Source of the DNA: a virus
Length of the DNA: 64,000 nt
IMG/VR virus record: IMGVR_UViG_3300027906_000002
Span: 1-64,000 of that record
Direction: 5' to 3' (one strand)
Shown here: in pieces, positions 1 through 64,000 of the stretch
Numbering within the stretch: the stretch's first letter is position 1
Layout: every line of letters begins with the position of its first letter
The notes under the pieces: model-generated
Told to the model about the DNA's origin: nothing
Seen by the model: only the letters and a program-made list of their open reading frames with translations
Database searches by the model: none
Made by a program: the position numbers and the translations under genes

Positions 1-1
1 C

Positions 2-1087
2 TTAAAGGAGAGAGCAGAGACAGGTCGTATATACTTGATGAACATTGACCATTGTAATAGTCACAGTTCATTTAAAGATAAGGTTAGCATGAGTAACCTT
101 TGTCAGGAGATTACTCTACCTACAGATCCGATTCAACATATTGATGGGTCTGGTGAGATTGCATTGTGTATACTATCTGCTATTAACATAGGTAAGATTA
201 ATAAGATTGAAGAGTTGGATGAGTTGTGTGAGTTAGCAGTAAGAGGATTGGATGCACTGATAGATTATCAGCAGTATCCTGTAAAGGCAGCAGAACAATC
301 TACAAAGAACCGTAGGTCACTTGGGGTAGGTTATATTGGTTTGGCACACTTCTTAGCTAAGAATGGTGTCAAGTATGACTCACAAGAGGCATGGGATTTA
401 GTTCATTCAATGACAGAGAGATTCCAGTATGCTCTATTGACTGCATCTAATAGGTTATCAATGGAGAAAGGACCATGCGGTTACTTTGGTAAGACAAAGT
501 ATGCTGATGGAATTCTACCCATCGATACATACAAGAAGGACGTAGATGAGATTGTACCGAATGATCTATCATGTGACTGGGAGTTTCTTAGGGGGCGCAT
601 ATCCGAGTATGGGTTACGGAACAGCACACTGTCCGCACAGATGCCTTCGGAGAGCAGCTCCGTTGTGTCAAACGCAACCAATGGAATCGAGCCACCTAGA
701 GACTACTTGTCCATTAAAAAATCAAAGAAGGGGCCTCTTAAGCAGGTTGTACCATCATATACTACACTAAAGAATAACTACACATTGTTATGGGACATGC
801 CAAACAATGATGGATACATTAAAGTAGCTGCAGTGATGCAGAAGTTCTTTGATCAAGCCATTAGTGGTAACTGGTCTTATAACCCAGAGAATTATCCAGA
901 CAATGAAGTACCTGTGTCAGTGATGGCAAAGGACTTACTAACAACCTACAAGTATGGTTGGAAGACATCTTATTACCAGAATACATATGATGCTAAGAAG
1001 GATGTTGATGAAGAAGTTGATGTTGATAAACTTATCAATGAAATCTTAACTACTGAGGAGGAGGTCTGTGACAGCTGTGCAGTCTAA
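2..1087 (+). CDS. nrdA: Ribonucleotide reductase class Ia alpha subunit, 5'-truncated by the window edge
   Basis: Frame open from base 2; NLCQEI, SAQMPSESSS..SNATNGIEP and WKTSYY motifs; C-terminal CDSC. Confidence 0.97.
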   Translation, partial: LKERAETGRIYLMNIDHCNSHSSFKDKVSMSNLCQEITLPTDPIQHIDGSGEIALCILSAINIGKINKIEELDELCELAVRGLDALIDYQQYPVKAAEQSTKNRRSLGVGYIGLAHFLAKNGVKYDSQEAWDLVHSMTERFQYALLTASNRLSMEKGPCGYFGKTKYADGILPIDTYKKDVDEIVPNDLSCDWEFLRGRISEYGLRNSTLSAQMPSESSSVVSNATNGIEPPRDYLSIKKSKKGPLKQVVPSYTTLKNNYTLLWDMPNNDGYIKVAAVMQKFFDQAISGNWSYNPENYPDNEVPVSVMAKDLLTTYKYGWKTSYYQNTYDAKKDVDEEVDVDKLINEILTTEEEVCDSCAV

Positions 1088-2234
1088 AGAAATAAGTGGT
1101 ATGACAGTTTTCAATAAGAAGGCTGTTGATACTACAAAACAATACATGTTTTTCGGAGCACCCCTGAGTGTTCAACGTTATGATCAATACAGATTCCCAA
1201 CCTTTGATCGGTTAACTCAACAACAGTTAGGGTATTTCTGGAGACCTGAAGAGGTATCACTTCAGAAAGATAGAGCAGACTATGCACAGCTTAATGAAAC
1301 ACAACGACATATATTTACCAGCAACCTTAAGTATCAGATCATGCTGGACTCCGTACAAGGTCGTGCTCCTGGTATGGCTTTCACTCCTTACTGTTCTCTA
1401 CCTGAGTTAGAAGCATGTATGCAAGTGTGGCAGTTTATGGAGATGATCCATAGTAGATCATACACATACATCATTAAGAATGTATACTCAAATCCTTCAG
1501 AATTATTTGATACCATTTTAACTGATGATAATATACTATCAAGAGCAGAGTCTGTTACCAAATCATATGATGAGTTTATAAATTATGCACAGGATTATGG
1601 TCAGAGTAATGCTTGGAAAGATGATATGAGGACTCATATTAATTCAGAATGGACAAGAAAAGATTTAAAAAGATATCTTTATAAAGCAGTTGCTAACGTT
1701 AATATACTAGAGGGTATTAGATTCTATGTGAGTTTTGCTTGCTCCTTTGCATTTGGTGAGAACAAACTCATGGAAGGATCAGCAAAGATCTTATCACTCA
1801 TTGCGAGAGATGAATCACAACACCTAGTATTAACACAACAGATATTAAAGAACTGGTCTGAAGGTAAAGATGATCCAGACATGCAAGAGATAGCAGAGGA
1901 AGAGAAGGAAACCGTAACAGAAATGTTTAGAGCTACTGTTAATGAAGAGAAGGCATGGGCAGATTATCTTTTCAAAGATGGTTCTATGATAGGATTGAAT
2001 GAAAGATTATTACATAATTATGTTGAGTGGATTGCTAACAGGAGGATGAAGGCAATAGGTTTACAACCTATATACGATCAACCCCTTAGAAATAATCCAC
2101 TACCTTGGACTGAGCACTGGCTTAACTCTAAGGGTCAGCAAAATGCACCACAAGAAACGGAGATTGAAAGTTATGTCGTTGGAGGAATCAAACAAGATGT
2201 CAAAGGAGACTCCTTCGCAGGATTCTCCCTCTGA
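1068..2234 (+). CDS. nrdB: Ribonucleotide reductase class Ia beta subunit
   Basis: FWRPEEVSL, EMIHSRSY, LEGIRFY and RDESQH di-iron motifs; follows nrdA. Confidence 0.97.
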   Translation: MTAVQSKEISGMTVFNKKAVDTTKQYMFFGAPLSVQRYDQYRFPTFDRLTQQQLGYFWRPEEVSLQKDRADYAQLNETQRHIFTSNLKYQIMLDSVQGRAPGMAFTPYCSLPELEACMQVWQFMEMIHSRSYTYIIKNVYSNPSELFDTILTDDNILSRAESVTKSYDEFINYAQDYGQSNAWKDDMRTHINSEWTRKDLKRYLYKAVANVNILEGIRFYVSFACSFAFGENKLMEGSAKILSLIARDESQHLVLTQQILKNWSEGKDDPDMQEIAEEEKETVTEMFRATVNEEKAWADYLFKDGSMIGLNERLLHNYVEWIANRRMKAIGLQPIYDQPLRNNPLPWTEHWLNSKGQQNAPQETEIESYVVGGIKQDVKGDSFAGFSL

Positions 2235-2421
2235 TCCAGAGTGGAAGTTAGAAGATTTACAGAAGGCAATCATTGATAGTGCTGAGATGTATGATGAACT
2301 GTTAGATAAGGCAGGTCAGCATGAGTTACCACCAAACACAGCAGAAGCAATGTGGGAGATGGAACGCAACCTATGGTCACAAAGACAGAATCGGGATGAG
2401 GTTGACGAATCATCCTATTGA
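2197..2421 (+). CDS. Hypothetical protein
   Basis: ATG 2197 with GGAGGA at 2181; overlaps the nrdB 3' end. Confidence 0.6.
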   Translation: MSKETPSQDSPSDPEWKLEDLQKAIIDSAEMYDELLDKAGQHELPPNTAEAMWEMERNLWSQRQNRDEVDESSY

Positions 2422-2463
2422 TGCTATTGTATCAATACGAACCAGTTTGTAATGGTTCTCTGA

Positions 2464-2471
2464 CATAAATA
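2464..2471 (+). promoter_or_regulatory. T4-type late promoter (CATAAATA)
   Basis: Near match to the gp55 consensus TATAAATA in an intergenic position. Confidence 0.55.
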
Positions 2472-2481
2472 GTCAGGTAAG

Positions 2482-2495
2482 GTATCAACAGATAC
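2482..2495. promoter_or_regulatory. NtcA-like box GTA-N8-TAC
   Basis: GTAtcaacagaTAC inside the palindrome AAGGTATC-aaca-GATACCTT. Confidence 0.5.
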
Positions 2496-2500
2496 CTTTT

Positions 2501-2541
2501 CGTTCATCCCAGAAGGGACGCAAGTAAGCCGACTCGGAACG
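2501..2541 (+). ncRNA. Glutamine-riboswitch-like aptamer 1 (glnA-motif-like)
   Basis: P1 CGTTC/GAACG, P2 TCCC-agaa-GGGA, core GCAAGTAAG resembling the glnA GGAAGUAAG junction. Confidence 0.65.
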
Positions 2542-2547
2542 GATCAT

Positions 2548-2724
2548 CGTTCATCCTCATGGAATTCATTCTCATTACTCTCTTCACATGTTCAGATGCT
2601 ACGGACTTGATATCCAAAGTAACTGATCGCAGTGCAGGTGAGTTCAAGTCCGAAATCATTCAAACGATTAAGGACAGTACTGAGAAAGGATGTTTTGAGG
2701 ACGCAAAAGCCGACTGAAGGAACG
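2548..2724 (+). ncRNA. Glutamine-riboswitch-like aptamer 2 with a very long P2 loop
   Basis: P1 CGTTC 2548/GAACG 2720, P2 TCCTCA/TGAGGA, 3' core CGCAAAAGCCGACTGAAGGAACG. Confidence 0.55.
2559..2717 (+). CDS. 52-aa small protein nested in aptamer 2 (MEFILITLFTCSDA...CFEDAKAD)
   Basis: Manual translation; hydrophobic N-terminus, two Cys; below the ORF-track cutoff. Confidence 0.55.
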   Translation: MEFILITLFTCSDATDLISKVTDRSAGEFKSEIIQTIKDSTEKGCFEDAKAD

Positions 2725-2757
2725 GTCTAATCAACCTAATCCTACAGGAGAAAACAC

Positions 2758-2901
2758 ATGGCAAAAGTCACTTACCGAGGGGTCGAGTACGACCCTGCAG
2801 AGTACAATAAGAAGGTACTCTACGAGGCAAGTCAGCATCGCAATCACGAACTAATGTATCGTGGTATTAAAGTTCAACGCAAGTTCGCAACTCAGAGCTG
2901 A
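2758..2901 (+). CDS. DUF4278-like 47-aa peptide
   Basis: MAKVTYRGVEY...LMYRGIKV with two YRG motifs; SD AGGAG at 2746. Confidence 0.75.
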   Translation: MAKVTYRGVEYDPAEYNKKVLYEASQHRNHELMYRGIKVQRKFATQS

Positions 2902-2922
2902 CACACGTCACGATTTGTATAT

Positions 2923-2953
2923 AAAGACACCTTATTGACAGGTGTCTTTTTTT
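2923..2953 (+). terminator. Intrinsic terminator
   Basis: AAAGACACC-N9-GGTGTCTTT followed by a T run. Confidence 0.8.
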
Positions 2954-2989
2954 GTGTAATAATAAATACTGGAAATTGTAACGAGAGTC

Positions 2990-3649
2990 ATGAAGATTTT
3001 TCTGGACTGCTCTGATGTTGACCTAATAAAACAGTCGTATGCGAGTGGGTTAATCGATGGAGTAACAACTAACCCCAGTCTTATGTTGAAGAATGGTCAA
3101 GATCCATTGAAGGTTCTTAAGGAGATAACTTCTATCTTCCCTTGGGATGCTTCGATATCAGCAGAGGTAGTCGGGGATACAGTGGAGGACATGCTAGCCA
3201 TGGCTGATACTTACTTGGAGATAGCACCCAACATTACTATTAAAGTACCTTGCACACGCACAGGTCTTAGGGCATGTAAAGATCTATCAGAGGATGAGGT
3301 GGCAGTTAACGTAACACTTATATTCTCTGCTGCTCAAGCAATACTTGCTGCTAAAGCAGGTGCAACATACGTTTCACCATTCATAGGTCGTTTGAACGAT
3401 CAATATTGGGATGGTATATCATTAGTCGAGGAAATTTCAGATGTATTCACAACGCATGGTTCTAAAACTCAAGTACTCGCTGCTTCAATTAGAGAACCAA
3501 TTCAAGTCGCAAAGTGTTTTCGAGTGGGGGCTGATATCTGTACTCTGCCTTGGGATATATTTAATAAAATGTATGACCACTGCTTAACTGATGCAGGTAT
3601 GCAGAAGTTTGATTCAGATTGGATCCAACTACAGGATAAACTGAAGTGA
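2990..3649 (+). CDS. talC: Transaldolase (TalC/Fsa type)
   Basis: IDGVTTNPSL, IKVP, VNVTLIFS, YVSPFIGRL, AASIR motifs. Confidence 0.96.
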   Translation: MKIFLDCSDVDLIKQSYASGLIDGVTTNPSLMLKNGQDPLKVLKEITSIFPWDASISAEVVGDTVEDMLAMADTYLEIAPNITIKVPCTRTGLRACKDLSEDEVAVNVTLIFSAAQAILAAKAGATYVSPFIGRLNDQYWDGISLVEEISDVFTTHGSKTQVLAASIREPIQVAKCFRVGADICTLPWDIFNKMYDHCLTDAGMQKFDSDWIQLQDKLK

Positions 3650-3807
3650 ATGGCCGAATGAATAAGGTAACAATGGTAGCCCAGATCATGAAGATGAAAA
3701 CTGGGCTAGAAAATGGGTGGTATCCTGAATGGGATGAACGCCAGAGAGGAGCAGCACAAAGGATACTGCTCAATGTATTAGAACACTTAGACGAGTACCA
3801 CTCTTAG
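3646..3807 (+). CDS. Small hypothetical protein
   Basis: GTGA overlap with the talC stop; manual translation MNGRMNKVTM...LDEYHS. Confidence 0.55.
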   Translation: MNGRMNKVTMVAQIMKMKTGLENGWYPEWDERQRGAAQRILLNVLEHLDEYHS

Positions 3808-3815
3808 GGGGGTGT

Positions 3816-3977
3816 ATGCAAAGACAAAATCTTAAAGTATTAGTTGCTGATTTGGAACGAGCAATAGCAGAGATAAAAGCAGAGGTTTATTCAGACACTT
3901 CTGCTTATGATATACATAGGGGTGATGATATAAAATCATACGCCCAAGTAAATGATGAAGACGGAGAGTGCGACTAA
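3816..3977 (+). CDS. Small hypothetical protein
   Basis: Manual translation MQRQNLKVLVADLERAIAEIKAEVYSD...; 53 aa. Confidence 0.6.
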   Translation: MQRQNLKVLVADLERAIAEIKAEVYSDTSAYDIHRGDDIKSYAQVNDEDGECD

Positions 3978-4431
3978 TGAAAAAGATACAGAAACTTCTG
4001 AGGGAAGTTATGAGAACCCCTGGACCTATAAGGGTTCAACTTTTACTTCTAACGACATTAACGGTTTCTTCGGTTTCGTCTACAGGATTACTAATTTACA
4101 ATCGGGTAAGCAATACATCGGCAGGAAATACTTCACACAGCGTCGTAAACCTAGAGGTGGTAAGAGAAGGGTTACGTCTGAGAGTGACTGGAAAAAATAC
4201 TATGGAAGCTCTGAAGAACTTAAAGGAGATAGAAAGTTACTTGGGAACGACCTATTCAAGAGAGAAATCATATCCCTCCACACCACCCTTGGCAAAGTAA
4301 ACTACGAAGAGACTAGACAGTTGTTCCTAAATAATGTACTTACTGAGAGTACTGACGATGGACAACCAGCATATTACAACAGCAATATACTGGGTAGGTA
4401 CATGCGTAAGGATTATTTTACAAGGGATTGA
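3952..4431 (+). CDS. GIY-YIG-like endonuclease
   Basis: GFVY-x9-YIGRK motif; start codon uncertain. Confidence 0.7.
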   Translation: MMKTESATNEKDTETSEGSYENPWTYKGSTFTSNDINGFFGFVYRITNLQSGKQYIGRKYFTQRRKPRGGKRRVTSESDWKKYYGSSEELKGDRKLLGNDLFKREIISLHTTLGKVNYEETRQLFLNNVLTESTDDGQPAYYNSNILGRYMRKDYFTRD

Positions 4432-4457
4432 CAATGAACTCTGATCCTTGCTATACT
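4428..4457 (+). promoter_or_regulatory. Sigma70-type promoter
   Basis: TTGACA-N18-TATACT. Confidence 0.55.
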
Positions 4458-4551
4458 GAGAACGACTTCTATGACTTTGAACAGTCTATGGAAGAGATGT
4501 ATATGGATTTATTAATTGATCAATTACATGACATGGCAGAGGAATCATTAG

Positions 4552-5088
4552 ATGTTTTGCATACCGTTTGAGCACTATGAACCTATACCTAATCACGATC
4601 TAGCTAAGGAACATCTCTTAGAGTTGTTTAGTTTATGTGGTGAGGATAGGAATGGTGTTAGGGGTGACTTCTTTATTAATGATGAAAGGAAATCCCTTCC
4701 TGCTTATCATGTTACACTGATGAATTACTTAAAGGATTATCTTCAAGACCTACAAAATCAAATGGGGTTTGAAGTGAAGATTAATTCTATGTGGTATCAA
4801 CAAACTGTTAAAGGACAGTATCATGAGTTGCATAATCATGGTGCTATTGGTCTCTCATGTGTTTGGTATCTAGAGTATGATCCATCAGTTCATCAAGGAA
4901 CTACTTTCTATTGTCCCTTTGCTGATCCTATTACAGGAGATCTATTACAAGAGACACCTGAAGTAAGAGAAGGAGATCTAGTTGTCTTCCCATCCTACTT
5001 ACTACACGAACAGAAACCAAATAAAAGTGACGTAAGAAGGACTGTAGTATCATTTAACATTGACGGTAATTTAAATTATGGAAAGTAA
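4552..5088 (+). CDS. 2OG-Fe(II) oxygenase (cyanophage TIGR02466-like)
   Basis: SMWY..HELHNH and GDLVVFPSYLLHE..R.VVSFN motifs. Confidence 0.8.
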   Translation: MFCIPFEHYEPIPNHDLAKEHLLELFSLCGEDRNGVRGDFFINDERKSLPAYHVTLMNYLKDYLQDLQNQMGFEVKINSMWYQQTVKGQYHELHNHGAIGLSCVWYLEYDPSVHQGTTFYCPFADPITGDLLQETPEVREGDLVVFPSYLLHEQKPNKSDVRRTVVSFNIDGNLNYGK

Positions 5089-5692
5089 ATTTTATTTAAT
5101 GTTCGCAACACCACCTTTATTTGTTGCACAATATGAGGGTACGGTAGATTCTTTTTTAAGTGAAGCATATAATATACCTTATAGAGATTCGTTTGGTAAT
5201 AAGGTATCCACTGACACATATGTTTTAAAACGTCCAGGATTTAATAAGTTAGAGAAGTTTTTTCTTGAACATGTTAATAGTTACACTCGTCAGGTGTTAG
5301 GTAGTGAAGAGGAGATAGGTATTCAGCAGTCATGGGTTAATATAACTCAAGGGCAACAGAATCATCCAAAACATTATCATTCAAATAGTTATTTGAGTGG
5401 TGTCTTTTATCTTAATACAGTAAAGGATACTCCTATAGTATTTGATTCACCACATACACATAACTGGCCAATCAGACCAGAACCAAAGGAGTATCTAACA
5501 GTTGGTGGTAATGAGTTTACTAATGATAGTTATAGTTACCAGGCTAGTGCAGGTGATCTAGTATTATTCCCTAGTAGTATACCTCATTGGGTTCCAATTA
5601 ATAAGACTGATGAAAATAGAATTAGTCTTTCCTTTAATACATTTCCTAAGATACCTTTCGGTGGTATTGATAACAGTACTCGCTTGACGTAA
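5078..5692 (+). CDS. 2OG-Fe(II) oxygenase (TIGR02466-like)
   Basis: SWVN..HPKHYHSNSYLSGVFY and GDLVLFPSSIPHWV..RISLSFN motifs. Confidence 0.85.
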   Translation: MESKFYLMFATPPLFVAQYEGTVDSFLSEAYNIPYRDSFGNKVSTDTYVLKRPGFNKLEKFFLEHVNSYTRQVLGSEEEIGIQQSWVNITQGQQNHPKHYHSNSYLSGVFYLNTVKDTPIVFDSPHTHNWPIRPEPKEYLTVGGNEFTNDSYSYQASAGDLVLFPSSIPHWVPINKTDENRISLSFNTFPKIPFGGIDNSTRLT

Positions 5693-5712
5693 TCGAATCT
5701 ATCATATATAAT
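5684..5712 (+). promoter_or_regulatory. Sigma70-type promoter
   Basis: TTGACG-N17-TATAAT. Confidence 0.65.
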
Positions 5713-5734
5713 AATCATAACTATAGTTTTAAAT

Positions 5735-6274
5735 ATGTCATGCAATTTAGATAAAACATGGAACGAGGCTGAAAAGGCACTGAGAGCCATGTTTGAAGCT
5801 GGATTTTATCATGAAGGTGAGATCCCTGAACGTTATCAAATAGATTTTAGAGATCATATTACTGACATCTATCACATGTATGAGAATGTGAAGAGGATTA
5901 ATAAATCTAGGAAGGATCAGTGGGTTGATGCTGAGGGTAATCCAGCACCTGCAACTACTTCTTCTAAGTGTTCTGATGTACATCAAGATACCGTCTTCGT
6001 AACTGGTGCTGATGATGGTGTGATCACATTACCTGACGGATGCTACGATCCAGATGGTAACATATCAATTGACACAGGCAACATTACATTAGGTGATGCT
6101 ATTGCTAGTGTTCCTGATGCTATATCATGGAACAATGAAGTGTTTACTTCACCTGAGATAACTTTTGGTACTGATACACAGGCAGCACCACCTCAAGCAT
6201 CACAGTCAGGAGAGCTACCACCTATAGATCCTGAGAAGAATGCTGAGGATCTTAACAACAGAGACGGAGACTAA
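5735..6274 (+). CDS. Hypothetical protein with acidic C-terminal half
   Basis: 179-aa ORF downstream of a promoter. Confidence 0.7.
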   Translation: MSCNLDKTWNEAEKALRAMFEAGFYHEGEIPERYQIDFRDHITDIYHMYENVKRINKSRKDQWVDAEGNPAPATTSSKCSDVHQDTVFVTGADDGVITLPDGCYDPDGNISIDTGNITLGDAIASVPDAISWNNEVFTSPEITFGTDTQAAPPQASQSGELPPIDPEKNAEDLNNRDGD

Positions 6275-6348
6275 GGAATCCGTCTTTGCCAATAGACGTT
6301 AAACTAGATGGTCTTACGTGCAAAAGCAATGATAAGGCAATCTTATAA

Positions 6349-6377
6349 GAGTCATCAGAAATGGTGACTCTTTTTTT
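6349..6377 (+). terminator. Intrinsic terminator
   Basis: GAGTCATC-agaaat-GGTGACTC followed by T7. Confidence 0.8.
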
Positions 6378-6403
6378 GTTCGGATATCTAGGTAATTATA
6401 CCT

Positions 6404-6432
6404 TTGACACCCCTTAACATTTACTATATAAT
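6404..6432 (+). promoter_or_regulatory. Sigma70-type promoter of the hli cluster
   Basis: TTGACA-N17-TATAAT. Confidence 0.8.
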
Positions 6433-6459
6433 TATGTAACGTTTCTTAACAAAACAGAA

Positions 6460-6669
6460 ATGACTTCAACAACTGCCAAAAGGTATACAACTACCGAGTA
6501 CGGCAAGCAAAATATGTTCGCAGCAGAACCTCCTATGGAGTACGTTGAGAACTATGAAGGTTACTGGAAGAACGCTGAAAGAACTAATGGTCGCCTAGCG
6601 ATGATTGGTTTGTTCGCAGCAATCCATAACTATGCCATCTTCGGATGGGTAATTCCAGGCATTGCTTAG
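6460..6669 (+). CDS. hli: High-light inducible protein
   Basis: AERTNGRLAMIG chlorophyll-binding motif plus one TM helix. Confidence 0.92.
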   Translation: MTSTTAKRYTTTEYGKQNMFAAEPPMEYVENYEGYWKNAERTNGRLAMIGLFAAIHNYAIFGWVIPGIA

Positions 6670-6718
6670 TCGAAGCAAGGTCTCTTTAAATTCTATCCCT
6701 ATTACAAATCTAAGAACA

Positions 6719-6826
6719 ATGACTCCAGAAGCAGAAAAGTTTAACGGTTGGATGGCTATGATTGGTTTCGTAGCAGCAACAGGTGCATACATCACCACAG
6801 GTCAAATCATTCCAGGTATATTCTAA
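6719..6826 (+). CDS. hli: High-light inducible protein, 35 aa
   Basis: Manual translation MTPEAEKFNGWMAMIGFVAATGAYITTGQIIPGIF. Confidence 0.92.
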   Translation: MTPEAEKFNGWMAMIGFVAATGAYITTGQIIPGIF

Positions 6827-6922
6827 ATGGCAGACCTAATCATCAGAGCAAACGGAAGGTTCACAATGGTAGCCTTCTGGATTGGCGTAGCGGTTTATAC
6901 TAAGGTCACATACTTTAGTTAA
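6827..6922 (+). CDS. Degenerate HLIP-like peptide, 31 aa
   Basis: MADLIIRANGRFTMVAFWIGVAVYTKVTYFS; NGR retained, conserved Glu absent. Confidence 0.55.
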   Translation: MADLIIRANGRFTMVAFWIGVAVYTKVTYFS

Positions 6923-6976
6923 AACTTAACAAAACTAAATAGTTACTCGTAATTTATTTCAATACGGACATAATCC

Positions 6977-7162
6977 ATGACAGATCTAGTAGCAGATTCA
7001 TTTCCAGCTTGGAAAGCAATCCTTTGGATGTTCTATCCAATGACTGTTCTTGTCATGGTTGAGTTGTTTCTTCGTGCAGTTGACGATGACGACGACGATG
7101 AGGGTGGTAAGGGTATACGAGTGACCCAACCTCAATTGCAGACTGTCCCTGCAGGTGCTTGA
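6977..7162 (+). CDS. Small membrane protein with poly-Asp stretch
   Basis: One TM helix followed by DDDDDDEGG. Confidence 0.65.
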   Translation: MTDLVADSFPAWKAILWMFYPMTVLVMVELFLRAVDDDDDDEGGKGIRVTQPQLQTVPAGA

Positions 7163-7187
7163 CTAAGAGTAGAAATACATATATAAT
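7159..7187 (+). promoter_or_regulatory. Sigma70-type promoter
   Basis: TTGACT-N17-TATAAT. Confidence 0.65.
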
Positions 7188-7210
7188 ACTGTAAGTATTT
7201 CTACTCAGTC

Positions 7211-7285
7211 ATGCAAGTAATTCTTTTTATTTCAATTGTAGCAACATACGTGTTTACTAATGTCTCTCAATTCGCTTTTGCATAG
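7211..7285 (+). CDS. 24-aa hydrophobic peptide
   Basis: MQVILFISIVATYVFTNVSQFAFA, directly after the promoter. Confidence 0.45.
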   Translation: MQVILFISIVATYVFTNVSQFAFA

Positions 7286-7357
7286 CCCTTATAGAGAACT
7301 CTATGAGTTTGGATTCTTTGTTTGCATCGGTATAACAGCAGGATCTATGGGGTTAAT

Positions 7358-7498
7358 ATGAAACAGGAATGTTTAAAAATTTTAGGAAGGTTTGGTTACT
7401 CTGGTAAGAGTGCAGAAGAATGTGCTGAAGAGTGGTCAAGTAAATTCAATGTAACATTTGGTCTTGTAAAATACTACGAGACTTATTTTAATAAATAA
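7358..7498 (+). CDS. Small hypothetical protein
   Basis: Manual translation MKQECLKILGRFGY...YETYFNK. Confidence 0.5.
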   Translation: MKQECLKILGRFGYSGKSAEECAEEWSSKFNVTFGLVKYYETYFNK

Positions 7499-7518
7499 CT
7501 GAAGATTGGTTTAAGATT

Positions 7519-7713
7519 ATGAGTGCAGACACAGGAAACGCTATCAACTGGGTAGCAACTCGCAAGGTAGATGGCGAGATTGAATATTTAATATCCAATG
7601 CACCAACATGGGGTGCAGACAAAAGATTTGCAAAGGTATTTGATACCAAATCAGAAGCAAGAAAATATTTAAAAGGATGTAACGAGAAGGGAACTATAAG
7701 AAAGGCGACCTAG
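7519..7713 (+). CDS. Hypothetical protein
   Basis: ORF track, 64 aa. Confidence 0.6.
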   Translation: MSADTGNAINWVATRKVDGEIEYLISNAPTWGADKRFAKVFDTKSEARKYLKGCNEKGTIRKAT

Positions 7714-7716
7714 TAT

Positions 7717-7745
7717 TTGACAGGATACAAAACTTCATATATAAT
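7717..7745 (+). promoter_or_regulatory. psbA sigma70-type promoter
   Basis: TTGACA-N17-TATAAT. Confidence 0.8.
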
Positions 7746-7750
7746 ATTGG

Positions 7751-7825
7751 TGTCTTCGATTGAGGACATTCATCTTCCCCCTAACCAAGACCAAGGGGTT
7801 ACAATGTCTTATTCATACCGTTCAC
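7751..7825 (+). ncRNA. Structured psbA 5' leader, PhotoRC-II-like
   Basis: Hairpin TGTCTTC/GAGGACA; hairpin CCCCT/AGGGG whose loop AAGAC can pair with GTCTT 7806-7810 (pseudoknot). Confidence 0.6.
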
Positions 7826-7847
7826 AAAATCGTTCTTTTAAAATCAA

Positions 7848-8930
7848 ATGACAACTCTTCAAAAGAGAGATGCTGGTTTGCTTGCGAATTGGACCGAGTT
7901 TGGTGATTGGGTAACAAGTACGAACAACCGCATTTATGTTGGTTGGTTCGGAGTCTTAATGATTCCTTGCTTGTTGGCTGCTGCCACTTGCTTCATCGTA
8001 GCATTCATTGCTGCTCCTCCCGTAGATATCGACGGGATTAGAGAACCTGTAGCGGGTTCTTTCATGTATGGTAACAACATCATCTCTGGTGCTGTAGTTC
8101 CATCCTCTAACGCTATCGGATTACACTTCTATCCCATCTGGGAAGCTGCCACAATAGATGAGTGGTTGTATAACGGAGGTCCATATCAGTTAGTAATCTT
8201 CCACTTCCTTATTGGAATCTCTGCTTACATGGGCAGACAGTGGGAACTTTCTTACCGTTTAGGAATGAGACCTTGGATCTGTGTTGCTTATAGTGCCCCA
8301 GTCTCGGCTGCCTTTGCAGTCTTCTTGGTCTATCCTTTCGGACAAGGATCATTCTCTGACGGTATGCCGTTGGGAATCTCAGGGACATTCAACTTTATGT
8401 TTGTCTTCCAAGCGGAACATAATATCCTCATGCATCCATTCCACATGGCGGGTGTCGCAGGTATGTTTGGAGGTGCTTTGTTCAGTGCTATGCACGGTTC
8501 ATTGGTTACATCTTCACTTATTCGTGAGACCACAGGTTTGGATTCGCAAAACTATGGTTACAAGTTTGGTCAAGAAGAAGAGACCTACAACATCGTTGCT
8601 GCTCATGGATACTTCGGACGTTTAATCTTCCAGTATGCATCATTCAACAACAGTAGATCTTTACACTTCTTCCTTGCTTCATGGCCTGTGATTTGTATCT
8701 GGTTAACTTCAATGGGTATATGCACAATGGCATTCAACCTCAATGGATTTAACTTCAACCAATCTATCGTTGATAGTGGTGGTAAGATTGTTCCTACTTG
8801 GGCAGACGTTCTTAACAGAGCTAACCTTGGTATGGAAGTAATGCATGAAAGAAATGCACACAACTTCCCACTTGACCTAGCATCTGCTGGTTCATCTGAA
8901 GTTGCACTCATTGCTCCTGCTGTTGGGTAA
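7848..8930 (+). CDS. psbA: Photosystem II D1 protein
   Basis: Uninterrupted 360 aa; [36 protein letters not shown]. Confidence 0.99.
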
Positions 8931-8956
8931 AACCAAATTCAACTTTTAATTCCCAG

Positions 8957-8987
8957 ATACCCCGAAAAAAAATCGGGGTATTTTTTT
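8957..8987 (+). terminator. Intrinsic terminator
   Basis: ATACCCCGA/TCGGGGTAT followed by a T run. Confidence 0.85.
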
Positions 8988-9018
8988 GTCTAAATAGGTC
9001 AATCCTATATTTTATACT

Positions 9019-9309
9019 ATGGGCATTGACACACAAGGCATGAGCGGTCCTGTAGATCCGAACTATAATAGAAAAGGTGAGGTCAAGATACAACCGCACA
9101 AACCTATGACAATCACACCTCGTAGGTTGTTTACACCAGAGATGGTGAAGGAGGCAAAGATACTTATTAATGAAGTTCTTAACGAACGTGAGTATCAACG
9201 TAAGTTAAAGATGGCACATGATAATCCTACTCCACCAGGAGTATCTTATTTTGATGTAGAACACTTTAAACATTACATAAACGAAGATGAGCCAGAGTAC
9301 ATCCCATAA
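9019..9309 (+). CDS. Hypothetical protein
   Basis: ORF track, co-oriented. Confidence 0.65.
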   Translation: MGIDTQGMSGPVDPNYNRKGEVKIQPHKPMTITPRRLFTPEMVKEAKILINEVLNEREYQRKLKMAHDNPTPPGVSYFDVEHFKHYINEDEPEYIP

Positions 9310-9559
9310 CTATACTAATCCATCCGAGAGATTAGATACTGCCTACGTTGAGGCACAGGTTACCAAAGGTAAGAAGTATTATGATGAGCAAGGGTGGGAA
9401 ATTGCCCCACCTATGAGTGATAGAGAATGTATCTATCGCTGTTTAGAAAACTGTGAGTTACTTGCTGGACTTCATAAAGAACAAGTTCAGAGATTGATGA
9501 AGGACTTTGAGACCGAGAAGACAACCTTAGAAAGAAACGAGGAGTACCCATCACTATGA
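9287..9559 (+). CDS. Hypothetical protein
   Basis: ORF track; ATGA overlap with purN. Confidence 0.65.
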   Translation: MSQSTSHNYTNPSERLDTAYVEAQVTKGKKYYDEQGWEIAPPMSDRECIYRCLENCELLAGLHKEQVQRLMKDFETEKTTLERNEEYPSL

Positions 9560-10101
9560 GACTAGGCGTTATGTGTTCTGGAAACGGAACCAACTTCGAG
9601 AACATCCTTACAAATCCTCTTTGTAATACAAATGAGGTTGTGTTGATGATACACAACACTAAGAAGTGTGGTGCAATGGCAAGAGCAGCAAAGTTTGGCA
9701 TCCCTCATGTAAGGGTTGCACATAAGGATGAAGATCAAATGATAAAACTCTTTGAAGCATATCGTGTTGATCTAATCATACTAGCAGGATATATGAGGGT
9801 ACTTAAGAAACCTGATTCGTTTACTGCTCCTATAATTAATGTTCATCCTTCATTACTACCTAAGTACAAGGGTTTAAATGCAGTAGAACAAGCCCTAGAT
9901 AGTGGTGATGATGTTACAGGTTGCACTGTACATTATGTAACTGAAGAACTTGATGGTGGTCCAATCATCATGCAAGGAGAAGTACCTATTATGCCCAATG
10001 ACGATGTTATATCACTCACTAAAGCAATACAACGTCGTGAGTATGCACTTTTACCATCAGCAATAGAACATGTTAAGCAAGGATTACAGGTTGCGGTTTA
10101 G
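9556..10101 (+). CDS. purN: Phosphoribosylglycinamide formyltransferase
   Basis: SGNGTNF, LAGYMRVL, INVHPSLLP, GCTVHYV..LDGGPII. Confidence 0.96.
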   Translation: MRLGVMCSGNGTNFENILTNPLCNTNEVVLMIHNTKKCGAMARAAKFGIPHVRVAHKDEDQMIKLFEAYRVDLIILAGYMRVLKKPDSFTAPIINVHPSLLPKYKGLNAVEQALDSGDDVTGCTVHYVTEELDGGPIIMQGEVPIMPNDDVISLTKAIQRREYALLPSAIEHVKQGLQVAV

Positions 10102-10249
10102 TATAATCGCATGTAAGATACGTTTAGGTAGAGAGGTTCCATTATCTGACATGGTGTGGTATAATAAGTTACTCGAACATAACAATCACGCAAGAGGTAT
10201 ACATGAGAGAACAACTTATCAAGGCGGTACTAGCCCATGCCAGTGGTGA
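10070..10249 (+). CDS. Small hypothetical protein
   Basis: Manual translation MLSKDYRLRFSIIACKIRLGREVPLSDMVWYNKL...; fills the gap after purN. Confidence 0.4.
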   Translation: MLSKDYRLRFSIIACKIRLGREVPLSDMVWYNKLLEHNNHARGIHERTTYQGGTSPCQW

Positions 10250-10412
10250 AATAGAAAAACATAAAGCAAATGTCAATGTTTATCTTGAACATCCAGCAGG
10301 TATAGGAGAGCATTCAGATATTACTGAAGCAATTCAATGTGAGATAGATAAGATTGCTAGGTATCATGATCAGATAGAAGTCATTAGAACTTATTTTAGG
10401 ACAGGAGAATAA
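10203..10412 (+). CDS. Hypothetical protein
   Basis: SD GAGG before ATG; ORF track. Confidence 0.7.
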   Translation: MREQLIKAVLAHASGEIEKHKANVNVYLEHPAGIGEHSDITEAIQCEIDKIARYHDQIEVIRTYFRTGE

Positions 10413-10434
10413 ATAGTTAAAATTTAATATGTAA

Positions 10435-12714
10435 ATGGCATATTATTATCCTGAAGGAACTCCAGGACCAGTTTGCGATCCTCTAATGACGGATTGGCTT
10501 AATGCCAATCCGAAGTTTGCTGGTGAAGATGAGCCAGATCCGTGGCCAGATCCAGAGGGGTGGATATATCCCCCTTGGTTATGTGAAACTGGTTCTTGTC
10601 CTCCTGGAGAACCTTATCCACCTCCTATCATTAGAATAGGTAGGAAGTGTAAGGTAGCACCTGATGGTACATATTATGATTGTGAAGATGTATATAGCAG
10701 ACCATATCCAACATCAATTCCTTGGGATCCAGGCGAAACATTTGGATTAACTGATACATTTTTCACTCCTATAATGGATGTGGATTCATGTTCTCCTTTT
10801 GATAATGATATTAATATTCAACCTAAAAGATTTTATAAGCAAGATGGTACGTATACATTAAAATATAAGAGAGCAAAGTCATCTCCAGTTACTTTCAATG
10901 TTGATAGTCCAGAGTGGTGGAACGATCAAGCAAATCATTATTCTGTTTGGGTTAATCCAGAAGTATGTACTTTACCTGGAGAACCTCAGAGTGTTACTTA
11001 TTTGATTTCTATTCCTGTAGGAGACACCTATGGTTTCACATTTGGATGTGACATGGAAGGGCAGGTTATATTAAATGATAATTCGACTGCTTTAATCAGT
11101 GCTGTTGGAGGTAATCTTAATACAGGTACTTACACTACACCATACACAGCAACATCTACTCTATCATCGGGTACTTTAAAGGTAACTGTTAATGTAACGA
11201 ATGACTTTGGATGGAGAGATAGGTGGTGGATAAACCCTGCTGGTATTGCATGGAGAATTACTAATAATGCTGGTGGTGCTGAGATTGCAAACTCATTGAA
11301 ATGTACTACCAATGCTAATGAAGGTACTAATACAACTAACTGGCTGCAGATAGGAACACCTAATAATCCAGCAGTTCCTTGGACACAGTTCCTAAAAGAT
11401 TATGCAATCTATTCAGTTAAACCTGCGGATGATATTGTAGATCCTTATCTTAATAGTTGGCAGTTTGCTGAGACTACTATTGATATAGCGTCAGAGATTA
11501 CAGTCACTTTCCAGGTAGAATCTGATAATGATAGTAAGATGACTTGGATTGATCCTGTAGGTAACCTACTCATCAATAAGGAAGTTACTTATACAAATGG
11601 TATGGGTGGAGAAACATTTACCCTTACACTTTTACCTGGCACACATTTAATAAAGTTTGAAGTTAGAAATAGATTAGTTGGAGATCCATATGCATGGGCA
11701 GATAATCCAGGTGGATGGTATCTTTTAATTTGTAGAGGTGCTCCATGTACAGTACCATTTACACCTCAGTGGGTTAGATCTGGTCCTCATCCTGCATGGT
11801 CAGACTTTATGGATCAGTATGCAGTATATCCATCAAACACTGAGACTCAATCGGGTATCACACACAATGGATGTTGGACTGCTACTGTTACTAACCCAAG
11901 TACAATGATCCTTGAGGTTCAGGCAGATAACTGGGCAGAATTTATATGGGATGGTGCTAATATAGGATCTGTAGGACAGAATGTATCACCTTTCAATGGT
12001 TCTTTCACTACTAGTACATTCTTTACTATTAATAATGTTGCAGCAGGTGGTCATGAATTATGTGTTAATTGTTTGAATGGTACAGGTAATGATGACTGGG
12101 CTACTAATCCAGGTGGTATGGCATTCAAGATGACTGACTCTTTAGGTAATGTTATACTTACCTCACTTGATTTATTCCCACCAACATCAGATATTATTGA
12201 AGAAGATCATCCAAATTTACTTTGGCATACTAGGATGGCATCAGGGTATGAATATTATGAGTTAGAACCTACATGCGTACCTACTGGTGGTATTACTACT
12301 GCTGGATATGCTAGAACTACTAAGGGATACCTTAAGTTTAATGATGGGTTTACATTACTAGGAAACTATGTAACAAGTTATATTCCTACTTGGTTGACTA
12401 TGACAATCAAAACAGGTTATACTTATCAACAGGTCTTTGATCAAATTGTATCTTCTTATGCAACTATTATAAGTAGGAAGCCAGAGGCAGATGGATTTGA
12501 TTACTGGGTTGATTCATTCAAGACTAATAGTAGTTGGACATTATCAGATCTTAATAATGCAATAAGTGTATCTGCTAATCTACCTACCAATGGTGAATTA
12601 TTATTACATACTGCACACAATGGTGTTCAAGGTAACTATAATGAATGTAATGTTAACTTCTTTGCATCAGATTATGCCCAACAATATGCAAGTAGTATTA
12701 ATGTATGTTATTAA
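10435..12714 (+). CDS. Large, probably virion-associated protein with repeated beta-sandwich modules
   Basis: Pro-rich N-terminus; three modules ending NP(A/G)G(I/W/M); late-promoter-like AATAAATA at 10408. Confidence 0.6.
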   Translation: MAYYYPEGTPGPVCDPLMTDWLNANPKFAGEDEPDPWPDPEGWIYPPWLCETGSCPPGEPYPPPIIRIGRKCKVAPDGTYYDCEDVYSRPYPTSIPWDPGETFGLTDTFFTPIMDVDSCSPFDNDINIQPKRFYKQDGTYTLKYKRAKSSPVTFNVDSPEWWNDQANHYSVWVNPEVCTLPGEPQSVTYLISIPVGDTYGFTFGCDMEGQVILNDNSTALISAVGGNLNTGTYTTPYTATSTLSSGTLKVTVNVTNDFGWRDRWWINPAGIAWRITNNAGGAEIANSLKCTTNANEGTNTTNWLQIGTPNNPAVPWTQFLKDYAIYSVKPADDIVDPYLNSWQFAETTIDIASEITVTFQVESDNDSKMTWIDPVGNLLINKEVTYTNGMGGETFTLTLLPGTHLIKFEVRNRLVGDPYAWADNPGGWYLLICRGAPCTVPFTPQWVRSGPHPAWSDFMDQYAVYPSNTETQSGITHNGCWTATVTNPSTMILEVQADNWAEFIWDGANIGSVGQNVSPFNGSFTTSTFFTINNVAAGGHELCVNCLNGTGNDDWATNPGGMAFKMTDSLGNVILTSLDLFPPTSDIIEEDHPNLLWHTRMASGYEYYELEPTCVPTGGITTAGYARTTKGYLKFNDGFTLLGNYVTSYIPTWLTMTIKTGYTYQQVFDQIVSSYATIISRKPEADGFDYWVDSFKTNSSWTLSDLNNAISVSANLPTNGELLLHTAHNGVQGNYNECNVNFFASDYAQQYASSINVCY

Positions 12715-12761
12715 TGGATCAATATGAATACCTTAAGAGACAACACTATCTGGCAACACAC

Positions 12762-12998
12762 ATGGAATTAACAGAAGAAAATGTAGTAAGGGTACTAGAA
12801 GAACTAGTACCTTATATTGAAGCAGATGGTGGATTCCTTCAGCTCGTAGAGATAGAAGAGGAGACAGGGTATGTCAAAGTACGGTTGGGTGGTGCATGTG
12901 AGACATGTGCTATGAGTACTATGACATTGAAGCAAGGTATAGAACGTAAACTGATGGAAGAAATTCCTGATGTTGTTGCTGTTATTCAGGTACTATAA
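12762..12998 (+). CDS. NifU/NfuA C-terminal domain protein (Fe-S carrier)
   Basis: PYIEADGG..V.VRLGGACETCAMSTMTLKQGIE; start could be 12705-12714. Confidence 0.88.
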   Translation: MELTEENVVRVLEELVPYIEADGGFLQLVEIEEETGYVKVRLGGACETCAMSTMTLKQGIERKLMEEIPDVVAVIQVL

Positions 12999-13219
12999 TG
13001 GAACTACCAAAAATTAAAAAAGAAAATCTAACACAAGAACTAAGAGAGGTCGTTGGTGACGGTGATCTTGAATTTGATTCAATAGTTAACCCTGCTGATG
13101 TCATCGTTCTTCCTTCAGATGTTGATGGGTATCGGGAGGAGAGACAGAAAACTGCAGAGATGTTGATAGAGTCAAGGAAAAAATTACACCAGTTAAGATC
13201 CGAGGTACGGAAGACTTGA
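12998..13219 (+). CDS. Hypothetical protein
   Basis: TAATG coupling to the NifU-like gene. Confidence 0.65.
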   Translation: MELPKIKKENLTQELREVVGDGDLEFDSIVNPADVIVLPSDVDGYREERQKTAEMLIESRKKLHQLRSEVRKT

Positions 13220-13249
13220 CAAGTATGTAAAGTTATGTTATTATAAATA
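13216..13249 (+). promoter_or_regulatory. Overlapping sigma70-type and late promoters
   Basis: TTGACA-N17-TATTAT, and TATAAATA at 13242. Confidence 0.65.
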
Positions 13250-13261
13250 CCATCATACAAA

Positions 13262-13352
13262 GGACTCGAAATTATCGTAACCCTGCGTAGATGTAAAACG
13301 ATTCCCATGTCGGGGAGTCTATCATCCGTGGGGTTTTTTTAATGCCTTGCGA
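13262..13352 (+). ncRNA. Structured 5' leader (attenuator- or riboswitch-like)
   Basis: Nested stems ACCCTGCG/CGTGGGGT, GATG/CATC, GATTCCC/GGGAGTC, then T7. Confidence 0.5.
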
Positions 13353-13370
13353 GATACTTTTAAAACAATC

Positions 13371-13766
13371 ATGTCTATCAAATCAACAATCGCTGCTGTA
13401 GCAGCATCACCATTCCTACTCGCTGGAGCCGCTTTTGCTGGTCCTTATGTGAACGTAGAAAGCAACCTTAGCTATCCTGATGGAGAGTACTCTGCTGCAA
13501 CAACAGACGTACATATCGGATACGAAGGTACTGTAGGTGCTGACGGTTCTATCGCTTATTATGTTCAAGGTGGTCCTTCACTAGTTCATTCAGAAACTGC
13601 TGACGATACAGAAACAGAACTTTCTGGTAAGATCGGTGCTTCTGTTCCTGTTACTGAGTCTCTTGCTGCTTATGCTGAGATCTCTGGTGCTACTGCAGGA
13701 GAAGATTCTTCTGGAGACACAATCCGTAACTGGGGTGCTAAGCTTGGTGCTAAGTTCGTATTCTAA
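13371..13766 (+). CDS. Putative small outer-membrane beta-barrel protein
   Basis: Signal peptide ending AFA; amphipathic beta strands; C-terminal Phe (KFVF). Confidence 0.7.
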   Translation: MSIKSTIAAVAASPFLLAGAAFAGPYVNVESNLSYPDGEYSAATTDVHIGYEGTVGADGSIAYYVQGGPSLVHSETADDTETELSGKIGASVPVTESLAAYAEISGATAGEDSSGDTIRNWGAKLGAKFVF

Positions 13767-13786
13767 GTCGAACTGAATATCTAAAT

Positions 13787-13813
13787 AAAGGGTGACTTCG
13801 GTCACCCTTTTTT
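13787..13813 (+). terminator. Intrinsic terminator
   Basis: AAAGGGTGAC-TTCG-GTCACCCTTT followed by Ts. Confidence 0.9.
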
Positions 13814-13828
13814 ATTCTCTAATTAAAT

Positions 13829-14065
13829 ATGAATTTTACAGTCTATTCAAAGGATGGTTGTCCATACTGTGCAAGGATCAAGTCAGTCTTGTCTGCTAAA
13901 GGTTTAAGTTTTGTTGAATACAACTTGGGGGTTGACTTTGAGCAGAAAGCATTCTATGATCAGTTCGGTAATGGATCAACATTCCCCCAAGTCGTTTTAA
14001 ATAATGAAAATCTTGGTGGATGTAATGATGCTGTTAAATACCTTCGAGACAAGAACCTTATCTGA
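13829..14065 (+). CDS. nrdC: Glutaredoxin
   Basis: CPYC, TFPQV, LGGC. Confidence 0.93.
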   Translation: MNFTVYSKDGCPYCARIKSVLSAKGLSFVEYNLGVDFEQKAFYDQFGNGSTFPQVVLNNENLGGCNDAVKYLRDKNLI

Positions 14066-14412
14066 TGGAAGAATTTTACGACCTTGTTGAACATGCTATT
14101 GATGCTGCATTTGAAAAGGAAATATATCTTTTCAAATGTTATCGCTACCTAAAGCATATCAAGGCAACTCGTAAACAAGTGAAAGAATTTATTGACTCTA
14201 GTACAGCAGGAGAGTTAGCTCTCGTAGTGTATGATCTAGATCAATATATTAAAGGTGGTTCAGATAATGAACACCAACAACTTAGAGAAGCATACGGTCA
14301 CTTAGGTAAGCCTAGAGCAAGAAAGATACGAAAGTATCTTCACACTATTCTTAGTGATGCTTGGCAATACGAGATAGATCGTAAGCCAGGTCGTAAGAAA
14401 CTCTCTAAATAA
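14065..14412 (+). CDS. Hypothetical protein
   Basis: ORF track; TGATG coupling. Confidence 0.7.
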   Translation: MEEFYDLVEHAIDAAFEKEIYLFKCYRYLKHIKATRKQVKEFIDSSTAGELALVVYDLDQYIKGGSDNEHQQLREAYGHLGKPRARKIRKYLHTILSDAWQYEIDRKPGRKKLSK

Positions 14413-14432
14413 AAATAACTGCACGGAGAACT

Positions 14433-14663
14433 ATGGAACCAATGATGATCGCACTGGTTGTACTAGTTGTTATAGGAGCATTTATCCTTGGGGTAACTGT
14501 TTCGTGGCTAGCAAAAGGATACGTTGAAGACTATGTTGAAAACGCTGCCTATGCTAGAGCAGTTATACATCCAGAGATGCTGGATGTTAACGGTAATATA
14601 ATTCATGACGAATTAATTTACCTTCGCAAAGAAACTGAATTTGATGAGGACACTGAGGATTAA
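14433..14663 (+). CDS. Small membrane protein
   Basis: N-terminal TM helix; SD GGAG. Confidence 0.7.
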   Translation: MEPMMIALVVLVVIGAFILGVTVSWLAKGYVEDYVENAAYARAVIHPEMLDVNGNIIHDELIYLRKETEFDEDTED

Positions 14664-14665
14664 TT

Positions 14666-15133
14666 ATGCCAGCTAAATCACTTGATAATAGTAACAGTAG
14701 GTTACTTATTAGCGAGGTCTTGAGAAAGGTCTCGAATGCAAAAACTAAAGCAGAGAAGATCAAACTTCTCCAAACAAATAATAGTCAGGCTCTTAGGTCT
14801 CTATTAATATGGAACTTTGATGAGAGTGTCATCTCTATGATTCCTGAAGGTGATGTACCTTACACACCTAATGATGCACCAGTAGGGACTGATCACACTC
14901 GTCTGGAGTCCGAATACAGGGGTTTCTATCGCTTTGTAAAGGGTGGTCAAGATACTTTGAAGTCACTTAAGCGTGAGTCTATGTTTGTTCAACTGTTAGA
15001 AGGTTTATCAGCAGAAGAAGCAGAGTTGTTATGTCTTGTTAAAGATGGTAACTTAACTTCAAAATATAAGCGTATTACTAGAGCAGTAATAACAGAAGCA
15101 TTTCCTGCTATTGAATGGGGTAATAGATCGTGA
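14666..15133 (+). CDS. Hypothetical protein
   Basis: ORF track, 155 aa. Confidence 0.75.
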   Translation: MPAKSLDNSNSRLLISEVLRKVSNAKTKAEKIKLLQTNNSQALRSLLIWNFDESVISMIPEGDVPYTPNDAPVGTDHTRLESEYRGFYRFVKGGQDTLKSLKRESMFVQLLEGLSAEEAELLCLVKDGNLTSKYKRITRAVITEAFPAIEWGNRS

Positions 15134-15417
15134 GTAGTAAAGATGTTAGAGTCTTCCATGAAGATTGTGACCCTACACTTGCAAATGATAAGAAATTACC
15201 CTATAGTGCATACTTAATAGAGTATATGAAAGAGGATCGTATTGCCTATGACATTGCTATGACTGGTAGTCTGGTAAGACTCTTTGATCATTACTACGAT
15301 AAGTATAAGAAAGATTTTAGATCTTTTAAACAATCTGAAGGTACTATCAATCCAACATTATGGAACCCACCCAAGAAAGCAAAAGCACCCAACCAACAAC
15401 CTCGAAAGAAAGGATGA
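15130..15417 (+). CDS. Hypothetical protein
   Basis: GTGA overlap with the upstream ORF. Confidence 0.65.
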   Translation: MSSKDVRVFHEDCDPTLANDKKLPYSAYLIEYMKEDRIAYDIAMTGSLVRLFDHYYDKYKKDFRSFKQSEGTINPTLWNPPKKAKAPNQQPRKKG

Positions 15418-15659
15418 GTGTATACTTTGACAATAAAGTCAAGGTTAAAGATTCACAAGAAAAGAAAAAGGTTGAAGACATTAAGAGAGGAGCTGAAGCA
15501 GCTGCTAATCTTATCAGACCTTTAGTTCTTATGTTATTATGGAACTGGATAATGCCAGGTCTATTTGGTCTTCAAACGATAGGTTATCTAAAGGCGTTTG
15601 GTCTTTATATAATGTCTCGCATTTTATTTAATCATGAGGATGTAGATTACGATGAGTAA
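15414..15659 (+). CDS. Small membrane protein
   Basis: ATGA overlap at 15414; LWNWIMPGLFGL hydrophobic hairpin. Confidence 0.65.
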   Translation: MSVYFDNKVKVKDSQEKKKVEDIKRGAEAAANLIRPLVLMLLWNWIMPGLFGLQTIGYLKAFGLYIMSRILFNHEDVDYDE

Positions 15660-16299
15660 TGTTTCTTTAGTCTCTGTGACTCCTGATGCAGAGAAAACTA
15701 TTGGTTATATTGCTAGGGTATCTAACCCAAACAACCAAGACAATCCGAAGGTTGCTGGTCTGTTAGCATATTGTATCAAGCATGGACACTGGAGTGTCTT
15801 TGAGCAAGCACACATGACCCTAGAGATTGAAACTACTAGAGGTCTTGCTGCACAGATACTTAGGCACAGATCATTTACTTATCAAGAATTTTCACAGAGG
15901 TATGCTGATAGTAGTATGCTAGCTGATGTAATCCCTTTACCTAAATTACGTCGTCAGGATACTAAGAATAGACAGAACTCTACAGATGATTTGGATAGGT
16001 TTATAGTACAAGATTTTGAATTGGAAATGCAGAAGCATTTCGCAGAAGGAATGAAATTATATAAGAAGATGTTAGATGAAGGTGTTGCTAAGGAGTGTGC
16101 TAGGTTTGTCCTACCACTTGCTACACCAACAAAGCTTTATATGACTGGTAGTATACGTTCGTGGATCCACTACATAGATTTACGTTCTGCACATGGAACC
16201 CAAAAGGAACACATGGATATCGCAGAAGCATGTAGGGATATATTCATAGAGCAATTCCCTGCTACTGCAGAAGCGTTAGATTATGTACACACCCAATAA
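15652..16299 (+). CDS. thyX: Flavin-dependent thymidylate synthase
   Basis: GHWSVFE, QILRHRSFTYQEFSQRY, KECARFVLP. Confidence 0.96.
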   Translation: MSNVSLVSVTPDAEKTIGYIARVSNPNNQDNPKVAGLLAYCIKHGHWSVFEQAHMTLEIETTRGLAAQILRHRSFTYQEFSQRYADSSMLADVIPLPKLRRQDTKNRQNSTDDLDRFIVQDFELEMQKHFAEGMKLYKKMLDEGVAKECARFVLPLATPTKLYMTGSIRSWIHYIDLRSAHGTQKEHMDIAEACRDIFIEQFPATAEALDYVHTQ

Positions 16300-16311
16300 C
16301 ACATACCAGAG

Positions 16312-16542
16312 ATGCCTACTTACGATTTTATTAATAAGGAAACAGGTGAGGTTACTGAACATCATATGTCAATGACTAAACTTGATCAGTTCAAAGAAGA
16401 TCATCCAGAGTTGGATAGATACTTTGGTAATCAAGCCACCTCTGCTACTTACGGCAAACCTAAAATGGATGATGGATTTAAGGAAGCCATGTCCAAAGTA
16501 CAGGAGGCACATCCACTTGCAAACTTGAGTCGCTTTACATAA
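16312..16542 (+). CDS. FmdB-like small protein
   Basis: MPTYDF..TGEV start; position before phoH. Confidence 0.55.
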   Translation: MPTYDFINKETGEVTEHHMSMTKLDQFKEDHPELDRYFGNQATSATYGKPKMDDGFKEAMSKVQEAHPLANLSRFT

Positions 16543-17312
16543 TGCCAAGAGCCAGAAAGAAATCCAACGGTAATGGTAATGGTACTGCACCAATCCAACC
16601 AATGTCTAAGAAGATGATGAAGAGGAAGAAACCTATTGATAAGTCATACATGACTGATATCAAACCTCTTACTGATAATCAAACGATTGCGTTTGATGAG
16701 TATAAGAAGGGGAAGAATCTTCTGTTGCATGGTGCTGCTGGTACAGGTAAGACATTCATTATGCTTTACCTAGCACTACAAGAAGTGTTAGATGAACAGT
16801 CACCTCACGATAAGATATACATTGTAAGGTCACTCGTACCTACTAGAGAGATTGGATTTCTTCCTGGTGATCATGAAGATAAGTCATACTTATATCAGAT
16901 ACCTTACAAAAATATGGTGAGGTATATGTTTGGTATGCCTGACGATAATTCATTTGAAATGTTGTACGATAACTTAAGATCTCAAGAGACCATTGACTTC
17001 TGGAGTACCTCATTCATTAGAGGAACTACATTAGATAATGCTATTGTTATTGTAGATGAGTTCAGTAACTTGAATTTTCATGAATTAGATAGTATAATAA
17101 CAAGAGTAGGTGAGGACTCTAAGATTATGTTCTGTGGTGACATCACCCAGACAGATCTAACAAGAGAAGCAGAGAAGTCTAAGATATCAGACTTTATTCA
17201 GATCCTTCAGGAGATGAATGACTTTGCTTGTATTGAGTTTGGTATAGATGACATCGTAAGATCTGGTCTAGTCAAACAATATCTAATCACAAAATATAAT
17301 CTTGGTTTCTAA
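16542..17312 (+). CDS. phoH: PhoH-family ATPase
   Basis: GAAGTGKT, GFLPG, FIRGTTLDNAIVIVDE, CGD..Q.D, IVRSGLV. Confidence 0.95.
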   Translation: MPRARKKSNGNGNGTAPIQPMSKKMMKRKKPIDKSYMTDIKPLTDNQTIAFDEYKKGKNLLLHGAAGTGKTFIMLYLALQEVLDEQSPHDKIYIVRSLVPTREIGFLPGDHEDKSYLYQIPYKNMVRYMFGMPDDNSFEMLYDNLRSQETIDFWSTSFIRGTTLDNAIVIVDEFSNLNFHELDSIITRVGEDSKIMFCGDITQTDLTREAEKSKISDFIQILQEMNDFACIEFGIDDIVRSGLVKQYLITKYNLGF

Positions 17313-17993
17313 ATGACTTTTACTTTTGTTGATGTTCCACTCAAAGAAATTGAAGTGGAACCTGTGAATAAAGATGGGGTAAGGTTCTACCCTATTCCTG
17401 GTGCTGATAAATACTATCCGAGTGTTACCTCAATCACATCGTTTAAGAACGCAGCATTCTTCGCAGGTTGGAGAAAGAAAGTAGGTGAGCATGAGGCTAA
17501 TCAGATTACTGCTAGAGCAACGCAAAGAGGTACTGCATTCCATAGTATTACTGAAGATTATATTAAGGATAAATTAAATCTTGAAGTTTACTTGGAAAAT
17601 AATCCATTATCTGTTAGAATGTTTCAGTCGGCAAAGACTACTCTTGACCGCATTGATAACATACACTGCTTAGAAACATTTTTGTATTCACATTATCTTG
17701 GACTCGCTGGTCGTGTAGACTGTATTGCAGAGTTTGATGGTGAGTTAGCAGTAATTGATTTTAAAACCTCCACTAAAGAAAAGAAGGAAGATTGGGTTGA
17801 ACATTACTTTGTTCAAGAGACTGCGTACGCAGCGATGTTCCTCGAACGTTCAGGTATTGAGGTAAAGAAAATTGTCACACTCATTGCGGTTGAAGATGGG
17901 TCTATACAAGTGTTTCAGAAATACAATCTTGATGACTATCTACAACTACTTAAGTCCTACATTGAAGAATTTGTTAGGGGAAAGAATGCCTAA
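17313..17993 (+). CDS. PD-(D/E)xK exonuclease (Cas4/lambda-exo-like)
   Basis: YPSVTSI, RGTAFH, AGRVDCI..VIDFKTS, YFVQETAYA. Confidence 0.88.
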   Translation: MTFTFVDVPLKEIEVEPVNKDGVRFYPIPGADKYYPSVTSITSFKNAAFFAGWRKKVGEHEANQITARATQRGTAFHSITEDYIKDKLNLEVYLENNPLSVRMFQSAKTTLDRIDNIHCLETFLYSHYLGLAGRVDCIAEFDGELAVIDFKTSTKEKKEDWVEHYFVQETAYAAMFLERSGIEVKKIVTLIAVEDGSIQVFQKYNLDDYLQLLKSYIEEFVRGKNA

Positions 17994-18240
17994 AGAAAAC
18001 TTACTTGAAGATAAGTTCTTAACTCCAACTAAATTCTCTGCAGAGATTGAAAGGTTGGTGCATAAGAGCAGTGGTCTCATTACTTACATCGAGGCAGTAG
18101 TAACCTACTGTCAAGAGAATGAGATCGAAATAGAAACTGTACCAAAACTTTTATCAAAACCATTGAAAGAAAGATTGAAGCATGAAGCTCAGCGTCTTAA
18201 TTATATGAAGCAAACAACTAAAGGAGTGTTACCCTTATGA
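17986..18240 (+). CDS. gp33: Late transcription co-activator gp33
   Basis: FSAEIERLV..YIEAVV.YC.ENEIE.E...KLLSKPLKERLK.EA. Confidence 0.85.
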   Translation: MPKENLLEDKFLTPTKFSAEIERLVHKSSGLITYIEAVVTYCQENEIEIETVPKLLSKPLKERLKHEAQRLNYMKQTTKGVLPL

Positions 18241-18578
18241 CAGAGACTACGTTCTTTGAATCAGAACAGGTTCAGGAAAATTTGAATGATATATTTAATA
18301 CCTATCATGAGATAGCTTCTATGACCAATCATCTTCATAAGATGGATGCAGAAGCAAGAGTTGAGCACATTGATAAGTGTAAAGTCCTCATAGATAAGCA
18401 AAAGAATTTTTATACTAGGTTAACTTTAGCAGCTAAGGAAGATGCTGAAGCAGCAGACATGAGGACAAGGATTGATGCCTTGTCTCAAGCATTTGGGTAC
18501 AAGAGTCTCTTGGACTGCATGGATGCTATGCTCGTTACGTTAGGAAGAGCAGAAAAAAGTCAGTCAGAACTTGATTGA
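18237..18578 (+). CDS. Hypothetical protein (DUF1825-like)
   Basis: FFESEQVQ start; lies between gp33 and gp32. Confidence 0.6.
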   Translation: MTETTFFESEQVQENLNDIFNTYHEIASMTNHLHKMDAEARVEHIDKCKVLIDKQKNFYTRLTLAAKEDAEAADMRTRIDALSQAFGYKSLLDCMDAMLVTLGRAEKSQSELD

Positions 18579-18603
18579 CATTACCTAAATAGTATGCTAC
18601 GAT
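18575..18603 (+). promoter_or_regulatory. Sigma70-type promoter of gp32
   Basis: TTGACA-N17-TACGAT. Confidence 0.55.
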
Positions 18604-18644
18604 TATACAGTAGCAACAATACACTCAATACGGAGAATACGATT

Positions 18645-19562
18645 ATGTCATTTGCTTCACTAAAGAAAGCTGCCTCTGCTGGTAGCAGTCTTAGTAAACT
18701 GACACAAGAGATAGAAAAACTAAACCAACCTCAGAGTGGTGGAGGTGCTGATGAGCGTCTCTGGAAACCTGAGTTGGATAAATCAGGAAACGGTTATGCC
18801 GTTATCCGATTCCTTCCTGCTCCAGATGGAGAGGACATGCCTTGGGCAAAGATCTGGTCACACTCCTTCAAAGGACCTGGTGGTCAGTGGTACATCGAGA
18901 ACTCTCTTACTACTATTGGTAAGGATGATCCTGTCGGTGAGATGAACAGGGAACTATGGAACAGTGGTCGTGAGTCTGACAAGGCAACTGCTAGAACACA
19001 GAAGAGAAAACTCTCTTACTATTCTAACATCTATGTTGTAAGTGACCCTGCACATCCAGAGAACGAAGGAAGAGTCTTCTTATACCGCTACGGTAAGAAG
19101 ATATTTGATAAGCTAGTAGAAGCAATGCAACCTGCATTTGCTGACGAGACTCCACTAGATCCATTTAATCTATGGAAAGGTGCAGACTTCAAGGTAAAGA
19201 TTCGTAAGGTTGATGGGTACTGGAACTATGATAAGTCAGAGTTCGCTGCACCTGCTACTCTAGGTAAACTAGATGATACAGAACTAGAAGAGATTTGGAA
19301 GAAGTCCTACTCACTCGCTGAGTTTGAAGCACCTAAGAACTTTAAGTCTTATGAGCAACTCAAGTCAAGATTGAATCTAGTATTAGGTAAGTCTGCACCT
19401 CGTACAGCACCTGTTGTTGACGAGAGTGAAGAGGAAGTAGTACCTGCTAATTGGGGTAAAGAAGTATCAGATTTCAGAGAGAAAGTAGGGGCAACAGCAC
19501 CTGCTTCAGCAACTGAAGGTGATACACTCTCATACTTCCAGTCATTAGCAGAGGAGGACTGA
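18645..19562 (+). CDS. gp32: ssDNA-binding protein gp32
   Basis: DKSGNGYAVIRFLP, WYIENSLTT, YGKKIFDK, WNYDKSEF; acidic tail; SD GGAG. Confidence 0.95.
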   Translation: MSFASLKKAASAGSSLSKLTQEIEKLNQPQSGGGADERLWKPELDKSGNGYAVIRFLPAPDGEDMPWAKIWSHSFKGPGGQWYIENSLTTIGKDDPVGEMNRELWNSGRESDKATARTQKRKLSYYSNIYVVSDPAHPENEGRVFLYRYGKKIFDKLVEAMQPAFADETPLDPFNLWKGADFKVKIRKVDGYWNYDKSEFAAPATLGKLDDTELEEIWKKSYSLAEFEAPKNFKSYEQLKSRLNLVLGKSAPRTAPVVDESEEEVVPANWGKEVSDFREKVGATAPASATEGDTLSYFQSLAEED

Positions 19563-19633
19563 TTATAAACTGGCACAAGGAGGACTTAATATCCTCTTTG
19601 TGCTGTTATAATAAGTATATTAACAGGAGAATT

Positions 19634-20044
19634 ATGAAACTAGCACCATTACTATTGTTTCCATTTCTGATTGCTGGCAGTGCTCAAGCGTACGAGTCAC
19701 AACCAGGCTGGTCTTCATCGAGAAAATGTATACGCAAAGAATATAGAGAAGAGTATGTTCCTGGTACAGCAAACAGTCCAGGATATGTTAAGTCATGGCA
19801 TGATACTATTGAAGTACCATGTAGGCCATGGAGATCATCACCCCCTAGAGAAAGAGAACCAAGACCAATCATTCAAAGAGCACCATCACCTGACGGTAAT
19901 GAGTGTAGTGACGGAGCAGTTCTTGGTGGTATCTTAGGTGGAGGAGCTGCCGCAGCAATATCTCAAGGAGATGGACGCTGGTGGGCAATTCCTTTGGGAG
20001 TTGTAACAGGTAGTGTTATTGGTTGTGATATAGACGGAGGATAA
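19634..20044 (+). CDS. Secreted or membrane protein with a glycine-zipper 2TM region
   Basis: Signal peptide; GAVLGGILGGGAAAA..PLGVVTGSVIG. Confidence 0.65.
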   Translation: MKLAPLLLFPFLIAGSAQAYESQPGWSSSRKCIRKEYREEYVPGTANSPGYVKSWHDTIEVPCRPWRSSPPREREPRPIIQRAPSPDGNECSDGAVLGGILGGGAAAAISQGDGRWWAIPLGVVTGSVIGCDIDGG

Positions 20045-20046
20045 TA

Positions 20047-20361
20047 ATGACGGAAGAAGCGGTTAGGAAAATTTTACCTCATCTTTGTTATACTAAGGAA
20101 GAAGTTGATATCTTAATCGCTGAAGCCTTAGCAGAAGCACGTAGAATAGATGAAGAGTCTATGCGTAAACATAACCGAGATGCTACTATTATTAGTATGA
20201 TTCTCGGTTTTACTTGTTTAGCATTGTTTTTAGATGGGACACTAAGATTACTCGGTATCATTCCACCTTTTATGGACATAGATATAAGTATAGTTGATAA
20301 GATTGCAGACAGAGTAGAGACTGAAATCCTCCCACTAATACAAAAGATACCGAGATTTTAA
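20047..20361 (+). CDS. Small membrane protein
   Basis: Hydrophobic IISMILGFTCLALFLDG. Confidence 0.65.
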   Translation: MTEEAVRKILPHLCYTKEEVDILIAEALAEARRIDEESMRKHNRDATIISMILGFTCLALFLDGTLRLLGIIPPFMDIDISIVDKIADRVETEILPLIQKIPRF

Positions 20362-20892
20362 ATGAATGTTTTTGATGACTTTCTTTCTGAGAAAGATGCA
20401 GGTGCTATACAATCCTATATGATGTCAGAGCATTTTCCTTGGTTCTATTCATCAGAGGATCCATCTTGTAAGTATGAGCATGTTTTTTATTCTGCTAAAG
20501 GGGAGAATCCAGAACCAGATAGAGAAATTGCTGCTGGTACATGTTTAATATTAGATCCTTTGATGCAAGCATTGAAAGTTTCTAAACCATTTCTTGTTAA
20601 AGCAGTCTCTATTGCACAAACAGACAATATAATACAGCAAGAGTATGCTACTAGTACAAGGAAGACTGCATTTTATTATGTTAACACTAATGATGGAGTA
20701 CTAGAAATCGCAGATAGTAATACCTCTTATTCTCCAGAGAATATAAAGATTGAGAGTCTTGCTAATTCTATTGCAGTATTAGATGAAGGACTAAAGTATA
20801 AAGGATCTACATGTACTGATCAAGGAAGAAGAGTTTTTATACGTGTAGAGTATGAAGAGCAACCATATAAAATGATAAGAGTCGATAAATAA
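20362..20892 (+). CDS. Hypothetical protein, possibly a degenerate 2OG-oxygenase fold
   Basis: FPWFY, FYYVNTNDG, SIAV..EGL.Y.GSTCTD..RV pattern; metal-ligand His residues not evident. Confidence 0.45.
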   Translation: MNVFDDFLSEKDAGAIQSYMMSEHFPWFYSSEDPSCKYEHVFYSAKGENPEPDREIAAGTCLILDPLMQALKVSKPFLVKAVSIAQTDNIIQQEYATSTRKTAFYYVNTNDGVLEIADSNTSYSPENIKIESLANSIAVLDEGLKYKGSTCTDQGRRVFIRVEYEEQPYKMIRVDK

Positions 20893-20981
20893 CTGTTACG
20901 CAAAACTTAAATCATTATAAAAAAACCCTCTTTTATGAGGGTTTCGTTATAAAATAGTGTGTAAGTTTCAACACAACACAC

Positions 20982-21149
20982 ATGTCAGGCGATTATTTCA
21001 CCCATGAAGACCAACAGACCGAGTGTAAAGCATCGATTGCAATGGATGAGATTAAGGAGTCACGTTGGCACAATACAAACTATATTATTGAGCTAGAAAG
21101 TATGATAGTTAATGCAAGGTACAGGACTGGAAGTCCCATGCAAGACTGA
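20982..21149 (+). CDS. Small hypothetical protein
   Basis: Manual translation MSGDYFTHEDQQ...SPMQD. Confidence 0.5.
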   Translation: MSGDYFTHEDQQTECKASIAMDEIKESRWHNTNYIIELESMIVNARYRTGSPMQD

Positions 21150-21184
21150 TATATTATTCAACTTTTGTTTACCAGGAAACCGTA

Positions 21185-21224
21185 AAAAAAACTCGGCATA
21201 TTTTTTGATATGTAGGGTTTTTTC
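21185..21224. terminator. Probable bidirectional terminator between convergent units
   Basis: A-run, imperfect stem GCATAT/ATATGT, T-run. Confidence 0.5.
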
Positions 21225-22126
21225 TAATATGAGGAAGTTGCTGCTTCACCACCATCAAATGTTTGAGTTGTAGTTGTAGTGGTGGTAGTTGTAGTGGTAG
21301 AACTGGTTCCTGATGTTGTAGTGCTAGAACTACTTGTTGAAGTTGTAGTAGTCGAGGATTCACCAAGTTTTATAGTTGAACTACCAGGACCGTTATCATA
21401 AGATACTATAGTACCAAGTTGACTTAATGATATTGTTTCTGAACCAGAAACGTATCCCTTTGTATCTAAGAATCTTTGTGCAACACTTAATGGCGTAAAT
21501 TTATCATTCTCATCATTCAATTCTTTATGTTCTTCATAAGCAAGTAATTCGTCAATTTCACTTTCTATTTTATTAATCAGACCTTGAGTAGGAATTCTAA
21601 TAAATCGTTTTTTATCATTTAAATGAGATTCGTGTTCATAATTACTTACTGGATATATTGATTGTTCTTTCGTTCTTGTTGTTCCATCAGGTAGTACTGC
21701 TCTCCAAGATTCATTAACTTCATGACCCTTTTCAATAACTGTAATATCTTCAAATCCCTCTTGCTCCCATATCACTTCACGTGTTTCCCAGTGGTGCAAT
21801 CCATCTGGGTCGCTATCGTATTTTTCATTTATATAATCTTGTAGATCCGATTCCCTTCTAGGCCATTGTTCGTAAATATCAGTTATATTGTTTACTAGAA
21901 GAATTAGCCAATCCATATAAGCAGTACCAGTTACCGCTTCTGCAATTTGTTCTGGTCTTACACCATCAGGTAATGTTTTTAACTCAAATTGAGTTACAAA
22001 TTTGTCTATATCTTCTCTTATTGTAACTCGTCTAAAGATATTTTTAACAAGATCGTGTGTAAACGCATCATCATCTGTGATACCCTTTCCAACATATACG
22101 TTTGGTAAGTGAGAAAAATAAGACAT
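21224..22126 (-). CDS. gp53: Baseplate wedge protein gp53
   Basis: MSYFSHLP, KNIFRRV, RPEQIA..WLILLVNNI.D.YEQWP; Ser/Thr tail. Confidence 0.85.
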   Translation of the reverse strand: MSYFSHLPNVYVGKGITDDDAFTHDLVKNIFRRVTIREDIDKFVTQFELKTLPDGVRPEQIAEAVTGTAYMDWLILLVNNITDIYEQWPRRESDLQDYINEKYDSDPDGLHHWETREVIWEQEGFEDITVIEKGHEVNESWRAVLPDGTTRTKEQSIYPVSNYEHESHLNDKKRFIRIPTQGLINKIESEIDELLAYEEHKELNDENDKFTPLSVAQRFLDTKGYVSGSETISLSQLGTIVSYDNGPGSSTIKLGESSTTTTSTSSSSTTTSGTSSTTTTTTTTTTTQTFDGGEAATSSY

Positions 22127-22127
22127 T

Positions 22128-23234
22128 TTAGTATCCCTGTGTGCAGTTGTCTGCTGTAAGAAGTGTCACTTCTGTAAATGATAGGTTCATAATAACTGCT
22201 GGTACGCTTAATGACCTGATTGTGGGATCATTAGAATCATCAGCTGCAACTCTTTTTAATGCATTATATTGATTATCTGGAGTATAGTTAAGAGTAACAC
22301 CACTGCAGACTGAAGGCATAATTTTAAAATGTAGATTTGGTGTTATATGCGGTACTGAACTTACTGTCTGATCTGCTGCTAAACGTACAAAATCTATTTC
22401 AAACTTATTTGGGATAGAGAAGAATCTTCTTTCCTCTGCTGCATTTTTTATATTAGCACCACCAGCACCACCGAAAATTTTTCCTAATTCCTCTCTTGCA
22501 TCTGCAGATTTTTGAAAACCATCACCCTCTTGATCGGAATCGAATTTTGCTCCTTGACTTGCCATTCCATCTAATATTCCTCCTCTTTGATATCTTGGGT
22601 GAGCACCTGCTTTAAAATAATGTATAATTTCTTCTATCGTTTGTGATTCTTGAGGATCTCTAGCAAACATTTTGAAACTAAAGTTATGCTGACGGAAATT
22701 CATATTATTGAATATTTGTTCCGTATAAGGGTTGAATATTCTTCCCTTTGTCATTGCTTCTAGAGATTGAGTATCAATACTACCTTGCAATCCCATCATA
22801 CCACCGATACTGTTAACTGCTGTTGTTAAAGTACTTGCGAGGAATTCTGGAGCAGATGCTCTTGCAGCGGCTTGAAGGGTATTGGTTAAAGCATTCATGT
22901 CATCAAAACCAGCAGTACCACCTGCTGCCCCTAGTGCTACACCACCAACCCCAAGATCTACTTGTCTGTAATTAGCAGAGTATTGGGTAGTTAGTTGTGG
23001 AGGCATTGCAAGATATACCGCAGCAGGAGCTGTACAATATTGCTTTTCAGCTGCGGAGTAATTATATAATGAGTTAGCCTCCATTTTTCTATTATCATCA
23101 AATTTCATCCTATATTGCTTAAATCTCACATAGTCAACGACCTCTGTTCCACCCCACAAATCAGGATTCCTTGAATCTGATGGGACTGGAGGTCTTAATG
23201 GGTAGGTGTAGCAAGCACCATTTAATGCAGACAT
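22128..23234 (-). CDS. gp48: Baseplate tail-tube cap gp48
   Basis: NPYTEQIF..MNFRQHNFSFKM, F.IPNKFEI, LSFTEV.LLT. Confidence 0.8.
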   Translation of the reverse strand: MSALNGACYTYPLRPPVPSDSRNPDLWGGTEVVDYVRFKQYRMKFDDNRKMEANSLYNYSAAEKQYCTAPAAVYLAMPPQLTTQYSANYRQVDLGVGGVALGAAGGTAGFDDMNALTNTLQAAARASAPEFLASTLTTAVNSIGGMMGLQGSIDTQSLEAMTKGRIFNPYTEQIFNNMNFRQHNFSFKMFARDPQESQTIEEIIHYFKAGAHPRYQRGGILDGMASQGAKFDSDQEGDGFQKSADAREELGKIFGGAGGANIKNAAEERRFFSIPNKFEIDFVRLAADQTVSSVPHITPNLHFKIMPSVCSGVTLNYTPDNQYNALKRVAADDSNDPTIRSLSVPAVIMNLSFTEVTLLTADNCTQGY

Positions 23235-23278
23235 GCGTTTACTAGGCTAAATATTATGAGTGATCATATATTTTATTT

Positions 23279-23719
23279 ATGCGGTCTAAACGATATAAAC
23301 AGGGTCGTTATAAATTAACTAATCCTTCTAAGTATAGAGGTGACCCAAATAACGTATGGTATAGGTCATCTTGGGAATTTAAATTCATGTTATTTTGTGA
23401 GAGAACTCCCTATGTTACTGAATGGGGTAGTGAGGAATTAAAAATTCCTTATGTTAAACCATCTGACGGAAGAGTTCATCGATATGTACCTGATTTCTAT
23501 ATGAAAATAGGTAATAAAAAGTATATTGTCGAAGTTAAACCCGAAAGGGAAACTAAAGAACCTGTGATGAGAAAAAAGACTGCAAAGTCTAAAAGAACTT
23601 ATATTAATGAAGTTCTCACATATGCCATTAATAGAGCAAAGTGGGATGCTGCCGATGATTTTTGTAAGGACAGGGGATTGATTTTTCAAATAATTACCGA
23701 AAGGGAGTTAAAAGTCTAA
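23279..23719 (+). CDS. gp4: Head completion nuclease gp4
   Basis: NPSKYRGDP, YRSSWE, WGSEE..IPY, HRYVPDF, EVKP. Confidence 0.88.
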   Translation: MRSKRYKQGRYKLTNPSKYRGDPNNVWYRSSWEFKFMLFCERTPYVTEWGSEELKIPYVKPSDGRVHRYVPDFYMKIGNKKYIVEVKPERETKEPVMRKKTAKSKRTYINEVLTYAINRAKWDAADDFCKDRGLIFQIITERELKV

Positions 23720-24747
23720 TGTTTGGATTAATATTTGCAGCAACAGCAATCGGAGCACTAGTGCATGCCTTTACTGGCAATAGCAATAGTAATAGTGGAG
23801 GCAGTAGTTCTGGTGGTAGTAATTCTAGTGTTGCAACTAGTGGTAATACAACTGGGCAACCTGCAGCGTCATGGGATGGGAAAGCATATACTGTCCCAAT
23901 GGCTAGCGAAGCTCAGTATCCAAAAATAAACGAATTTGTTTCTTTCTCTCTTAAAAATCAAGATTATACACCTTCTTATACAAATCTTTGGTCTTTTCAT
24001 ATAGCAACTCCACCTATACTACAGAATGTTATAGGATTTAATAATGCGTATAGTGATTTTAATCAGACTGTTGGACAACCTGGAGGAAATTTTGTTGCTG
24101 AATTAGGTAATCTTAGAAGTGCTTTAAATTATTATTGTCAAACAGTAAATCTTCCTAGCAGACAAGCAACAACTGGTGGTTTAGTTAATATTGGTGCTGG
24201 TCAGAAATATGCTACAGGGCAAGCATTTAGTCAAATAAGTGCAACCTTTATGATACCTAGAAATCAACATACAAGAAATTTCTTTGAAAGATGGATGCAA
24301 TTAATGGCTCCAGATGCAAATCAATATACCGAATATTATAATTTTTATGTTTCTCCTAGAATATCAATTTATAAGTGGGAAAGGAAAGGAGGTGCAGATA
24401 TACCACAAGGATTTTCTGATCATGTAAGTAGTGGTGGATCTACAAATACTAATATACCTGCAAATAAATTGTATGCTTTAACTGGAAAATGGGAGTTGTG
24501 GAATGCATTCCCATATAATATTGGTGGTATACAATTAAATAATGATCGTGCAAGGGCTATGACATTGACAGTTGGATTTTATTTTGAGAGATATAGATTC
24601 TTCCCTGCAGATGTTAAGGTAGTGGATGAAGTTGGACCTAGAAATGATATTACGATTCCTAGAGATGATGTTGTTACAGGTATAAGAGATGCTTCTGATC
24701 TTCAAGTTGGTATTGCACGTACAGTACAACAATTAATTGTTTCCTAG
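23719..24747 (+). CDS. Tail-tube-fold baseplate protein (gp54-like)
   Basis: YCQTVNLPSRQ, FFERWM, W.LWNAFP.NIG.IQL, LTV.F.FE. Confidence 0.55.
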   Translation: MFGLIFAATAIGALVHAFTGNSNSNSGGSSSGGSNSSVATSGNTTGQPAASWDGKAYTVPMASEAQYPKINEFVSFSLKNQDYTPSYTNLWSFHIATPPILQNVIGFNNAYSDFNQTVGQPGGNFVAELGNLRSALNYYCQTVNLPSRQATTGGLVNIGAGQKYATGQAFSQISATFMIPRNQHTRNFFERWMQLMAPDANQYTEYYNFYVSPRISIYKWERKGGADIPQGFSDHVSSGGSTNTNIPANKLYALTGKWELWNAFPYNIGGIQLNNDRARAMTLTVGFYFERYRFFPADVKVVDEVGPRNDITIPRDDVVTGIRDASDLQVGIARTVQQLIVS

Positions 24748-24780
24748 TCACATAAATATAATTACTGAATTGAATTCTAT

Positions 24781-25491
24781 ATGGCATTACCAAAGCTGAA
24801 TGTACCTAAGTACAAATTGAAACTGCCTTCTGATGGCAGAACTGTGAATTATAGACCATTCTTAGTCAAAGAAGAAAAGTTGTTATTATTAGCAACTGAA
24901 ACAGGAGATCAATCCGATATCATTAGAGCTATTAAGACTATCATTACTGAATGTACTGATATTCATGATATTGACGATCTTCCTACATTTGACATTGAAT
25001 TTGTTTTCCTACAGATTCGTACAAAATCTGTTGGTGAAGCTGTTGATGTGTCTATTGTTTGTCCTGACGACAATGAAACTCAAGTTGAGGTTTCAATACC
25101 TTTAAATGAGATAAAAGTTATCAAGACAAAGGGGCATAAAACAGATTTAAAACTTAGTCCTGAGATTATTCTAACTATGGGATATCCTAGTTTGGATAAT
25201 TTTGTTAAGATGAATTTCTTGGGTGAGGAACCTGGAGTTGATCAAATATTTAAGATGGCTGCTTCATGTGTGAGGCAAATCTCTGATGCTGAAGAAGTAT
25301 ACGAAGCTTCTGATAGTACCGAAGAGGAATTAGTTGAGTTTTTTGATCAATTGAGTAGTAAGCAGTTTTTGATGGTTCAAAGTTTCTTTGAAACTATGCC
25401 TAAACTAGCTCATACTGTTAAGGTTACTAATCCAAAAACACAGGTCGAAAGTGATGTAGTTCTTGAGGGTCTAGCTAGTTTTTTCGGATAG
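24781..25491 (+). CDS. gp26: Baseplate hub assembly protein gp26
   Basis: MALPKLNVP.Y.L.LPS...YRPFLVKEEKLLL, FD.EF.FLQIR.KSVGE, FFETMPKL. Confidence 0.9.
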   Translation: MALPKLNVPKYKLKLPSDGRTVNYRPFLVKEEKLLLLATETGDQSDIIRAIKTIITECTDIHDIDDLPTFDIEFVFLQIRTKSVGEAVDVSIVCPDDNETQVEVSIPLNEIKVIKTKGHKTDLKLSPEIILTMGYPSLDNFVKMNFLGEEPGVDQIFKMAASCVRQISDAEEVYEASDSTEEELVEFFDQLSSKQFLMVQSFFETMPKLAHTVKVTNPKTQVESDVVLEGLASFFG

Positions 25492-25697
25492 CTCTTCTCC
25501 ATACAAGTCTCCAAACTTATTATGAGGTAAATTTCTCTTTAATGCATCATCATAAATGGTCAATTGATACAGTTGACAATTTAATGCCTTGGGAGAAAGA
25601 AGTCTATATGAATCTTTTGGTCGGATTCCTTAAGGAAGAAGAGAAAAGAATGAAGGCACAACAAGCAACAGAGAAGAGACAATACGGTGGCCACTAA
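25488..25697 (+). CDS. gp51: gp51-like baseplate hub assembly segment (first ATG 25542; possibly reached by -1 frameshift from gp26)
   Basis: YYEVNFSLMHHHKWSIDTVDNLMPWEKEVY; missed by the ORF track. Confidence 0.8.
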   Translation: MALLHTSLQTYYEVNFSLMHHHKWSIDTVDNLMPWEKEVYMNLLVGFLKEEEKRMKAQQATEKRQYGGH

Positions 25698-28600
25698 GAT
25701 CTCACCCTATAAATTAGTCAGTATAACGGGAGCCGCTGGTAAGGTAACTCCTGCAGTTCGTGCTGCTAGAAAAGGAATATATGCTAAAAATAGGTTAGGA
25801 CTTGCTGTACATAGTCTTGGAGGTTTAGTTGGATCGTTAAGTGATATTGCTATATCTAATGTTAAAATTGATGTCTTAGAAAAAAGATTAGCACGTAGAA
25901 AAGATCAGAAAGAGAGAGATCAAGAGGCAGAAGATTTTGCAGAAATGCAAAAACTGACTACGGATAAGAAAGGGAAAAAAAGAAAACCGACTAAAAAGGA
26001 AAAGAAGAAATTTGGTGACATCTTTGGATGGATGGGAAACCTTTGGGGTCCTATTGCTAAGTTTATAGTACAACTTCTTAGTTTTTATGTTATAAAGGAT
26101 CTATTAAAATGGGTCGGAGATCCAGCTAATAGGGAGAAATTACAAGTATTTGTAGAAAAATTTGTATTTGTTGTACAGAAATTATTTGATTTTGCCAAGT
26201 GGATAATTGGTGATAATATTTTAGTAGGGTTAACAGGTCTTATTAGTGGTAAGGATGCAGATGGTAATCCTATAGGATTCATAGGACAAGTTAAGAATTT
26301 AGGTAAGCTTTTATTTGGTTTTATTAGTTTACGGTATCTACTCAATCCTTTTGCATTAATTGGTGACATTATAGGTCTATTAGACTTTATAATGAATTGG
26401 AGGGTTCCTGATTTTGGTCGAATGCAGAAAGGACCAAAAGGAAGGATAAAGGGACCGAAAGGAAAAAATAAGATAAAATTTAAGAAGCAGAAAGGTAAGT
26501 GGTGGGATTTCTTTAGGAAGAAAAAGACTTCAGTTACAAGAGCTGCAGATTCTTATAGAAGATTTATTAAAGGTACTTCTAATTTTGGAGATAGGTTAAG
26601 ATTAATCCGTAGAGGTCAAATAGGTTTAAGGGGATTATTTCAGAAGGGTGCAAGGGGTGATGATCTTTTAAAGGCTAAGCAATGGAAAATTCCAAGTGGA
26701 ATTCGTGAGTTTCCAGGTAAAGCAAAGGATTGGTTTGGAGCAAAAACAAAACCAATTGTTAAAGGTTTTCAGGAAACTGTTGATGGTTGGAAATTAGGAG
26801 ACAAGTTAAAGAAACTTCCTGGGCAAGTTAAGGGTGGAATAAAAAGTGGACTTGATAGTGCATGGAAAGGAATACAGGGTCTGGGAGATAGTAAAGTTGT
26901 AAAGGGTGCTCAAGAGCTTGGTACGCAAATATCCAAGAGAGCACGAGGAATGTTTGGTACAGCAGTACGAAACACTAGAAGAGGTGCAAGTGCGTTTGGT
27001 GGTTGGGCTTCAAGAAATGCAAAGCGTATATACCATCTTCCTGGTAAGATTGAGAAGGGATTAAAATCTAAAATATTTGGTCCAATTTATAAAAAATATA
27101 TTAAACCTGTAATTGGTGCAGTTTCTAGTGCTGGTAATAGGTTATTAGGATCACTTAATAAGGTTCCTTTCATCAAGAAGATGACCGATGCTCTAGGGAA
27201 GCGGGGTATAACTTGGGGATCATTTGGAAAATTTACTGGAAGATGGGGTAGAAGATTAAATGCTGCATTACCTTTTATTGGTGGTTTAGGTAATTTCTAT
27301 TTTAGTAAAGTAGCTTTTGATGGTGGTGATAATATAGGTGGAGTATTAGAGGGATTAGCTGGTGCGTTAACTATTGGTGGTGGTATTAGTACTGCAACTG
27401 GTGTTGGTGCTACTTGGGGTGGTCCAATGATAGCACTTGGAACTGCTCTTGATGCATACTTACTTGCTAGAATTCTTCCTGGAATTGGTCCAGCTATTCT
27501 GCAGTGGGAACAGGATGGCGGTCTCATGCAGATTATACCTGGTTTAACAGGTCTAGTAGATAAGATGACTGGTCAGATTGGTCCTTCTGCTAAGGATAAA
27601 TCTAAGGAAGTTGATAAAATACTTTCTGGAAAGGATGATGAGAAAGGTAGTAGTAGTGGTATATTAGGAGTAATCAGTAGTGATACTACTGATATGGTTA
27701 ATGCTGATAAAGAGATTAAGAAACAAGAGAAAGAGAATAAGAAACCGTGGTGGAAATTCTGGGGTGGTGACAAGAAGGTTGAATCTGTAATCACTAAGAA
27801 AGATGTACCATTACCATCAGAAACGAAAGAAGAAGTTGAGAAGAAGAAACCGTGGTGGAAATTCTGGGGTGGTAAGAAGGAAATGGGTGGCTCGTGGTCA
27901 TCCATGTATAAAGGTCAGACTATTAGTGGATATGGTAAGATTCCACAAGCATGGAACCCATTTAAGGCTGTCTTTGATATTGTTAAAAAACCTTTTGAGT
28001 GGGTAGGCGATATAGTTGGTGGTGTTGTTAATGTTGTAGGTGATGTTATAGAGGGTATTGGTAATATTGCTAATGATATAATGGATAGTCAATTGGGTCA
28101 GATATTATCAATAGCATTACCTATAATATTCCCACAATATAAATGGATTGAAACTTTAATTAGTGGAATGAATGCTTTCAGAGCATTATCAAATGGTAAC
28201 CCTATAGCAGCAGTAATGTCTATGTGGAATACTGCAAGTAATATATTCCCTGAAACATTTGCAAATATTGGTGATAAAGTTGGTGGATGGTTTGATAAAA
28301 ATATTGGAAGTAAATTTAGTAATATATGGGAAAAAGGAAAATCTATCTATGATGGATTCATGGAGTCTAAAGTTGGTAAAATATCATCTGCTTTAGTTCA
28401 AGGAAATTGGGGTGGTGCAATTGGTGCTGCAATTGAAGGTACTGGTTTTGAGGCAGGTCTTGCAGCATTTGGAGCACAGATAGATGCTGCTGGATTAAGT
28501 GGAGTTCTTGGTATGTCACCAGGTATTACTTCCGCAATAGCAAATATTCCTGGATTGGATCAACTTCCTGGAGTTAACTCTTTAGTTAGTGGTAATTTTA

Positions 28601-28965
28601 GTCCTGCTGGATTTGTATCTGGTATGGCAGAAAAACATGGTTTGGGTGGAATTTATAAAGCAATGATGGGTGTTGCTGATGGTGGTAATATTCAATCTGG
28701 ATTGAGAGAATTAGCACCAGAATTGGGTGTTGATAAGAGAGTTCTTGGTATCGTTGATGAAGTTGGAGAGGTATTCAGGAATGGAAAGATTGATACTGAA
28801 TATGCTCTACAGACTGCTATTGAATTAGTACCAATACCTGTTATTGTCGAAAGATTACAAGCAACTCCTGTTCCAGTTGATTCTAGTTCAGGTGTTGGTG
28901 AACAATTATCATCATCTAGTGGTGTCAGAGGGTTGTTAAATAGAATGGCAGGAGGTTTTGGATAA
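25687..28965 (+). CDS. Tape-measure-like / baseplate hub protein 1
   Basis: 1092 aa, Gly/Lys-rich amphipathic helices, directly after gp26/gp51. Confidence 0.6.
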   Translation: MATKISPYKLVSITGAAGKVTPAVRAARKGIYAKNRLGLAVHSLGGLVGSLSDIAISNVKIDVLEKRLARRKDQKERDQEAEDFAEMQKLTTDKKGKKRKPTKKEKKKFGDIFGWMGNLWGPIAKFIVQLLSFYVIKDLLKWVGDPANREKLQVFVEKFVFVVQKLFDFAKWIIGDNILVGLTGLISGKDADGNPIGFIGQVKNLGKLLFGFISLRYLLNPFALIGDIIGLLDFIMNWRVPDFGRMQKGPKGRIKGPKGKNKIKFKKQKGKWWDFFRKKKTSVTRAADSYRRFIKGTSNFGDRLRLIRRGQIGLRGLFQKGARGDDLLKAKQWKIPSGIREFPGKAKDWFGAKTKPIVKGFQETVDGWKLGDKLKKLPGQVKGGIKSGLDSAWKGIQGLGDSKVVKGAQELGTQISKRARGMFGTAVRNTRRGASAFGGWASRNAKRIYHLPGKIEKGLKSKIFGPIYKKYIKPVIGAVSSAGNRLLGSLNKVPFIKKMTDALGKRGITWGSFGKFTGRWGRRLNAALPFIGGLGNFYFSKVAFDGGDNIGGVLEGLAGALTIGGGISTATGVGATWGGPMIALGTALDAYLLARILPGIGPAILQWEQDGGLMQIIPGLTGLVDKMTGQIGPSAKDKSKEVDKILSGKDDEKGSSSGILGVISSDTTDMVNADKEIKKQEKENKKPWWKFWGGDKKVESVITKKDVPLPSETKEEVEKKKPWWKFWGGKKEMGGSWSSMYKGQTISGYGKIPQAWNPFKAVFDIVKKPFEWVGDIVGGVVNVVGDVIEGIGNIANDIMDSQLGQILSIALPIIFPQYKWIETLISGMNAFRALSNGNPIAAVMSMWNTASNIFPETFANIGDKVGGWFDKNIGSKFSNIWEKGKSIYDGFMESKVGKISSALVQGNWGGAIGAAIEGTGFEAGLAAFGAQIDAAGLSGVLGMSPGITSAIANIPGLDQLPGVNSLVSGNFSPAGFVSGMAEKHGLGGIYKAMMGVADGGNIQSGLRELAPELGVDKRVLGIVDEVGEVFRNGKIDTEYALQTAIELVPIPVIVERLQATPVPVDSSSGVGEQLSSSSGVRGLLNRMAGGFG
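27739..27873 (+). repeat. Exact 30-bp direct repeat encoding KKPWWKFWGG
   Basis: AAGAAACCGTGGTGGAAATTCTGGGGTGGT at 27739 and 27844. Confidence 0.9.
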
Positions 28966-31938
28966 ATGGCGAAAACAGTTAAGATAAACATGTATAAGTT
29001 TGTCGATGTTGAAAAGCAATCAGCATCTTCTGGAGTTGGCGGCCAAGCTGAAGCTGAGAATAAATTAGTATCTACTATTAATCTCAATACAATGGCTATC
29101 AATAATATTGGTAGTGTAATAAATGGATGTATTAAGACTGTAGTAGAACTCAAAGATATTGAAGAGGATAGGTTAGAAGAGAGAAGGAAAGAATTAAGAA
29201 AAATAAAACCTAGTAGTAGTAAGATAAAACCAAATAAATTTAAGAAGTTTTTCCAAAATATAAGATCATTTAAAGCACCAGGATTTTTTGATAGTCTTTT
29301 GGGTTTATTGGGATCCTTCTTTAAGTTGATGGTTGTTTGGCCATTAATGAAATGGTTGGGTGATCCTAAAAATCATACAAAGATTAAGAATACTCTTATT
29401 AAATTACATAAGATTTTTAGTGCTATTGCGAAGTTTGTTAGTTCCCAAGTTATTGGGATGGTTGATGATTTGTATAATCTTCTTAGTGATGATACAGATC
29501 CTTGGACTAAAATAAAGTCATTTGTGAGTATATGGCTTAAATTTGCAGGAGCATTTTTAGCAATTAGATATCTTACCCAACCGTGGAAGATAATTGGCGA
29601 CTTTATGAGAGTTTGGCAGTTATTTGATAGGAGAGGTAGAGCAACTAAATCAATGCTCTTAAAGAGAAAAGGTCGTCTTATGATGACTGGTGGTAGAGCT
29701 GGGAAATGGTTCCTTGGTGGATTTATTGGTGCTACTGCATTGTGGGCAGCAATGGAATTTTTATTCCCACGTAAGACTGCTGAGGGTACTTTAGAAGCTG
29801 AAATGGATGCTAAAGGAAATCTACCTGGTGATGAGGGTTATGATGAAAGTACTAGAGGTCACTATGCAAAGTCAGGTGATAAGGATGCTGTAGGAGAACT
29901 TGAGAAGAATCAAAGATCTATTGATGCTGCAATGTCAACTCAGCGTTATGGTGAAGATTTAACAAATAGTGGAGTATACGATGCTCATGAGAATCTTAAT
30001 TGGAAAGATGGAGAAACCAAATTAAAAGATCAAGATAAGTTACCAGATAAGGTAAAAAATAAAGCTGCTGAGATGGAGAAACAGCCTTGGTGGAAGGCTA
30101 TTACAGATTTACCTGGAAAACTTAAAGAAACTATTGAAGGGAAAGATGCTGATGCGAAGTATGAAAAGAATAAGGGTCTTCTAGCAGAAATTACTGGTTG
30201 GACTGCTGCTAATGACTTAGCAAATAGTACATTGAAGGAGATGAAGCAGAAGTATTCTTATGATAAGGATGCTGCTGGTGAAGAACATAAGTTTAATGTT
30301 GTTCGTGCTGTTTCTAGTATTTTTGGTTCTTTAACTGGCAATGACAATGCTATACAAGAATCTACCAACAAAGCTATTAGTAGTTTTAAATCTTTTGAAA
30401 AGGGATTCAAGGAAAAGGATACTAAGAGTTTTTGGGATAGTATGAAGGAAGGGTTTGGTATATGGAATAAAGATAAACGTGAGATGGGAGGTAGCATTAA
30501 TGATATGGGTAGTGGTATAATATCAGGACCGAATTCTGGATTTCCTGTGCATATGCATCCATCATTACCACCTTCCTTCATAGGACACGGTACAGAATAT
30601 GTTGCCACTAAGGGTAACGGTAAAGGATATGTTATACCACTTGATAATTTTGCTACCAGAAGAGATCCAACTATAACTTCAAAAGCAATACGAAGAGCAC
30701 AGAGTATGGGATTTAATCTCTCAGATCTTGGTGTTAAAAGATTACAAGAAGGTGGTAGTTTTGGACCTGCTTTACACCATCCTACTAAAAGAAGTATTCC
30801 TAGATTCAGTGGTATATCTGATAAAGCATTGAATAAGAGAATGGTTGCAGAAGGTAAGAAGGGTGCTAAGAAAACAGATGATCCTGGTCATGATTTGTTT
30901 AAAAAGTTAATTCTTGCTGAAGCTAGAGGTGAAGGATTGGGTGGTATGGCAATGGTAGCAAGATCTGTTTTGAACAGACAGGCTATTATTGAAGAGACTG
31001 GCAATCCAGGAACATTCATGTCAAAGAGTGGATCTCTTCAGGATATTATTACTGCACCTGGTCAATATTCTCCTGTCCAAAATGGTGCTATTGACAAGAA
31101 GTTTACTCCTGCTGAATTGGGTCTTGCTGATAGAGCTATTGGTGTTGCAAAGAGTCATGAAAGATTGAAAGGTATTTTGACTACTGGTGGTATTGATGAA
31201 AGAAAATTGATGAAATTGATGTCTGCAACTGGATTCCGTAATTATTCTGCAGGTGCTAGGTATGATAGATCTCAAGATGTTAATCAAGTTAAGTTTGGGA
31301 ATCATACATTCAATACTGCTGGAAATGAGAATCTGGATACTAGATTTTTGACATCAGGTGAGAAGCAGAGTGGAATATTCCAGAAACTATTAAATCCAGA
31401 CGGACTTAGTTTGGGTGATAAGGCAGAACTGGGTAAAGCTGGTACTGCTTATACTAAGAAGACTGGACAAATAGGTGGTGGTTTATTTGGTGGATTGGGT
31501 GGTGGTGCTAAAGAGATGATGGGTGGTAGTAGTGGTGGTGGTATCTTTGATATGTTAACTAACGTATTTGGTGCTAAAGGTGGTGGAGAACAGGGTGGTC
31601 AGCAAAAAGGTGGTGGTGGAAATGTAAAGAAATCTAAGGCAAAGAAAGATGACCAAGCAAAAGTTGAAAGAGCAACAAGAGAAAGGAATAGAGCAAGAGC
31701 TGAGATTAATAATAGAACTAGAGAAATAGTTCAAACAACTTTAGGTGCTGTTGAACAATCTAATGCACAAACTAGAGCATATATATCTGGAGCACAACAA
31801 ACTGTTACTACTATCGTTAAGAGGACACAGGGTAATCAGCCTGGTAAGGGTAGTGCTCAAGCTCCTGGTGGTATGTTTGGTGCTCTAATTAAAACTACTG
31901 CAGCAGTTTTAAATTCATTTAACAATCCATTGAGGTGA
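28966..31938 (+). CDS. Tape-measure-like protein 2 with a SleB/Hydrolase_2 cell-wall hydrolase domain
   Basis: LILAEARGEG..GM.MVARSVLNR, IITAPGQYSPV, KFGNHTF. Confidence 0.7.
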   Translation: MAKTVKINMYKFVDVEKQSASSGVGGQAEAENKLVSTINLNTMAINNIGSVINGCIKTVVELKDIEEDRLEERRKELRKIKPSSSKIKPNKFKKFFQNIRSFKAPGFFDSLLGLLGSFFKLMVVWPLMKWLGDPKNHTKIKNTLIKLHKIFSAIAKFVSSQVIGMVDDLYNLLSDDTDPWTKIKSFVSIWLKFAGAFLAIRYLTQPWKIIGDFMRVWQLFDRRGRATKSMLLKRKGRLMMTGGRAGKWFLGGFIGATALWAAMEFLFPRKTAEGTLEAEMDAKGNLPGDEGYDESTRGHYAKSGDKDAVGELEKNQRSIDAAMSTQRYGEDLTNSGVYDAHENLNWKDGETKLKDQDKLPDKVKNKAAEMEKQPWWKAITDLPGKLKETIEGKDADAKYEKNKGLLAEITGWTAANDLANSTLKEMKQKYSYDKDAAGEEHKFNVVRAVSSIFGSLTGNDNAIQESTNKAISSFKSFEKGFKEKDTKSFWDSMKEGFGIWNKDKREMGGSINDMGSGIISGPNSGFPVHMHPSLPPSFIGHGTEYVATKGNGKGYVIPLDNFATRRDPTITSKAIRRAQSMGFNLSDLGVKRLQEGGSFGPALHHPTKRSIPRFSGISDKALNKRMVAEGKKGAKKTDDPGHDLFKKLILAEARGEGLGGMAMVARSVLNRQAIIEETGNPGTFMSKSGSLQDIITAPGQYSPVQNGAIDKKFTPAELGLADRAIGVAKSHERLKGILTTGGIDERKLMKLMSATGFRNYSAGARYDRSQDVNQVKFGNHTFNTAGNENLDTRFLTSGEKQSGIFQKLLNPDGLSLGDKAELGKAGTAYTKKTGQIGGGLFGGLGGGAKEMMGGSSGGGIFDMLTNVFGAKGGGEQGGQQKGGGGNVKKSKAKKDDQAKVERATRERNRARAEINNRTREIVQTTLGAVEQSNAQTRAYISGAQQTVTTIVKRTQGNQPGKGSAQAPGGMFGALIKTTAAVLNSFNNPLR

Positions 31939-31942
31939 TAGA

Positions 31943-33328
31943 ATGACATTAACAAGAACTGGTGCTGGTGATTGCGAAGTAGAATTTAGTATTTACAATA
32001 GTGGTAAAAGAGTAGAGACCAGTGATGGTAAGTACGATTTAACAGAATATTTGGCTGGTTGGGAAGTATTTGAAAGTATAAGTTCAGCAACCCAAGAAGC
32101 AAGATTTGTTATAGAAGATCAAGGTGGATTGTTAGAATCTTTAACGGGTACAGAAGAATTTCGTTTATTAGTTAAAACGGGATTGACTGATAGAACCTAT
32201 TATTTTAGAACTTATCAAATAGAATCTCGTGTAAGAGTTGGTCAATCTACTGACTTCTTTCAGATTAATGCTTGTTCAAATGAATTTGTTAAGAATGAGG
32301 TTACTAATGTATTTGGTTCGAGTGAGAAAATTTTTAATAAGAAAATTAAAACAGAGCAAATTACTAGAGAGTTATTAAAAAATAGAAAATATTTGAATAC
32401 TAAGAAAAAGGTATTTCTAGAAGATACTCTTAATAAACAAACATTTGTTGCTCCTAATTGGAGGGCAATTGATACAATTTTCTGGTGTGCTAATAGAAGT
32501 ATACGTAAGAATCCTAAAGGAGGAACATTACAGAATGGGTTCTTATTTTGGGAAAATGCTCTTGGATATAATTTTAAATCTATTGATAAAATAATTGATG
32601 ATGTAAATGATAATGATGGATCAAAAGAGACTGATATGAAGAAAGGTATTGGTAAGATGTATACTTACATATATTCACCTAAAAACTTTGCGAAAGATGG
32701 TGATGATCAATATTCTATTGATACTATTACTTTTCCTGATGAGAAAAGTTATCTAATGGGATTAAGGCATGGCACTTGGTCTGGATATAGTGTTGGTTTT
32801 GATCCAGTTAATATAGTTAAATCTCGTTGGGGTGTTAGTACTGATATGAAAAAGGATGAGTATCGGTATGGTGTTAAGAAATTATGGAAAAAAATGTCTC
32901 ATGTTGGTAAATCTACTGCTATAAATCCAGTTAATAATATGGATGATGAAATCAGAAACATAGTTGACTTTCCTAAGAGGGTACGTTATACTATGCTTCC
33001 TAACCAAATTTTTGACCCCAAGTATAAAAATAACCCACAATCAAATTATGAGGAGTTGGTTGAATTACAAGCATACCAATGGATGAGGATAGAAACCCTT
33101 AGAAACATTAGGATGGTTATATCAGTTCCTGGTAATTTGGATTTATATTCTGGTAATGGTATAAGGGTTGATATACCAGCTACAAAGCTAGGTGGTGATA
33201 GACCAACACCAGATAAGAAATATAGTGGTAAATGGGTTATTGCTGGAATTAATCATTCTGGTGTTGGTTCAAGTTCTAAAATGAAGACAGAAATGTTTTT
33301 ATGTAAGGATTCGGTTAGCAAAAGATAA
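31943..33328 (+). CDS. Putative baseplate hub subunit (gp27-like)
   Basis: Position before gp5; FLFWEN.LGYNFKSID, VPGN.DL.SG, YSGKWVI.GINH. Confidence 0.45.
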   Translation: MTLTRTGAGDCEVEFSIYNSGKRVETSDGKYDLTEYLAGWEVFESISSATQEARFVIEDQGGLLESLTGTEEFRLLVKTGLTDRTYYFRTYQIESRVRVGQSTDFFQINACSNEFVKNEVTNVFGSSEKIFNKKIKTEQITRELLKNRKYLNTKKKVFLEDTLNKQTFVAPNWRAIDTIFWCANRSIRKNPKGGTLQNGFLFWENALGYNFKSIDKIIDDVNDNDGSKETDMKKGIGKMYTYIYSPKNFAKDGDDQYSIDTITFPDEKSYLMGLRHGTWSGYSVGFDPVNIVKSRWGVSTDMKKDEYRYGVKKLWKKMSHVGKSTAINPVNNMDDEIRNIVDFPKRVRYTMLPNQIFDPKYKNNPQSNYEELVELQAYQWMRIETLRNIRMVISVPGNLDLYSGNGIRVDIPATKLGGDRPTPDKKYSGKWVIAGINHSGVGSSSKMKTEMFLCKDSVSKR

Positions 33329-33365
33329 ATAGTTATTGTTACCTATAGTAACGGAGAAAAAAATT

Positions 33366-33593
33366 ATGAAGACTATCGAAGAACACATTCAAAAAGATAG
33401 AGACATTCTTGACAACCCAACAACTAGTCCTGCATCTCGGAGACATGTTGCAGAGGAGTTACATGAGTTAGAAGTTTATCGTGAGCATCACATTGATGAG
33501 ATTGAGGCAGGTGACCACCATGATCCTAATACAATCGAATTATTCTGTGAAATGCATCCTGACGAGCCAGAGTGCCTAGTATATGACGATTGA
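33366..33593 (+). CDS. cp12: CP12 Calvin-cycle inhibitor
   Basis: C-terminal ELFCEMHPDEPECLVYDD. Confidence 0.9.
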   Translation: MKTIEEHIQKDRDILDNPTTSPASRRHVAEELHELEVYREHHIDEIEAGDHHDPNTIELFCEMHPDEPECLVYDD

Positions 33594-34042
33594 TGAAAAA
33601 CTTTTTATCATGGTTACTTGGAACTTGGTCTAATAAAATTCAAGCACAATCCAGTCCTCTACTTTATAAACAAGTATTTGTTAGGTGGGAGGATGATGGA
33701 GATTTTATACATTCTGTTCATTGGGGAAGAAAGGAAGAACACAATCCATACTTAACAACTAATAAAAAACTAAAAGTACTATCCGATACTGAAGTTATAC
33801 TTGAGCATTGGGGTGGTACTTATAGTGGGTTTACAAGGAATGAGAGTTGTGATATGATATTAAAGTTTGATGGATCCGCATGGATGGGTAAGTTTGATAC
33901 CAGTATGGATGATGTAACTGGTCATGCAGAACTTGCTGTTTTTGGTCATAAACTTTTTATGAGAGACAGGTTTCTAGACTCTAAAGGTAAAATTATCTGG
34001 GGAGCAGATGAGATCTATAAGTTTAACAGAATAAATACATAA
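33590..34042 (+). CDS. cpeT: T-type phycobilin lyase
   Basis: LLGTWSNKIQAQSSP start; D.F...GK.IWG end. Confidence 0.8.
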   Translation: MMKNFLSWLLGTWSNKIQAQSSPLLYKQVFVRWEDDGDFIHSVHWGRKEEHNPYLTTNKKLKVLSDTEVILEHWGGTYSGFTRNESCDMILKFDGSAWMGKFDTSMDDVTGHAELAVFGHKLFMRDRFLDSKGKIIWGADEIYKFNRINT

Positions 34043-34057
34043 AAACCGTACCATAAG

Positions 34058-36643
34058 ATGTTACAGCAAGAAGCTACCTCAATTGATGGAATTGTAAATG
34101 AACCTACGATTAACTTTGTAGGTAAAGATGGTTTTTGGTGGTGGGTAGGAGAAGTAGAAGATAATGAAGACCCTATGGAATTAGGTAGGGTTAAAGTTAG
34201 GTGTCTTGGATATTATACTAATATTCGTGGTGGTACTACTGCTGATTTAAAAACAGATCATTTGCCTTGGGCAACGGTATTACAACATACATCTCAAGCA
34301 GGTAATGATGCTCAAGGTGAATCATCAGGACAATTGCAACCTGGAGCAATTGTTATGGGATTCTTTATGGATGGTGAGAATGCACAGATGCCTTTGGTTT
34401 TGGGTGTCATGCGTTTGAATAAATCTTCAGGTTCAAGAGAGAAGAAAGAATTTGCTTTTACTGGTGAAGCAATGAGTTCAACCAGTACAGGTACTATTAA
34501 TCCAGCATCTAATAAACCAGGAGATCCTAATAGTATTTCTACTGATAATGTAAGAAGACCTGGAGTTGCAAATAATAGTGTTTCTACTGTTGCAGCAGCA
34601 AAAACTACACAAATTGGTGGAAAGGGATCTCCTAGTAATATAGGTACAACACCTGGAGTTAACGGTAGTGGTGGTAATCCTACTAAACCTAGACAACCAT
34701 CTAAACCTATTCCTGTTGGACAAGGTGTTGGTGGTCCTTGGAAGAGTGTGGATTATCAATTATCATATCTCTTAGAAGATTTGGCTGATAAATCTGCATT
34801 ATTGGTAAAGGATGAGAGTGGAGATTTCTTTAATGTGATTACTGGTAAAGTTGTTACAGCAAAAGAACTTACAGCAGGTATTCAAAATTTCTTAGGTGCA
34901 GTATTTACTCAGGCAATAAGTGCTATGAGAGGAGCAGCATCTAGTCTTGTTGAAGGATTGGACACTGAGTCATTAAAAGAAAAGGCAAATGGTGTTCCTT
35001 ATACTATAATTACTGAGGTTCAAGAAGCAGTTACAGAACTATTATCAGCTTTGTGTATTGTTGATAATCAATTAACTCAGTTTATACAGGATCCTCTTAG
35101 TGCTGTTACAAGTCAATTGGATTCTTTTTTACAAGGTGCTATTGATAAAGCAACTTTTGTAGCACAGGGAGTAGAGGATGTAATTGATAGAGTGTTCTGT
35201 AATGTTCAAGGTGTTTTGGATTCTCTTTTATCAATAATTGGAAAAGTAACTTCTGCTCTTGATAGTCTTGGGGAAGCTAAAGAAGTCATGGATGCATGGC
35301 AATCTGGTGAGCAGATATTTTCTGATGCTACTGATCTATTTGGTCAAGAGAAAATGACACTATCTGGTTTGTTCTCTTTCTTTATGAATCTATTTGGTGG
35401 TGGTAATTGTGAGAGAAAACCTAAAGGTGGTGAAGATGATGCTGGTTGGTTCCCTTTACTTGGTGTAACACATTGTACTCCAGAAGAATTTGCAGATATT
35501 GATAAGTTTAGGGGTGATAGTAGAGGTAAGTGTGGTGATGGTCAAAGTGAAGGTAGTAAGAGTAGTGGAGGAGGTATCTATGATTCTATTTTTGAAGAAG
35601 CAGATCCATATTTAACTACTGCTAAAACTTGGGTGAATGGTGCTTATGAGTTATACATTGGTACTCCTGGTCGTCAATCTACTCAACAGAAGAGAGAAAA
35701 TGGTACTACTTGGACATCTGTTAACATAAACAATGCTCAACACCAAGAGTGGATGGCTAAGAGAAGTATTAAAGAGAATAATCCAGACTTAACTGAAGAA
35801 GAGATTGAGGCAAAGGCTAAAGATAGTGTTAAATCTGCTACTGGTAGTGAAGGTGATACAGGTAATTTACAGGCAGATCATATCTCTTATGCTGGAACAT
35901 TAACTTCAGAAGTTCATGGTGATGACTGTAAAGTTATTGATTTGGATTTATGTAGAACAGTACAAGGTGATATTAGATTGAAATGTACTGGTGATATGCA
36001 TCTTGAAGTAGGTGGTGCATTTCTCATGAACGCTCAAGGAGCACCTAAGCAAGTAGATAAGAAAGGTAATAAGAAGAGTGATGAAGTGCAAAAGCATACT
36101 ATATCATTTGGTTCTGATGTTGACTGGGGTTTCCACGGTTCAAAATTGGAATGGAACGCATCTGAAATAAAGTTAGCAGGTCAGAAGATTTCAATTACTG
36201 GTAAGGAATGGGATAATGCATGTAAAATACAAAAAAATTCTGCTGTGGAAATGGCATTAACTTCTGATAACTCTATTAATATGTTAACAACTCATTTATT
36301 CCAACAGATTAATGAACCAAAAAAAGATCCTTTACCAGAAAAATCTGGTATTACTAGAATCGTTAGAGGTTCGATAGAAACTACTATGTTGGATGAAGGG
36401 TCTTCAAAGGATGAGATTCCAAGATATTCTATTGACAATAAGTATGGACCATGTACAATGGTATTTGGTGAGAAGGGAATGAATACTACTATTAAAGATG
36501 AAGGTGCTTATAAGTTAGATGTTGAAGGTGGTCCTATGTCTATGGAGTGTAAGAAAAATGCTACTATTTTTGCTGATAAGGATATGACTATAGAATGTAC
36601 AGAGACTATGAAGTTAATTGGAAAAGAGATCCATTTGAACTAA
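34058..36643 (+). CDS. gp5: Baseplate hub / spike gp5 (no T4-lysozyme domain recognised)
   Basis: WWVGEVEDNEDPMELGRVKVRCLGY, LPWA, V.GFFMDGENAQ.PLVLG; C-terminal beta-helix-like repeats. Confidence 0.88.
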   Translation: MLQQEATSIDGIVNEPTINFVGKDGFWWWVGEVEDNEDPMELGRVKVRCLGYYTNIRGGTTADLKTDHLPWATVLQHTSQAGNDAQGESSGQLQPGAIVMGFFMDGENAQMPLVLGVMRLNKSSGSREKKEFAFTGEAMSSTSTGTINPASNKPGDPNSISTDNVRRPGVANNSVSTVAAAKTTQIGGKGSPSNIGTTPGVNGSGGNPTKPRQPSKPIPVGQGVGGPWKSVDYQLSYLLEDLADKSALLVKDESGDFFNVITGKVVTAKELTAGIQNFLGAVFTQAISAMRGAASSLVEGLDTESLKEKANGVPYTIITEVQEAVTELLSALCIVDNQLTQFIQDPLSAVTSQLDSFLQGAIDKATFVAQGVEDVIDRVFCNVQGVLDSLLSIIGKVTSALDSLGEAKEVMDAWQSGEQIFSDATDLFGQEKMTLSGLFSFFMNLFGGGNCERKPKGGEDDAGWFPLLGVTHCTPEEFADIDKFRGDSRGKCGDGQSEGSKSSGGGIYDSIFEEADPYLTTAKTWVNGAYELYIGTPGRQSTQQKRENGTTWTSVNINNAQHQEWMAKRSIKENNPDLTEEEIEAKAKDSVKSATGSEGDTGNLQADHISYAGTLTSEVHGDDCKVIDLDLCRTVQGDIRLKCTGDMHLEVGGAFLMNAQGAPKQVDKKGNKKSDEVQKHTISFGSDVDWGFHGSKLEWNASEIKLAGQKISITGKEWDNACKIQKNSAVEMALTSDNSINMLTTHLFQQINEPKKDPLPEKSGITRIVRGSIETTMLDEGSSKDEIPRYSIDNKYGPCTMVFGEKGMNTTIKDEGAYKLDVEGGPMSMECKKNATIFADKDMTIECTETMKLIGKEIHLN

Positions 36644-36662
36644 TCTATGCTATACTATTATT

Positions 36663-36824
36663 ATGGATGAACTACGACAACGACAATTAATAGAACTCAA
36701 GGAAATCCTTGAGGATACTATTGAATATTTCTGTGATGAGAACATGGTTTCTGGGGAAACTGCATGGAACATGGTAGGTGCTTTATCCGATGCGAAACTA
36801 AACGTGGAATTTACTAATGACTGA
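36663..36824 (+). CDS. Small hypothetical protein
   Basis: Manual translation MDELRQRQLIELKEILEDTIEYFCDE... Confidence 0.55.
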   Translation: MDELRQRQLIELKEILEDTIEYFCDENMVSGETAWNMVGALSDAKLNVEFTND

Positions 36825-37035
36825 CATTCAAGATGTAACAGAAGAAGAGGCGGTTAGTAACCTACCTTTTCTTTTAAGTATGACACAGAGAAATAGAACT
36901 GTTTGGCGTATACGTAGAGAAGATGGTAGTTGCTGCTTACTATCTCCTGTAATACAGTCTGGTCCTCCTGTAGATCAAGAGGTCATTGATCAAGTTGAGG
37001 AATTTAAGAAAGAACTTCTTGACACTACTGACTAA
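36817..37035 (+). CDS. Hypothetical protein with weak Phd/YefM-like pattern
   Basis: VTEEEAVSNLPFLL...VWRIRR.DG.CCLLSP. Confidence 0.45.
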   Translation: MTDIQDVTEEEAVSNLPFLLSMTQRNRTVWRIRREDGSCCLLSPVIQSGPPVDQEVIDQVEEFKKELLDTTD

Positions 37036-37069
37036 ATACCGTATACTGGTTAAGCAATAGGGCAGACCG

Positions 37070-37198
37070 ATGCGACTCAAACGCCATGAAACTCCTAGAA
37101 AGCAGGGACGTAATATTAAGTCTCGTGCTGCGTCTGCTCGTTTGCGCCAACTTAAAAAACGATCAAAACTATTAATAAGAAAACTTCGTAATGTATAG
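37070..37198 (+). CDS. 42-aa very basic peptide
   Basis: MRLKRHETPRKQGRNIKSRAASARLRQLKKRSKLLIRKLRNV. Confidence 0.5.
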   Translation: MRLKRHETPRKQGRNIKSRAASARLRQLKKRSKLLIRKLRNV

Positions 37199-37901
37199 AT
37201 TATTTCCAACCCTTGTGCATGATCTTGAAGTTAGAAATTTTCAAGAGAGGAAGAAAGAACTTCAGGATTATTGTTATGATCAGATGGGTAAAGACCCAGA
37301 TGGAAAGATGTATAGAACTAATAGAGGTGGATGGCAATCTAATGATGATTACCATTTAAGTGAGAACCCAGTTAGAAGAGCAATTTTAGATACTTTAGGA
37401 TATTATCTCAATAACAATAAGGTTTTTAAAGATAATGTTAATCTATATTTGACAGCTTGTTGGATTAATATTAACGGTAAAGGACATTTTAATATTCAGC
37501 ATGACCACCCATCATGTCATATGTCAGGAGCATTGTATATAAAAATACCACCTATTCCAGAAAAATTTCTTGGTGGTGGTTCTAATAATGTATACGGTTA
37601 TTCAACTACTAAAATTGAAGGTGAGGGTGTTATTGGTGGAGAGATATGTTTTGCTAATCCAGCAGCATTTAGTGCTTGGCAAGAATTGTATAATTATACT
37701 GATGAATTTAAAGAAAAGCATTTACAATTTGGGTCATATTATATGCCACCTCAAGAAGGTACAATGTTATTTTTCCCTGCACATCTTAGACATCATGTAG
37801 AACCAAATAAGAGTGATGAGGATAGAATTTCTTGTTCATTTAATTTAGATTTAGTCCAAGATCGTATTGATGGCGGGAATATAGAGGGTGGATATAAATA
37901 A
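37191..37901 (+). CDS. 2OG-Fe(II) oxygenase (TIGR02466-like)
   Basis: WININ..HDHPSCHMSGALY, MLFFPAHLRHHV..RISCSFN. Confidence 0.88.
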   Translation: MYRLFPTLVHDLEVRNFQERKKELQDYCYDQMGKDPDGKMYRTNRGGWQSNDDYHLSENPVRRAILDTLGYYLNNNKVFKDNVNLYLTACWININGKGHFNIQHDHPSCHMSGALYIKIPPIPEKFLGGGSNNVYGYSTTKIEGEGVIGGEICFANPAAFSAWQELYNYTDEFKEKHLQFGSYYMPPQEGTMLFFPAHLRHHVEPNKSDEDRISCSFNLDLVQDRIDGGNIEGGYK

Positions 37902-37927
37902 TTAAAATATCTAGAATACAATATTAT

Positions 37928-38062
37928 ATGACTACGGATAGAAAAGCGGCTAAAAAATTATTAAAGCTTGCCAAAGAACACCCAGACTGGTATACTAAGA
38001 AAGACGTGTTCTACGCAAAACAAGTTAAGAAATTAACCAAAAAGAAAAAACCCACTGACTAA
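37928..38062 (+). CDS. Small basic hypothetical protein
   Basis: MTTDRKAAKKLLKLAKEHPDWY... Confidence 0.5.
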   Translation: MTTDRKAAKKLLKLAKEHPDWYTKKDVFYAKQVKKLTKKKKPTD

Positions 38063-38067
38063 TTATT

Positions 38068-38256
38068 ATGGCACTATCAGAACAAGTAGAAACTGCTTTG
38101 AATGAAGCACAAGATAAACTAAGAGAAGCATTAGCATTTGCAGCAAGGAGTGAGAAACCTTATATTAGTAAGCATATTGCTGATATGATGATGAAAATAG
38201 ATTGTTTGAATGAAGTTTCAACTTTACTTGATAGTGTTGAAGGTATTATGGAGTAA
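38068..38256 (+). CDS. Hypothetical protein
   Basis: ORF track. Confidence 0.7.
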   Translation: MALSEQVETALNEAQDKLREALAFAARSEKPYISKHIADMMMKIDCLNEVSTLLDSVEGIME

Positions 38257-38906
38257 TGGATTTTCATCAACCTGTTAAACGACCTACAAAAGATTCTGTA
38301 TTGTATCATTTGTTTCCAACCCCAGTGTATGCTGCGATGATTGGTAACTTGGATGGAGTTCAGAGTGAATTGGATAGTGTCTGTGATAAATTAGAATTCT
38401 TATACAATCCTAATTTCGGACAGACACATAAATTATCTGCTCCTGATTTTAAAACAAATGTTATAGGAGAACATAAGTTAACTAATCTCTCTGATGAGAT
38501 TCATAAGCATATTCATAATTATCTTACTGCTATAGAGTTTGAACAGAGTGGTTATTGTACTAGAGGAGAAGAAGTACGATATGATATTGTTAGTTCTTGG
38601 ATAACTAAATTTGAGAAGAGAGATTATGCACATATCCATAATCATGGACATTGTGATCTTTCTGGTGTTTATTATTATAAAGTAGGTAATGATAAAGATG
38701 AAACAGGAGATTTATTCTTTCAATCTCCTTGTCCATCAATGATTACATCATTTATTTTTAATCATTATGCTTATAAGCAATGTCAGATACCTCAAGAGGG
38801 TAAATTGTTATTGTTTCCATCATATTTGGATCATGGAGTAGCGACAAATGAAAGTGGATATGATAGAATGAGTGTGTCCTTTAACATTATATTTGAAAGC
38901 CGATGA
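38256..38906 (+). CDS. 2OG-Fe(II) oxygenase (TIGR02466-like)
   Basis: SWIT..HIHNHGHCDLSGVYY, LLLFPSYLDHGV..RMSVSFN. Confidence 0.88.
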   Translation: MDFHQPVKRPTKDSVLYHLFPTPVYAAMIGNLDGVQSELDSVCDKLEFLYNPNFGQTHKLSAPDFKTNVIGEHKLTNLSDEIHKHIHNYLTAIEFEQSGYCTRGEEVRYDIVSSWITKFEKRDYAHIHNHGHCDLSGVYYYKVGNDKDETGDLFFQSPCPSMITSFIFNHYAYKQCQIPQEGKLLLFPSYLDHGVATNESGYDRMSVSFNIIFESR

Positions 38907-39204
38907 TAGACAATGAATCAGACTTGATAGCAGAATTATTAACAATTGCTGCTGAACTTAAAGGTACGATGACTAGATCTACTACATATGCTAGTACTGG
39001 TAGATCATCCAAAAAAATTGTAATAGAGTACGACATTAAGGAGAACAAAAGATGAAAATTAAACTAGGATCAGCAGTCACTAAGATTAAGGACTGGGATA
39101 AGGCAATGGCAAAGAAATTTCAGGACAAGTTTAACTTGACCGATTATCAAATGTTATGTCTTACTTTCGTTAAGGGTTTTGTTATTGGGGCTGTTCTTCT
39201 ATGA
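38903..39204 (+). CDS. Two coupled 50-aa hypothetical proteins (38903-39055 and 39052-39204)
   Basis: Manual translation; ATGA overlaps. Confidence 0.5.
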
Positions 39205-39725
39205 AAGGAGAGTTATTATGTTTGATAAAGACATATTGTTATCGTAAAGGTGAGTATACTCTTTCTTCTGGTAAGAAAAGTGAGCATTATGTTAATTGCA
39301 AACCAGTTACTTTATCTGGAGTAGGACTTAATATAATCAGTCAGTTATTTACACAGGAATTATCTCCTTCTACACTAGCAGTAGGTGGTTTAACTCTTGG
39401 TGCTGATCCATTAGTGGCAGGTGTTGCTATGACTGCTGGTGTTGATGGTTTAATTGTTCGTAAAGAACCAAAGGGTCATGGTACTCAAGCATGGATTGAA
39501 GGACCAGCATTACCTTTAAATACGGAGATAACCGTACTAGAGGATGTAATTACAACAGGTGGGTCTGCTATTAAAGCAGTAGAGAAACTTCGTGATGCTG
39601 GATATAAAGTAAATGAGATTATTACTATTGTTGATAGGCAAGAAGATGGTGAAGCAGATATTAAAATGAAAGAAGCTAACATAACACTTAAGAGTCTATT
39701 CACTCTTGCTGAGGTTGCTAAATAG
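39201..39725 (+). CDS. pyrE: Orotate phosphoribosyltransferase
   Basis: LSSGKKS, GGLTLGADP, RKEPKGHG, VLEDVITTGGS. Confidence 0.95.
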   Translation: MKGELLCLIKTYCYRKGEYTLSSGKKSEHYVNCKPVTLSGVGLNIISQLFTQELSPSTLAVGGLTLGADPLVAGVAMTAGVDGLIVRKEPKGHGTQAWIEGPALPLNTEITVLEDVITTGGSAIKAVEKLRDAGYKVNEIITIVDRQEDGEADIKMKEANITLKSLFTLAEVAK

Positions 39726-39751
39726 AACTGTAGCAAAACGTATGATTATTC

Positions 39752-41071
39752 GTGGCAACTAAGAAGATATCACAGTTAGAGACAATATCTGACTCCAATT
39801 TGTCGGGGGAAGCAATTCTTCCTGTTGTTGTTTCTGATCCTTTGATTCCTAATAGGAAAGCGAAGGTTAATCAGTTAATGAAAGGAGTTAGTCAAGGAAC
39901 AAAAACTGAACCTGGTTTATGTTTTGACCTTGATAGAGACACTGGATTGTATCAAAATGCATACAATCAAATAGGTGTATCGTTTGGTGATGGTGGATTA
40001 TATGCCACTCGTCTTGATAATGGTAATGATAGTACTTCGTTATATGTTACAGCAATTGATGATGTAGCACAAAATACAGATATAGTTTTTGCTCCAAAAG
40101 GTACAGGTGCGGTTAAGGTAACAGGTCAATTTCTAATTGAAGATTCCTCTTTTGTTTTAGAGGATTCTCAGGGTCCAAAGGTAAGATTTGAAGTAGGTAA
40201 TGTTGGTACTGGTACTAGTACCAGAATCATGACACTTCCTCAAATTACTCAAGGTAATGGTACTACAATTGTAGGTGACAATACTACTCAAACGTTAACA
40301 AATAAAACTCTTCTTATTGATGAGGATAATTTTGTTATTGTTGATGGTACTGAAGAAGCAATTTTTCAAATCAACTGGCCAACAACGTCAGGAACTAGGA
40401 GATCTTACTTCTTACCTGATGCAGGTGCAGTAACAACTTCTGGAGAACCTACTGCAACATCTTCTACTCTACTTGATACTAAGACGGAACAGACAACTTT
40501 AAATAAGACTTTAGTCACTCCGAAAATGGCTGCTAATGCAGATGACGGAACAAGTTGGGTTCAATGGAATACTTCAGCATTAAGTGCTAATAGAACTATT
40601 TCATGTCCAGACCAAAGTTTAATTTTAGTTGGTACAGAATCAACTCAAACTCTTACTAACAAGACTGTTAGTGGTTTGATTGTTGCAGATACTACAGATC
40701 CTACTAAGAGATTCTTATTTGATATATCAAATAGTAACTCTCTTACTATAGAATCTATTCAGTTTCCACCTACGGCAAACCTAAATAATGATGGTGATAC
40801 TAATACAATAGTAACAGAGTTAGCAGGACAGGATTTAAAGAATAAAACAATTTATAATCCAGTAATTGCTCAGACAGGACTACCTGGACAAGTGACTATT
40901 TCTGTAGATAATATAACATCTACTAGAACTATTAGGTTCCCAGATGCGGATGCAACACTACTTTCTACTGAAAACGTAACTGTTGATGATGTTAACTTTG
41001 GTGCTGGTATCGGTGCTGCAAACTTAACTTCAAGAACAAGACTACAACAATTTTTCTACGCAGGATTCTAA
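39752..41071 (+). CDS. Virion structural protein
   Basis: MATKKISQL start; repeated QTLTNKT motifs typical of phage fibre or structural proteins. Confidence 0.65.
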   Translation: MATKKISQLETISDSNLSGEAILPVVVSDPLIPNRKAKVNQLMKGVSQGTKTEPGLCFDLDRDTGLYQNAYNQIGVSFGDGGLYATRLDNGNDSTSLYVTAIDDVAQNTDIVFAPKGTGAVKVTGQFLIEDSSFVLEDSQGPKVRFEVGNVGTGTSTRIMTLPQITQGNGTTIVGDNTTQTLTNKTLLIDEDNFVIVDGTEEAIFQINWPTTSGTRRSYFLPDAGAVTTSGEPTATSSTLLDTKTEQTTLNKTLVTPKMAANADDGTSWVQWNTSALSANRTISCPDQSLILVGTESTQTLTNKTVSGLIVADTTDPTKRFLFDISNSNSLTIESIQFPPTANLNNDGDTNTIVTELAGQDLKNKTIYNPVIAQTGLPGQVTISVDNITSTRTIRFPDADATLLSTENVTVDDVNFGAGIGAANLTSRTRLQQFFYAGF

Positions 41072-41080
41072 TTAATAGCT

Positions 41081-42523
41081 ATGGCAGACCAAGGAATTTT
41101 AGCACAATCTAAACCAGGTGCGAATACAAATACTGTTTTATATTCAGCTCCAGTAGATAAATCTGCAAGTACAGTATTGACTGTAGCGAATGATGGAACT
41201 GGATCTGCATATAAAGTTGGTATAAAGGATTATGATCAAAAATTAACTCTTGATGCATCAACGTATAGGTTGCATACGGGTGATTTGATCTCAGGATATA
41301 AGGTAACAGTAGATAATGCCATGTCATCCACTACTGGTCTTACTGGTGGTAGTTTAATTACAAGTGATGATTCTGAAAAGAGTTTCTACTTTGAATCATT
41401 TGCTGTTCCTGATTTAACAACATGGTATGTAAAGGTTGCATCAATAAGGCAAGTAACTCTAGAATCTGTAACAGGTACTTTTACTGTAGGTTCGACTCTT
41501 AGTACAGGAACTTCACCTAATGATACAACAGCAGTAATTTTTGGTGTTGTTGGAACTATTCTTTATATTGGACCTTCTACTATTAATGGTACTGGTGCAG
41601 AATTTGCTGATGGTAATGCTGTAGCTTCTGGTGCTGCTTCTGGTACTATTTCAAGTGGTGGTATCGGTGCTGCAAGCGATGATTTTGTAATTTCAAAAAC
41701 AACTGCTGGTGGTACATATAGTCTTTATCTTGGAGATCCTTTAGAAGCATTTACTGATCGTACTTATAAGTTTGATCTTTCAGATTCTAGTATGACTGGT
41801 AGGGATTTTAAAATATCTAGTACTGTCAATGGAATATGGGGTCCTGATGGTGTAATAGGTGGTGGTGATGATGGTGTTGAATATACTACTGGTAAGACCA
41901 GTGGTGGTACTGCTGGACAGGCAGGAGCATATATTCAGTATGACTGGACAGCAAGTGGTACTTTAACTGTCATGTATTTTTATGATGGTGGATCAGGTAC
42001 TGCTGGTAATGCTGGTTTTGGTGGTGCTGATAGATCTCTCACAATGTCGGACCAGTTTACCTATAATGATTTCTTTGTTTATGATATTACTGGTACTTGG
42101 GTTAACGCATCTGATTCATTTACACAAACAGCAACTACTTTTACAGTAACTGCTCAAGCATCTGGTGCTTATGGTTATGTTCGTGATTATACTGGGACTG
42201 CTTTAAAAGTAGTTAAAGGTCTTAATTCTCCAGAGTTTGCTGGTAGTTTAACCTTTAAGGATGCACCACTCCAAGAAAACCTTACTAGATCTACTGTTAC
42301 TGTTAGCTCAGTTACTGTAGCTAGTGATGCACTTGAAGATGAGCATTATATTGTTAATGGTGTTGCCAATGGCAATAATGAAGTAGATAGAATCACTTCA
42401 TTAGTTGTTGGTCCTGGTGAGAGAATAGTTATTAATAGTACTACTGCTAATAACTCATTCAGTCTCATTGGATTTGAGGATGCAAGCACAGCATTTACTG
42501 CTAGAGTCTTCGCAGCGATCTAA
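41081..42523 (+). CDS. Virion structural protein
   Basis: Thr/Gly-rich, beta-rich; in the late structural cluster. Confidence 0.6.
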   Translation: MADQGILAQSKPGANTNTVLYSAPVDKSASTVLTVANDGTGSAYKVGIKDYDQKLTLDASTYRLHTGDLISGYKVTVDNAMSSTTGLTGGSLITSDDSEKSFYFESFAVPDLTTWYVKVASIRQVTLESVTGTFTVGSTLSTGTSPNDTTAVIFGVVGTILYIGPSTINGTGAEFADGNAVASGAASGTISSGGIGAASDDFVISKTTAGGTYSLYLGDPLEAFTDRTYKFDLSDSSMTGRDFKISSTVNGIWGPDGVIGGGDDGVEYTTGKTSGGTAGQAGAYIQYDWTASGTLTVMYFYDGGSGTAGNAGFGGADRSLTMSDQFTYNDFFVYDITGTWVNASDSFTQTATTFTVTAQASGAYGYVRDYTGTALKVVKGLNSPEFAGSLTFKDAPLQENLTRSTVTVSSVTVASDALEDEHYIVNGVANGNNEVDRITSLVVGPGERIVINSTTANNSFSLIGFEDASTAFTARVFAAI

Positions 42524-42554
42524 TAAATAACCATATAGGAATAGCGTATACGTA

Positions 42555-45500
42555 ATGTCACTAACTAGGTTAAAGAATATTATTACGTCCAGAACTGGAC
42601 GTATTATCTACGTAAACCCTGACGATTTCGATGCTTCTGATGCAATTGATAACAGGGGTAACTCGGCATTACGTCCGTTTAAGAGTTTACAACGTGCTTT
42701 CCTTGAGGTGGCACGATTTTCATATAGAGTCGGTTTAAGTAATGACGAATTTGACGCATTTTCAATTTACTTATATCCAGCAGTATATGAAATAGATAAT
42801 AGACCTGGAGATATTCTTTATACAAACGTTGCACCTATTGATGAAAACTCTAACCTAGATTTAACATCTCCAAATAATGTACTATACAAATATAATTCAA
42901 TCGAAGGTGGTGTTATTGTACCCAGAGGTTGTTCTGTAGTTGGTAGTGACCTTAGAAGAACTAAAATAATTCCAAAGTATGTTCCTTATCCTACAACATA
43001 CGCTGCTAAAGGTATAAACACAGAAGCACAAGTACCTGCAAGAACTGCAATATTTAAAGTAACTGGTGGTACTTACTTCTGGCAATTCTCATTCTTTGAT
43101 GGTGCAGAAGAAGGTGTATATTTCAAACCTGATAGTGTAGAAACATTACCACCTAAGTATTCACATCATAGACTTACATGTTTTGAGTTTGCTGATGGTT
43201 TAAATACATTATCACAACTTATTGCTAATGGAACGGTTGCTAACGCAGATTATTCTGCTGTTCCAAATATTCTAGACAGAACAGACTTAGACATATATTA
43301 TCAGAAGATATCTAAAGCATTCGCAACAATTCCTGATACATCTGGTGATCCTACAACTGACCAAATTCAGGCAAGGGTTGAGGAAAACAGAATTGTTGGT
43401 CCTATTTCTGATGAATATAAGGTATTACAAATAACAAGAAACGGACAGACTGCTACTGCTGTTACTGTTGATGAATTTGATAACCCAAGAGATCATGGAT
43501 TCTCTGTTGGTGTTAACATTAACATCTCTGGAGTTACAGGTTCAACTGGACCTCAATCAGAATTAGACTCTGGTATATACAATGGTTCATTCACTGTAAC
43601 ATCTGCATCTGGTAACGTATTCACTTATCAAATGGCAGCAGAACCTTCTGGTAATGCTGTTGGTTCAAACGTAACAGTTAAGACTGAGATTGATACAGTT
43701 GACTCAGCGTCACCTTATGCTTTCAACCTATCACTGAGAAGTGTGTGGGGTATGAATGGTATGAACGCTGATGGTGCTAAAGCAACTGGTTTCAAATCAA
43801 TGGTTGTGGCACAGTTTACTGGACTATCACTACAGAAAGACGACAGAGCATTTGTAAGATATAACGCATCAACTGGTAACTATGACGTAGCAACATCTGG
43901 AGATGGTGCTCACTTAGATGGATTTGCAGAGTATAGAAAAGATTGGGGTCATAGACATATTGTTGCATCTAATGATGCATTTATTCAGGCGGTCTCGGTG
44001 TTCGCTGTTGGATACTATGCTCATTTCTCAGCACACAACGGTGCTGACATGTCAATTACTAATAGTAACAGTAACTTTGGTAATACTGCACTTAGATCTG
44101 CTGGATTTAAGAATAAGTCATTCTCTAAAGATAAGGCAGGTTCATTAACTCATGTTATTCCACCTAAAGCTTTAGGTGTTATTTCAACTTCTGCTACTGG
44201 TGCAAATAATGGTGGTAATATTACATTAGCTAATGATGGATCTGTCAATGGTGTTATTGAAGGAATGACAGTTCATGGTGTTGGAATAGGTCAAGGTGCA
44301 ACTGTTGGATCTGTTAATACCAATACTAGAGTTATTACATTAACAGAAACTAATACTGCTGTTATTGATGGTAATGTTATTTTTGGTGAAGAGACATCTG
44401 TTAACTGGGTTAACGTTGATATTAAGAGAACTAAGACAATTAACTCTGCATTGGCAGGACAAGGTGGTACTCCAGGAACTAGATTGTATCTCTATGGTTA
44501 TACTGTAGAAGCATCACCACCAACAACAAGAGTACAGGGTTATACAATCGGTGCTAGACAAGATGGTACTGGACTTGATGCAGTAGCAGATAAAATTAAT
44601 TGTTTGCTTGTTGCTAATGGTGCAAATGAAGCGACTATTCATAATGCAGCAGTATCACCTTATGGACCTAGTGTTTCTGGTGTTTCTGCTGGTACTGCTG
44701 GATCTCCAATACAATTTGATAATCAAACATATACTATAGGTGGTGTACCAGATGTAGTGGGTGGTTGGTATCTTTCTGTAGATTCTGTTAATAACATGAT
44801 CTATGATACATTATCAACTAACGCAACATATAATACTGTTAACTTTACACCAACAACATTCCTTAAGAGAATACCTGACCCAAGAGACTTACAAGATAGA
44901 ACATATAGATTCCGTTATGTAATTGATAAGGATAAGACTAATCCATTACCAAGAGATCCTCTATCTGGTTATGTATTACAACCATTGAATAGTGATACTA
45001 CATCATATGCATTATCTAAGTGTTATTACATTTACGATATTGAAGTTGTACAACCATTTGTTCGAGGTGTTGATGATGGTATCTATTACCTAACATTATT
45101 ATGTGCATCTATTGCACCTTCAACTTCTAACTTTAATGATAGATTCTTCTCTCAGAATGTTAACGAAGTATATCCTACATTTGACAGAGATAATCCTCTT
45201 GCTGATCCAGATCCTGCTATATCTGTTGCTGATAACCAAATCATTGGTTTAGTTAATGCAACTGATGGTGCAACACCAACTCCTAATCTTGATCCTCAAA
45301 GAAGTATTACTAAGGAATCAACTGAGTTCTTACTAGCAGATACAGGTTGGACACAACCAGGTACTACACCTAACTTTGACTCTGTTAATGGTAGGTTATC
45401 TAACACAGAATTAACTGCTCGTGCTGGTGATGAGGAAGTAAGAAAGATTAAGATAAGACAGAATAATGATGGTACGGTAGCACCAATAGCAGTAGAGTTT

Positions 45501-46517
45501 AGACGACACTCTATCTTAAGATCAGGTAACCATACGTTTGAGTATCTCGGTTTTGGTCCAGGTAACTATTCAACTGCGTTCCCTCAAACACAGGTTGAGA
45601 CATTAACTACTAATCAAGTTAGGTTCTCTCAGTCTATTAAAGAGGCAGCAGGTGTTGCGTTCTATTCAGGTCTTAACTCAAATGGTGACCTATTCATTGG
45701 TAACCAGGTCATTAACCCTGTTACTGGTCAGATCACTAACGAAGATATTGCACAGTTGAATGTTGTTGGTGAAGAGAATACTACTATTGAAACCTTCTCT
45801 GAGTTGGTTATAACTGATAAAATAACTGTAATTGGTGGAGCATCTAACCAGTTAGAATCTATATTCGCTGGTCCTGTTACTTTCCAAGGACAGACAACGT
45901 TTACTGATAACTTATCTGCTAAGAAGATTTCATACTTCAACCAAGATGGTACAGTTATTAAGCAGACTCTACTAGCACCAGAGCTAGCAACTGGACAACC
46001 AGATTTCTCTAACATAACAGGATATGATACTCCTGCTGATGGTGACTTAGTTTATAATATAAACTGGGTTCCAGGTAAATCTCTTGGTTGGATTCGTTAT
46101 GCTCAAGAGTGGAAAGAATTTGGTCTAACAGACACAGGTATCATTGATATTTCTACCTTTAGTAATACTCAAAACATTGGTATTGGTAAGACAGCAACTG
46201 CTGACTTTAGAGTTGATATATTAGGTAATGCTAAGGTAGATGGTGACTTAGTTGTAACTGGTCGAGGTGGTGTTGCATCTGACAAGTATATTACAAGAAC
46301 TTATACTGGTGATGGATCAACATTAACATTTGCATTAACAACTTATGGTGCTGGTATTCAACATACTGATGACTCTGTATTAGTATTCTTGAATGGTGTA
46401 GCACAGATAGCAGGTACTAACTATACTGTTGATACTCTTGGTGCAAATATTGTATTCAGTTCTGGTGATGCACCATTGAATACAGATACAGTTCATATTT
46501 TAGAATTACCTATCTAA
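42555..46517 (+). CDS. Large virion structural / tail-fibre-like protein
   Basis: 1320 aa; MSLTRL.NII..RTGRIIYVNP..G.S.LRPFKSLQRA N-terminus; C-terminal VLVFLNGVAQ..G.NYTV motif. Confidence 0.7.
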   Translation: MSLTRLKNIITSRTGRIIYVNPDDFDASDAIDNRGNSALRPFKSLQRAFLEVARFSYRVGLSNDEFDAFSIYLYPAVYEIDNRPGDILYTNVAPIDENSNLDLTSPNNVLYKYNSIEGGVIVPRGCSVVGSDLRRTKIIPKYVPYPTTYAAKGINTEAQVPARTAIFKVTGGTYFWQFSFFDGAEEGVYFKPDSVETLPPKYSHHRLTCFEFADGLNTLSQLIANGTVANADYSAVPNILDRTDLDIYYQKISKAFATIPDTSGDPTTDQIQARVEENRIVGPISDEYKVLQITRNGQTATAVTVDEFDNPRDHGFSVGVNINISGVTGSTGPQSELDSGIYNGSFTVTSASGNVFTYQMAAEPSGNAVGSNVTVKTEIDTVDSASPYAFNLSLRSVWGMNGMNADGAKATGFKSMVVAQFTGLSLQKDDRAFVRYNASTGNYDVATSGDGAHLDGFAEYRKDWGHRHIVASNDAFIQAVSVFAVGYYAHFSAHNGADMSITNSNSNFGNTALRSAGFKNKSFSKDKAGSLTHVIPPKALGVISTSATGANNGGNITLANDGSVNGVIEGMTVHGVGIGQGATVGSVNTNTRVITLTETNTAVIDGNVIFGEETSVNWVNVDIKRTKTINSALAGQGGTPGTRLYLYGYTVEASPPTTRVQGYTIGARQDGTGLDAVADKINCLLVANGANEATIHNAAVSPYGPSVSGVSAGTAGSPIQFDNQTYTIGGVPDVVGGWYLSVDSVNNMIYDTLSTNATYNTVNFTPTTFLKRIPDPRDLQDRTYRFRYVIDKDKTNPLPRDPLSGYVLQPLNSDTTSYALSKCYYIYDIEVVQPFVRGVDDGIYYLTLLCASIAPSTSNFNDRFFSQNVNEVYPTFDRDNPLADPDPAISVADNQIIGLVNATDGATPTPNLDPQRSITKESTEFLLADTGWTQPGTTPNFDSVNGRLSNTELTARAGDEEVRKIKIRQNNDGTVAPIAVEFRRHSILRSGNHTFEYLGFGPGNYSTAFPQTQVETLTTNQVRFSQSIKEAAGVAFYSGLNSNGDLFIGNQVINPVTGQITNEDIAQLNVVGEENTTIETFSELVITDKITVIGGASNQLESIFAGPVTFQGQTTFTDNLSAKKISYFNQDGTVIKQTLLAPELATGQPDFSNITGYDTPADGDLVYNINWVPGKSLGWIRYAQEWKEFGLTDTGIIDISTFSNTQNIGIGKTATADFRVDILGNAKVDGDLVVTGRGGVASDKYITRTYTGDGSTLTFALTTYGAGIQHTDDSVLVFLNGVAQIAGTNYTVDTLGANIVFSSGDAPLNTDTVHILELPI

Positions 46518-46539
46518 ATAATAATAGTAAGGAGGTCTT

Positions 46540-46962
46540 ATGGCAGTTTCAAGAATTAGTGGAAATCAAATATCGACTTCCACAGAAGCAATTATCACTA
46601 CACTTGGTTTTTTAAACTCTAATAGTGTCTTTAAATTACCTGTTGGTAATATAGCACAAAGACCTGTTGGTGTTACTGCTGGTACTCTAAGGTATAATAG
46701 TGAGATAGATAACGCAGAGATATATGTTAACGATGATGGTACTGGTTCTGCTGGATGGGCTCCAGTTGCAGGTGGTGGTCCAGCATTAGGAGAAGAAAGT
46801 GTTATAAGAACGAATCATAATGTTATTTCAGAAAATATTACTGTAGGTCCATCAGCAAATAATGATGCTAAATTTACAAACGGTTTTACTGCTGGACCTG
46901 TGACCATTGCTAATGGTTACACCATTACTATAGAAAGTGGAGCAGCATGGAGCGTAATCTAA
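46540..46962 (+). CDS. Small virion/fibre-associated protein
   Basis: LPVGNIAQRP..GTLRYN motif; C-terminal AGPVTIANG.TITI. Confidence 0.65.
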   Translation: MAVSRISGNQISTSTEAIITTLGFLNSNSVFKLPVGNIAQRPVGVTAGTLRYNSEIDNAEIYVNDDGTGSAGWAPVAGGGPALGEESVIRTNHNVISENITVGPSANNDAKFTNGFTAGPVTIANGYTITIESGAAWSVI

Positions 46963-48165
46963 ATGACGAGCGAAATTAAAGTAGCAGCATTACAGGGCAA
47001 TTCTCCCAACTTCAAGATAAATCTTGCCAATGACACTACTCTTAAGATGGAGAGTGATTTAAGATTGCAGAATCAATCTTATTTACCTGTGCCTGGTGGT
47101 GATCCAGATGCAAATGTCTATGCTAGACCACAAGATCCTAGTTATGGATCTCTTTTTATGAATACAAAGACAGGTAAGTTAGAGTATTGGAAGCATGGTG
47201 GTAAAGGAGGTTGGGGTTATATTATCAGTGGTGGTGGAGATGGAGAAGATGCAGCAGGAGACTTTTTATATCCTTGGGAAACAGGATCATCATTTACTTT
47301 CACTTCTGGTGGAAGAGGTGGTAGTAGTAATACATATGAAGCACCTAGTATTGGGAATGTAAGACAACACTCCAGTTATAGTGGTTCTGATGCTTGGGAG
47401 AATGAATATTTAACTACACCCAATTATGATGGTGTTATGCAATGGACTGTGCCTGGAACTGGTATTTGGACGTTTGAAGTTGCAGGTGCAAGAGGTGGTA
47501 CATCAAGTGGTTATGGTGGTTATAGACAACCAGGTTGGGGATATAGTGTAGAAGGAGATTTCACCCTTAATGGTGGTGATAATATTATGATTGTTGTAGG
47601 ACAACAAGGTCAAAATTCACAGAATGGTGGAGGTGGTGGAGGATCATTTGTATACAAAAATAGAAACGATTCTTATCCAATGTTAGCAGGTGGTGGAGGA
47701 GGTGGTGCTGGTTATAATAGCGGTAATGGTTATGATGCTACAAGTAGTAGCACTGCTGGTGGATGCCCCCCTTGTGGAACAAGTGGTGGATCAAATGGTA
47801 ACTCAGGTTCAGATGCCTACGGTAATGGTGGATCTGGAGGAGGATGGAACTCCTATGGTAACCAAGGTGGATCAAGTGGTAACACATCCAACTTCCGAGG
47901 AAAGCAAGCATCATATTATGGTGGATTTGGAATGGGTGGTGGAGCACAAGGTGGTGACAACGGTGGAGGAGGCGGTGGCGGTTACTCTGGCGGTGGATCT
48001 GGTTGTGACGGAGGAAACGGTTGGGGTGGCGGTGGTGGAGGATCCTATATTTGGACAGGATCTCCATTATATGCAGGAGCAAGTGCAAATAAAGGAAATA
48101 ACACCAGTAGTACTGGTGGAGGAAGTGGATGGGGATATGTTAAAGTAACACTTAAGTCTGTTTAA
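46963..48165 (+). CDS. Glycine-rich adhesin-like protein (ALK/LTK-type Gly-rich domain)
   Basis: WTVP.TG.W.FEVAGARGG, VVGQQG..GGGGGGSFV, poly-Gly tracts. Confidence 0.7.
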   Translation: MTSEIKVAALQGNSPNFKINLANDTTLKMESDLRLQNQSYLPVPGGDPDANVYARPQDPSYGSLFMNTKTGKLEYWKHGGKGGWGYIISGGGDGEDAAGDFLYPWETGSSFTFTSGGRGGSSNTYEAPSIGNVRQHSSYSGSDAWENEYLTTPNYDGVMQWTVPGTGIWTFEVAGARGGTSSGYGGYRQPGWGYSVEGDFTLNGGDNIMIVVGQQGQNSQNGGGGGGSFVYKNRNDSYPMLAGGGGGGAGYNSGNGYDATSSSTAGGCPPCGTSGGSNGNSGSDAYGNGGSGGGWNSYGNQGGSSGNTSNFRGKQASYYGGFGMGGGAQGGDNGGGGGGGYSGGGSGCDGGNGWGGGGGGSYIWTGSPLYAGASANKGNNTSSTGGGSGWGYVKVTLKSV

Positions 48166-48202
48166 AATTATAAATAAATAATGATAGGTAATAGATGGAG
48201 TT

Positions 48203-49495
48203 ATGAGTAATCTCAACGTAGATACCGTTACAGCAGCGAATGTTCATGCAACTGGAATGGTATCCGCTAATACCGCATTAAAAGCACCAAATTATGCGGA
48301 TGCAGGAAAACCTGCTAGTGCTGATCCAGGAGTGATAATCTATAATACAACTGGACAGGATGTTGAGTTGTGGAAAGGAAGTACTTGGTTAAGTCTAGGT
48401 GCTGGTAATATGAGAACATGGTCAGGAGAAGAAGGGAGACCAACATCACCTGCAACAGGACAATTTGGTTTTAATACAACAACAGGACAGGCAGAGATAT
48501 TCAACGGTTCTGATTGGATAACATTTGGTGCTAATTCTGCTGAAGGTGCTGCTGCTGCTCTATTTAACTTTAGTTCGTTTACATTCCTTTCTATTGTAGG
48601 TAGAGGACAGGATACAGGTCCAAACTCAAGTCAAATGAGTAGTGAGTATTCTGGACAACCTTGGGCATCACAATACTTTAAGCAAGGAGATTATCAAGGT
48701 TATCAAGTATGGACAGTGCCTGAAGATGGTAATTATGTCATTGAAGCAGGTGGAGCAAGAGGTGGTAGAGATTTAAACTATGGACAACAAAACCTTTGGG
48801 GAGCAGTTGTTACAGGAACGTTTGCTTTAACTAGAGAAACAGAATTATCAATGGTAGTTGGTGTTGGTGGTAACCAATACTATTCACCTCATGGACATGA
48901 ATGTGGAGGTGGTGGTGGATCATTTGTTGTTAACAAGACAACAAGTTCTCCATTGCTTATTGCTGGTGGTGGAGGAGGTAGTGCTGGTGGTGCATCATGG
49001 GGATGGTCATGTAGCAGACCTACATCATGGGGATATGGACAATCAGGAGAATATGGTGGAAGACCAACTTGTTATACGAACCCTTCACAACCTAGTCCTG
49101 GATACGGTGGTAACACAAATGGTGGATACATGGGTGGTGCTGGAGGAGGATATTTAACTAAAGGTCAGAATGGAGGTGGTCACTGTCGAACTGCTCAAGG
49201 TGGTCAAGGATATAATAATGGTATGGTAGGTGGTTACGGTAATTCTTGTTATAATAGTACTGGAAATCGTGGTGGATTTGGAGGAGGTGGCGGTGGTCAA
49301 CTCTCTGGACCAGGTGCAGGTGGAGGATGGACTGGAGGTTGTACTTCAGGACAGTGGGCATCTCACGCTACTCATGGTGGTGGCGGTGGTTCATATAATG
49401 CTGGAACCAATGCTCAAGCACAACAAGGTGGTAACTCATCATCTGAAGGTGGTCAATATAGTGGTAACGGATACATTAAAATTACTAAACAATAA
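48203..49495 (+). CDS. Glycine-rich adhesin-like protein (ALK/LTK-type Gly-rich domain)
   Basis: WTVPEDGNY.IEAGGARGG, LLIAGGGGG, poly-Gly tracts; late promoter TATAAATA at 48169. Confidence 0.72.
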   Translation: MSNLNVDTVTAANVHATGMVSANTALKAPNYADAGKPASADPGVIIYNTTGQDVELWKGSTWLSLGAGNMRTWSGEEGRPTSPATGQFGFNTTTGQAEIFNGSDWITFGANSAEGAAAALFNFSSFTFLSIVGRGQDTGPNSSQMSSEYSGQPWASQYFKQGDYQGYQVWTVPEDGNYVIEAGGARGGRDLNYGQQNLWGAVVTGTFALTRETELSMVVGVGGNQYYSPHGHECGGGGGSFVVNKTTSSPLLIAGGGGGSAGGASWGWSCSRPTSWGYGQSGEYGGRPTCYTNPSQPSPGYGGNTNGGYMGGAGGGYLTKGQNGGGHCRTAQGGQGYNNGMVGGYGNSCYNSTGNRGGFGGGGGGQLSGPGAGGGWTGGCTSGQWASHATHGGGGGSYNAGTNAQAQQGGNSSSEGGQYSGNGYIKITKQ

Positions 49496-49498
49496 ACT

Positions 49499-49705
49499 AT
49501 GGCACAGTTTTATGATGGTTTCAAGTGGAGAGGAAATTCTTCCTACAATCCATTTGCTAGTGAAACATTAAAAAAAGAAAGAATGGACATGTGTAGAGCA
49601 TGTGACCAATTCAAACCAAGAACTCAGCAATGTAATAAGTGTGGTTGCTTTATGCAATTAAAAACAAAGATGAAAGACGCACATTGCCCCATTGATAAAT
49701 GGTAA
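49499..49705 (+). CDS. Small Cys-rich protein (DUF6171-like)
   Basis: CRAC..CNKCGCFM..K......CP..KW. Confidence 0.7.
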   Translation: MAQFYDGFKWRGNSSYNPFASETLKKERMDMCRACDQFKPRTQQCNKCGCFMQLKTKMKDAHCPIDKW

Positions 49706-49733
49706 TAAATAAACATAAGGACATTTATAGATT

Positions 49734-50015
49734 ATGACACCTGCAGAACTAAAAGAAAAACAGATCGCTATAGAAGCATCTATTCGTACTTTGGAAGAGC
49801 AACTCCAAACAGCAAAGAACCATCAAAGGGAATTATTTGTATTAGAGGCAGATTTAGTTATTACTCAACAGATAGAATCTGGAGTACATGCTGCTGCAAT
49901 GGCAAATAGAGCAGCACAAGAAGCATTAGACGAAGCAGATAATGCATTGCATTATCCAGAAGGTGATCCGATTAATGATATCGATCCACCAGCAGTACCA
50001 CCAACTGAAGAATAA
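49734..50015 (+). CDS. Coiled-coil hypothetical protein
   Basis: ORF track; heptad pattern. Confidence 0.6.
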   Translation: MTPAELKEKQIAIEASIRTLEEQLQTAKNHQRELFVLEADLVITQQIESGVHAAAMANRAAQEALDEADNALHYPEGDPINDIDPPAVPPTEE

Positions 50016-50317
50016 TGGCAAAAGTAACAACATCTAAAATATCTGGTATTGGTGCTACACTAGGACAAGTTAGTGTTAGTACTGGACATACCTTTGAGGT
50101 GGATGGTGTTGTTGACTTAACACACTGTACTAACCAAGCATTTCAGTTACCAACAGGTACTATAAGTCAGAGACCACAGAATCCACTTACAGGTTATCTT
50201 AGGTGGAATACTGATAATGACCCTAACACAGGTAGTACCATTGGTTTAGAATATTATAATGGTACTGAATGGTGGAATATTAATACAGCACCCGAACCTG
50301 AAGAGGAGGATCCATAA
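50015..50317 (+). CDS. Small fibre-associated protein
   Basis: LPTGTISQRP..GYLRWNT motif shared with neighbouring genes. Confidence 0.6.
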   Translation: MAKVTTSKISGIGATLGQVSVSTGHTFEVDGVVDLTHCTNQAFQLPTGTISQRPQNPLTGYLRWNTDNDPNTGSTIGLEYYNGTEWWNINTAPEPEEEDP

Positions 50318-51448
50318 ATGAGTATCATAAGATTTGACGAGTTATATGGACCAGAGCAAACAGAGATGATGCTTCAGATGGATGGTCAAGACCATCTTAA
50401 TATCTTTGGAACTTTTGCTATGGGGCAATTGGGTCAGATATGTTTACCATCTGGTACAACAGGACAAAGACCAACAAGTCCTAATGTTGGTATGATAAGA
50501 ATTAATGAAACCCTACTTGCTATAGAAGTATACGATGGTGAGACATGGATACCAGTTACAAATCCTCAAGGTGGTGCAGGTACTGGTGCTACAACTGCTG
50601 TAGGTCAGCAAAAATATGGTTCAGCAGGTACATTCTCATGGACATGCCCTGATAATGTATATGATGTTTCAGTGGTATGTGTTGGAGGTGGTGGTGGTTC
50701 TACTAGAGATGAGCAAGGTGCAGGTGGAGGTGCTGGTCTTGGATGGGCAAACGGTATTCAAGTTCAACCAGGTCAGAGTTATCAAGTAGTTGTTGGAGCA
50801 AAAGGTACATCAGCATCACCAGGAAACTATGCTGGTAATGGTGGACAATCATATTTTATAGACACCAATACCATATGGGGTGGAGGTGGAGGTGGAACTG
50901 GTAGAGATAGAAATGGTTCTGCTAATAGACCAGGTTACGGAGGTCAAGGTGGAACATGGGGTGGATCAGGTGGATCTGCTCAAGGTGGAGGAGATGGTGG
51001 TAATGGAGGAGATGGTAACAGAAGTAGTTTAAGTGATACAGGACAATCTTGTGGTGGAGGTGGTGCTGCTGGATACTCAGGAAATGGAGGATATGGAGGA
51101 CACTATACTTCAGGTTGGGGTACTGGTGGTAATGGTTCTGGTGGCGGTGGATCAGGTGGATATGCTGGTTCTTCCGAATCCTATGGAGGAGGAGGTGGAG
51201 GCGTAGGTCTCAACGGTCAAGGTTCTAATGGTAATGTAAGTTCAAGTAATGGTGGTGCTGGTAATGGTGGATCAGGTGGTTCAAATGGTGGAGGAAACAC
51301 AGGTAATGACCCAGATGTTCCAGGTGGTGACTACGGTGGTGGTGCTGGATCAAACGACTCATATGGATCATATGGTGGTGTAGGTGGTGTCCGTATTATA
51401 TGGGGTCCAGATAGAGCATTTCCAAGCACTAACACCGCAGACCAATAA
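50318..51448 (+). CDS. Glycine-rich adhesin-like protein
   Basis: LPSGTTGQRP..GMIRIN; V.VVCVGGGGG; GG.GGVRIIW end. Confidence 0.7.
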   Translation: MSIIRFDELYGPEQTEMMLQMDGQDHLNIFGTFAMGQLGQICLPSGTTGQRPTSPNVGMIRINETLLAIEVYDGETWIPVTNPQGGAGTGATTAVGQQKYGSAGTFSWTCPDNVYDVSVVCVGGGGGSTRDEQGAGGGAGLGWANGIQVQPGQSYQVVVGAKGTSASPGNYAGNGGQSYFIDTNTIWGGGGGGTGRDRNGSANRPGYGGQGGTWGGSGGSAQGGGDGGNGGDGNRSSLSDTGQSCGGGGAAGYSGNGGYGGHYTSGWGTGGNGSGGGGSGGYAGSSESYGGGGGGVGLNGQGSNGNVSSSNGGAGNGGSGGSNGGGNTGNDPDVPGGDYGGGAGSNDSYGSYGGVGGVRIIWGPDRAFPSTNTADQ

Positions 51449-51474
51449 ATATAATGGAGGAATAGTATTATCCC

Positions 51475-52806
51475 ATGTCAGAATTTTCATCAAGACTCTT
51501 ATCAGCAACGACCATTAATGTAAGTGGTATGGTAACTGGTACTAAAGGAATCCAAGTTCCTTCAGTTACCACTGCTAACCGACCAAGTGGGATGACTGGA
51601 TCTCACTCTGGTGCATTGATATATGATAACGAGAAAGAAACCTTATGTGTATGGTCAGGTAGTTCTTGGATTGAGGTGGGAAGAGCAGTTGATGTGTTAC
51701 CTACATGGACTGAATCATCTAAACCATCAACTAATCTAGAAAATGGTTTGATTGGGTATAATACAGATAACGAAGAAATAGAAATATATTTTGATCCAGG
51801 CGATCCAGGAGATAATGAGGAAGAGGAGGAAGCAGGTTGGATCACACCATTTAGCGGTGGTTCTGGTGGTAAACTATTTGACTTCTCAACATTTACATTC
51901 AAATCCATTGTAGGTAGAGGAAGTCATCAAGGTCCTAATGAGAGTCAAATGACCTCAACATACGGTGGGCAACCTTGGAATGATGGTACTAATTTTGGTC
52001 AAGGAACTTATCAAGGTTATCAACTCTGGACTGTTCCTGAAAATGCTAATTATCAGATAGAAGTAGGTGGAGCAAGAGGAGGAAGAGACTATAACTATGG
52101 GTATACTGATTATTGGGGTGCTAAGGTTACAGGTACATTCTCATTAAGTAAGGGAGATCAATTAGAAATGGTAGTTGGTGTTGGTGGTAACCAATACTAT
52201 TCACCTCATGGTAATGAGGCAGGTGGAGGTGGTGGATCATTTGTTAAGAACGCTACATCAAATCAACCTTTAATTATTGCTGGTGGTGCTGGTGGATCAC
52301 CTAGTAATAACTGGGGATGGTCATGTGGAAGATCATCATCATGGGCAAACGGTCAATCTGCTGAATATAGTGGAAGACCACAATGTCATAACAACCCTTC
52401 CCAGGCAAGTCCTGGATATGGTGGAAATACTAGTGGTGGATATATGGGTGGTGCTGGTGGTGGATACTTGACTGGTGGTTCAAATGGTGGTGGTCATTGT
52501 TGTACTGCTTACGGTGGTCAAGGATTTAATCAAGGTATGGTAGGTGGAGATGGTAACTGTTGCTATGGATCAGGAAATAAAGGTGGATTTGGTGGAGGTG
52601 GTGGAGGACAACTATCTGGACCAGGTGGTGGTGGAGGATGGACTGGAGGTTGTACTTCAGGTCAATGGTCTTCTTACTCTACTGGTGGAGGTGGAGGTGG
52701 TTCATATAATGCTGGAACCAGTACCACTAATCAACAAGGTGGTAATACTTCAAACGAAGCAAGCACGTATACTGGAGACGGATATATTAAGATAACCAAA
52801 CAATAA
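51475..52806 (+). CDS. Glycine-rich adhesin-like protein, paralogue of 48203-49495
   Basis: Same domain order; shared MVVGVGGNQYYSPHG and GGCTSGQW. Confidence 0.72.
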   Translation: MSEFSSRLLSATTINVSGMVTGTKGIQVPSVTTANRPSGMTGSHSGALIYDNEKETLCVWSGSSWIEVGRAVDVLPTWTESSKPSTNLENGLIGYNTDNEEIEIYFDPGDPGDNEEEEEAGWITPFSGGSGGKLFDFSTFTFKSIVGRGSHQGPNESQMTSTYGGQPWNDGTNFGQGTYQGYQLWTVPENANYQIEVGGARGGRDYNYGYTDYWGAKVTGTFSLSKGDQLEMVVGVGGNQYYSPHGNEAGGGGGSFVKNATSNQPLIIAGGAGGSPSNNWGWSCGRSSSWANGQSAEYSGRPQCHNNPSQASPGYGGNTSGGYMGGAGGGYLTGGSNGGGHCCTAYGGQGFNQGMVGGDGNCCYGSGNKGGFGGGGGGQLSGPGGGGGWTGGCTSGQWSSYSTGGGGGGSYNAGTSTTNQQGGNTSNEASTYTGDGYIKITKQ

Positions 52807-52871
52807 ACTGTCACATCTATAGACAAAGAGGGTAACTATCTGCTATACTAGCGAAGTATTAGAGCAGAAAG

Positions 52872-53105
52872 ATGCCCTCATTTTATTTACAATCCATTGA
52901 TGATAATGGAGCAACGACAACGAAATCATTTGAATCAAGTTATCTCGATGAGGTAGTAGAGAATATAGATGATTTTCTTAGAGGTTCTGGATTTGCCTAT
53001 GATGAGTTGCAACTTATTAAAAGTTCTACTTCTGATGAAACAACTAAGTCATTTCTAAGGGAACAGGTAAATGAGTATCGGAGAACACAGTCATCAGTTG
53101 ACTAA
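52872..53105 (+). CDS. Hypothetical protein
   Basis: ORF track; promoter TAGACA-N18-TATACT at 52820-52849. Confidence 0.65.
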   Translation: MPSFYLQSIDDNGATTTKSFESSYLDEVVENIDDFLRGSGFAYDELQLIKSSTSDETTKSFLREQVNEYRRTQSSVD

Positions 53106-53150
53106 TCTGCATACATAAATTGTAGTCTATTAAATTGCACAGACAAACTC

Positions 53151-53470
53151 ATGGGTAAGACTTATAGGCGTGGTGGTGCTGAAAGAGGTTATTCCTCACC
53201 AGGTAAATCACTACGAGATAAGAGACAACGGGGTACAAACAGATCCGAATTTAGAGAAGGTAGTAATGACAATTATAAGAACAAAATTAAACCTAAAAAT
53301 GACTATGAGGATCAACAACAATGGACTTAGACAAAAATAAAATACCAGGAGTTGATGTATCAAATCAATCACCTGGTTTGTTACCTGAATCATTTTATGA
53401 TGATGATGACTTAGAGTATGATGATGCTTCACTAGATGGAGTAGAAATAGAATACACAACATCATTGTAA
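53151..53470 (+). CDS. Two small hypothetical proteins (53151-53330 basic; 53321-53470 acidic)
   Basis: Manual translation; overlapping stop and start. Confidence 0.45.
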
Positions 53471-53775
53471 TGGAAGACACTAAACAGGAAAAATGGGAAC
53501 GTGGTAAGACTCTTATGCTAGAGTCTTTACATAAACCTGATGACAGATTGAGAGGATGTGCTCACAATCAAAAGTGCTATCACGAATTACTTGAAATAAG
53601 AGATCAAGTAATTGAAATGGTAAGAGGGATACCTAATCCTCATGCAGAAGCATTAGCATTTGGTAAGGTTAATTCACTTCCAAATCCTACAGTCACAACA
53701 CCTAACGGTGATATTAGTGAAACTTTAATGAGTGGAGCATTGGGTGATTATTATGCAGATAAGAGGGAGTATTAA
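53470..53775 (+). CDS. Hypothetical protein
   Basis: TAATG coupling; ORF track. Confidence 0.65.
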   Translation: MEDTKQEKWERGKTLMLESLHKPDDRLRGCAHNQKCYHELLEIRDQVIEMVRGIPNPHAEALAFGKVNSLPNPTVTTPNGDISETLMSGALGDYYADKREY

Positions 53776-53777
53776 TA

Positions 53778-53975
53778 ATGAATATTGATTTGCCTGAATG
53801 TATATTATTAAATGATAGTGAGAAGCAACTACTAAAGGATGCTTTCTTATCATACATGAAGGAACTAGAGATAAAGACAAAGAAAGAGAAAATGTTAACT
53901 GCTGAAGCATATCAGGAGGTTAGATATCAACTTGAGGATATGATACAGAAATTACATTTAGGGTATGGCAGTTAA
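53778..53975 (+). CDS. Hypothetical protein
   Basis: ORF track. Confidence 0.6.
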   Translation: MNIDLPECILLNDSEKQLLKDAFLSYMKELEIKTKKEKMLTAEAYQEVRYQLEDMIQKLHLGYGS

Positions 53976-54028
53976 CTAAGTGGCACATGACCTCATGTCA
54001 TCACATGGGGTTCATGTATAATAGTATT

Positions 54029-54637
54029 ATGAAATTACAATTCCCACCTAAACTCGTTGAGGCAGTTCATTACCTCAATCAATTAACCATTCAAGTGAGT
54101 GAATCACATGAGGATGGTAGAGTTAATAGTATTGATGATGAAGATACTATTATAGATCTTCTCATTGAAAGATATGGTGATAATGTAGAAAAACCTAAAG
54201 CAAGATGTTGGTGGGATCTTAAACTATTTGGATACCCTACTAATATTAAATCATCTAAGTTTGGAAGTGCAGCAGATAATTTCTCATCTAAAGCAGCAAT
54301 ATTATATGCACTAACTGATATTCCAGAGGAGGATGTTACATGTACATCATGGAAGAGTTTTCAAACTAAACTAAAAGAGAACTCATCACAATCAACACCA
54401 AGAGATTATTATATAATTGTACTCAATAAGGTAACTGGTGTTGTATATTTACAATCACTCAAATCATTGAGTAAACTAACATCTAATGGTAATAACCTAC
54501 CATTTCAGATTAAGTGGAGAGATAATATACATCCTGTACAAAGAGACTATTTACAATCATATGATTTTCTGGTAGAATACTACAAGGAATCAGTACGCAA
54601 GAAAATTACATCACATGATGGATTTGAAGAACTGTAA
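54029..54637 (+). CDS. Putative PD-(D/E)xK restriction-endonuclease-like protein
   Basis: E..., WWD-x8-NIK pattern; overlaps the MTase start. Confidence 0.5.
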   Translation: MKLQFPPKLVEAVHYLNQLTIQVSESHEDGRVNSIDDEDTIIDLLIERYGDNVEKPKARCWWDLKLFGYPTNIKSSKFGSAADNFSSKAAILYALTDIPEEDVTCTSWKSFQTKLKENSSQSTPRDYYIIVLNKVTGVVYLQSLKSLSKLTSNGNNLPFQIKWRDNIHPVQRDYLQSYDFLVEYYKESVRKKITSHDGFEEL

Positions 54638-55391
54638 ATTACACCAAGGCGATTGTTTAGAATTAATGAAGGAGATACCAGATGAGTCTATTGACTTTAT
54701 CTGTTGTGATCCACCATACGGTACTACATCTATTAAATGGGATTCAGTCCTAGATTATAATAAATTGTGGGAACAATATGGTAGGATAATTAAACCTAAA
54801 GGTATTATATGTTTGTTTGGTTCTCAACCATTTACATCTCAATTAATATGTTCTAAGATAGATTGGTTTAGGTATGAGATTATATGGAATAAGAATAAGT
54901 GTGGATCACCAGGTCTTGCAAAGAAGAGACCAATGAAAGTGCATGAGAATATATTAATATTCTATAAAAATGCTGGTGGTACATATAATCCTCAAATGAC
55001 TAAAGGAGAACCATTTAAAAGAGTGAGTAAGAACCCAGAAGGTTATGTAGGTAAGAAGAATGACCACAATTATGGTATGAAACCACGCAAAGAGTTTGAG
55101 AATAAGGGTACAAGATATCCTAAATCAATTGTTAACATCTCTAGAGATTTTAGTGCTCAACAACAGGTACATCCAACACAGAAACCAGTACCATTAATGG
55201 AGTGGTTAATTAAAACATACTCCAATGAAGGTGAAACTGTATTAGATAATTGTATGGGTTCAGGTTCAACTGGAGTAGCAGCAATTAAATTAAATAGATC
55301 TTTCATAGGTATTGACACATCACCAGAATATGTTAGAATATCTAATGAAAGAATCGAATCAATCCCACTAGATTTAACTAAAATACTATGA
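54615..55391 (+). CDS. Beta-class DNA amino-methyltransferase (probably m6A)
   Basis: DPPY, then HPTQKP, then VLDNCMGSGSTG. Confidence 0.92.
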   Translation: MMDLKNCKLHQGDCLELMKEIPDESIDFICCDPPYGTTSIKWDSVLDYNKLWEQYGRIIKPKGIICLFGSQPFTSQLICSKIDWFRYEIIWNKNKCGSPGLAKKRPMKVHENILIFYKNAGGTYNPQMTKGEPFKRVSKNPEGYVGKKNDHNYGMKPRKEFENKGTRYPKSIVNISRDFSAQQQVHPTQKPVPLMEWLIKTYSNEGETVLDNCMGSGSTGVAAIKLNRSFIGIDTSPEYVRISNERIESIPLDLTKIL

Positions 55392-56581
55392 ATACAGATA
55401 TGACTGGATTACATGAAGAATTTGGTGTAGATATACCAACAGCACCAGAGATTGATCCTAACCAATGTTTCAATGAAGAGTTATTAAAGTCTTTTAAAGA
55501 TACAATAGATCAACAACCTCATTTACATGTTAATACTATACTGGGTAGTTATGCTACAGTTGTACCAGATAGTAACAATCAAATTTATCCTCAATTAATA
55601 TGGATTGATGAGATACATGATTTAGAGTCAATTAGGAATACTATAACAGGAGAAGTGAGACCAAGAGGATGGCAAATAAGAGATGGAGAAGATGTTAACG
55701 AAGATTGTGTTAATGATTATCATCAAGATATAGTTAATAAGGAATGGGTTCCTACACACATGTGTGGTTGTGTATTTGAATTGGAAGATGGGTGGTATAG
55801 TGTATCAAGTAGAGGTGTAAAACGTAAGTATGGTGTTGCTAATTTACATCATAGATTAAAAGCAGCAGCAGAAGCAGGTGAAGATTATATTATTGCATGG
55901 GTAATAAAATTTAAAGATCTTAGATTATTAGCAGAGTGGGCATGTGCTGAAGCAAATAGGAATAAGTATACTTCTAATCCTAGAAAAGATAATGATATTG
56001 TTAGAGCAATTCAAGAGCAATTAACATGGGAGTCAGAACTTAAGATTGCATTAGATAATGCTGAAGAAGATGGAGAAGAGAAAACAAAAATAATAGTTAA
56101 CAAACTTAAATTATTTCATCTTCATGGAAATACTATCAATGGTTTAGTTAGAAAGTTAGAAAGTGTCGGTGTATTTACAGGAGATAGGAGAAGAAGAAGT
56201 GCAGAAGATATTGATAAATGGTTTGAAGATAATTTACCTAGTTGGAAGAAAACAGGTCAAAATGAATATTTAAATGACCAAGGTGTAACAGTTAAAGTTG
56301 TACAAAATATGGGTAACAATCATTTTGCAACTGCTGGTTATCTTGCAGATCAGATACTTGCTGATATCCCACATATAATAATTACTTCTGATAGTTCAGG
56401 TAAAGAAAAACTTCCAACTGATGTATTACAATACAGAAAAGGACATTTAAGTGATGCTTATAAACATATTGATAAGATGGGTGAAGTAAGAGATCTACTT
56501 AGATCAGGTAAAGCACGATTAGCAACACAATATAATCTTCCTGGATTAAATAATGAAGATACATTAATCTACATTCCATAA
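55388..56581 (+). CDS. Hypothetical protein with a weak ParB-like motif
   Basis: NLHHRLKAA resembles the ParB/Srx G.HR motif. Confidence 0.55.
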   Translation: MNTDMTGLHEEFGVDIPTAPEIDPNQCFNEELLKSFKDTIDQQPHLHVNTILGSYATVVPDSNNQIYPQLIWIDEIHDLESIRNTITGEVRPRGWQIRDGEDVNEDCVNDYHQDIVNKEWVPTHMCGCVFELEDGWYSVSSRGVKRKYGVANLHHRLKAAAEAGEDYIIAWVIKFKDLRLLAEWACAEANRNKYTSNPRKDNDIVRAIQEQLTWESELKIALDNAEEDGEEKTKIIVNKLKLFHLHGNTINGLVRKLESVGVFTGDRRRRSAEDIDKWFEDNLPSWKKTGQNEYLNDQGVTVKVVQNMGNNHFATAGYLADQILADIPHIIITSDSSGKEKLPTDVLQYRKGHLSDAYKHIDKMGEVRDLLRSGKARLATQYNLPGLNNEDTLIYIP

Positions 56582-56646
56582 TGTGACACCTAACATAGTG
56601 TCACAGTAAACTACCATTTCATTCTATACTATAGTATATTAACAAT

Positions 56647-56847
56647 ATGAGAAAATTCTTTTCTCCCGATCAACAAATCAAGTTGATTAAAAATGCTTTG
56701 AAAAAAGCAGAACAAGGTTCCGTTCTTTATAATGATGATGAACTCATCAAATTAAAGACATCACTTAATAAATTGCGTGATGAGAAGGAACAAACTAGGA
56801 AACTACTCAACCGAGGATTTGGTTATGACAAAGAAACTAACAGTTGA
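56647..56847 (+). CDS. Hypothetical protein
   Basis: ORF track. Confidence 0.65.
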   Translation: MRKFFSPDQQIKLIKNALKKAEQGSVLYNDDELIKLKTSLNKLRDEKEQTRKLLNRGFGYDKETNS

Positions 56848-56949
56848 TTACGATCAAAAGTATGACAATTGTCAGGAAAATGAGGATGATTGGGTATCAT
56901 CAGTTATAGGAACTGAAGATGATGCAATCTATGACATTCTGGATCAATT

Positions 56950-57318
56950 ATGAATACTTGGGAAGTCACATTACAACGTGAAAATGGTATCAACAAGACA
57001 GTAATTGTTGATGATTGTATGTATGAAAGTGAAGCAGAATTGCTTGCTGAATCACAATATGGACTTCCAGTTTTAAAAGTATTATATAAAGGACAATCAG
57101 ATGTTTGGGGTATGAGTAATAAAGATGGTAATGATTACATTTGGTATGATTTACCTAGACGGAGAGCAAGAGGGGGAAAAAATGTAGATATAGATGGTCT
57201 ATTTGGAGTGATGATGATTATACCTGCACTTGCCACACTTGTTATTATTATTGAGTATTGGTTACCAATACTTATTATTACATGTGGTGTAGGTGCATTT
57301 ATGTCATTCAAGAAATAG
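56950..57318 (+). CDS. Hypothetical membrane protein
   Basis: Two C-terminal TM segments. Confidence 0.6.
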   Translation: MNTWEVTLQRENGINKTVIVDDCMYESEAELLAESQYGLPVLKVLYKGQSDVWGMSNKDGNDYIWYDLPRRRARGGKNVDIDGLFGVMMIIPALATLVIIIEYWLPILIITCGVGAFMSFKK

Positions 57319-57459
57319 GCATTTATATTTGTTAACTTAAGGTGTTCAATTCATCACAAATGTTATAAATAATGATAGTCACCGAAAGGTACAGTTAGGA
57401 GTAACAAGATGCACTGAAACCTCATTTATTATGAGTTTAATGTATACAAGGAGGTCTAA

Positions 57460-57624
57460 TTGTCCAACAGTTTAATTTCATTCAATCAAATGGCATTTTG
57501 GAAACATGGAACAGATGATACTTCTCAAGATGAGAAGATAGATGAGTACTTTGAATGTCTAATTGATTGCGATACAAACGACCAAAATAGTTGTAGGAGG
57601 GTATGTTCAGAGTTATTAGTTTAA
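57460..57624 (+). CDS. 54-aa four-Cys peptide (TTG start)
   Basis: SD GGAGGT; ..EYFECLIDCD..SCRRVC.. Confidence 0.6.
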   Translation: MSNSLISFNQMAFWKHGTDDTSQDEKIDEYFECLIDCDTNDQNSCRRVCSELLV

Positions 57625-57648
57625 GGGACAATTAACAACAATTAAGTT

Positions 57649-57676
57649 AAAAGAGGGTTGCAAAACCCTCTTTTTT
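57649..57676. terminator. Intrinsic, possibly bidirectional, terminator
   Basis: AAAAGAGGGTT/AACCCTCTTTT followed by Ts. Confidence 0.8.
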
Positions 57677-57692
57677 AATGTATAATAGGTAC

Positions 57693-58661
57693 ATGAAAGA
57701 TACTATTCTATTTGGAGATTGTCGTAAGACGTTATCAGCGTTCTTACCAAATAGTGCTCGTATGTGTGTAACATCACCACCATATTACGGACTAAGAGAT
57801 TATGGTGGAGAAGATAATCAAATAGGATTAGAACAATCACCAGAAGAATATGTTAACGAGATGGTGAAAGTATTCAGAGAAGTTAGAAATATATTGACTG
57901 ATGATGGAACACTATGGTTAAACATAGGTGATAGTTATTACAACTATCGTCCTGGTAAGGGTGCTAATTACCCTAAGCAAAGTGTTAGTGAGACTAGACA
58001 AGATCTACCCACTAATAGTAACAAACGTGCTAACAAATTAGAGGGACTAAAAGAGAAGGATCTAATTGGTATTCCTTGGATGTTAGCATTTGCATTAAGA
58101 GCAGATGGATGGTACTTAAGGCAAGATATTATATGGCATAAACCTAATCCAATGCCTGAAAGTGTGCGTGATAGATGTACTAAAGCACATGAATATATCT
58201 TCTTGTTGAGTAAGAATAAGCATTACTATTATGATAATGAGAGTATAAAAGAACCTGCTAAAGATTGGGGTACTCGTGATAGATCTAAGGGGAAATATCA
58301 CAATGAAGGTACAGGTTTATCACCTCATACTGGTCTCACTAAATCATATCCAACAAAGAACAAACGTAGTGTATGGAGTATAACTAAGAGACCATATAAG
58401 GGTGCTCATTTTGCTACTTTCCCACCTGAATTAATCACACCATGTATACTTGCAGGTTCAGCACTAAATGATACTATCCTCGACCCATTTATGGGTAGTG
58501 GTACAACAGCAGCAGTGGCAAAATCATTAGGTAGGTATTACATAGGGTGTGAATTACATGAGGATTATGGTCATTTAATAGAGGAGAGAGTACGAGAATA
58601 CCATGTGACACCTGACAAAGAGGCACACAACCCACTGACAACACTGCTGAATGATGTATAA
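57693..58661 (+). CDS. Beta-class DNA amino-methyltransferase (probably m4C)
   Basis: VTSPPY, IIWHKPNPMPESV.DR.TKAHE, HFATFP, LDPFMGSGTT. Confidence 0.93.
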   Translation: MKDTILFGDCRKTLSAFLPNSARMCVTSPPYYGLRDYGGEDNQIGLEQSPEEYVNEMVKVFREVRNILTDDGTLWLNIGDSYYNYRPGKGANYPKQSVSETRQDLPTNSNKRANKLEGLKEKDLIGIPWMLAFALRADGWYLRQDIIWHKPNPMPESVRDRCTKAHEYIFLLSKNKHYYYDNESIKEPAKDWGTRDRSKGKYHNEGTGLSPHTGLTKSYPTKNKRSVWSITKRPYKGAHFATFPPELITPCILAGSALNDTILDPFMGSGTTAAVAKSLGRYYIGCELHEDYGHLIEERVREYHVTPDKEAHNPLTTLLNDV

Positions 58662-58668
58662 TAGATAT

Positions 58669-58825
58669 GTTGAGAGATCACTAGGTTTCCAACTACTAAG
58701 ACATCAGGCATCCGTAAGACTTTCAAGGTTGCGTTCAATCGCATTTAAGTCGAACTTAAGCAAACATAAGTCCTGTGAATCTTAGACATGATGTTAGAGT
58801 AATTTACTTACCCTAGTCTCTCAAC
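58669..58825 (+). ncRNA. Candidate rod-shaped non-coding RNA
   Basis: Own -10 (TATAAT 58657); ends pair (GTTGAGAG/CTCTCAAC, ACTAGG/CCTAGT); nested stems; 3' U-run. Confidence 0.6.
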
Positions 58826-58846
58826 TTTTTTCTTTGATCTAACTAC

Positions 58847-59137
58847 ATGCCAACTGCAACACCTCGTAAGACTTCAACTGCAACACCACGCAAGAGAAGA
58901 ACACGCAAGGCAACTGCAAAGAAAGTAACACCAACTCCACTAAATACAACAGTCGAAACTAAACTCAATGGAGATCCTATTGTGACTGAAACTGTTAACA
59001 ATGAAGTGAAAGTTGATGTGAAAAGAAGAAACCTAACCGAGTTAAATGGTCTTGAGTTAGTAATACTTCCTCTAGTATATCTTGAGGGATTTGTTAAACT
59101 AATCCTAAAAGAGACTGGAGTATTAGAAACAGTGTGA
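58847..59137 (+). CDS. Hypothetical protein with basic N-terminal repeats
   Basis: TATPRKTSTATPRKRRTRKATAKK. Confidence 0.65.
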   Translation: MPTATPRKTSTATPRKRRTRKATAKKVTPTPLNTTVETKLNGDPIVTETVNNEVKVDVKRRNLTELNGLELVILPLVYLEGFVKLILKETGVLETV

Positions 59138-59158
59138 CAGTTAAACAACCTACACACT

Positions 59159-59183
59159 GAGACCCCATAAGGGGTCTTTTTTT
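59159..59183 (+). terminator. Intrinsic terminator embedded in a promoter cassette
   Basis: GAGACCCC-ataa-GGGGTCTT followed by Ts, then TATAAT 59187. Confidence 0.75.
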
Positions 59184-59216
59184 GTGTATAATGATTATGT
59201 CCTTTGAAATGATTCT

Positions 59217-60467
59217 TTGAAAGACGCATTGAGACCACACCAGCAGAGAGCATATGATAAGATGACCACTGAGAATTCAGGTCAGATTATTATACCTACT
59301 GGTGGTGGCAAAACATTCATTATGATAGCAGATTGTCATAGATTAGTAACAACAACTCCTCGTAGTCCTCAGACTATTGTTGTAGTTGCACCACGCATAT
59401 TGCTTGCTAATCAGTTATCTAACGAGTTTGAATCTGCACTTCCTGATGTTAAGATAGCACATGTACATTCTGGTGAAACTCATCATTTTAGTACAACAGA
59501 TCACAGGTTTTTAACACATTGGGGTTGCTCTAATCCTCAGTATGATAAGTTAATCTTTACCACCTATCATTCACTCCACAGAGTATTAGATAGCATGGTA
59601 AATATCAACAGAATATACTTTGATGAGGCACACAATGGCACTAGCAAAGTATTCTTTAAGCAGATAAAGAGAATCGCTGAGTTACAAATACCACGCTTCT
59701 TCTTTACTGCTACACCACGCATTTCACGCTCTAAGAATAGTATTAGTGCGGAACGTGGTATGAACAATGCGGAGATATATGGTGAAAAGTTAGAAGAAAC
59801 ATCTGCTAAGGAGTTAATAGATAGTGGCACTATCTTATACCCTAAAGTTATACCATTTGAGACCGATAGAGAGCGTACTAAACAGAACGCACATGAGGTT
59901 GATAGTGATAACTTAAAGGACATACTTAACTCCTTAACTGATAACAATCCAAAGGTACTTGTGAGTGCTCCAACAACAAGAATCATGTGGAATATGCTAT
60001 CACAAACTGATATTCAGTCATGGTTATTAGAGCATGATTATAACATCATGCACATCACATCTAAACATGGTGCTGTTATCAATGGTAAGAAAGTAGGAAG
60101 GGAAAAGTTCTTCCAAACCCTTACAGATTGGGGCAAAGATGATAACAAAAGGTTTGTAATCTTCCACTATAGTATACTATCAGAAGGCATAAATGTTCCT
60201 GGTTTGACTCATTCAATCATGCTTAGAAACTTACCTACCATTGAAATGGCACAGACAATAGGTAGAGTTATCAGGATACATGAGAAGGATAGAGTATCAA
60301 TGAAGGATGGTAAGATACCTGCTGGTCAGTATAACTTATACCATAAAAGTCATGGTCAAATTGTTGTACCTATGACTGGTAAGTATGGTCAAAGAATAGC
60401 AGATAGATTGAAATCTATTGTTTCATATATCTTTATAGAGGGTATTCCACCAAGAGCATACGTCTAG
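59217..60467 (+). CDS. SF2 DExH helicase-like protein
   Basis: LRPHQ, PTGGGKT, DEAH, TATP, LSEGINVP, QTIGRVIR. Confidence 0.88.
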   Translation: MKDALRPHQQRAYDKMTTENSGQIIIPTGGGKTFIMIADCHRLVTTTPRSPQTIVVVAPRILLANQLSNEFESALPDVKIAHVHSGETHHFSTTDHRFLTHWGCSNPQYDKLIFTTYHSLHRVLDSMVNINRIYFDEAHNGTSKVFFKQIKRIAELQIPRFFFTATPRISRSKNSISAERGMNNAEIYGEKLEETSAKELIDSGTILYPKVIPFETDRERTKQNAHEVDSDNLKDILNSLTDNNPKVLVSAPTTRIMWNMLSQTDIQSWLLEHDYNIMHITSKHGAVINGKKVGREKFFQTLTDWGKDDNKRFVIFHYSILSEGINVPGLTHSIMLRNLPTIEMAQTIGRVIRIHEKDRVSMKDGKIPAGQYNLYHKSHGQIVVPMTGKYGQRIADRLKSIVSYIFIEGIPPRAYV

Positions 60468-60552
60468 TGTGCCAGTCTGTAAACTGCACACTATTCTCCC
60501 CACTGCCTCTAAAATGACCTATAATAACAGAGTACCAAACAAAGACACCTTT

Positions 60553-60882
60553 ATGACAGTCTCCAACCTATCTCAAACAGCACGAGTTGAAATGTGGGTT
60601 TTGGATTTGGTAGATGCACTTGAAGCAAACTACACAAGTCGTTACCCTGATTCACCTAATCCTGTAAAGTTTGAAACTAAGGTAGGTAAGAAGTACATCA
60701 AAATTATTCAAGTTGATGGAGGTGTTCATGCTTTCATTGATAAGAATACAGGTGAAGTTTATAAACCTGCATCTTGGAAATCACCAGCAAAGCACGTTAG
60801 ATATGATTTAAGGATCATTAATCAACGTCAAGAGTGTTATTCAAGAGCAGATTGGGCAGGTGGTTATCTTTACATAAGATAA
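60553..60882 (+). CDS. Hypothetical phage protein
   Basis: KVGKKYIKI..VHAFIDKNTGEVYKPASWKSPAK; ATG downstream of TATAAT 60520. Confidence 0.7.
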   Translation: MTVSNLSQTARVEMWVLDLVDALEANYTSRYPDSPNPVKFETKVGKKYIKIIQVDGGVHAFIDKNTGEVYKPASWKSPAKHVRYDLRIINQRQECYSRADWAGGYLYIR

Positions 60883-61057
60883 TCAATCATTAGTCCTAAG
60901 TATGACTCTAAACTGCTTATTGTAAATTTACTTTCTCACTTTATCATGTCATTTAATCCTGAAGTTGCACTATTCAATCTACTTGAAGATGCACAAACAG
61001 CAGCAGAATTACTAGCAGTAATTGATGACTACATTGCTAACAGTTAGTAACACTTAG

Positions 61058-61082
61058 GGGGGATCATTTCCCCCCTTTTTTA
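61058..61082 (+). terminator. Intrinsic terminator
   Basis: GGGGGGA-tcatt-TCCCCCC followed by a T run. Confidence 0.75.
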
Positions 61083-61598
61083 TCACCCATTTGTTAAATA
61101 ACTATGAACACATCAATCCGTTATTGGTTCCCTGATACCAGACAGTGCAGATATTTGTACTTTAAAACATACCAACAGGCACTAGATTGTATTGAATTGT
61201 TTAAACAAATCGAGGTAAGATCGGAGGTAATTGTATGACTGAACCATACACAATTGAAACGAGTTGTTATACAATAGACTTTACAAATAGGAAGGCATAT
61301 GAAGATGTATTGAAGGAATGTGAGAGACTAAGTGTTAATATGGATTACTACTTCTTAGAGTTTGACACAACAGACACCGAACCAGAAGCATATATGTGAC
61401 AGTTAACTAAGTTGCACACTAAACCCCCATTTTGGGGGTTTTATCGTTTATAATAAGAATGTTCAAACGAATTCAACCCATGAACACAAATCTTTCAAAA
61501 GAAGTGTATGAGCAGTTGTTGAACCCAACTCCAACAATTCGTTATTACTTCTTATCAAACTTAACAACCAAATCTACAACTAAGGGAGGTAAAAAGTA

Positions 61599-61838
61599 AT
61601 GAATAACTTACAAGAATTCATTGATTATGTGTGGAGTTTCTATAACCCACAATCTGACCTTTACCCTATTAAAGGTTTAACAAAGAACGACATATTAGAG
61701 GCAAGTTGGTTATACTTGCAGATGTGTTGTTATCCATCAATGCCCGAATATACTTGGGGTGATGGTGATAGTTTAGATAGAGAACATGTAAGAGATATTT
61801 TACTACAGAGTCCTCAATTTTCCTTTGGAGGTGCATGA
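61599..61838 (+). CDS. Hypothetical protein
   Basis: SD GGAGG; ORF track. Confidence 0.7.
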   Translation: MNNLQEFIDYVWSFYNPQSDLYPIKGLTKNDILEASWLYLQMCCYPSMPEYTWGDGDSLDREHVRDILLQSPQFSFGGA

Positions 61839-61996
61839 CTAACATCACAAGATACACTCGTGCTGGTAAGAATGGGAAGCAAATTGCATGTCCTAAATGT
61901 GAATCAGTACGAACAGTTTATCACTTCAACTTCTCAGGATTAACATGTCCTGATTGTAAACAATCCATCACCAAATATGACTGGAGGTTAGCATGA
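61835..61996 (+). CDS. Zinc-ribbon small protein
   Basis: CPKC-x15-CPDC; SD GGAGG; ATGA overlap. Confidence 0.65.
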   Translation: MTNITRYTRAGKNGKQIACPKCESVRTVYHFNFSGLTCPDCKQSITKYDWRLA

Positions 61997-62128
61997 AACT
62001 ATTCCTCTTAATCATCATCGGATTATTATTATATAACTCCGAAGATTCTCGTTATTTTATTAGTGACCAACTACAAAATGCGAGTGAGTTTGTAAGACCA
62101 GAACCAACAATCCAAGTGAGGTACTAAC

Positions 62129-62434
62129 ATGAACTACAGACAATCTGCAAATCCAAATGCAACAAATAGTGAGTTAGATGCTAAGAAGATAGTATATCCT
62201 AGCATCCCTAATTGTGAGTTGCCAGTATCACTAACTGAAGAACAAATCTCCACGATTCTTTATATCATGGAGGGATATATTGTAAATTCAGATGATACTA
62301 ATGATGAGCAATTTAATAATGATGTTGATGACATCTTTGAGAAGTTAGAGACCGCAGTTGATATACACTATGCGGAATTAGACGCACTATGTAACACTAA
62401 CCCTGAACCATTCATTCCTACTTTCCATGACTAA
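62129..62434 (+). CDS. Hypothetical acidic protein
   Basis: SD GAGG; ORF track. Confidence 0.65.
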   Translation: MNYRQSANPNATNSELDAKKIVYPSIPNCELPVSLTEEQISTILYIMEGYIVNSDDTNDEQFNNDVDDIFEKLETAVDIHYAELDALCNTNPEPFIPTFHD

Positions 62435-62684
62435 TTCATCCCCTAAAGTATCATTCACACCAGATCAAAAGAGAGAACTAATTGAACAGTATGCTGAACT
62501 CTTAGTTGATAACATGGATCCTAAAACTCTTGCACAATATGTGTATGAAGACCTCGTATATACATACGAACAATCATCATCACAAGAGTTAAAAGAGCAG
62601 ATAGATGATTATGACCCTGAGTTATTTGATGAGTTACTTGATAACGTAACCGCACCAAGTGTGAGTCTAAATGTAATTAAATAA
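62427..62684 (+). CDS. Hypothetical acidic protein
   Basis: ORF track. Confidence 0.65.
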   Translation: MTNSSPKVSFTPDQKRELIEQYAELLVDNMDPKTLAQYVYEDLVYTYEQSSSQELKEQIDDYDPELFDELLDNVTAPSVSLNVIK

Positions 62685-62782
62685 GAGTCAAGACATAGTG
62701 TGTCAGTTTACATACTGGCACACATTTTTCCCATATGGGGTGGTTGTGTGTGTATAATAGGTATATACACGAAAGAACTCTT

Positions 62783-62992
62783 ATGTCAAAAACTCAAACC
62801 ATCATCAACAGAATTCTAGAAGTTGAGAACTTCCAGAATGTCGCTTGCGTATGTGCTGACTGGTCTGAGTTTGTACAAGAACTAAGCGAGTGGGGTGTTT
62901 ATGGGTGTGCTAAGATCGATTTCTTAGATGCTGATCTAGACATCCCAACACTTGATAAGTTCATGGTAACCGAAAACGGTTACATCAGATAA
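62783..62992 (+). CDS. Hypothetical protein
   Basis: ATG downstream of TATAAT 62753 (the track start at 62735 lies inside the promoter). Confidence 0.6.
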   Translation: MSKTQTIINRILEVENFQNVACVCADWSEFVQELSEWGVYGCAKIDFLDADLDIPTLDKFMVTENGYIR

Positions 62993-63119
62993 ACCCTGTG
63001 GCAGTCTAGGAAGTGGCACAAGGTCGCTTGATTTATGCCCCAATCTGTGCTATATTAAGTACATAATCAAGGAAGACCAAATTTCTTGATCTCCAGAACA
63101 AACATTCAATTTCAAAATT

Positions 63120-63422
63120 ATGTCAAAATCTTTATTTCAACAATCCATCAACCTATGTGAAGACTACTTAGGTTTTGAGTGGTCACAAGGTGTTCGCACC
63201 TCTATCTTCGATTCTTACAGACGTGAGAACGATTTAGATCCTAGTCTTTCAATCTACCATTACGGTGGAGACCGTTTCGAGGTTCGTTCTATGAACTATT
63301 CTGATTCAACTGGTTGCATTGTAGGCGATCAGGTCGATCTTGGTTCTTTTGATAACATCTACGATGCACAAGATTGTGCCGAAGATTATCTAAAAGATCT
63401 ACTATTAAACCTCGGTGTTTAA
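63120..63422 (+). CDS. Hypothetical protein
   Basis: ORF track. Confidence 0.65.
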   Translation: MSKSLFQQSINLCEDYLGFEWSQGVRTSIFDSYRRENDLDPSLSIYHYGGDRFEVRSMNYSDSTGCIVGDQVDLGSFDNIYDAQDCAEDYLKDLLLNLGV

Positions 63423-63714
63423 TAGTTACCAGCACACATTACAGAGTTTTATTATGCAACTTTCTTCTAAATCTGGTCACATGGTTAGTGACTACTACCC
63501 TGTAAAAACACGTAACGGTGTTAAACAGTATGATAGAGTTCTCAGAATTCTAACATTTATGGGACAAACTATGTCCAAAAGAATTATGACTACTCAACAG
63601 TATGTCAATGAAGTTTATGACAAAATCCATCAATTTGAGTACGTTGATAACAACGTAGATCACTCAAATATGTGGCAGTTTGTATCATCTACGGAGGTAA
63701 CTTACCATGTATAG
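63415..63714 (+). CDS. Hypothetical protein
   Basis: ORF track; start may be 63454. Confidence 0.6.
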   Translation: MFNSYQHTLQSFIMQLSSKSGHMVSDYYPVKTRNGVKQYDRVLRILTFMGQTMSKRIMTTQQYVNEVYDKIHQFEYVDNNVDHSNMWQFVSSTEVTYHV

Positions 63715-63934
63715 TAGTGATGCTTTCGGTAGAATCTTCTGGGTTGATGATAACTTCGATTTCAAATCATGCCCACTATGTGTAGATGGGACTGGTGATT
63801 TTGACTGTGAAGATTATGTATCAGACTGGACAGATTGGGAGGGAGTTAATATGAGTTTGCTCTTCCAAATACACAAGACTTGTTTACATTTAAAGCAAGA
63901 TCATTCTAACTCAATATCATTAGTAGGAGTTTAA
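63707..63934 (+). CDS. Hypothetical protein
   Basis: ORF track. Confidence 0.6.
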   Translation: MYSSDAFGRIFWVDDNFDFKSCPLCVDGTGDFDCEDYVSDWTDWEGVNMSLLFQIHKTCLHLKQDHSNSISLVGV

Positions 63935-64000
63935 TTATTATGTCATGTATTCAAAATGAAGAACTATTAGAAACAATCTATGAGGAACTTGCAGAAGAGT

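Follow-up and report, generated by a model that had tools for sequence, protein, structure and literature searches.

A small protein gene of the family phrog_504 appears to fill the apical P2 loop of a riboswitch aptamer (aptamer 2) in a T4-like cyanomyovirus, where this aptamer follows another (aptamer 1) in tandem before an IF17-like gene. The reading preferred here, with a probability of about 0.6, is that aptamer 2 is under selection and that the arrangement as a whole is a device with two outputs. Taken by itself, the claim that the gene and the aptamer are both real and both selected is highly probable: there is purifying selection on the protein, and the aptamer displays covariation, invariant non-coding bases and frozen synonymous sites. 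A preliminary description of this DNA had offered, as one of two possibilities, a gene in a riboswitch loop with both retained, and these observations uphold it.

Organisation of the locus

The window, i.e. the whole stretch of 64,000 nucleotides that was analysed, is part of a complete 179-kb virus record with the gene order of T4-like cyanomyoviruses. Between nrdB and a transaldolase gene there is a short unit running from a weak promoter-like match, through aptamer 1 and then aptamer 2 with its nested open reading frame (ORF), to the DUF4278/IF17-like gene and a terminator-like hairpin (Table 1).

Table 1. Features of the short unit and of the genes on either side, numbered from the first nucleotide of the window
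Feature	Position	Strand	Details
nrdB	1068-2234		
Sigma-70-like promoter match, weak, possible start of the unit	2402-2430	+	TTGACG-17-TATTGT; 9/12 positions; consensus scan alone, no evidence of function
NtcA-box-like palindrome GTATCAACAGATAC	2482-2495	+	GTA-N8-TAC; read from the sequence; 5 nt 5' of aptamer 1
Aptamer 1, compact glutamine-I (glnA), putative	2499-2545	+	P1 2501-2505/2537-2541; P2 2507-2510/2515-2518
Aptamer 2, 5' half	2548-2559	+	P1 strand CGUUC 2548-2552; A2553; P2 strand UCCUCA 2554-2559
Nested gene, 52 codons + TGA	2559-2717	+	phrog_504 family; from the ORF list; stop TGA 2715-2717
Aptamer 2, 3' half	2696-2724	+	P2 strand UGAGGA 2696-2701; core CGCAAAAGCCGACUGAAG 2702-2719; P1 strand GAACG 2720-2724
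Shine-Dalgarno sequence AGGAG of the DUF4278/IF17-like gene	2746-2750	+	read from the sequence; GGAG conserved across aligned leaders
DUF4278/IF17-like gene, 47 aa, two YRG motifs	2758-2901	+	expected riboswitch target; PF14105, phrog_5049
Intrinsic-terminator-like hairpin and T run, closing the unit	2923-2957	+	hairpin 2923-2949; 10-bp stem
Transaldolase gene	2990-3649		

Aptamer 1, which had previously been placed just upstream of the nested start, was indeed located there, scoring 33 bits against RF01739 (gathering score 35; E 2.5e-5) and 36.8 bits against our own covariance model R1. The DUF4278-like gene scored 24.5 bits against PF14105 (cut-off 25.3; E 3.6e-5) and matched phrog_5049 with E 6.6e-22, and both YRG motifs of its product are invariant in 49 relatives. 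It starts 34 nt past P1 of aptamer 2, and nearly all related loci are alike in this respect. At the position of the NtcA-box-like palindrome related phages have a different one, TGTGTTA-N5-TAACACA; the NtcA site of the MED4 IF17-like gene overlaps the transcription start (Klähn et al., PMC6212724). Upstream of the unit, a 92-aa ORF at 2143-2421 shares 92 nt with the end of nrdB, in a different frame, and is a conserved overlapping gene, matching phrog_1336 (E 4e-11) and corresponding to 'T4-like GC 659' in S-SSM5 and P-RSM4.

In aptamer 2 the CGUUC strand pairs with GAACG to form P1 and UCCUCA with UGAGGA to form P2, the loop of which measures 136 nt instead of approximately 4. The A of the ATG (2559-2561) is the final base of the 5' P2 strand. 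At the other end the final six codons and the stop (E-D-A-K-A-D-stop) constitute the 3' P2 strand and the core of the aptamer, so placed that the TGA falls within the conserved core (GACUGAAGGAACG), in its P1-proximal part and 41 nt before the DUF4278 start codon. The preliminary description had set the ATG at the top of the 5' P2 strand (TCCTCA) and had equated the last codons with the 3' P2 strand and conserved core, and the coordinates of both were confirmed from the sequence.

Occurrence among cyanophages

Judged by sequence, the layout is family-wide and common to hundreds of related phages. It is present in P-SSM2, S-SSM7, P-HM2, S-SSM5, S-CAM22, S-RIM2, S-H38, P-RSM4 and ACG-2014b, which represent nine genera, and a protein-based search of IMG/VR yielded 127 confirmed loci. 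Two samples were analysed, namely a protein-found set of 87 loci, 68 of them unique, from at least nine cyanomyovirus genera, and an RNA-selected set in which loci were picked solely by the RNA halves and their spacing in a pattern scan of IMG/VR, independently of the protein (115 unique among the matches listed). According to the RNA-pattern scans of IMG/VR the nested form occurs in at least 120 viral contigs and the compact form also in at least 120. In P-TIM68 the tandem is likewise present but lacks an ORF altogether, and aptamer 2, here compact, scores 35.4 bits on RF01739 (gathering score 35). The same core subtypes are common to compact and nested aptamers, which is compatible both with insertion of the gene and with its loss in the compact forms. 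No relative of the nested protein was encountered when one genome per prokaryote species was scanned with the single pattern CF[EK]DA[KN][AV]D.

Most records of named phages annotate the nested ORF simply as a hypothetical protein, and that of P-SSM2 (AY939844.2) has no CDS at its position. Sullivan-type records give it the label 'T4-like GC 430', with syntenic genes in S-SSM7, S-SSM5 and P-RSM4.

The nested open reading frame

On comparative grounds ORF 2559-2717 is a genuine protein-coding gene of the cyanomyovirus-wide family phrog_504, to which residues 2-50 of its product align (E 1.2e-6; profile positions 3-52 of 53). All 68 unique loci (87/87 in total) have this frame open, and each of the other five frames is open in 0-6 of the 68. 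Throughout the 87 loci the ATG stands 10-11 nt past the C of CGUUCA and the stop, which may be UGA or UAA, occupies the identical position in the core. The encoded proteins are 49-58 aa long and all indels are multiples of three, variability is highest at the third codon position (entropy 1.04, 0.64 and 1.27 for positions one to three), and the median pairwise dN/dS of the unique loci is 0.37, with values below 1 in 98.8% of pairs. Homologues conserve the nesting with coding-type substitution, a check that the preliminary description had suggested. Amongst the loci chosen by their RNA, 113 of the 115 unique listed frames are intact compared to 20/575 (3.5%) of shuffled interiors. With all 87 protein-found frames intact as well, the nesting is not a matter of chance.

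The two exceptions among the 115 listed sequences are L255, where a stop occurs four codons early, right before the DAND tail, and L246, where the ATG is out of frame; these may be decaying copies or sequencing errors. Three other loci (L016, L017 and L018) have an in-frame ATG 61 nt upstream, giving a nested ORF of 74 aa that runs through aptamer 1. This extension is probably an accident of frame and means that at these loci aptamer 1 has no stop in the frame concerned.

The protein has a hydrophobic N-terminus and two invariant cysteines (C11 and C45), and the AlphaFold2 model is a two-helix hairpin (pLDDT 73). A search of Pfam produced no family match, Foldseek returned nothing from the PDB and solely the protein's own cyanophage family from BFVD, and the ESM Atlas gave unnamed clusters with no named family among them. 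A search for homologues from the single sequence, using a word index of limited reach, produced one match. Prediction of a complex between the nested protein and the DUF4278 protein gave a score of 0.00, which speaks neither for nor against binding.

Aptamer 2 as an RNA

By its P1, its P2, its core and its position in the leader of a DUF4278 gene, aptamer 2 is a putative glutamine-I riboswitch. Glutamine binding by the phage aptamers is assumed, because P3 is very small or missing: it is a mini-stem of 2-3 bp (AG-CCGA-CU), and there is none in the ...GCAAACGACU... subtype. The stretch 2701-2719 aligns letter for letter, with no mismatch, to a model built from 70 compact aptamers, and CCUGAAG also occurs in the crystallised glutamine-I RNA (PMC5393176). 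In the crystallised constructs the P3 helix moves upon glutamine binding and the P2 hairpin ends in a GAAA loop (PMC5393176). If that GAAA loop is read as engineered, the apical loop of P2 would by analogy be a tolerant site.

The P1 strands CGUUC and GAACG are invariant in 68/68 unique loci and P1 is thus without covariation evidence either way. CGUUCAU is non-coding yet invariant in the same 68 loci, as are GGACGCA and GGAACGG of the 3' half. It is P2 that varies. Its pairs 1-3 are U-A, C-G and C-G with some U-G, pair 4 is U-A in 56 of the 68 unique loci, C-G in 8 and U-G in 3, pair 5 is C-G in 30, U-G in 23, A-U in 10 and U-A in 2, and pair 6 is A-U in 58 and U-A in 6. Over pairs 4-6, 196/204 cells are paired; shuffling of partners gives 161 on average (sd 4.5) and did not arrive at 196 once in 2000 trials. 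Since the 3' P2 strand is made up of codons 46-47, residue 47 of the protein (E, K or W) covaries with untranslated bases 5' of the ATG. In the overlap with the aptamer Asp is GAC in 68/68 loci and Ala is GCA in 68/68, whereas within the ORF interior these codons account for 33% and 35%.

RNAalifold, applied to a codon-aware alignment, predicts that P1 and P2 close around the ORF with almost no conserved pairs inside it, and P2 is closed in 61/68 single-sequence minimum free energy (MFE) folds. The predicted closure of P2 in the window is 0.96 with the native interior. Dinucleotide shuffling of the interior lowers it to 0.15 and synonymous recoding to 0.24, and none of the 40 controls of either kind reaches the native value. 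The bias is in the same direction in all 15 lineages tested; in L077, L087 and L090 at least a quarter of the controls reach the native value. As native interiors favour closure over shuffled and recoded ones, codon choice within the nested gene seems, in these folding models, to be tuned so that the distant strands of P2 meet.

Detection by covariance models

A search of the whole window with Rfam at the gathering threshold gave no match, and at E <= 10 on 2380-2960 aptamer 1 was found and aptamer 2 was not. The models miss aptamer 2 because they cannot bridge a P2 loop of 136 nt. Our own model, from 70 compact aptamers, found the 3' half of aptamer 2 but took as its 5' partner a decoy strand, AUCAUUCA, 39 nt away, with a non-canonical pair and a score of 33.2 bits, so that there is no formal score for the split aptamer. 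The decoy lies within the ORF at 2655-2662 (codons E-I-I-Q) and mimics the 5' P1 strand; many relatives encode a conserved ELVQ motif by ...CUUGUUCAG, and GUUCA is part of that sequence. Such a P1-like strand inside the ORF could be a coincidence of coding or a competing strand.

Aptamer 1 and the P1 strands

Aptamer 1 is compact in the window, but in other phages it encloses a nested gene of its own, phrog_6471 ('GC 429'), which encodes 61-75 aa with two invariant cysteines. Examples are P-HM2 (L003:195-425), P-RSM4 (L089:99-326) and 53 IMG/VR loci. Lengths of aptamer 1 are bimodal, 112 unique sequences falling at 30-79 nt and 53 at 210-269 nt with none between, and the phrog_6471 frame is intact in all 53 unique long forms. 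The ATG of phrog_6471 is close to where the P2 loop begins on its 5' side (6-8 nt past CGUUCA in 52/53). For the stop there are two locations, one being the UAA within the core GCAAGUAAG (GCAAG-UAA-G) and the other the 3' P2 strand or the bases immediately preceding it. Compact and nested versions of aptamers 1 and 2 occur in all four combinations. Over the two gene families more than 230 unique loci have an ATG that adjoins or overlaps the 5' P2 strand, i.e. the spacer between helix and ATG is zero.

The proteins of phrog_504 and phrog_6471 look alike, each with a hydrophobic start followed by Cys ... Cys. Paralogy was considered, but profile-profile comparison gave a probability of 15% (E 0.0017) and aligned the families from Cys to Cys alone, so that homology is not established.

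The P1 strands of aptamer 1 match those of aptamer 2 exactly, and 6 nt of linker separate one aptamer from the other. Consequently the 3' strand of aptamer 1 can pair with the 5' strand of aptamer 2, and the outer strands with each other. This crosswise fold (2537-2552 with 2501-2505 and 2720-2724) and the tandem fold come out equal in predicted energy, at -67.8 and -66.9 kcal/mol respectively, and the inner hairpin GAACG-GAUCAU-CGUUC is present in the unconstrained MFE structure. Covariation cannot choose between the two folds because P1 never varies. Crosswise pairing, as modelled, would change which strands compete with the ribosome, and identical P1 strands might let the aptamers swap partners to give a cooperative, domain-swapped double sensor.

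Regulatory coupling and alternative explanations

An important consideration is what the overlap would mean for translation. The nested start has no apparent Shine-Dalgarno (SD) sequence and its initiation region would coincide with the 5' half of aptamer 2, whilst the stop and the footprint of a terminating ribosome would cover the core and the 3' P1 strand. Because the start is the last base of the 5' P2 strand, without an SD, and the stop is in the core next to the 3' P1 strand, a 30S subunit or ribosome and the folded aptamer 2 should exclude each other, and we infer that translation of the nested gene and folding of aptamer 2 are mutually exclusive on one RNA molecule. On nascent or glutamine-free RNA the nested gene would be translatable and its translation would keep aptamer 2 open. 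Glutamine would stabilise the fold, burying the nested initiation region, and the downstream IF17-like gene would be on. In reporters glutamine switches on the leaders of Synechocystis gifB and of a Prochlorococcus DUF4278 gene (PMC6212724, PMC6698751).

By analogy with those leaders, coupling in this direction, in which glutamine masks the nested gene and turns the IF17-like gene on, is put at somewhat short of an even chance. The rating reflects the lack of a consistent SD switch, a nested AUG that is mostly paired in all states and the lack of a conserved expression-platform helix. Thermodynamic modelling of the accessibility of the DUF4278 SD under four constraint states gave no consistent switch, with medians of 0.55 with P1 formed, 0.56 with P1 blocked and 0.51 with a ribosome on the stop, and accessibility was greater with P1 formed than with P1 blocked in 41/64 loci. 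The models leave the nested AUG mostly paired whatever the state (about 0.3 unpaired), so glutamine may add little to a start site that is already closed. From aptamer 2 to the DUF4278 start RNAalifold gave no conserved expression-platform helix.

It was also observed that the stop variant correlates with the bases past P1, UGA going mostly with GGAACGGGG and UAA mostly with GGAACGGAU or GGAACGGAG (window 2715-2727; leader-alignment columns 209-221), which may reflect lineage or an unrecognised pairing. Where GGGG follows P1, a small hairpin to a downstream CCCU is possible.

The most specific form of the proposal is a glutamine-controlled toggle with opposite outputs, the nested gene being expressed only from the unfolded sensor, and the folded, glutamine-bound sensor silencing it and turning on the IF17-like inhibitor of the host's glutamine synthetase. 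This version is rather doubtful. If it were true, the nested Cys-Cys proteins (phrog_504 in aptamer 2 and phrog_6471 in aptamer 1) would be low-nitrogen effectors of cyanophage infection.

Of the other explanations the one that survives best is that gene and aptamer are both functional with no cross-regulation, their packing being a matter of phage genome economy. The ORF would then be translated mainly co-transcriptionally or at a constant low level, and any ribosome-free aptamer 2 would act as a compact aptamer does. Compact and nested forms do occur side by side and do not differ in core subtypes or in the gene that follows, as if the riboswitch worked with or without the ORF, the SD modelling contains no ORF-dependent switch, and the apical P2 loop varies in length among compact aptamers and was capped with GAAA in the crystallised constructs (PMC5393176). 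However, such an arrangement should have spacers between helix and ORF, yet none separates the ATG from the 5' P2 strand in the more than 230 unique loci of the two families, and the nested ORF always runs into the 3' strand or the core. Moreover, with a start inside a helix and no SD, translation cannot be indifferent to folding, and the explanation is regarded as unlikely.

The second possibility raised in the preliminary description was that the DUF4278 gene is subject to translation-coupled gating. Physically this is plausible, given that the stop is in the P1-proximal core, 41 nt before the next start. The ORF would then be mainly cis-regulatory, with terminating ribosomes holding open the 3' P1 strand and adjacent bases or re-initiating 41 nt downstream, and both glutamine and translation of the nested ORF would determine the DUF4278 output. 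The fixed place of the stop in the core (U[G/A]A of GACU[G/A]AAGGAACG, 87/87 loci) accords with this. So does the ability of the stop-containing CUGAAGGA to pair in the window with UCCUACAG, a stretch overlapping the SD. Other lineages allow CU[G/A]AAG to pair with CUUUGG, but pairings before the SD differ by lineage and are anecdotal. On the other hand a pure leader peptide would not be expected to show purifying selection, two invariant cysteines and a predicted fold, the predicted SD accessibility did not rise consistently when the ribosome footprint was forced open (40/64 loci; medians 0.51 vs 0.56), and the ORFs nested in aptamer 1 end far from the DUF4278 start codon. Gating as the main role of the ORF is therefore considered improbable.

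Two further explanations are strongly disfavoured. Aptamer 2 might be a relic that neither folds nor binds glutamine, its halves kept as a 5' leader and C-terminal codons, and the failure of Rfam to match it and its minimal P3 would agree with that; this is very improbable given the compensatory changes linking the untranslated strand to codons 46-47, the frozen synonymous sites of the overlap, the preference of native interiors over synonymous recodings for P2 closure and a core identical to that of compact aptamers. That the 136 nt are a structured extension of P2, open by accident, can be practically dismissed, for although a long imperfect rod is the predicted fold of the interior (MFE z-score -2.76), 181/183 unique sequences (115 of them among the matches listed) have an open frame against 3.5% of shuffles, with the dN/dS, indel and third-position pattern of a coding sequence and, in RNAalifold, almost no conserved pairs inside it. 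The preferred reading remains a phrog_504 gene within a selected aptamer, for which a device with two outputs is the most likely model.

Comparison with known systems

To our knowledge riboswitch aptamers are usually treated as non-coding. A gene inside a glutamine aptamer was not found described in the literature searched, although a remark in Ames & Breaker 2011 or Ren et al. 2015 is possible. The present locus appears to be a protein gene that is topologically inside an aptamer, shares bases with its predicted ligand-binding core and persists in many genera of the most abundant cyanophages of the ocean. As a natural system it would force RNA sensing and translation into competition for the same nucleotides, with clean dual selection, coding and structural, that is measurable at single sites. 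As standard covariance-model scans miss split aptamers, tandem glutamine riboswitches are probably under-counted in phages. Two 'hypothetical' cyanophage families would gain a context, that of nitrogen sensing and an IF17-like glutamine synthetase regulator, and the reading and rewiring of host nitrogen status by phages becomes directly testable.

Several elements of the layout have precedents. Tandem glnA RNAs were noted in 2010 (PMC2864571), the link between glutamine riboswitches and DUF4278 is already known (PMC2864571, PMC6212724), and phage glutamine riboswitches are known as Rfam hits (PMC9964418, PMC9004378). The nearest relative is glutamine-I itself (RF01739; the Synechocystis gifB/IF17 leader, PMC6212724; constructs, PMC5393176), with which the phage aptamer 2 has in common a CGUUC/GAACG P1, a P2 directly past CGUUCA-U, a core of the form ACGCA...CUGAAG and a position in the leader of a DUF4278/IF17-like gene. 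It differs in that the P2 loop of 136 nt is a whole conserved gene, the last six codons and stop of which are the 3' P2 strand and core, in its tiny P3 and in being invisible to Rfam.

Glutamine-II (the Downstream-peptide motif, RF01704) is the type used by marine Synechococcus and Prochlorococcus, the hosts of these phages (PMC6212724, PMC6698751). Its ligand-pocket sequence elements and the kind of gene downstream of it are those of the phage element too, and RF01704 gives sub-threshold matches of 20.7-28.8 bits over aptamer 1. Glutamine-II is, however, a pseudoknot with no nested ORF described, and the phage elements follow the three-way-junction order of type I.

Short ORFs within metabolite-sensing leaders offer a different parallel, one being mgtL, the leader ORF in the Mg2+ leader of Salmonella mgtA. 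An M. tuberculosis uORF is reported to interact with B12 riboswitches (PMC11260477). In such leaders translation and folding compete as they would in the phage leader, but mgtL and the M. tuberculosis uORF reportedly act via being translated, with the uORF in the expression platform, whereas the phage ORF is inside the aptamer and its protein is conserved (dN/dS 0.37). Membership of the class of leader-peptide or uORF attenuators, where the peptide sequence is largely free, was rejected in view of the purifying selection, the two invariant cysteines and the predicted two-helix fold.

Homing-endonuclease ORFs occupy peripheral loops of group I introns, for example in phage T4. There too a gene is found in the loop of a structured RNA, a helix closes around it and forms with and without the gene are present among relatives. 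The phage ORF, in contrast, has no spacer and overlaps conserved core bases, and its host RNA would be a riboswitch rather than a ribozyme. A mobile ORF of the intron type was rejected in that no endonuclease domain was found (no Pfam family, only its own family with Foldseek and no named family in the ESM Atlas).

Finally, SgrS/SgrT and RNAIII/hld are dual-function RNAs in which the two functions occupy largely separate segments. Like them, the phage leader would combine in one transcript a structured regulatory RNA and the coding of a small protein, but here the coding region is topologically inside the putative sensor and shares bases with it.

Follow-up and report, generated by a model that had tools for sequence, protein, structure and literature searches.

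The RNA element described here lies in a 64,000-nucleotide stretch of viral DNA (the window). Its source is a T4-like cyanophage whose nearest relative is P-SSM7. Phages of this kind are responsible for a large part of the deaths of Prochlorococcus and Synechococcus in the ocean, and to our knowledge hardly anything is known of the non-coding RNAs that they make. The element is encoded on the plus strand, with a methylase gene upstream and a gene for a basic protein of 96 aa (58847-59137, +) downstream. The basic protein is T4-GC 686 in P-SSM7, has an N-terminus rich in Lys/Arg and finds no match in Pfam or PHROG. If read-through occurs, its gene belongs to the same transcription unit as the element. 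A terminator scan places a strong terminator after this gene (59159-59178). A UvsW-like helicase gene is also close by, beyond that terminator, and is driven by its own promoter. A tRNA/tmRNA scan of the window found neither.

The element has a promoter of its own, as a stand-alone sRNA gene should. It is a sigma-70-type promoter on the plus strand (58635-58662) with CTGACA at 58635-58640, a 16 nt spacer and TATAAT at 58657-58662. Its score of 11/12 makes it the top sigma-70-like match in a 5-kb scan (56000-61000). The methylase stop codon and the -10 hexamer overlap, and the same promoter is retained in the close relatives L060-L062. Just upstream is a palindromic box read from the sequence, TGTGACA..N..GCACACA (58604-58629, +), which also precedes the other early promoters of the region and, in other phages, stands upstream of related elements. 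At two early promoters nearby there is no leader, the ATG standing exactly 7 nt past the -10. By analogy, transcription of the element probably starts at G58669, which is also the first base of its closing helix.

That helix, P1, defines an element of 157 nt (58669-58825) closed by GTTGAGAG/CTCTCAAC. Its 5' arm, GTTGAGAG, occupies 58669-58676 (+), beginning at the predicted +1, 7 nt past the -10, and its 3' arm occupies 58818-58825. Pair probabilities for P1 are 0.95-1.0 in the window copy, and relatives have GAGAG/CUCUC, GAGGG/CCCUC or the G.U form GAGGG/CUUUC. A 3-nt bulge, AUC (58677-58679, +), separates it from P2, in which ACTAGG (58680-58685, +) pairs with CCTAGT (pair probabilities 0.37-0.96); the 3' arms of P2 and P1 together span 58812-58825 (+). 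P1 is followed by the T-run TTTTTTCTTT (58826-58835, +), possibly a weak terminator tail particular to the window copy. However, relatives lack the T-run, so this is not a conserved intrinsic terminator of the canonical kind, and the terminator scan called none at 58818-58836. In the window copy alone, P1 and the six U after it could bring about weak termination. An interval of 21 nt, predicted to be unsequestered, separates P1 from the ATG of the basic protein gene.

An original prediction, made by eye, had proposed a self-contained 6S-like rod here. The TATAAT about 7 nt ahead, the closing stem and the T-run are all where it put them, and the minimum free energy (MFE) structure from ViennaRNA matches its pairings almost exactly. 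The MFE of 58657-58836 is -40.5 kcal/mol, lower than that of most shuffles (z = -2.51; 3/200 as stable), and that of the 157-nt core is -39.0 kcal/mol. The prediction had also seen no ORF, and indeed the element holds no conserved one. A 44-aa frame (58651-58785) cannot be conserved because the whole interior is replaced in relatives. An antisense 57-aa frame crosses the promoter and is disrupted in relatives, and the variable positions of the innermost part, the C-core, have no 3-nt periodicity that would betray a micro-ORF.

Comparison with about 60 related loci shows that the element consists of four nested layers. From the outside inwards they are the P1 clamp, module B, the C-shell and the C-core. 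It is in module B that the family departs from the single-sequence fold. This module is built on two helices. In P3, TCCAAC (58688-58693, +) pairs with 58793-58798, and in P4, CTAAGA (58696-58701, +) pairs with 58780-58785. The 3' half (58780-58798, +) reads TCTTAG (P4), a conserved bulge ACATGAT and GTTAGA (P3), and is followed by a second conserved bulge of 13 nt, GTAATTTACTTAC (58799-58811, +; family pattern GUAAU..A.U..). Across 23 sequences P3 is 98.6% paired, with compensatory change at 4/6 pairs, and P4 is 98.2% paired, with compensatory change at 5/5. The variants of P4 include CUCUG/CAGAG, GACUG/CAGUC, GUCUG/CAGAC, CCUUG/CAAGG and CUAAG/CUUAG. Jointly, 98.4% of cells are paired and 9/11 pairs are compensatory, a result equalled by none of 500 shuffles, whereas slid controls are 25-50% paired. 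G.U pairs occur only on the plus strand, which argues that selection acts on the transcript. Moreover, module B diverges along with the phage backbone yet keeps its helices by compensatory change and keeps its bulge sequences, and this points to purifying selection on the RNA.

We define module B by P3, P4, a conserved UA spacer, an ACAUGAY bulge and a GUAAU..A.U bulge. The window copy has all of these (41.4 bits, E 7e-7 with model R1), with one C.A mismatch in P3 at 58690/58796. In this copy the family fold is predicted to be 6 kcal/mol less stable than the MFE structure (-32.8 vs -39.0). This, together with the mismatch, means that the window copy may fold unlike the rest of the family or may be slightly decayed. 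What stands of the original prediction is a structured non-coding RNA that starts at a strong early promoter, and what does not is its mid-section as the fold of the family. The TTTCCAAC/ATTTACTTAC bubble and the pairings TACT/AGTA, ACATCA/TGATGT, TAAGA/TCTTA and TTCA/TGAA are not conserved, and covariation backs P3 and P4 instead. P-SSM7 has one copy of module B, and the window's genome has one copy of the element. The latter number rests on pattern and BLAST searches, a genome search with R1 having missed the insert-bearing copy of the window.

Inside module B is the C-shell. Its 5' half, GGCATCCG, together with the P5 arm CAGG covers 58705-58714 (+), and its 3' half, AACATAAGTCC, together with the P5 arm CCTG covers 58763-58775 (+). 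The shell recurs under other closing helices (UGGG/CCCA, GUGUAAGG/CCUUACAC and GUUGAGG/CCUCAAC) and surrounds other contents in L002 and L015. In the window it holds the C-core, a nearly invariant unit of 48 nt (58715-58762, +) with predicted hairpins TGCG/CGCA (58730-58743, +) and TTAAG/CTTAA (58745-58759, +). This unit, UAAGACUUUCAAGGUUGCGUUCANUCGCAUUUAAGUCGAACUUAAGCA, matches at 44 to 48 of 48 positions in 16 other loci. It is found in 15 distinct contexts with at least four different shells or structural surroundings, and its position relative to the methylase and helicase genes varies among phages. The C-core is 92-100% identical, whereas the DNA of the flanking methylase and helicase genes is 65-80% identical by blastn (global alignment is uninformative here, since lenient gaps inflate identity). 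It is too invariant to display covariation. RNAalifold returns only UAAG/CUUA and UGCG/CGCA, at -4.7 kcal/mol and with zero compensatory changes. Near-identity of this kind could reflect recent horizontal spread instead of constraint. An apparent by-eye likeness of the C-core to a 5' region of 16S rRNA (9-nt identity plus 7-nt complementarity) was rejected, about 0.4 such matches being expected by chance on our own arithmetic.

What relatives carry at the same site is strikingly variable. L060 has a bare 17-nt hairpin, GTTGAG-ACATC-CTCAAC, between the P1 arms and shares the promoter and the downstream gene. L061-L064, L148-L150 and L158 have the same promoter and downstream gene and other module sets between the arms, the sets in close relatives spanning 93-330 nt. 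The more distant L065, L067, L160 and L162 have no element at the site. The cassette is therefore dispensable. The modules also nest in one another in different combinations. The loop of module B is empty in P-SSM7, L016 and L049-51, and elsewhere holds module D, F or H or the C-shell. Alone, as in L016 or P-SSM7, module B measures 76 nt. P-SSM7, a phage of Prochlorococcus NATL1A, has it at the same site as the window, a companion module G is present in P-SSM2, P-SSM5 and S-SSM4, and MbCM1 has the C-core by itself. Modules B and C are found upstream of at least 12 different genes, including the methylase in L049-51, the helicase in L037 and some ten small genes that are unrelated. In some phages they are present at two separate promoters, so that one site per genome is not a general rule.

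Does the element belong to a known family? At the gathering threshold Rfam matched no family, 6S included, in the window, and none in 13 related loci. Relaxing the search to E<=10 over 58400-59300 gave chance matches only (sn668, and Atu_C8 on the downstream terminator). Among 185,579 prokaryote species genomes no copies were found beyond chance matches of 18 to 22 nt. An exact-pattern scan of these genomes returned 56 C-core and 19 module B matches in unrelated taxa and without the extended motif, and our own estimate of the chance expectation for an 18-mer is about 70. This fits chance, and a host origin or host mimicry was rejected. A search of the literature on cyanophage RNAs likewise found no described RNA of this nested-module kind.

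Several known systems offer partial parallels. Stem-loops that begin no more than about 2 nt from the 5' end of a transcript block RNase attack that depends on this end, as in the E. coli ompA leader and the T4 gene 32 leader. The bare-hairpin allele of L060 looks exactly like such a stabiliser. However, the known stabilisers are simple hairpins, whereas here the hairpin loop bears up to 300 nt of sequence-conserved modules. In lambda nutL-N and HK022 put, structured RNA is found just downstream of an early promoter, and in lambda the first gene behind nutL encodes an arginine-rich RNA-binding protein (N). The element resembles these sites in following directly on an early promoter, but it has no boxA/boxB or put similarity, and its modules are unlinked to any one gene and dispensable in relatives. 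Another comparison is with manA (RF01745), wcaG (RF01761) and PhotoRC-II (RF01717), orphan structured RNAs of T4-like cyanophages and marine metagenomes that are conserved and lie in apparent 5' UTRs (Weinberg et al., 2010; PMC2864571). The element is likewise a conserved structured RNA of T4-like cyanophages, but it begins where transcription from an early promoter is predicted to start, consists of nested interchangeable units and has no tie to a metabolic gene class. The Rfam models of the three matched neither the window nor the 13 related loci.

The closest parallel in organization is the promoter-early stem-loop (PeSL). In the early hyperplastic regions of T4-type phages, a conserved promoter and stem-loop flank variable inserts, and PeSLs apparently allow these inserts to be exchanged through homologous recombination (Arbiol et al., 2010, PMC2839356; Comeau et al., 2014, PMC4122927). 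The element has the same arrangement, in that a conserved promoter and P1 arms flank an interior that is swapped in L060-L064 and L148-L150. However, PeSLs are present in many copies per genome and shuffle protein-coding ORFs, whereas the element is a single-copy clamp around nested non-coding modules. GTTGAG after a -10 occurs just once in the 179-kb genome.

The explanation we prefer, and to which we give about an even chance, is that 58669-58825 forms the structured 5' end of an immediate-early transcript, as one among the alleles of a hypervariable 'RNA cassette site'. A strong promoter for host sigma-70 would make the RNA right after infection. The P1 clamp helix, starting at the transcription start, would close the element around three independent RNA units, namely module B (P2-P4 with its conserved bulges), the C-shell and the 48-nt C-core. 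The flush 5' and 3' ends of the clamp would shield the 5' end and yield a stable domain; protection by a helix at +1 would be expected by analogy with stem-loops such as that of the ompA leader. This domain might stay on the downstream early mRNA or be trimmed to a discrete small RNA, and the T-run may add some termination in the window copy. The inner modules, with loops and bulges conserved to the nucleotide, are putative specific binding sites for factors of the host or the phage, and would serve either to dock them or as decoys. They may be exchanged between phages by recombination through the conserved arms, like the gene cassettes flanked by PeSLs.

The locus shows RNA modules acting like accessory genes. 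They are phage-specific, exchanged and nested at a fixed and presumably highly expressed position. They are also under purifying selection, to judge by the compensatory changes in module B and by the C-core, which is better conserved than the enzyme genes beside it. Should the modules bind host factors, they would form a new class of tools for takeover or counter-defence, as well as a natural collection of compact RNA ligands. A broader proposal is tentative, and we doubt it more than we believe it. Perhaps an immediate-early transcript of cyanomyoviruses opens with a combinatorial 'RNA accessory island', in which a clamp hairpin takes up independent and horizontally exchanged modules, one inside another (B, C-shell, C-core, D, F, G, H and a pseudoknot module). 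Each module would bind a different factor of the host or the phage with high affinity, as a decoy or docking site. If this were true, module composition would tune host takeover or counter-defence, as islands of anti-defence proteins do, and the island would be a new organizational principle for viral non-coding RNA.

What if only the hairpin at +1 matters, as a 5' stabiliser, and the inner modules are neutral or selfish passengers? Recombination would then have carried them into hairpin loops at hot spots of the PeSL kind. This idea is unlikely in our view, though several observations favour it. The cassettes are dispensable and highly variable among near-identical backbones, a bare hairpin exists in L060 and module boundaries are exact in many contexts. 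The near-identity of the C-core fits recent transfer, and PeSL-mediated cassette shuffling is established in T4-type phages (PMC2839356, PMC4122927). However, passengers would not be expected to keep helices by compensatory change and bulge sequences despite divergence, as module B does. Nor does the element behave like a MITE-type repeat, being present once per genome rather than many times, and gene calls, Pfam and PHROG revealed no transposase or homing endonuclease nearby.

The original prediction had allowed that the element could instead be a cis leader of the basic protein gene. Such a leader might work as a riboswitch or as an attenuator, or it might be a nut-like site to which the arginine-rich N-terminus of the protein binds, in the manner of lambda N and nutL. 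The element does sit between the promoter and this gene, here and in many relatives, and the protein does begin with a Lys/Arg-rich segment. The terminator at 59159-59178 follows the gene and would give antitermination a target. Nevertheless, the idea of a dedicated leader is weakened, and now quite improbable, by the number of different genes that modules B and C directly precede, the methylase and the helicase among them. Where relatives retain the basic protein gene at this site, what stands in front of it is a bare hairpin, a different set of modules or no leader structure at all. The unsequestered 21 nt ahead of the ATG also count against a leader, as does the separate promoter of the helicase gene past the terminator.

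Very unlikely is a role at the DNA level, whether as an origin of replication primed from an R-loop or as a palindrome bound by protein. The C-core holds an imperfect 17-bp palindrome, the UvsW-like helicase gene is adjacent and T4 replication origins use promoter-proximal transcripts. However, G.U pairs are tolerated on the transcribed strand only, close relatives lack the element or have something else in its place and the cumulative GC skew is monotonic, with no origin signal.

Least credible, to the point of near-dismissal, is the putative 6S-like rod of the original prediction, whose open-promoter-like central bubble would sequester the sigma-70 RNA polymerase of the host at an early stage of infection. 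The element's length of about 157 nt, the paired 5' and 3' ends, the promoter-driven start, the non-coding nature and an internal loop of 8 x 10 nt do recall 6S RNA (RF00013 and related families), but that loop is found solely in the single-sequence MFE structure, no covariance model matches even at E<=10, and content and size at the same site range from 17 to about 330 nt where an element is present at all. The polymerase-decoy idea is not supported either; the element may act in trans as some other early RNA. The proper unit of analysis appears to be the module, not the 157-nt rod, and the 6S analogy is almost certainly wrong. Six of the eight bases on the 5' side of the supposed bubble belong to P3, with compensatory changes in relatives. 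Because P3 takes up that side, what is left is an asymmetric loop of 2 x 13 nt, that is, a covarying helix and a one-sided 13-nt bulge where 6S RNA has its central bubble.

Around the element the DNA matches Prochlorococcus phage P-SSM7 (Kyanoviridae) at about 80% identity, and within a virus record of 179,402 bp the window covers the first 64 kb. Three genes follow one another here: an N6/N4 DNA methylase gene (57678-58661), then one encoding a basic protein of 96 aa (58847-59137) and, third, the gene for a superfamily-2 helicase (59217-60467). The 157-nt element lies between the first two (58669-58825, plus strand). Its TATAAT (58657-58662) overlaps the methylase stop codon and forms, together with CTGACA 16 nt upstream, the closest match to a sigma-70 promoter in a scan of 5 kb. 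Upstream is a palindromic box (58604-58629) common to neighbouring early promoters. This box, TGTGNCA..TGNCACA, lies ~30 nt upstream of the -10 and occurs between 53964 and 63030 at 53964, 56582, 58604, 59133, 60468, 61395, 62699 and 62997. The early promoters with boxes at 53964 and 56582 are leaderless, with the ATG exactly 7 nt after the -10. Therefore, the likely +1 of the element transcript is G58669, the first base of GTTGAGAG. Small hairpins stand at +1 behind several other early promoters (61395, GTTCA..TGAAC; 62997, ATCAAGGAA..TTTCTTGAT).

The original prediction described a rod-like RNA of 6S-like architecture. All of the features it listed are found in the sequence, and the single-sequence minimum-energy (MFE) fold reproduces the pairings read by eye (-40.5 kcal/mol, z = -2.5; 3 of 200 shuffles are as good). 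The observation is confirmed, but the 6S interpretation is not supported. No Rfam family reaches the gathering threshold in the window and none matches at E<=10 around the element, 6S being absent even from that weak range. Cyanophage motifs manA, wcaG and PhotoRC-II (PMC2864571) do not match either, and no tRNA or tmRNA was found. In its main text, an extensive survey of structured RNAs from viruses (PMC10690425) mentions no such element, and no description of such a cyanophage RNA was found in the literature searched. The element belongs to a so far undescribed family of early RNAs in cyanophages, a family of modular build.

In a blastn search of phage records only parts of the element are matched, each at a different genomic place. 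The outer part has its match on the contig of a marine single-cell virus, at a distance of 7 kb from the methylase there, and the inner 48 nt match Synechococcus phage metaG-MbCM1 downstream of its helicase. The homologous site of P-SSM7 has different content. Exact-pattern scans of IMG/VR return 13 contigs for an outer 26-mer and 23 matches for an inner 19-mer, 22 of them true contigs (the other, L023, is a chance match); degenerate patterns added P-SSM7-like copies. Judged from these comparisons, the element is built of separable units nested one within another. Outermost is the P1 clamp (GUUGAGAG/CUCUCAAC); in P-SSM7 and MbCM1 the clamp is of a different type (GGAAAACAAAC/GUUUUGUUUUCC). Next comes module B, consisting of P2, then UU, P3, UA and P4, with conserved bulges ACAUGAY and GUAAU..A.U. 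This encloses the C-shell (GGCAUCCG...AACAUAAGUCC) and the 48-nt C-core. The P4 loop of B is empty in P-SSM7 and at the related loci L016 and L049-51; elsewhere it holds the C-shell or one of the other modules D, F or H. The C-shell has other contents at L002 and L015, and for the C-core at least four different closing helices are seen that enclose it directly. The element is single-copy in the window's genome and P-SSM7 has one B, while at L019 and L020 B and C stand behind two separate promoters. Both modules also occur directly upstream of methylase, helicase and ~10 other small genes. In metaG-MbCM1 the RNA locus (L003, JN371769.1 41462-41964), downstream of the helicase gene, is overlain by a pair of short CDS that bear the annotation 'helicase', one of them on the minus strand. 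As the true helicase reading frame stops ahead of both, they look like mis-annotations over non-coding RNA.

Covariation of P3 and P4 was assessed in a 23-sequence alignment, and in a 20-sequence version. In the former the two helices are 98.4% paired, with compensatory double changes in 9 of 11 pairs. None of 500 shuffles reaches the observed values, and with the partner slid by 1-3 columns pairing is 25-50%. P3 occurs as UCUAAC/GUUAGA, CCCGAC/GUUGGG, CCUGAC/GUUGGG, CCCAAC/GUUGGG, CCUAAC/GUUAGG and UCUUUC/GAAAGA, and P4 as CUCUG/CAGAG, GACUG/CAGUC, GUCUG/CAGAC, CCUUG/CAAGG and CCGA/UCGG, with CUAAGA/UCUUAG in the window. The P1 clamp varies too (GAGAG/CUCUC, GAGGG/CCCUC and G.U forms, GAGGG/CUUUC). 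G.U pairs would become C.A mismatches on the other strand, which places selection on the transcript. A covariance model of module B (R1) gives the window copy 41 bits and found further copies with new compensatory variants. On this covariation, module B is an RNA structure under selection. The predicted conserved picture is a helix with a one-sided 13-nt bulge and no two-sided bubble. Indeed, 6 of the 8 bases on the 5' side of the proposed 6S-like bubble, open in the eye-read and MFE folds, are used by conserved helix P3. The window copy has a C.A mismatch in P3 (58690/58796), and its nearest-neighbour energy is -32.8 kcal/mol in the covariation-backed family fold versus -39.0 kcal/mol in the MFE alternative, which has extra stems that other loci do not conserve. 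The C-core is almost invariant in 15 distinct contexts, leaving no covariation to test, and its predicted fold is weak.

Homologous-site loci were recovered via the helicase protein, independently of the RNA, and so give an unbiased view. The closest relatives (helicase identity 84-91%) have the same basic-protein gene, and their early promoter is identical (L060-L062) or closely related to that of the window. Between GTTGAG and CTCAAC, L060 has only ACATC, a 17-nt hairpin. L061 and L148 have an unrelated module plus D there, L062 F plus D, L064 and L150 B with H, L149 B with another insert and L158 a B-like variant of ~330 nt. In L063 this site holds a B that encloses F and D; it stands behind the other type of clamp, and module G follows. 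In the more distant relatives L065, L067, L160 and L162 there is no element and the gene directly follows the promoter. Such differing interiors mean that the interior has been swapped, has grown or has disappeared in genomes that are otherwise collinear; by this comparison the site is hypervariable.

At loci bearing the C-core, methylase and helicase DNA is 65-80% identical to the window, the 48-nt core 92-100% and shell plus core (69 nt) 97-100% (blastn). The position of the core relative to these genes differs between phages. Identity above that of flanking genes, combined with shifting position, points either to constraint that is very strong at almost all bases or to recent spread. In 185,579 prokaryote species genomes modules B and C have chance-level matches only, without extended motifs, and on this search both are phage-specific.

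What might such an RNA do? The element is a structured, non-coding domain of RNA that lies close to its promoter and consists of nested separable units. A strong host-type promoter would be transcribed immediately after infection, giving an RNA with its first base already in the clamp. 5'-terminal helices (ompA-type stabilisers) shield transcripts from 5'-end-dependent decay, and the bare-hairpin allele suggests that stabilisation is the basal function. For the loops and bulges conserved in B, and for the near-invariant C-core, the best explanation is that they are putative specific binding surfaces for proteins or RNAs, perhaps docking sites or decoys. Through the conserved arms, phages that infect the same cell could exchange modules homologously, which would parallel the shuffling of promoter-early stem-loop (PeSL) cassettes in T4-type phages (PMC2839356, PMC4122927). 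A discrete RNA ending at a T-run had also been proposed. The T-run after P1 is present, but it is unique to the window copy among the loci compared and is not called a terminator. The window copy may yield a discrete 157-165-nt RNA; the family norm would be read-through into the basic-protein gene. This overall reading, mechanism included, has about an even chance of being right, the uncertainty lying mostly in module function.

A serious, if unlikely, alternative is that neutral or selfish cassettes ride in the stabiliser hairpin; the single-copy state, and in B the compensatory changes and conserved bulges, speak against it. More doubtful still is that the RNA serves the basic protein alone, as its dedicated leader (the cis role first offered as a second option) or as a nut-like site, since many other genes can lie downstream and some relatives have the basic-protein gene but not the RNA. 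The strand-specific G.U pairs make a DNA-level element very improbable. Least credible is a 6S-like decoy, for which all three testable defining features failed.

The basic protein (58847-59137; orthologues at L065, L067, L146 and L155) has a Lys/Arg/Thr-rich N-terminus; among relatives its C-terminal half comes in two unrelated forms, hydrophobic (LELVILPLVYLEGF) in the window and longer (KVRWQIHSYE) elsewhere. No match to a Pfam or PHROG family was obtained. At 59159-59193 a strong intrinsic terminator (GAGACCCC-ATAA-GGGGTCTT plus T-run) runs directly into TGTATAAT, which belongs to the next early promoter; such a terminator/promoter composite is PeSL-like and recurs in relatives. A pseudoknot-like companion module, without an Rfam match, lies upstream of module B (L019:8530-8590, L020:4620-4690, L016, L008). 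Its stem 1 (CAACCC/GGGUUG versus CUAGUC/GACUAG) and stem 2 (GGUAGUUUC/GAAACUAC versus GGUGGUUUC/GAAACCAC) covary, and its linkers CCUUU and GGAGGCGAUAG are conserved. Module D, UUAAUUAG-ACUNN-GUAAA-NNAGU-UAGSAUA, occurs inside the RNA cassettes of L005, L006, L013, L015, L061 and L062, where its 5-bp stem covaries (CUUG/CAAG, CUCA/UGGG, CUGA/UCAG, CUCG/CGAG) and the GUAAA loop that it closes is invariant. Module G (GGGCAAGGATCTATGG...CAGAGAAATTACG) is a structured unit whose hairpin covaries (UCUCUG/CAGAGA versus UUUCAA/UUGAGA), found at L063:2360-2450, L004, L009, L012 and L027 and in P-SSM2 (AY939844.2 55980-56093), P-SSM5 and S-SSM4. In these last three, which are cultured phages and could serve for experiments, it lies in unannotated intergenic DNA.
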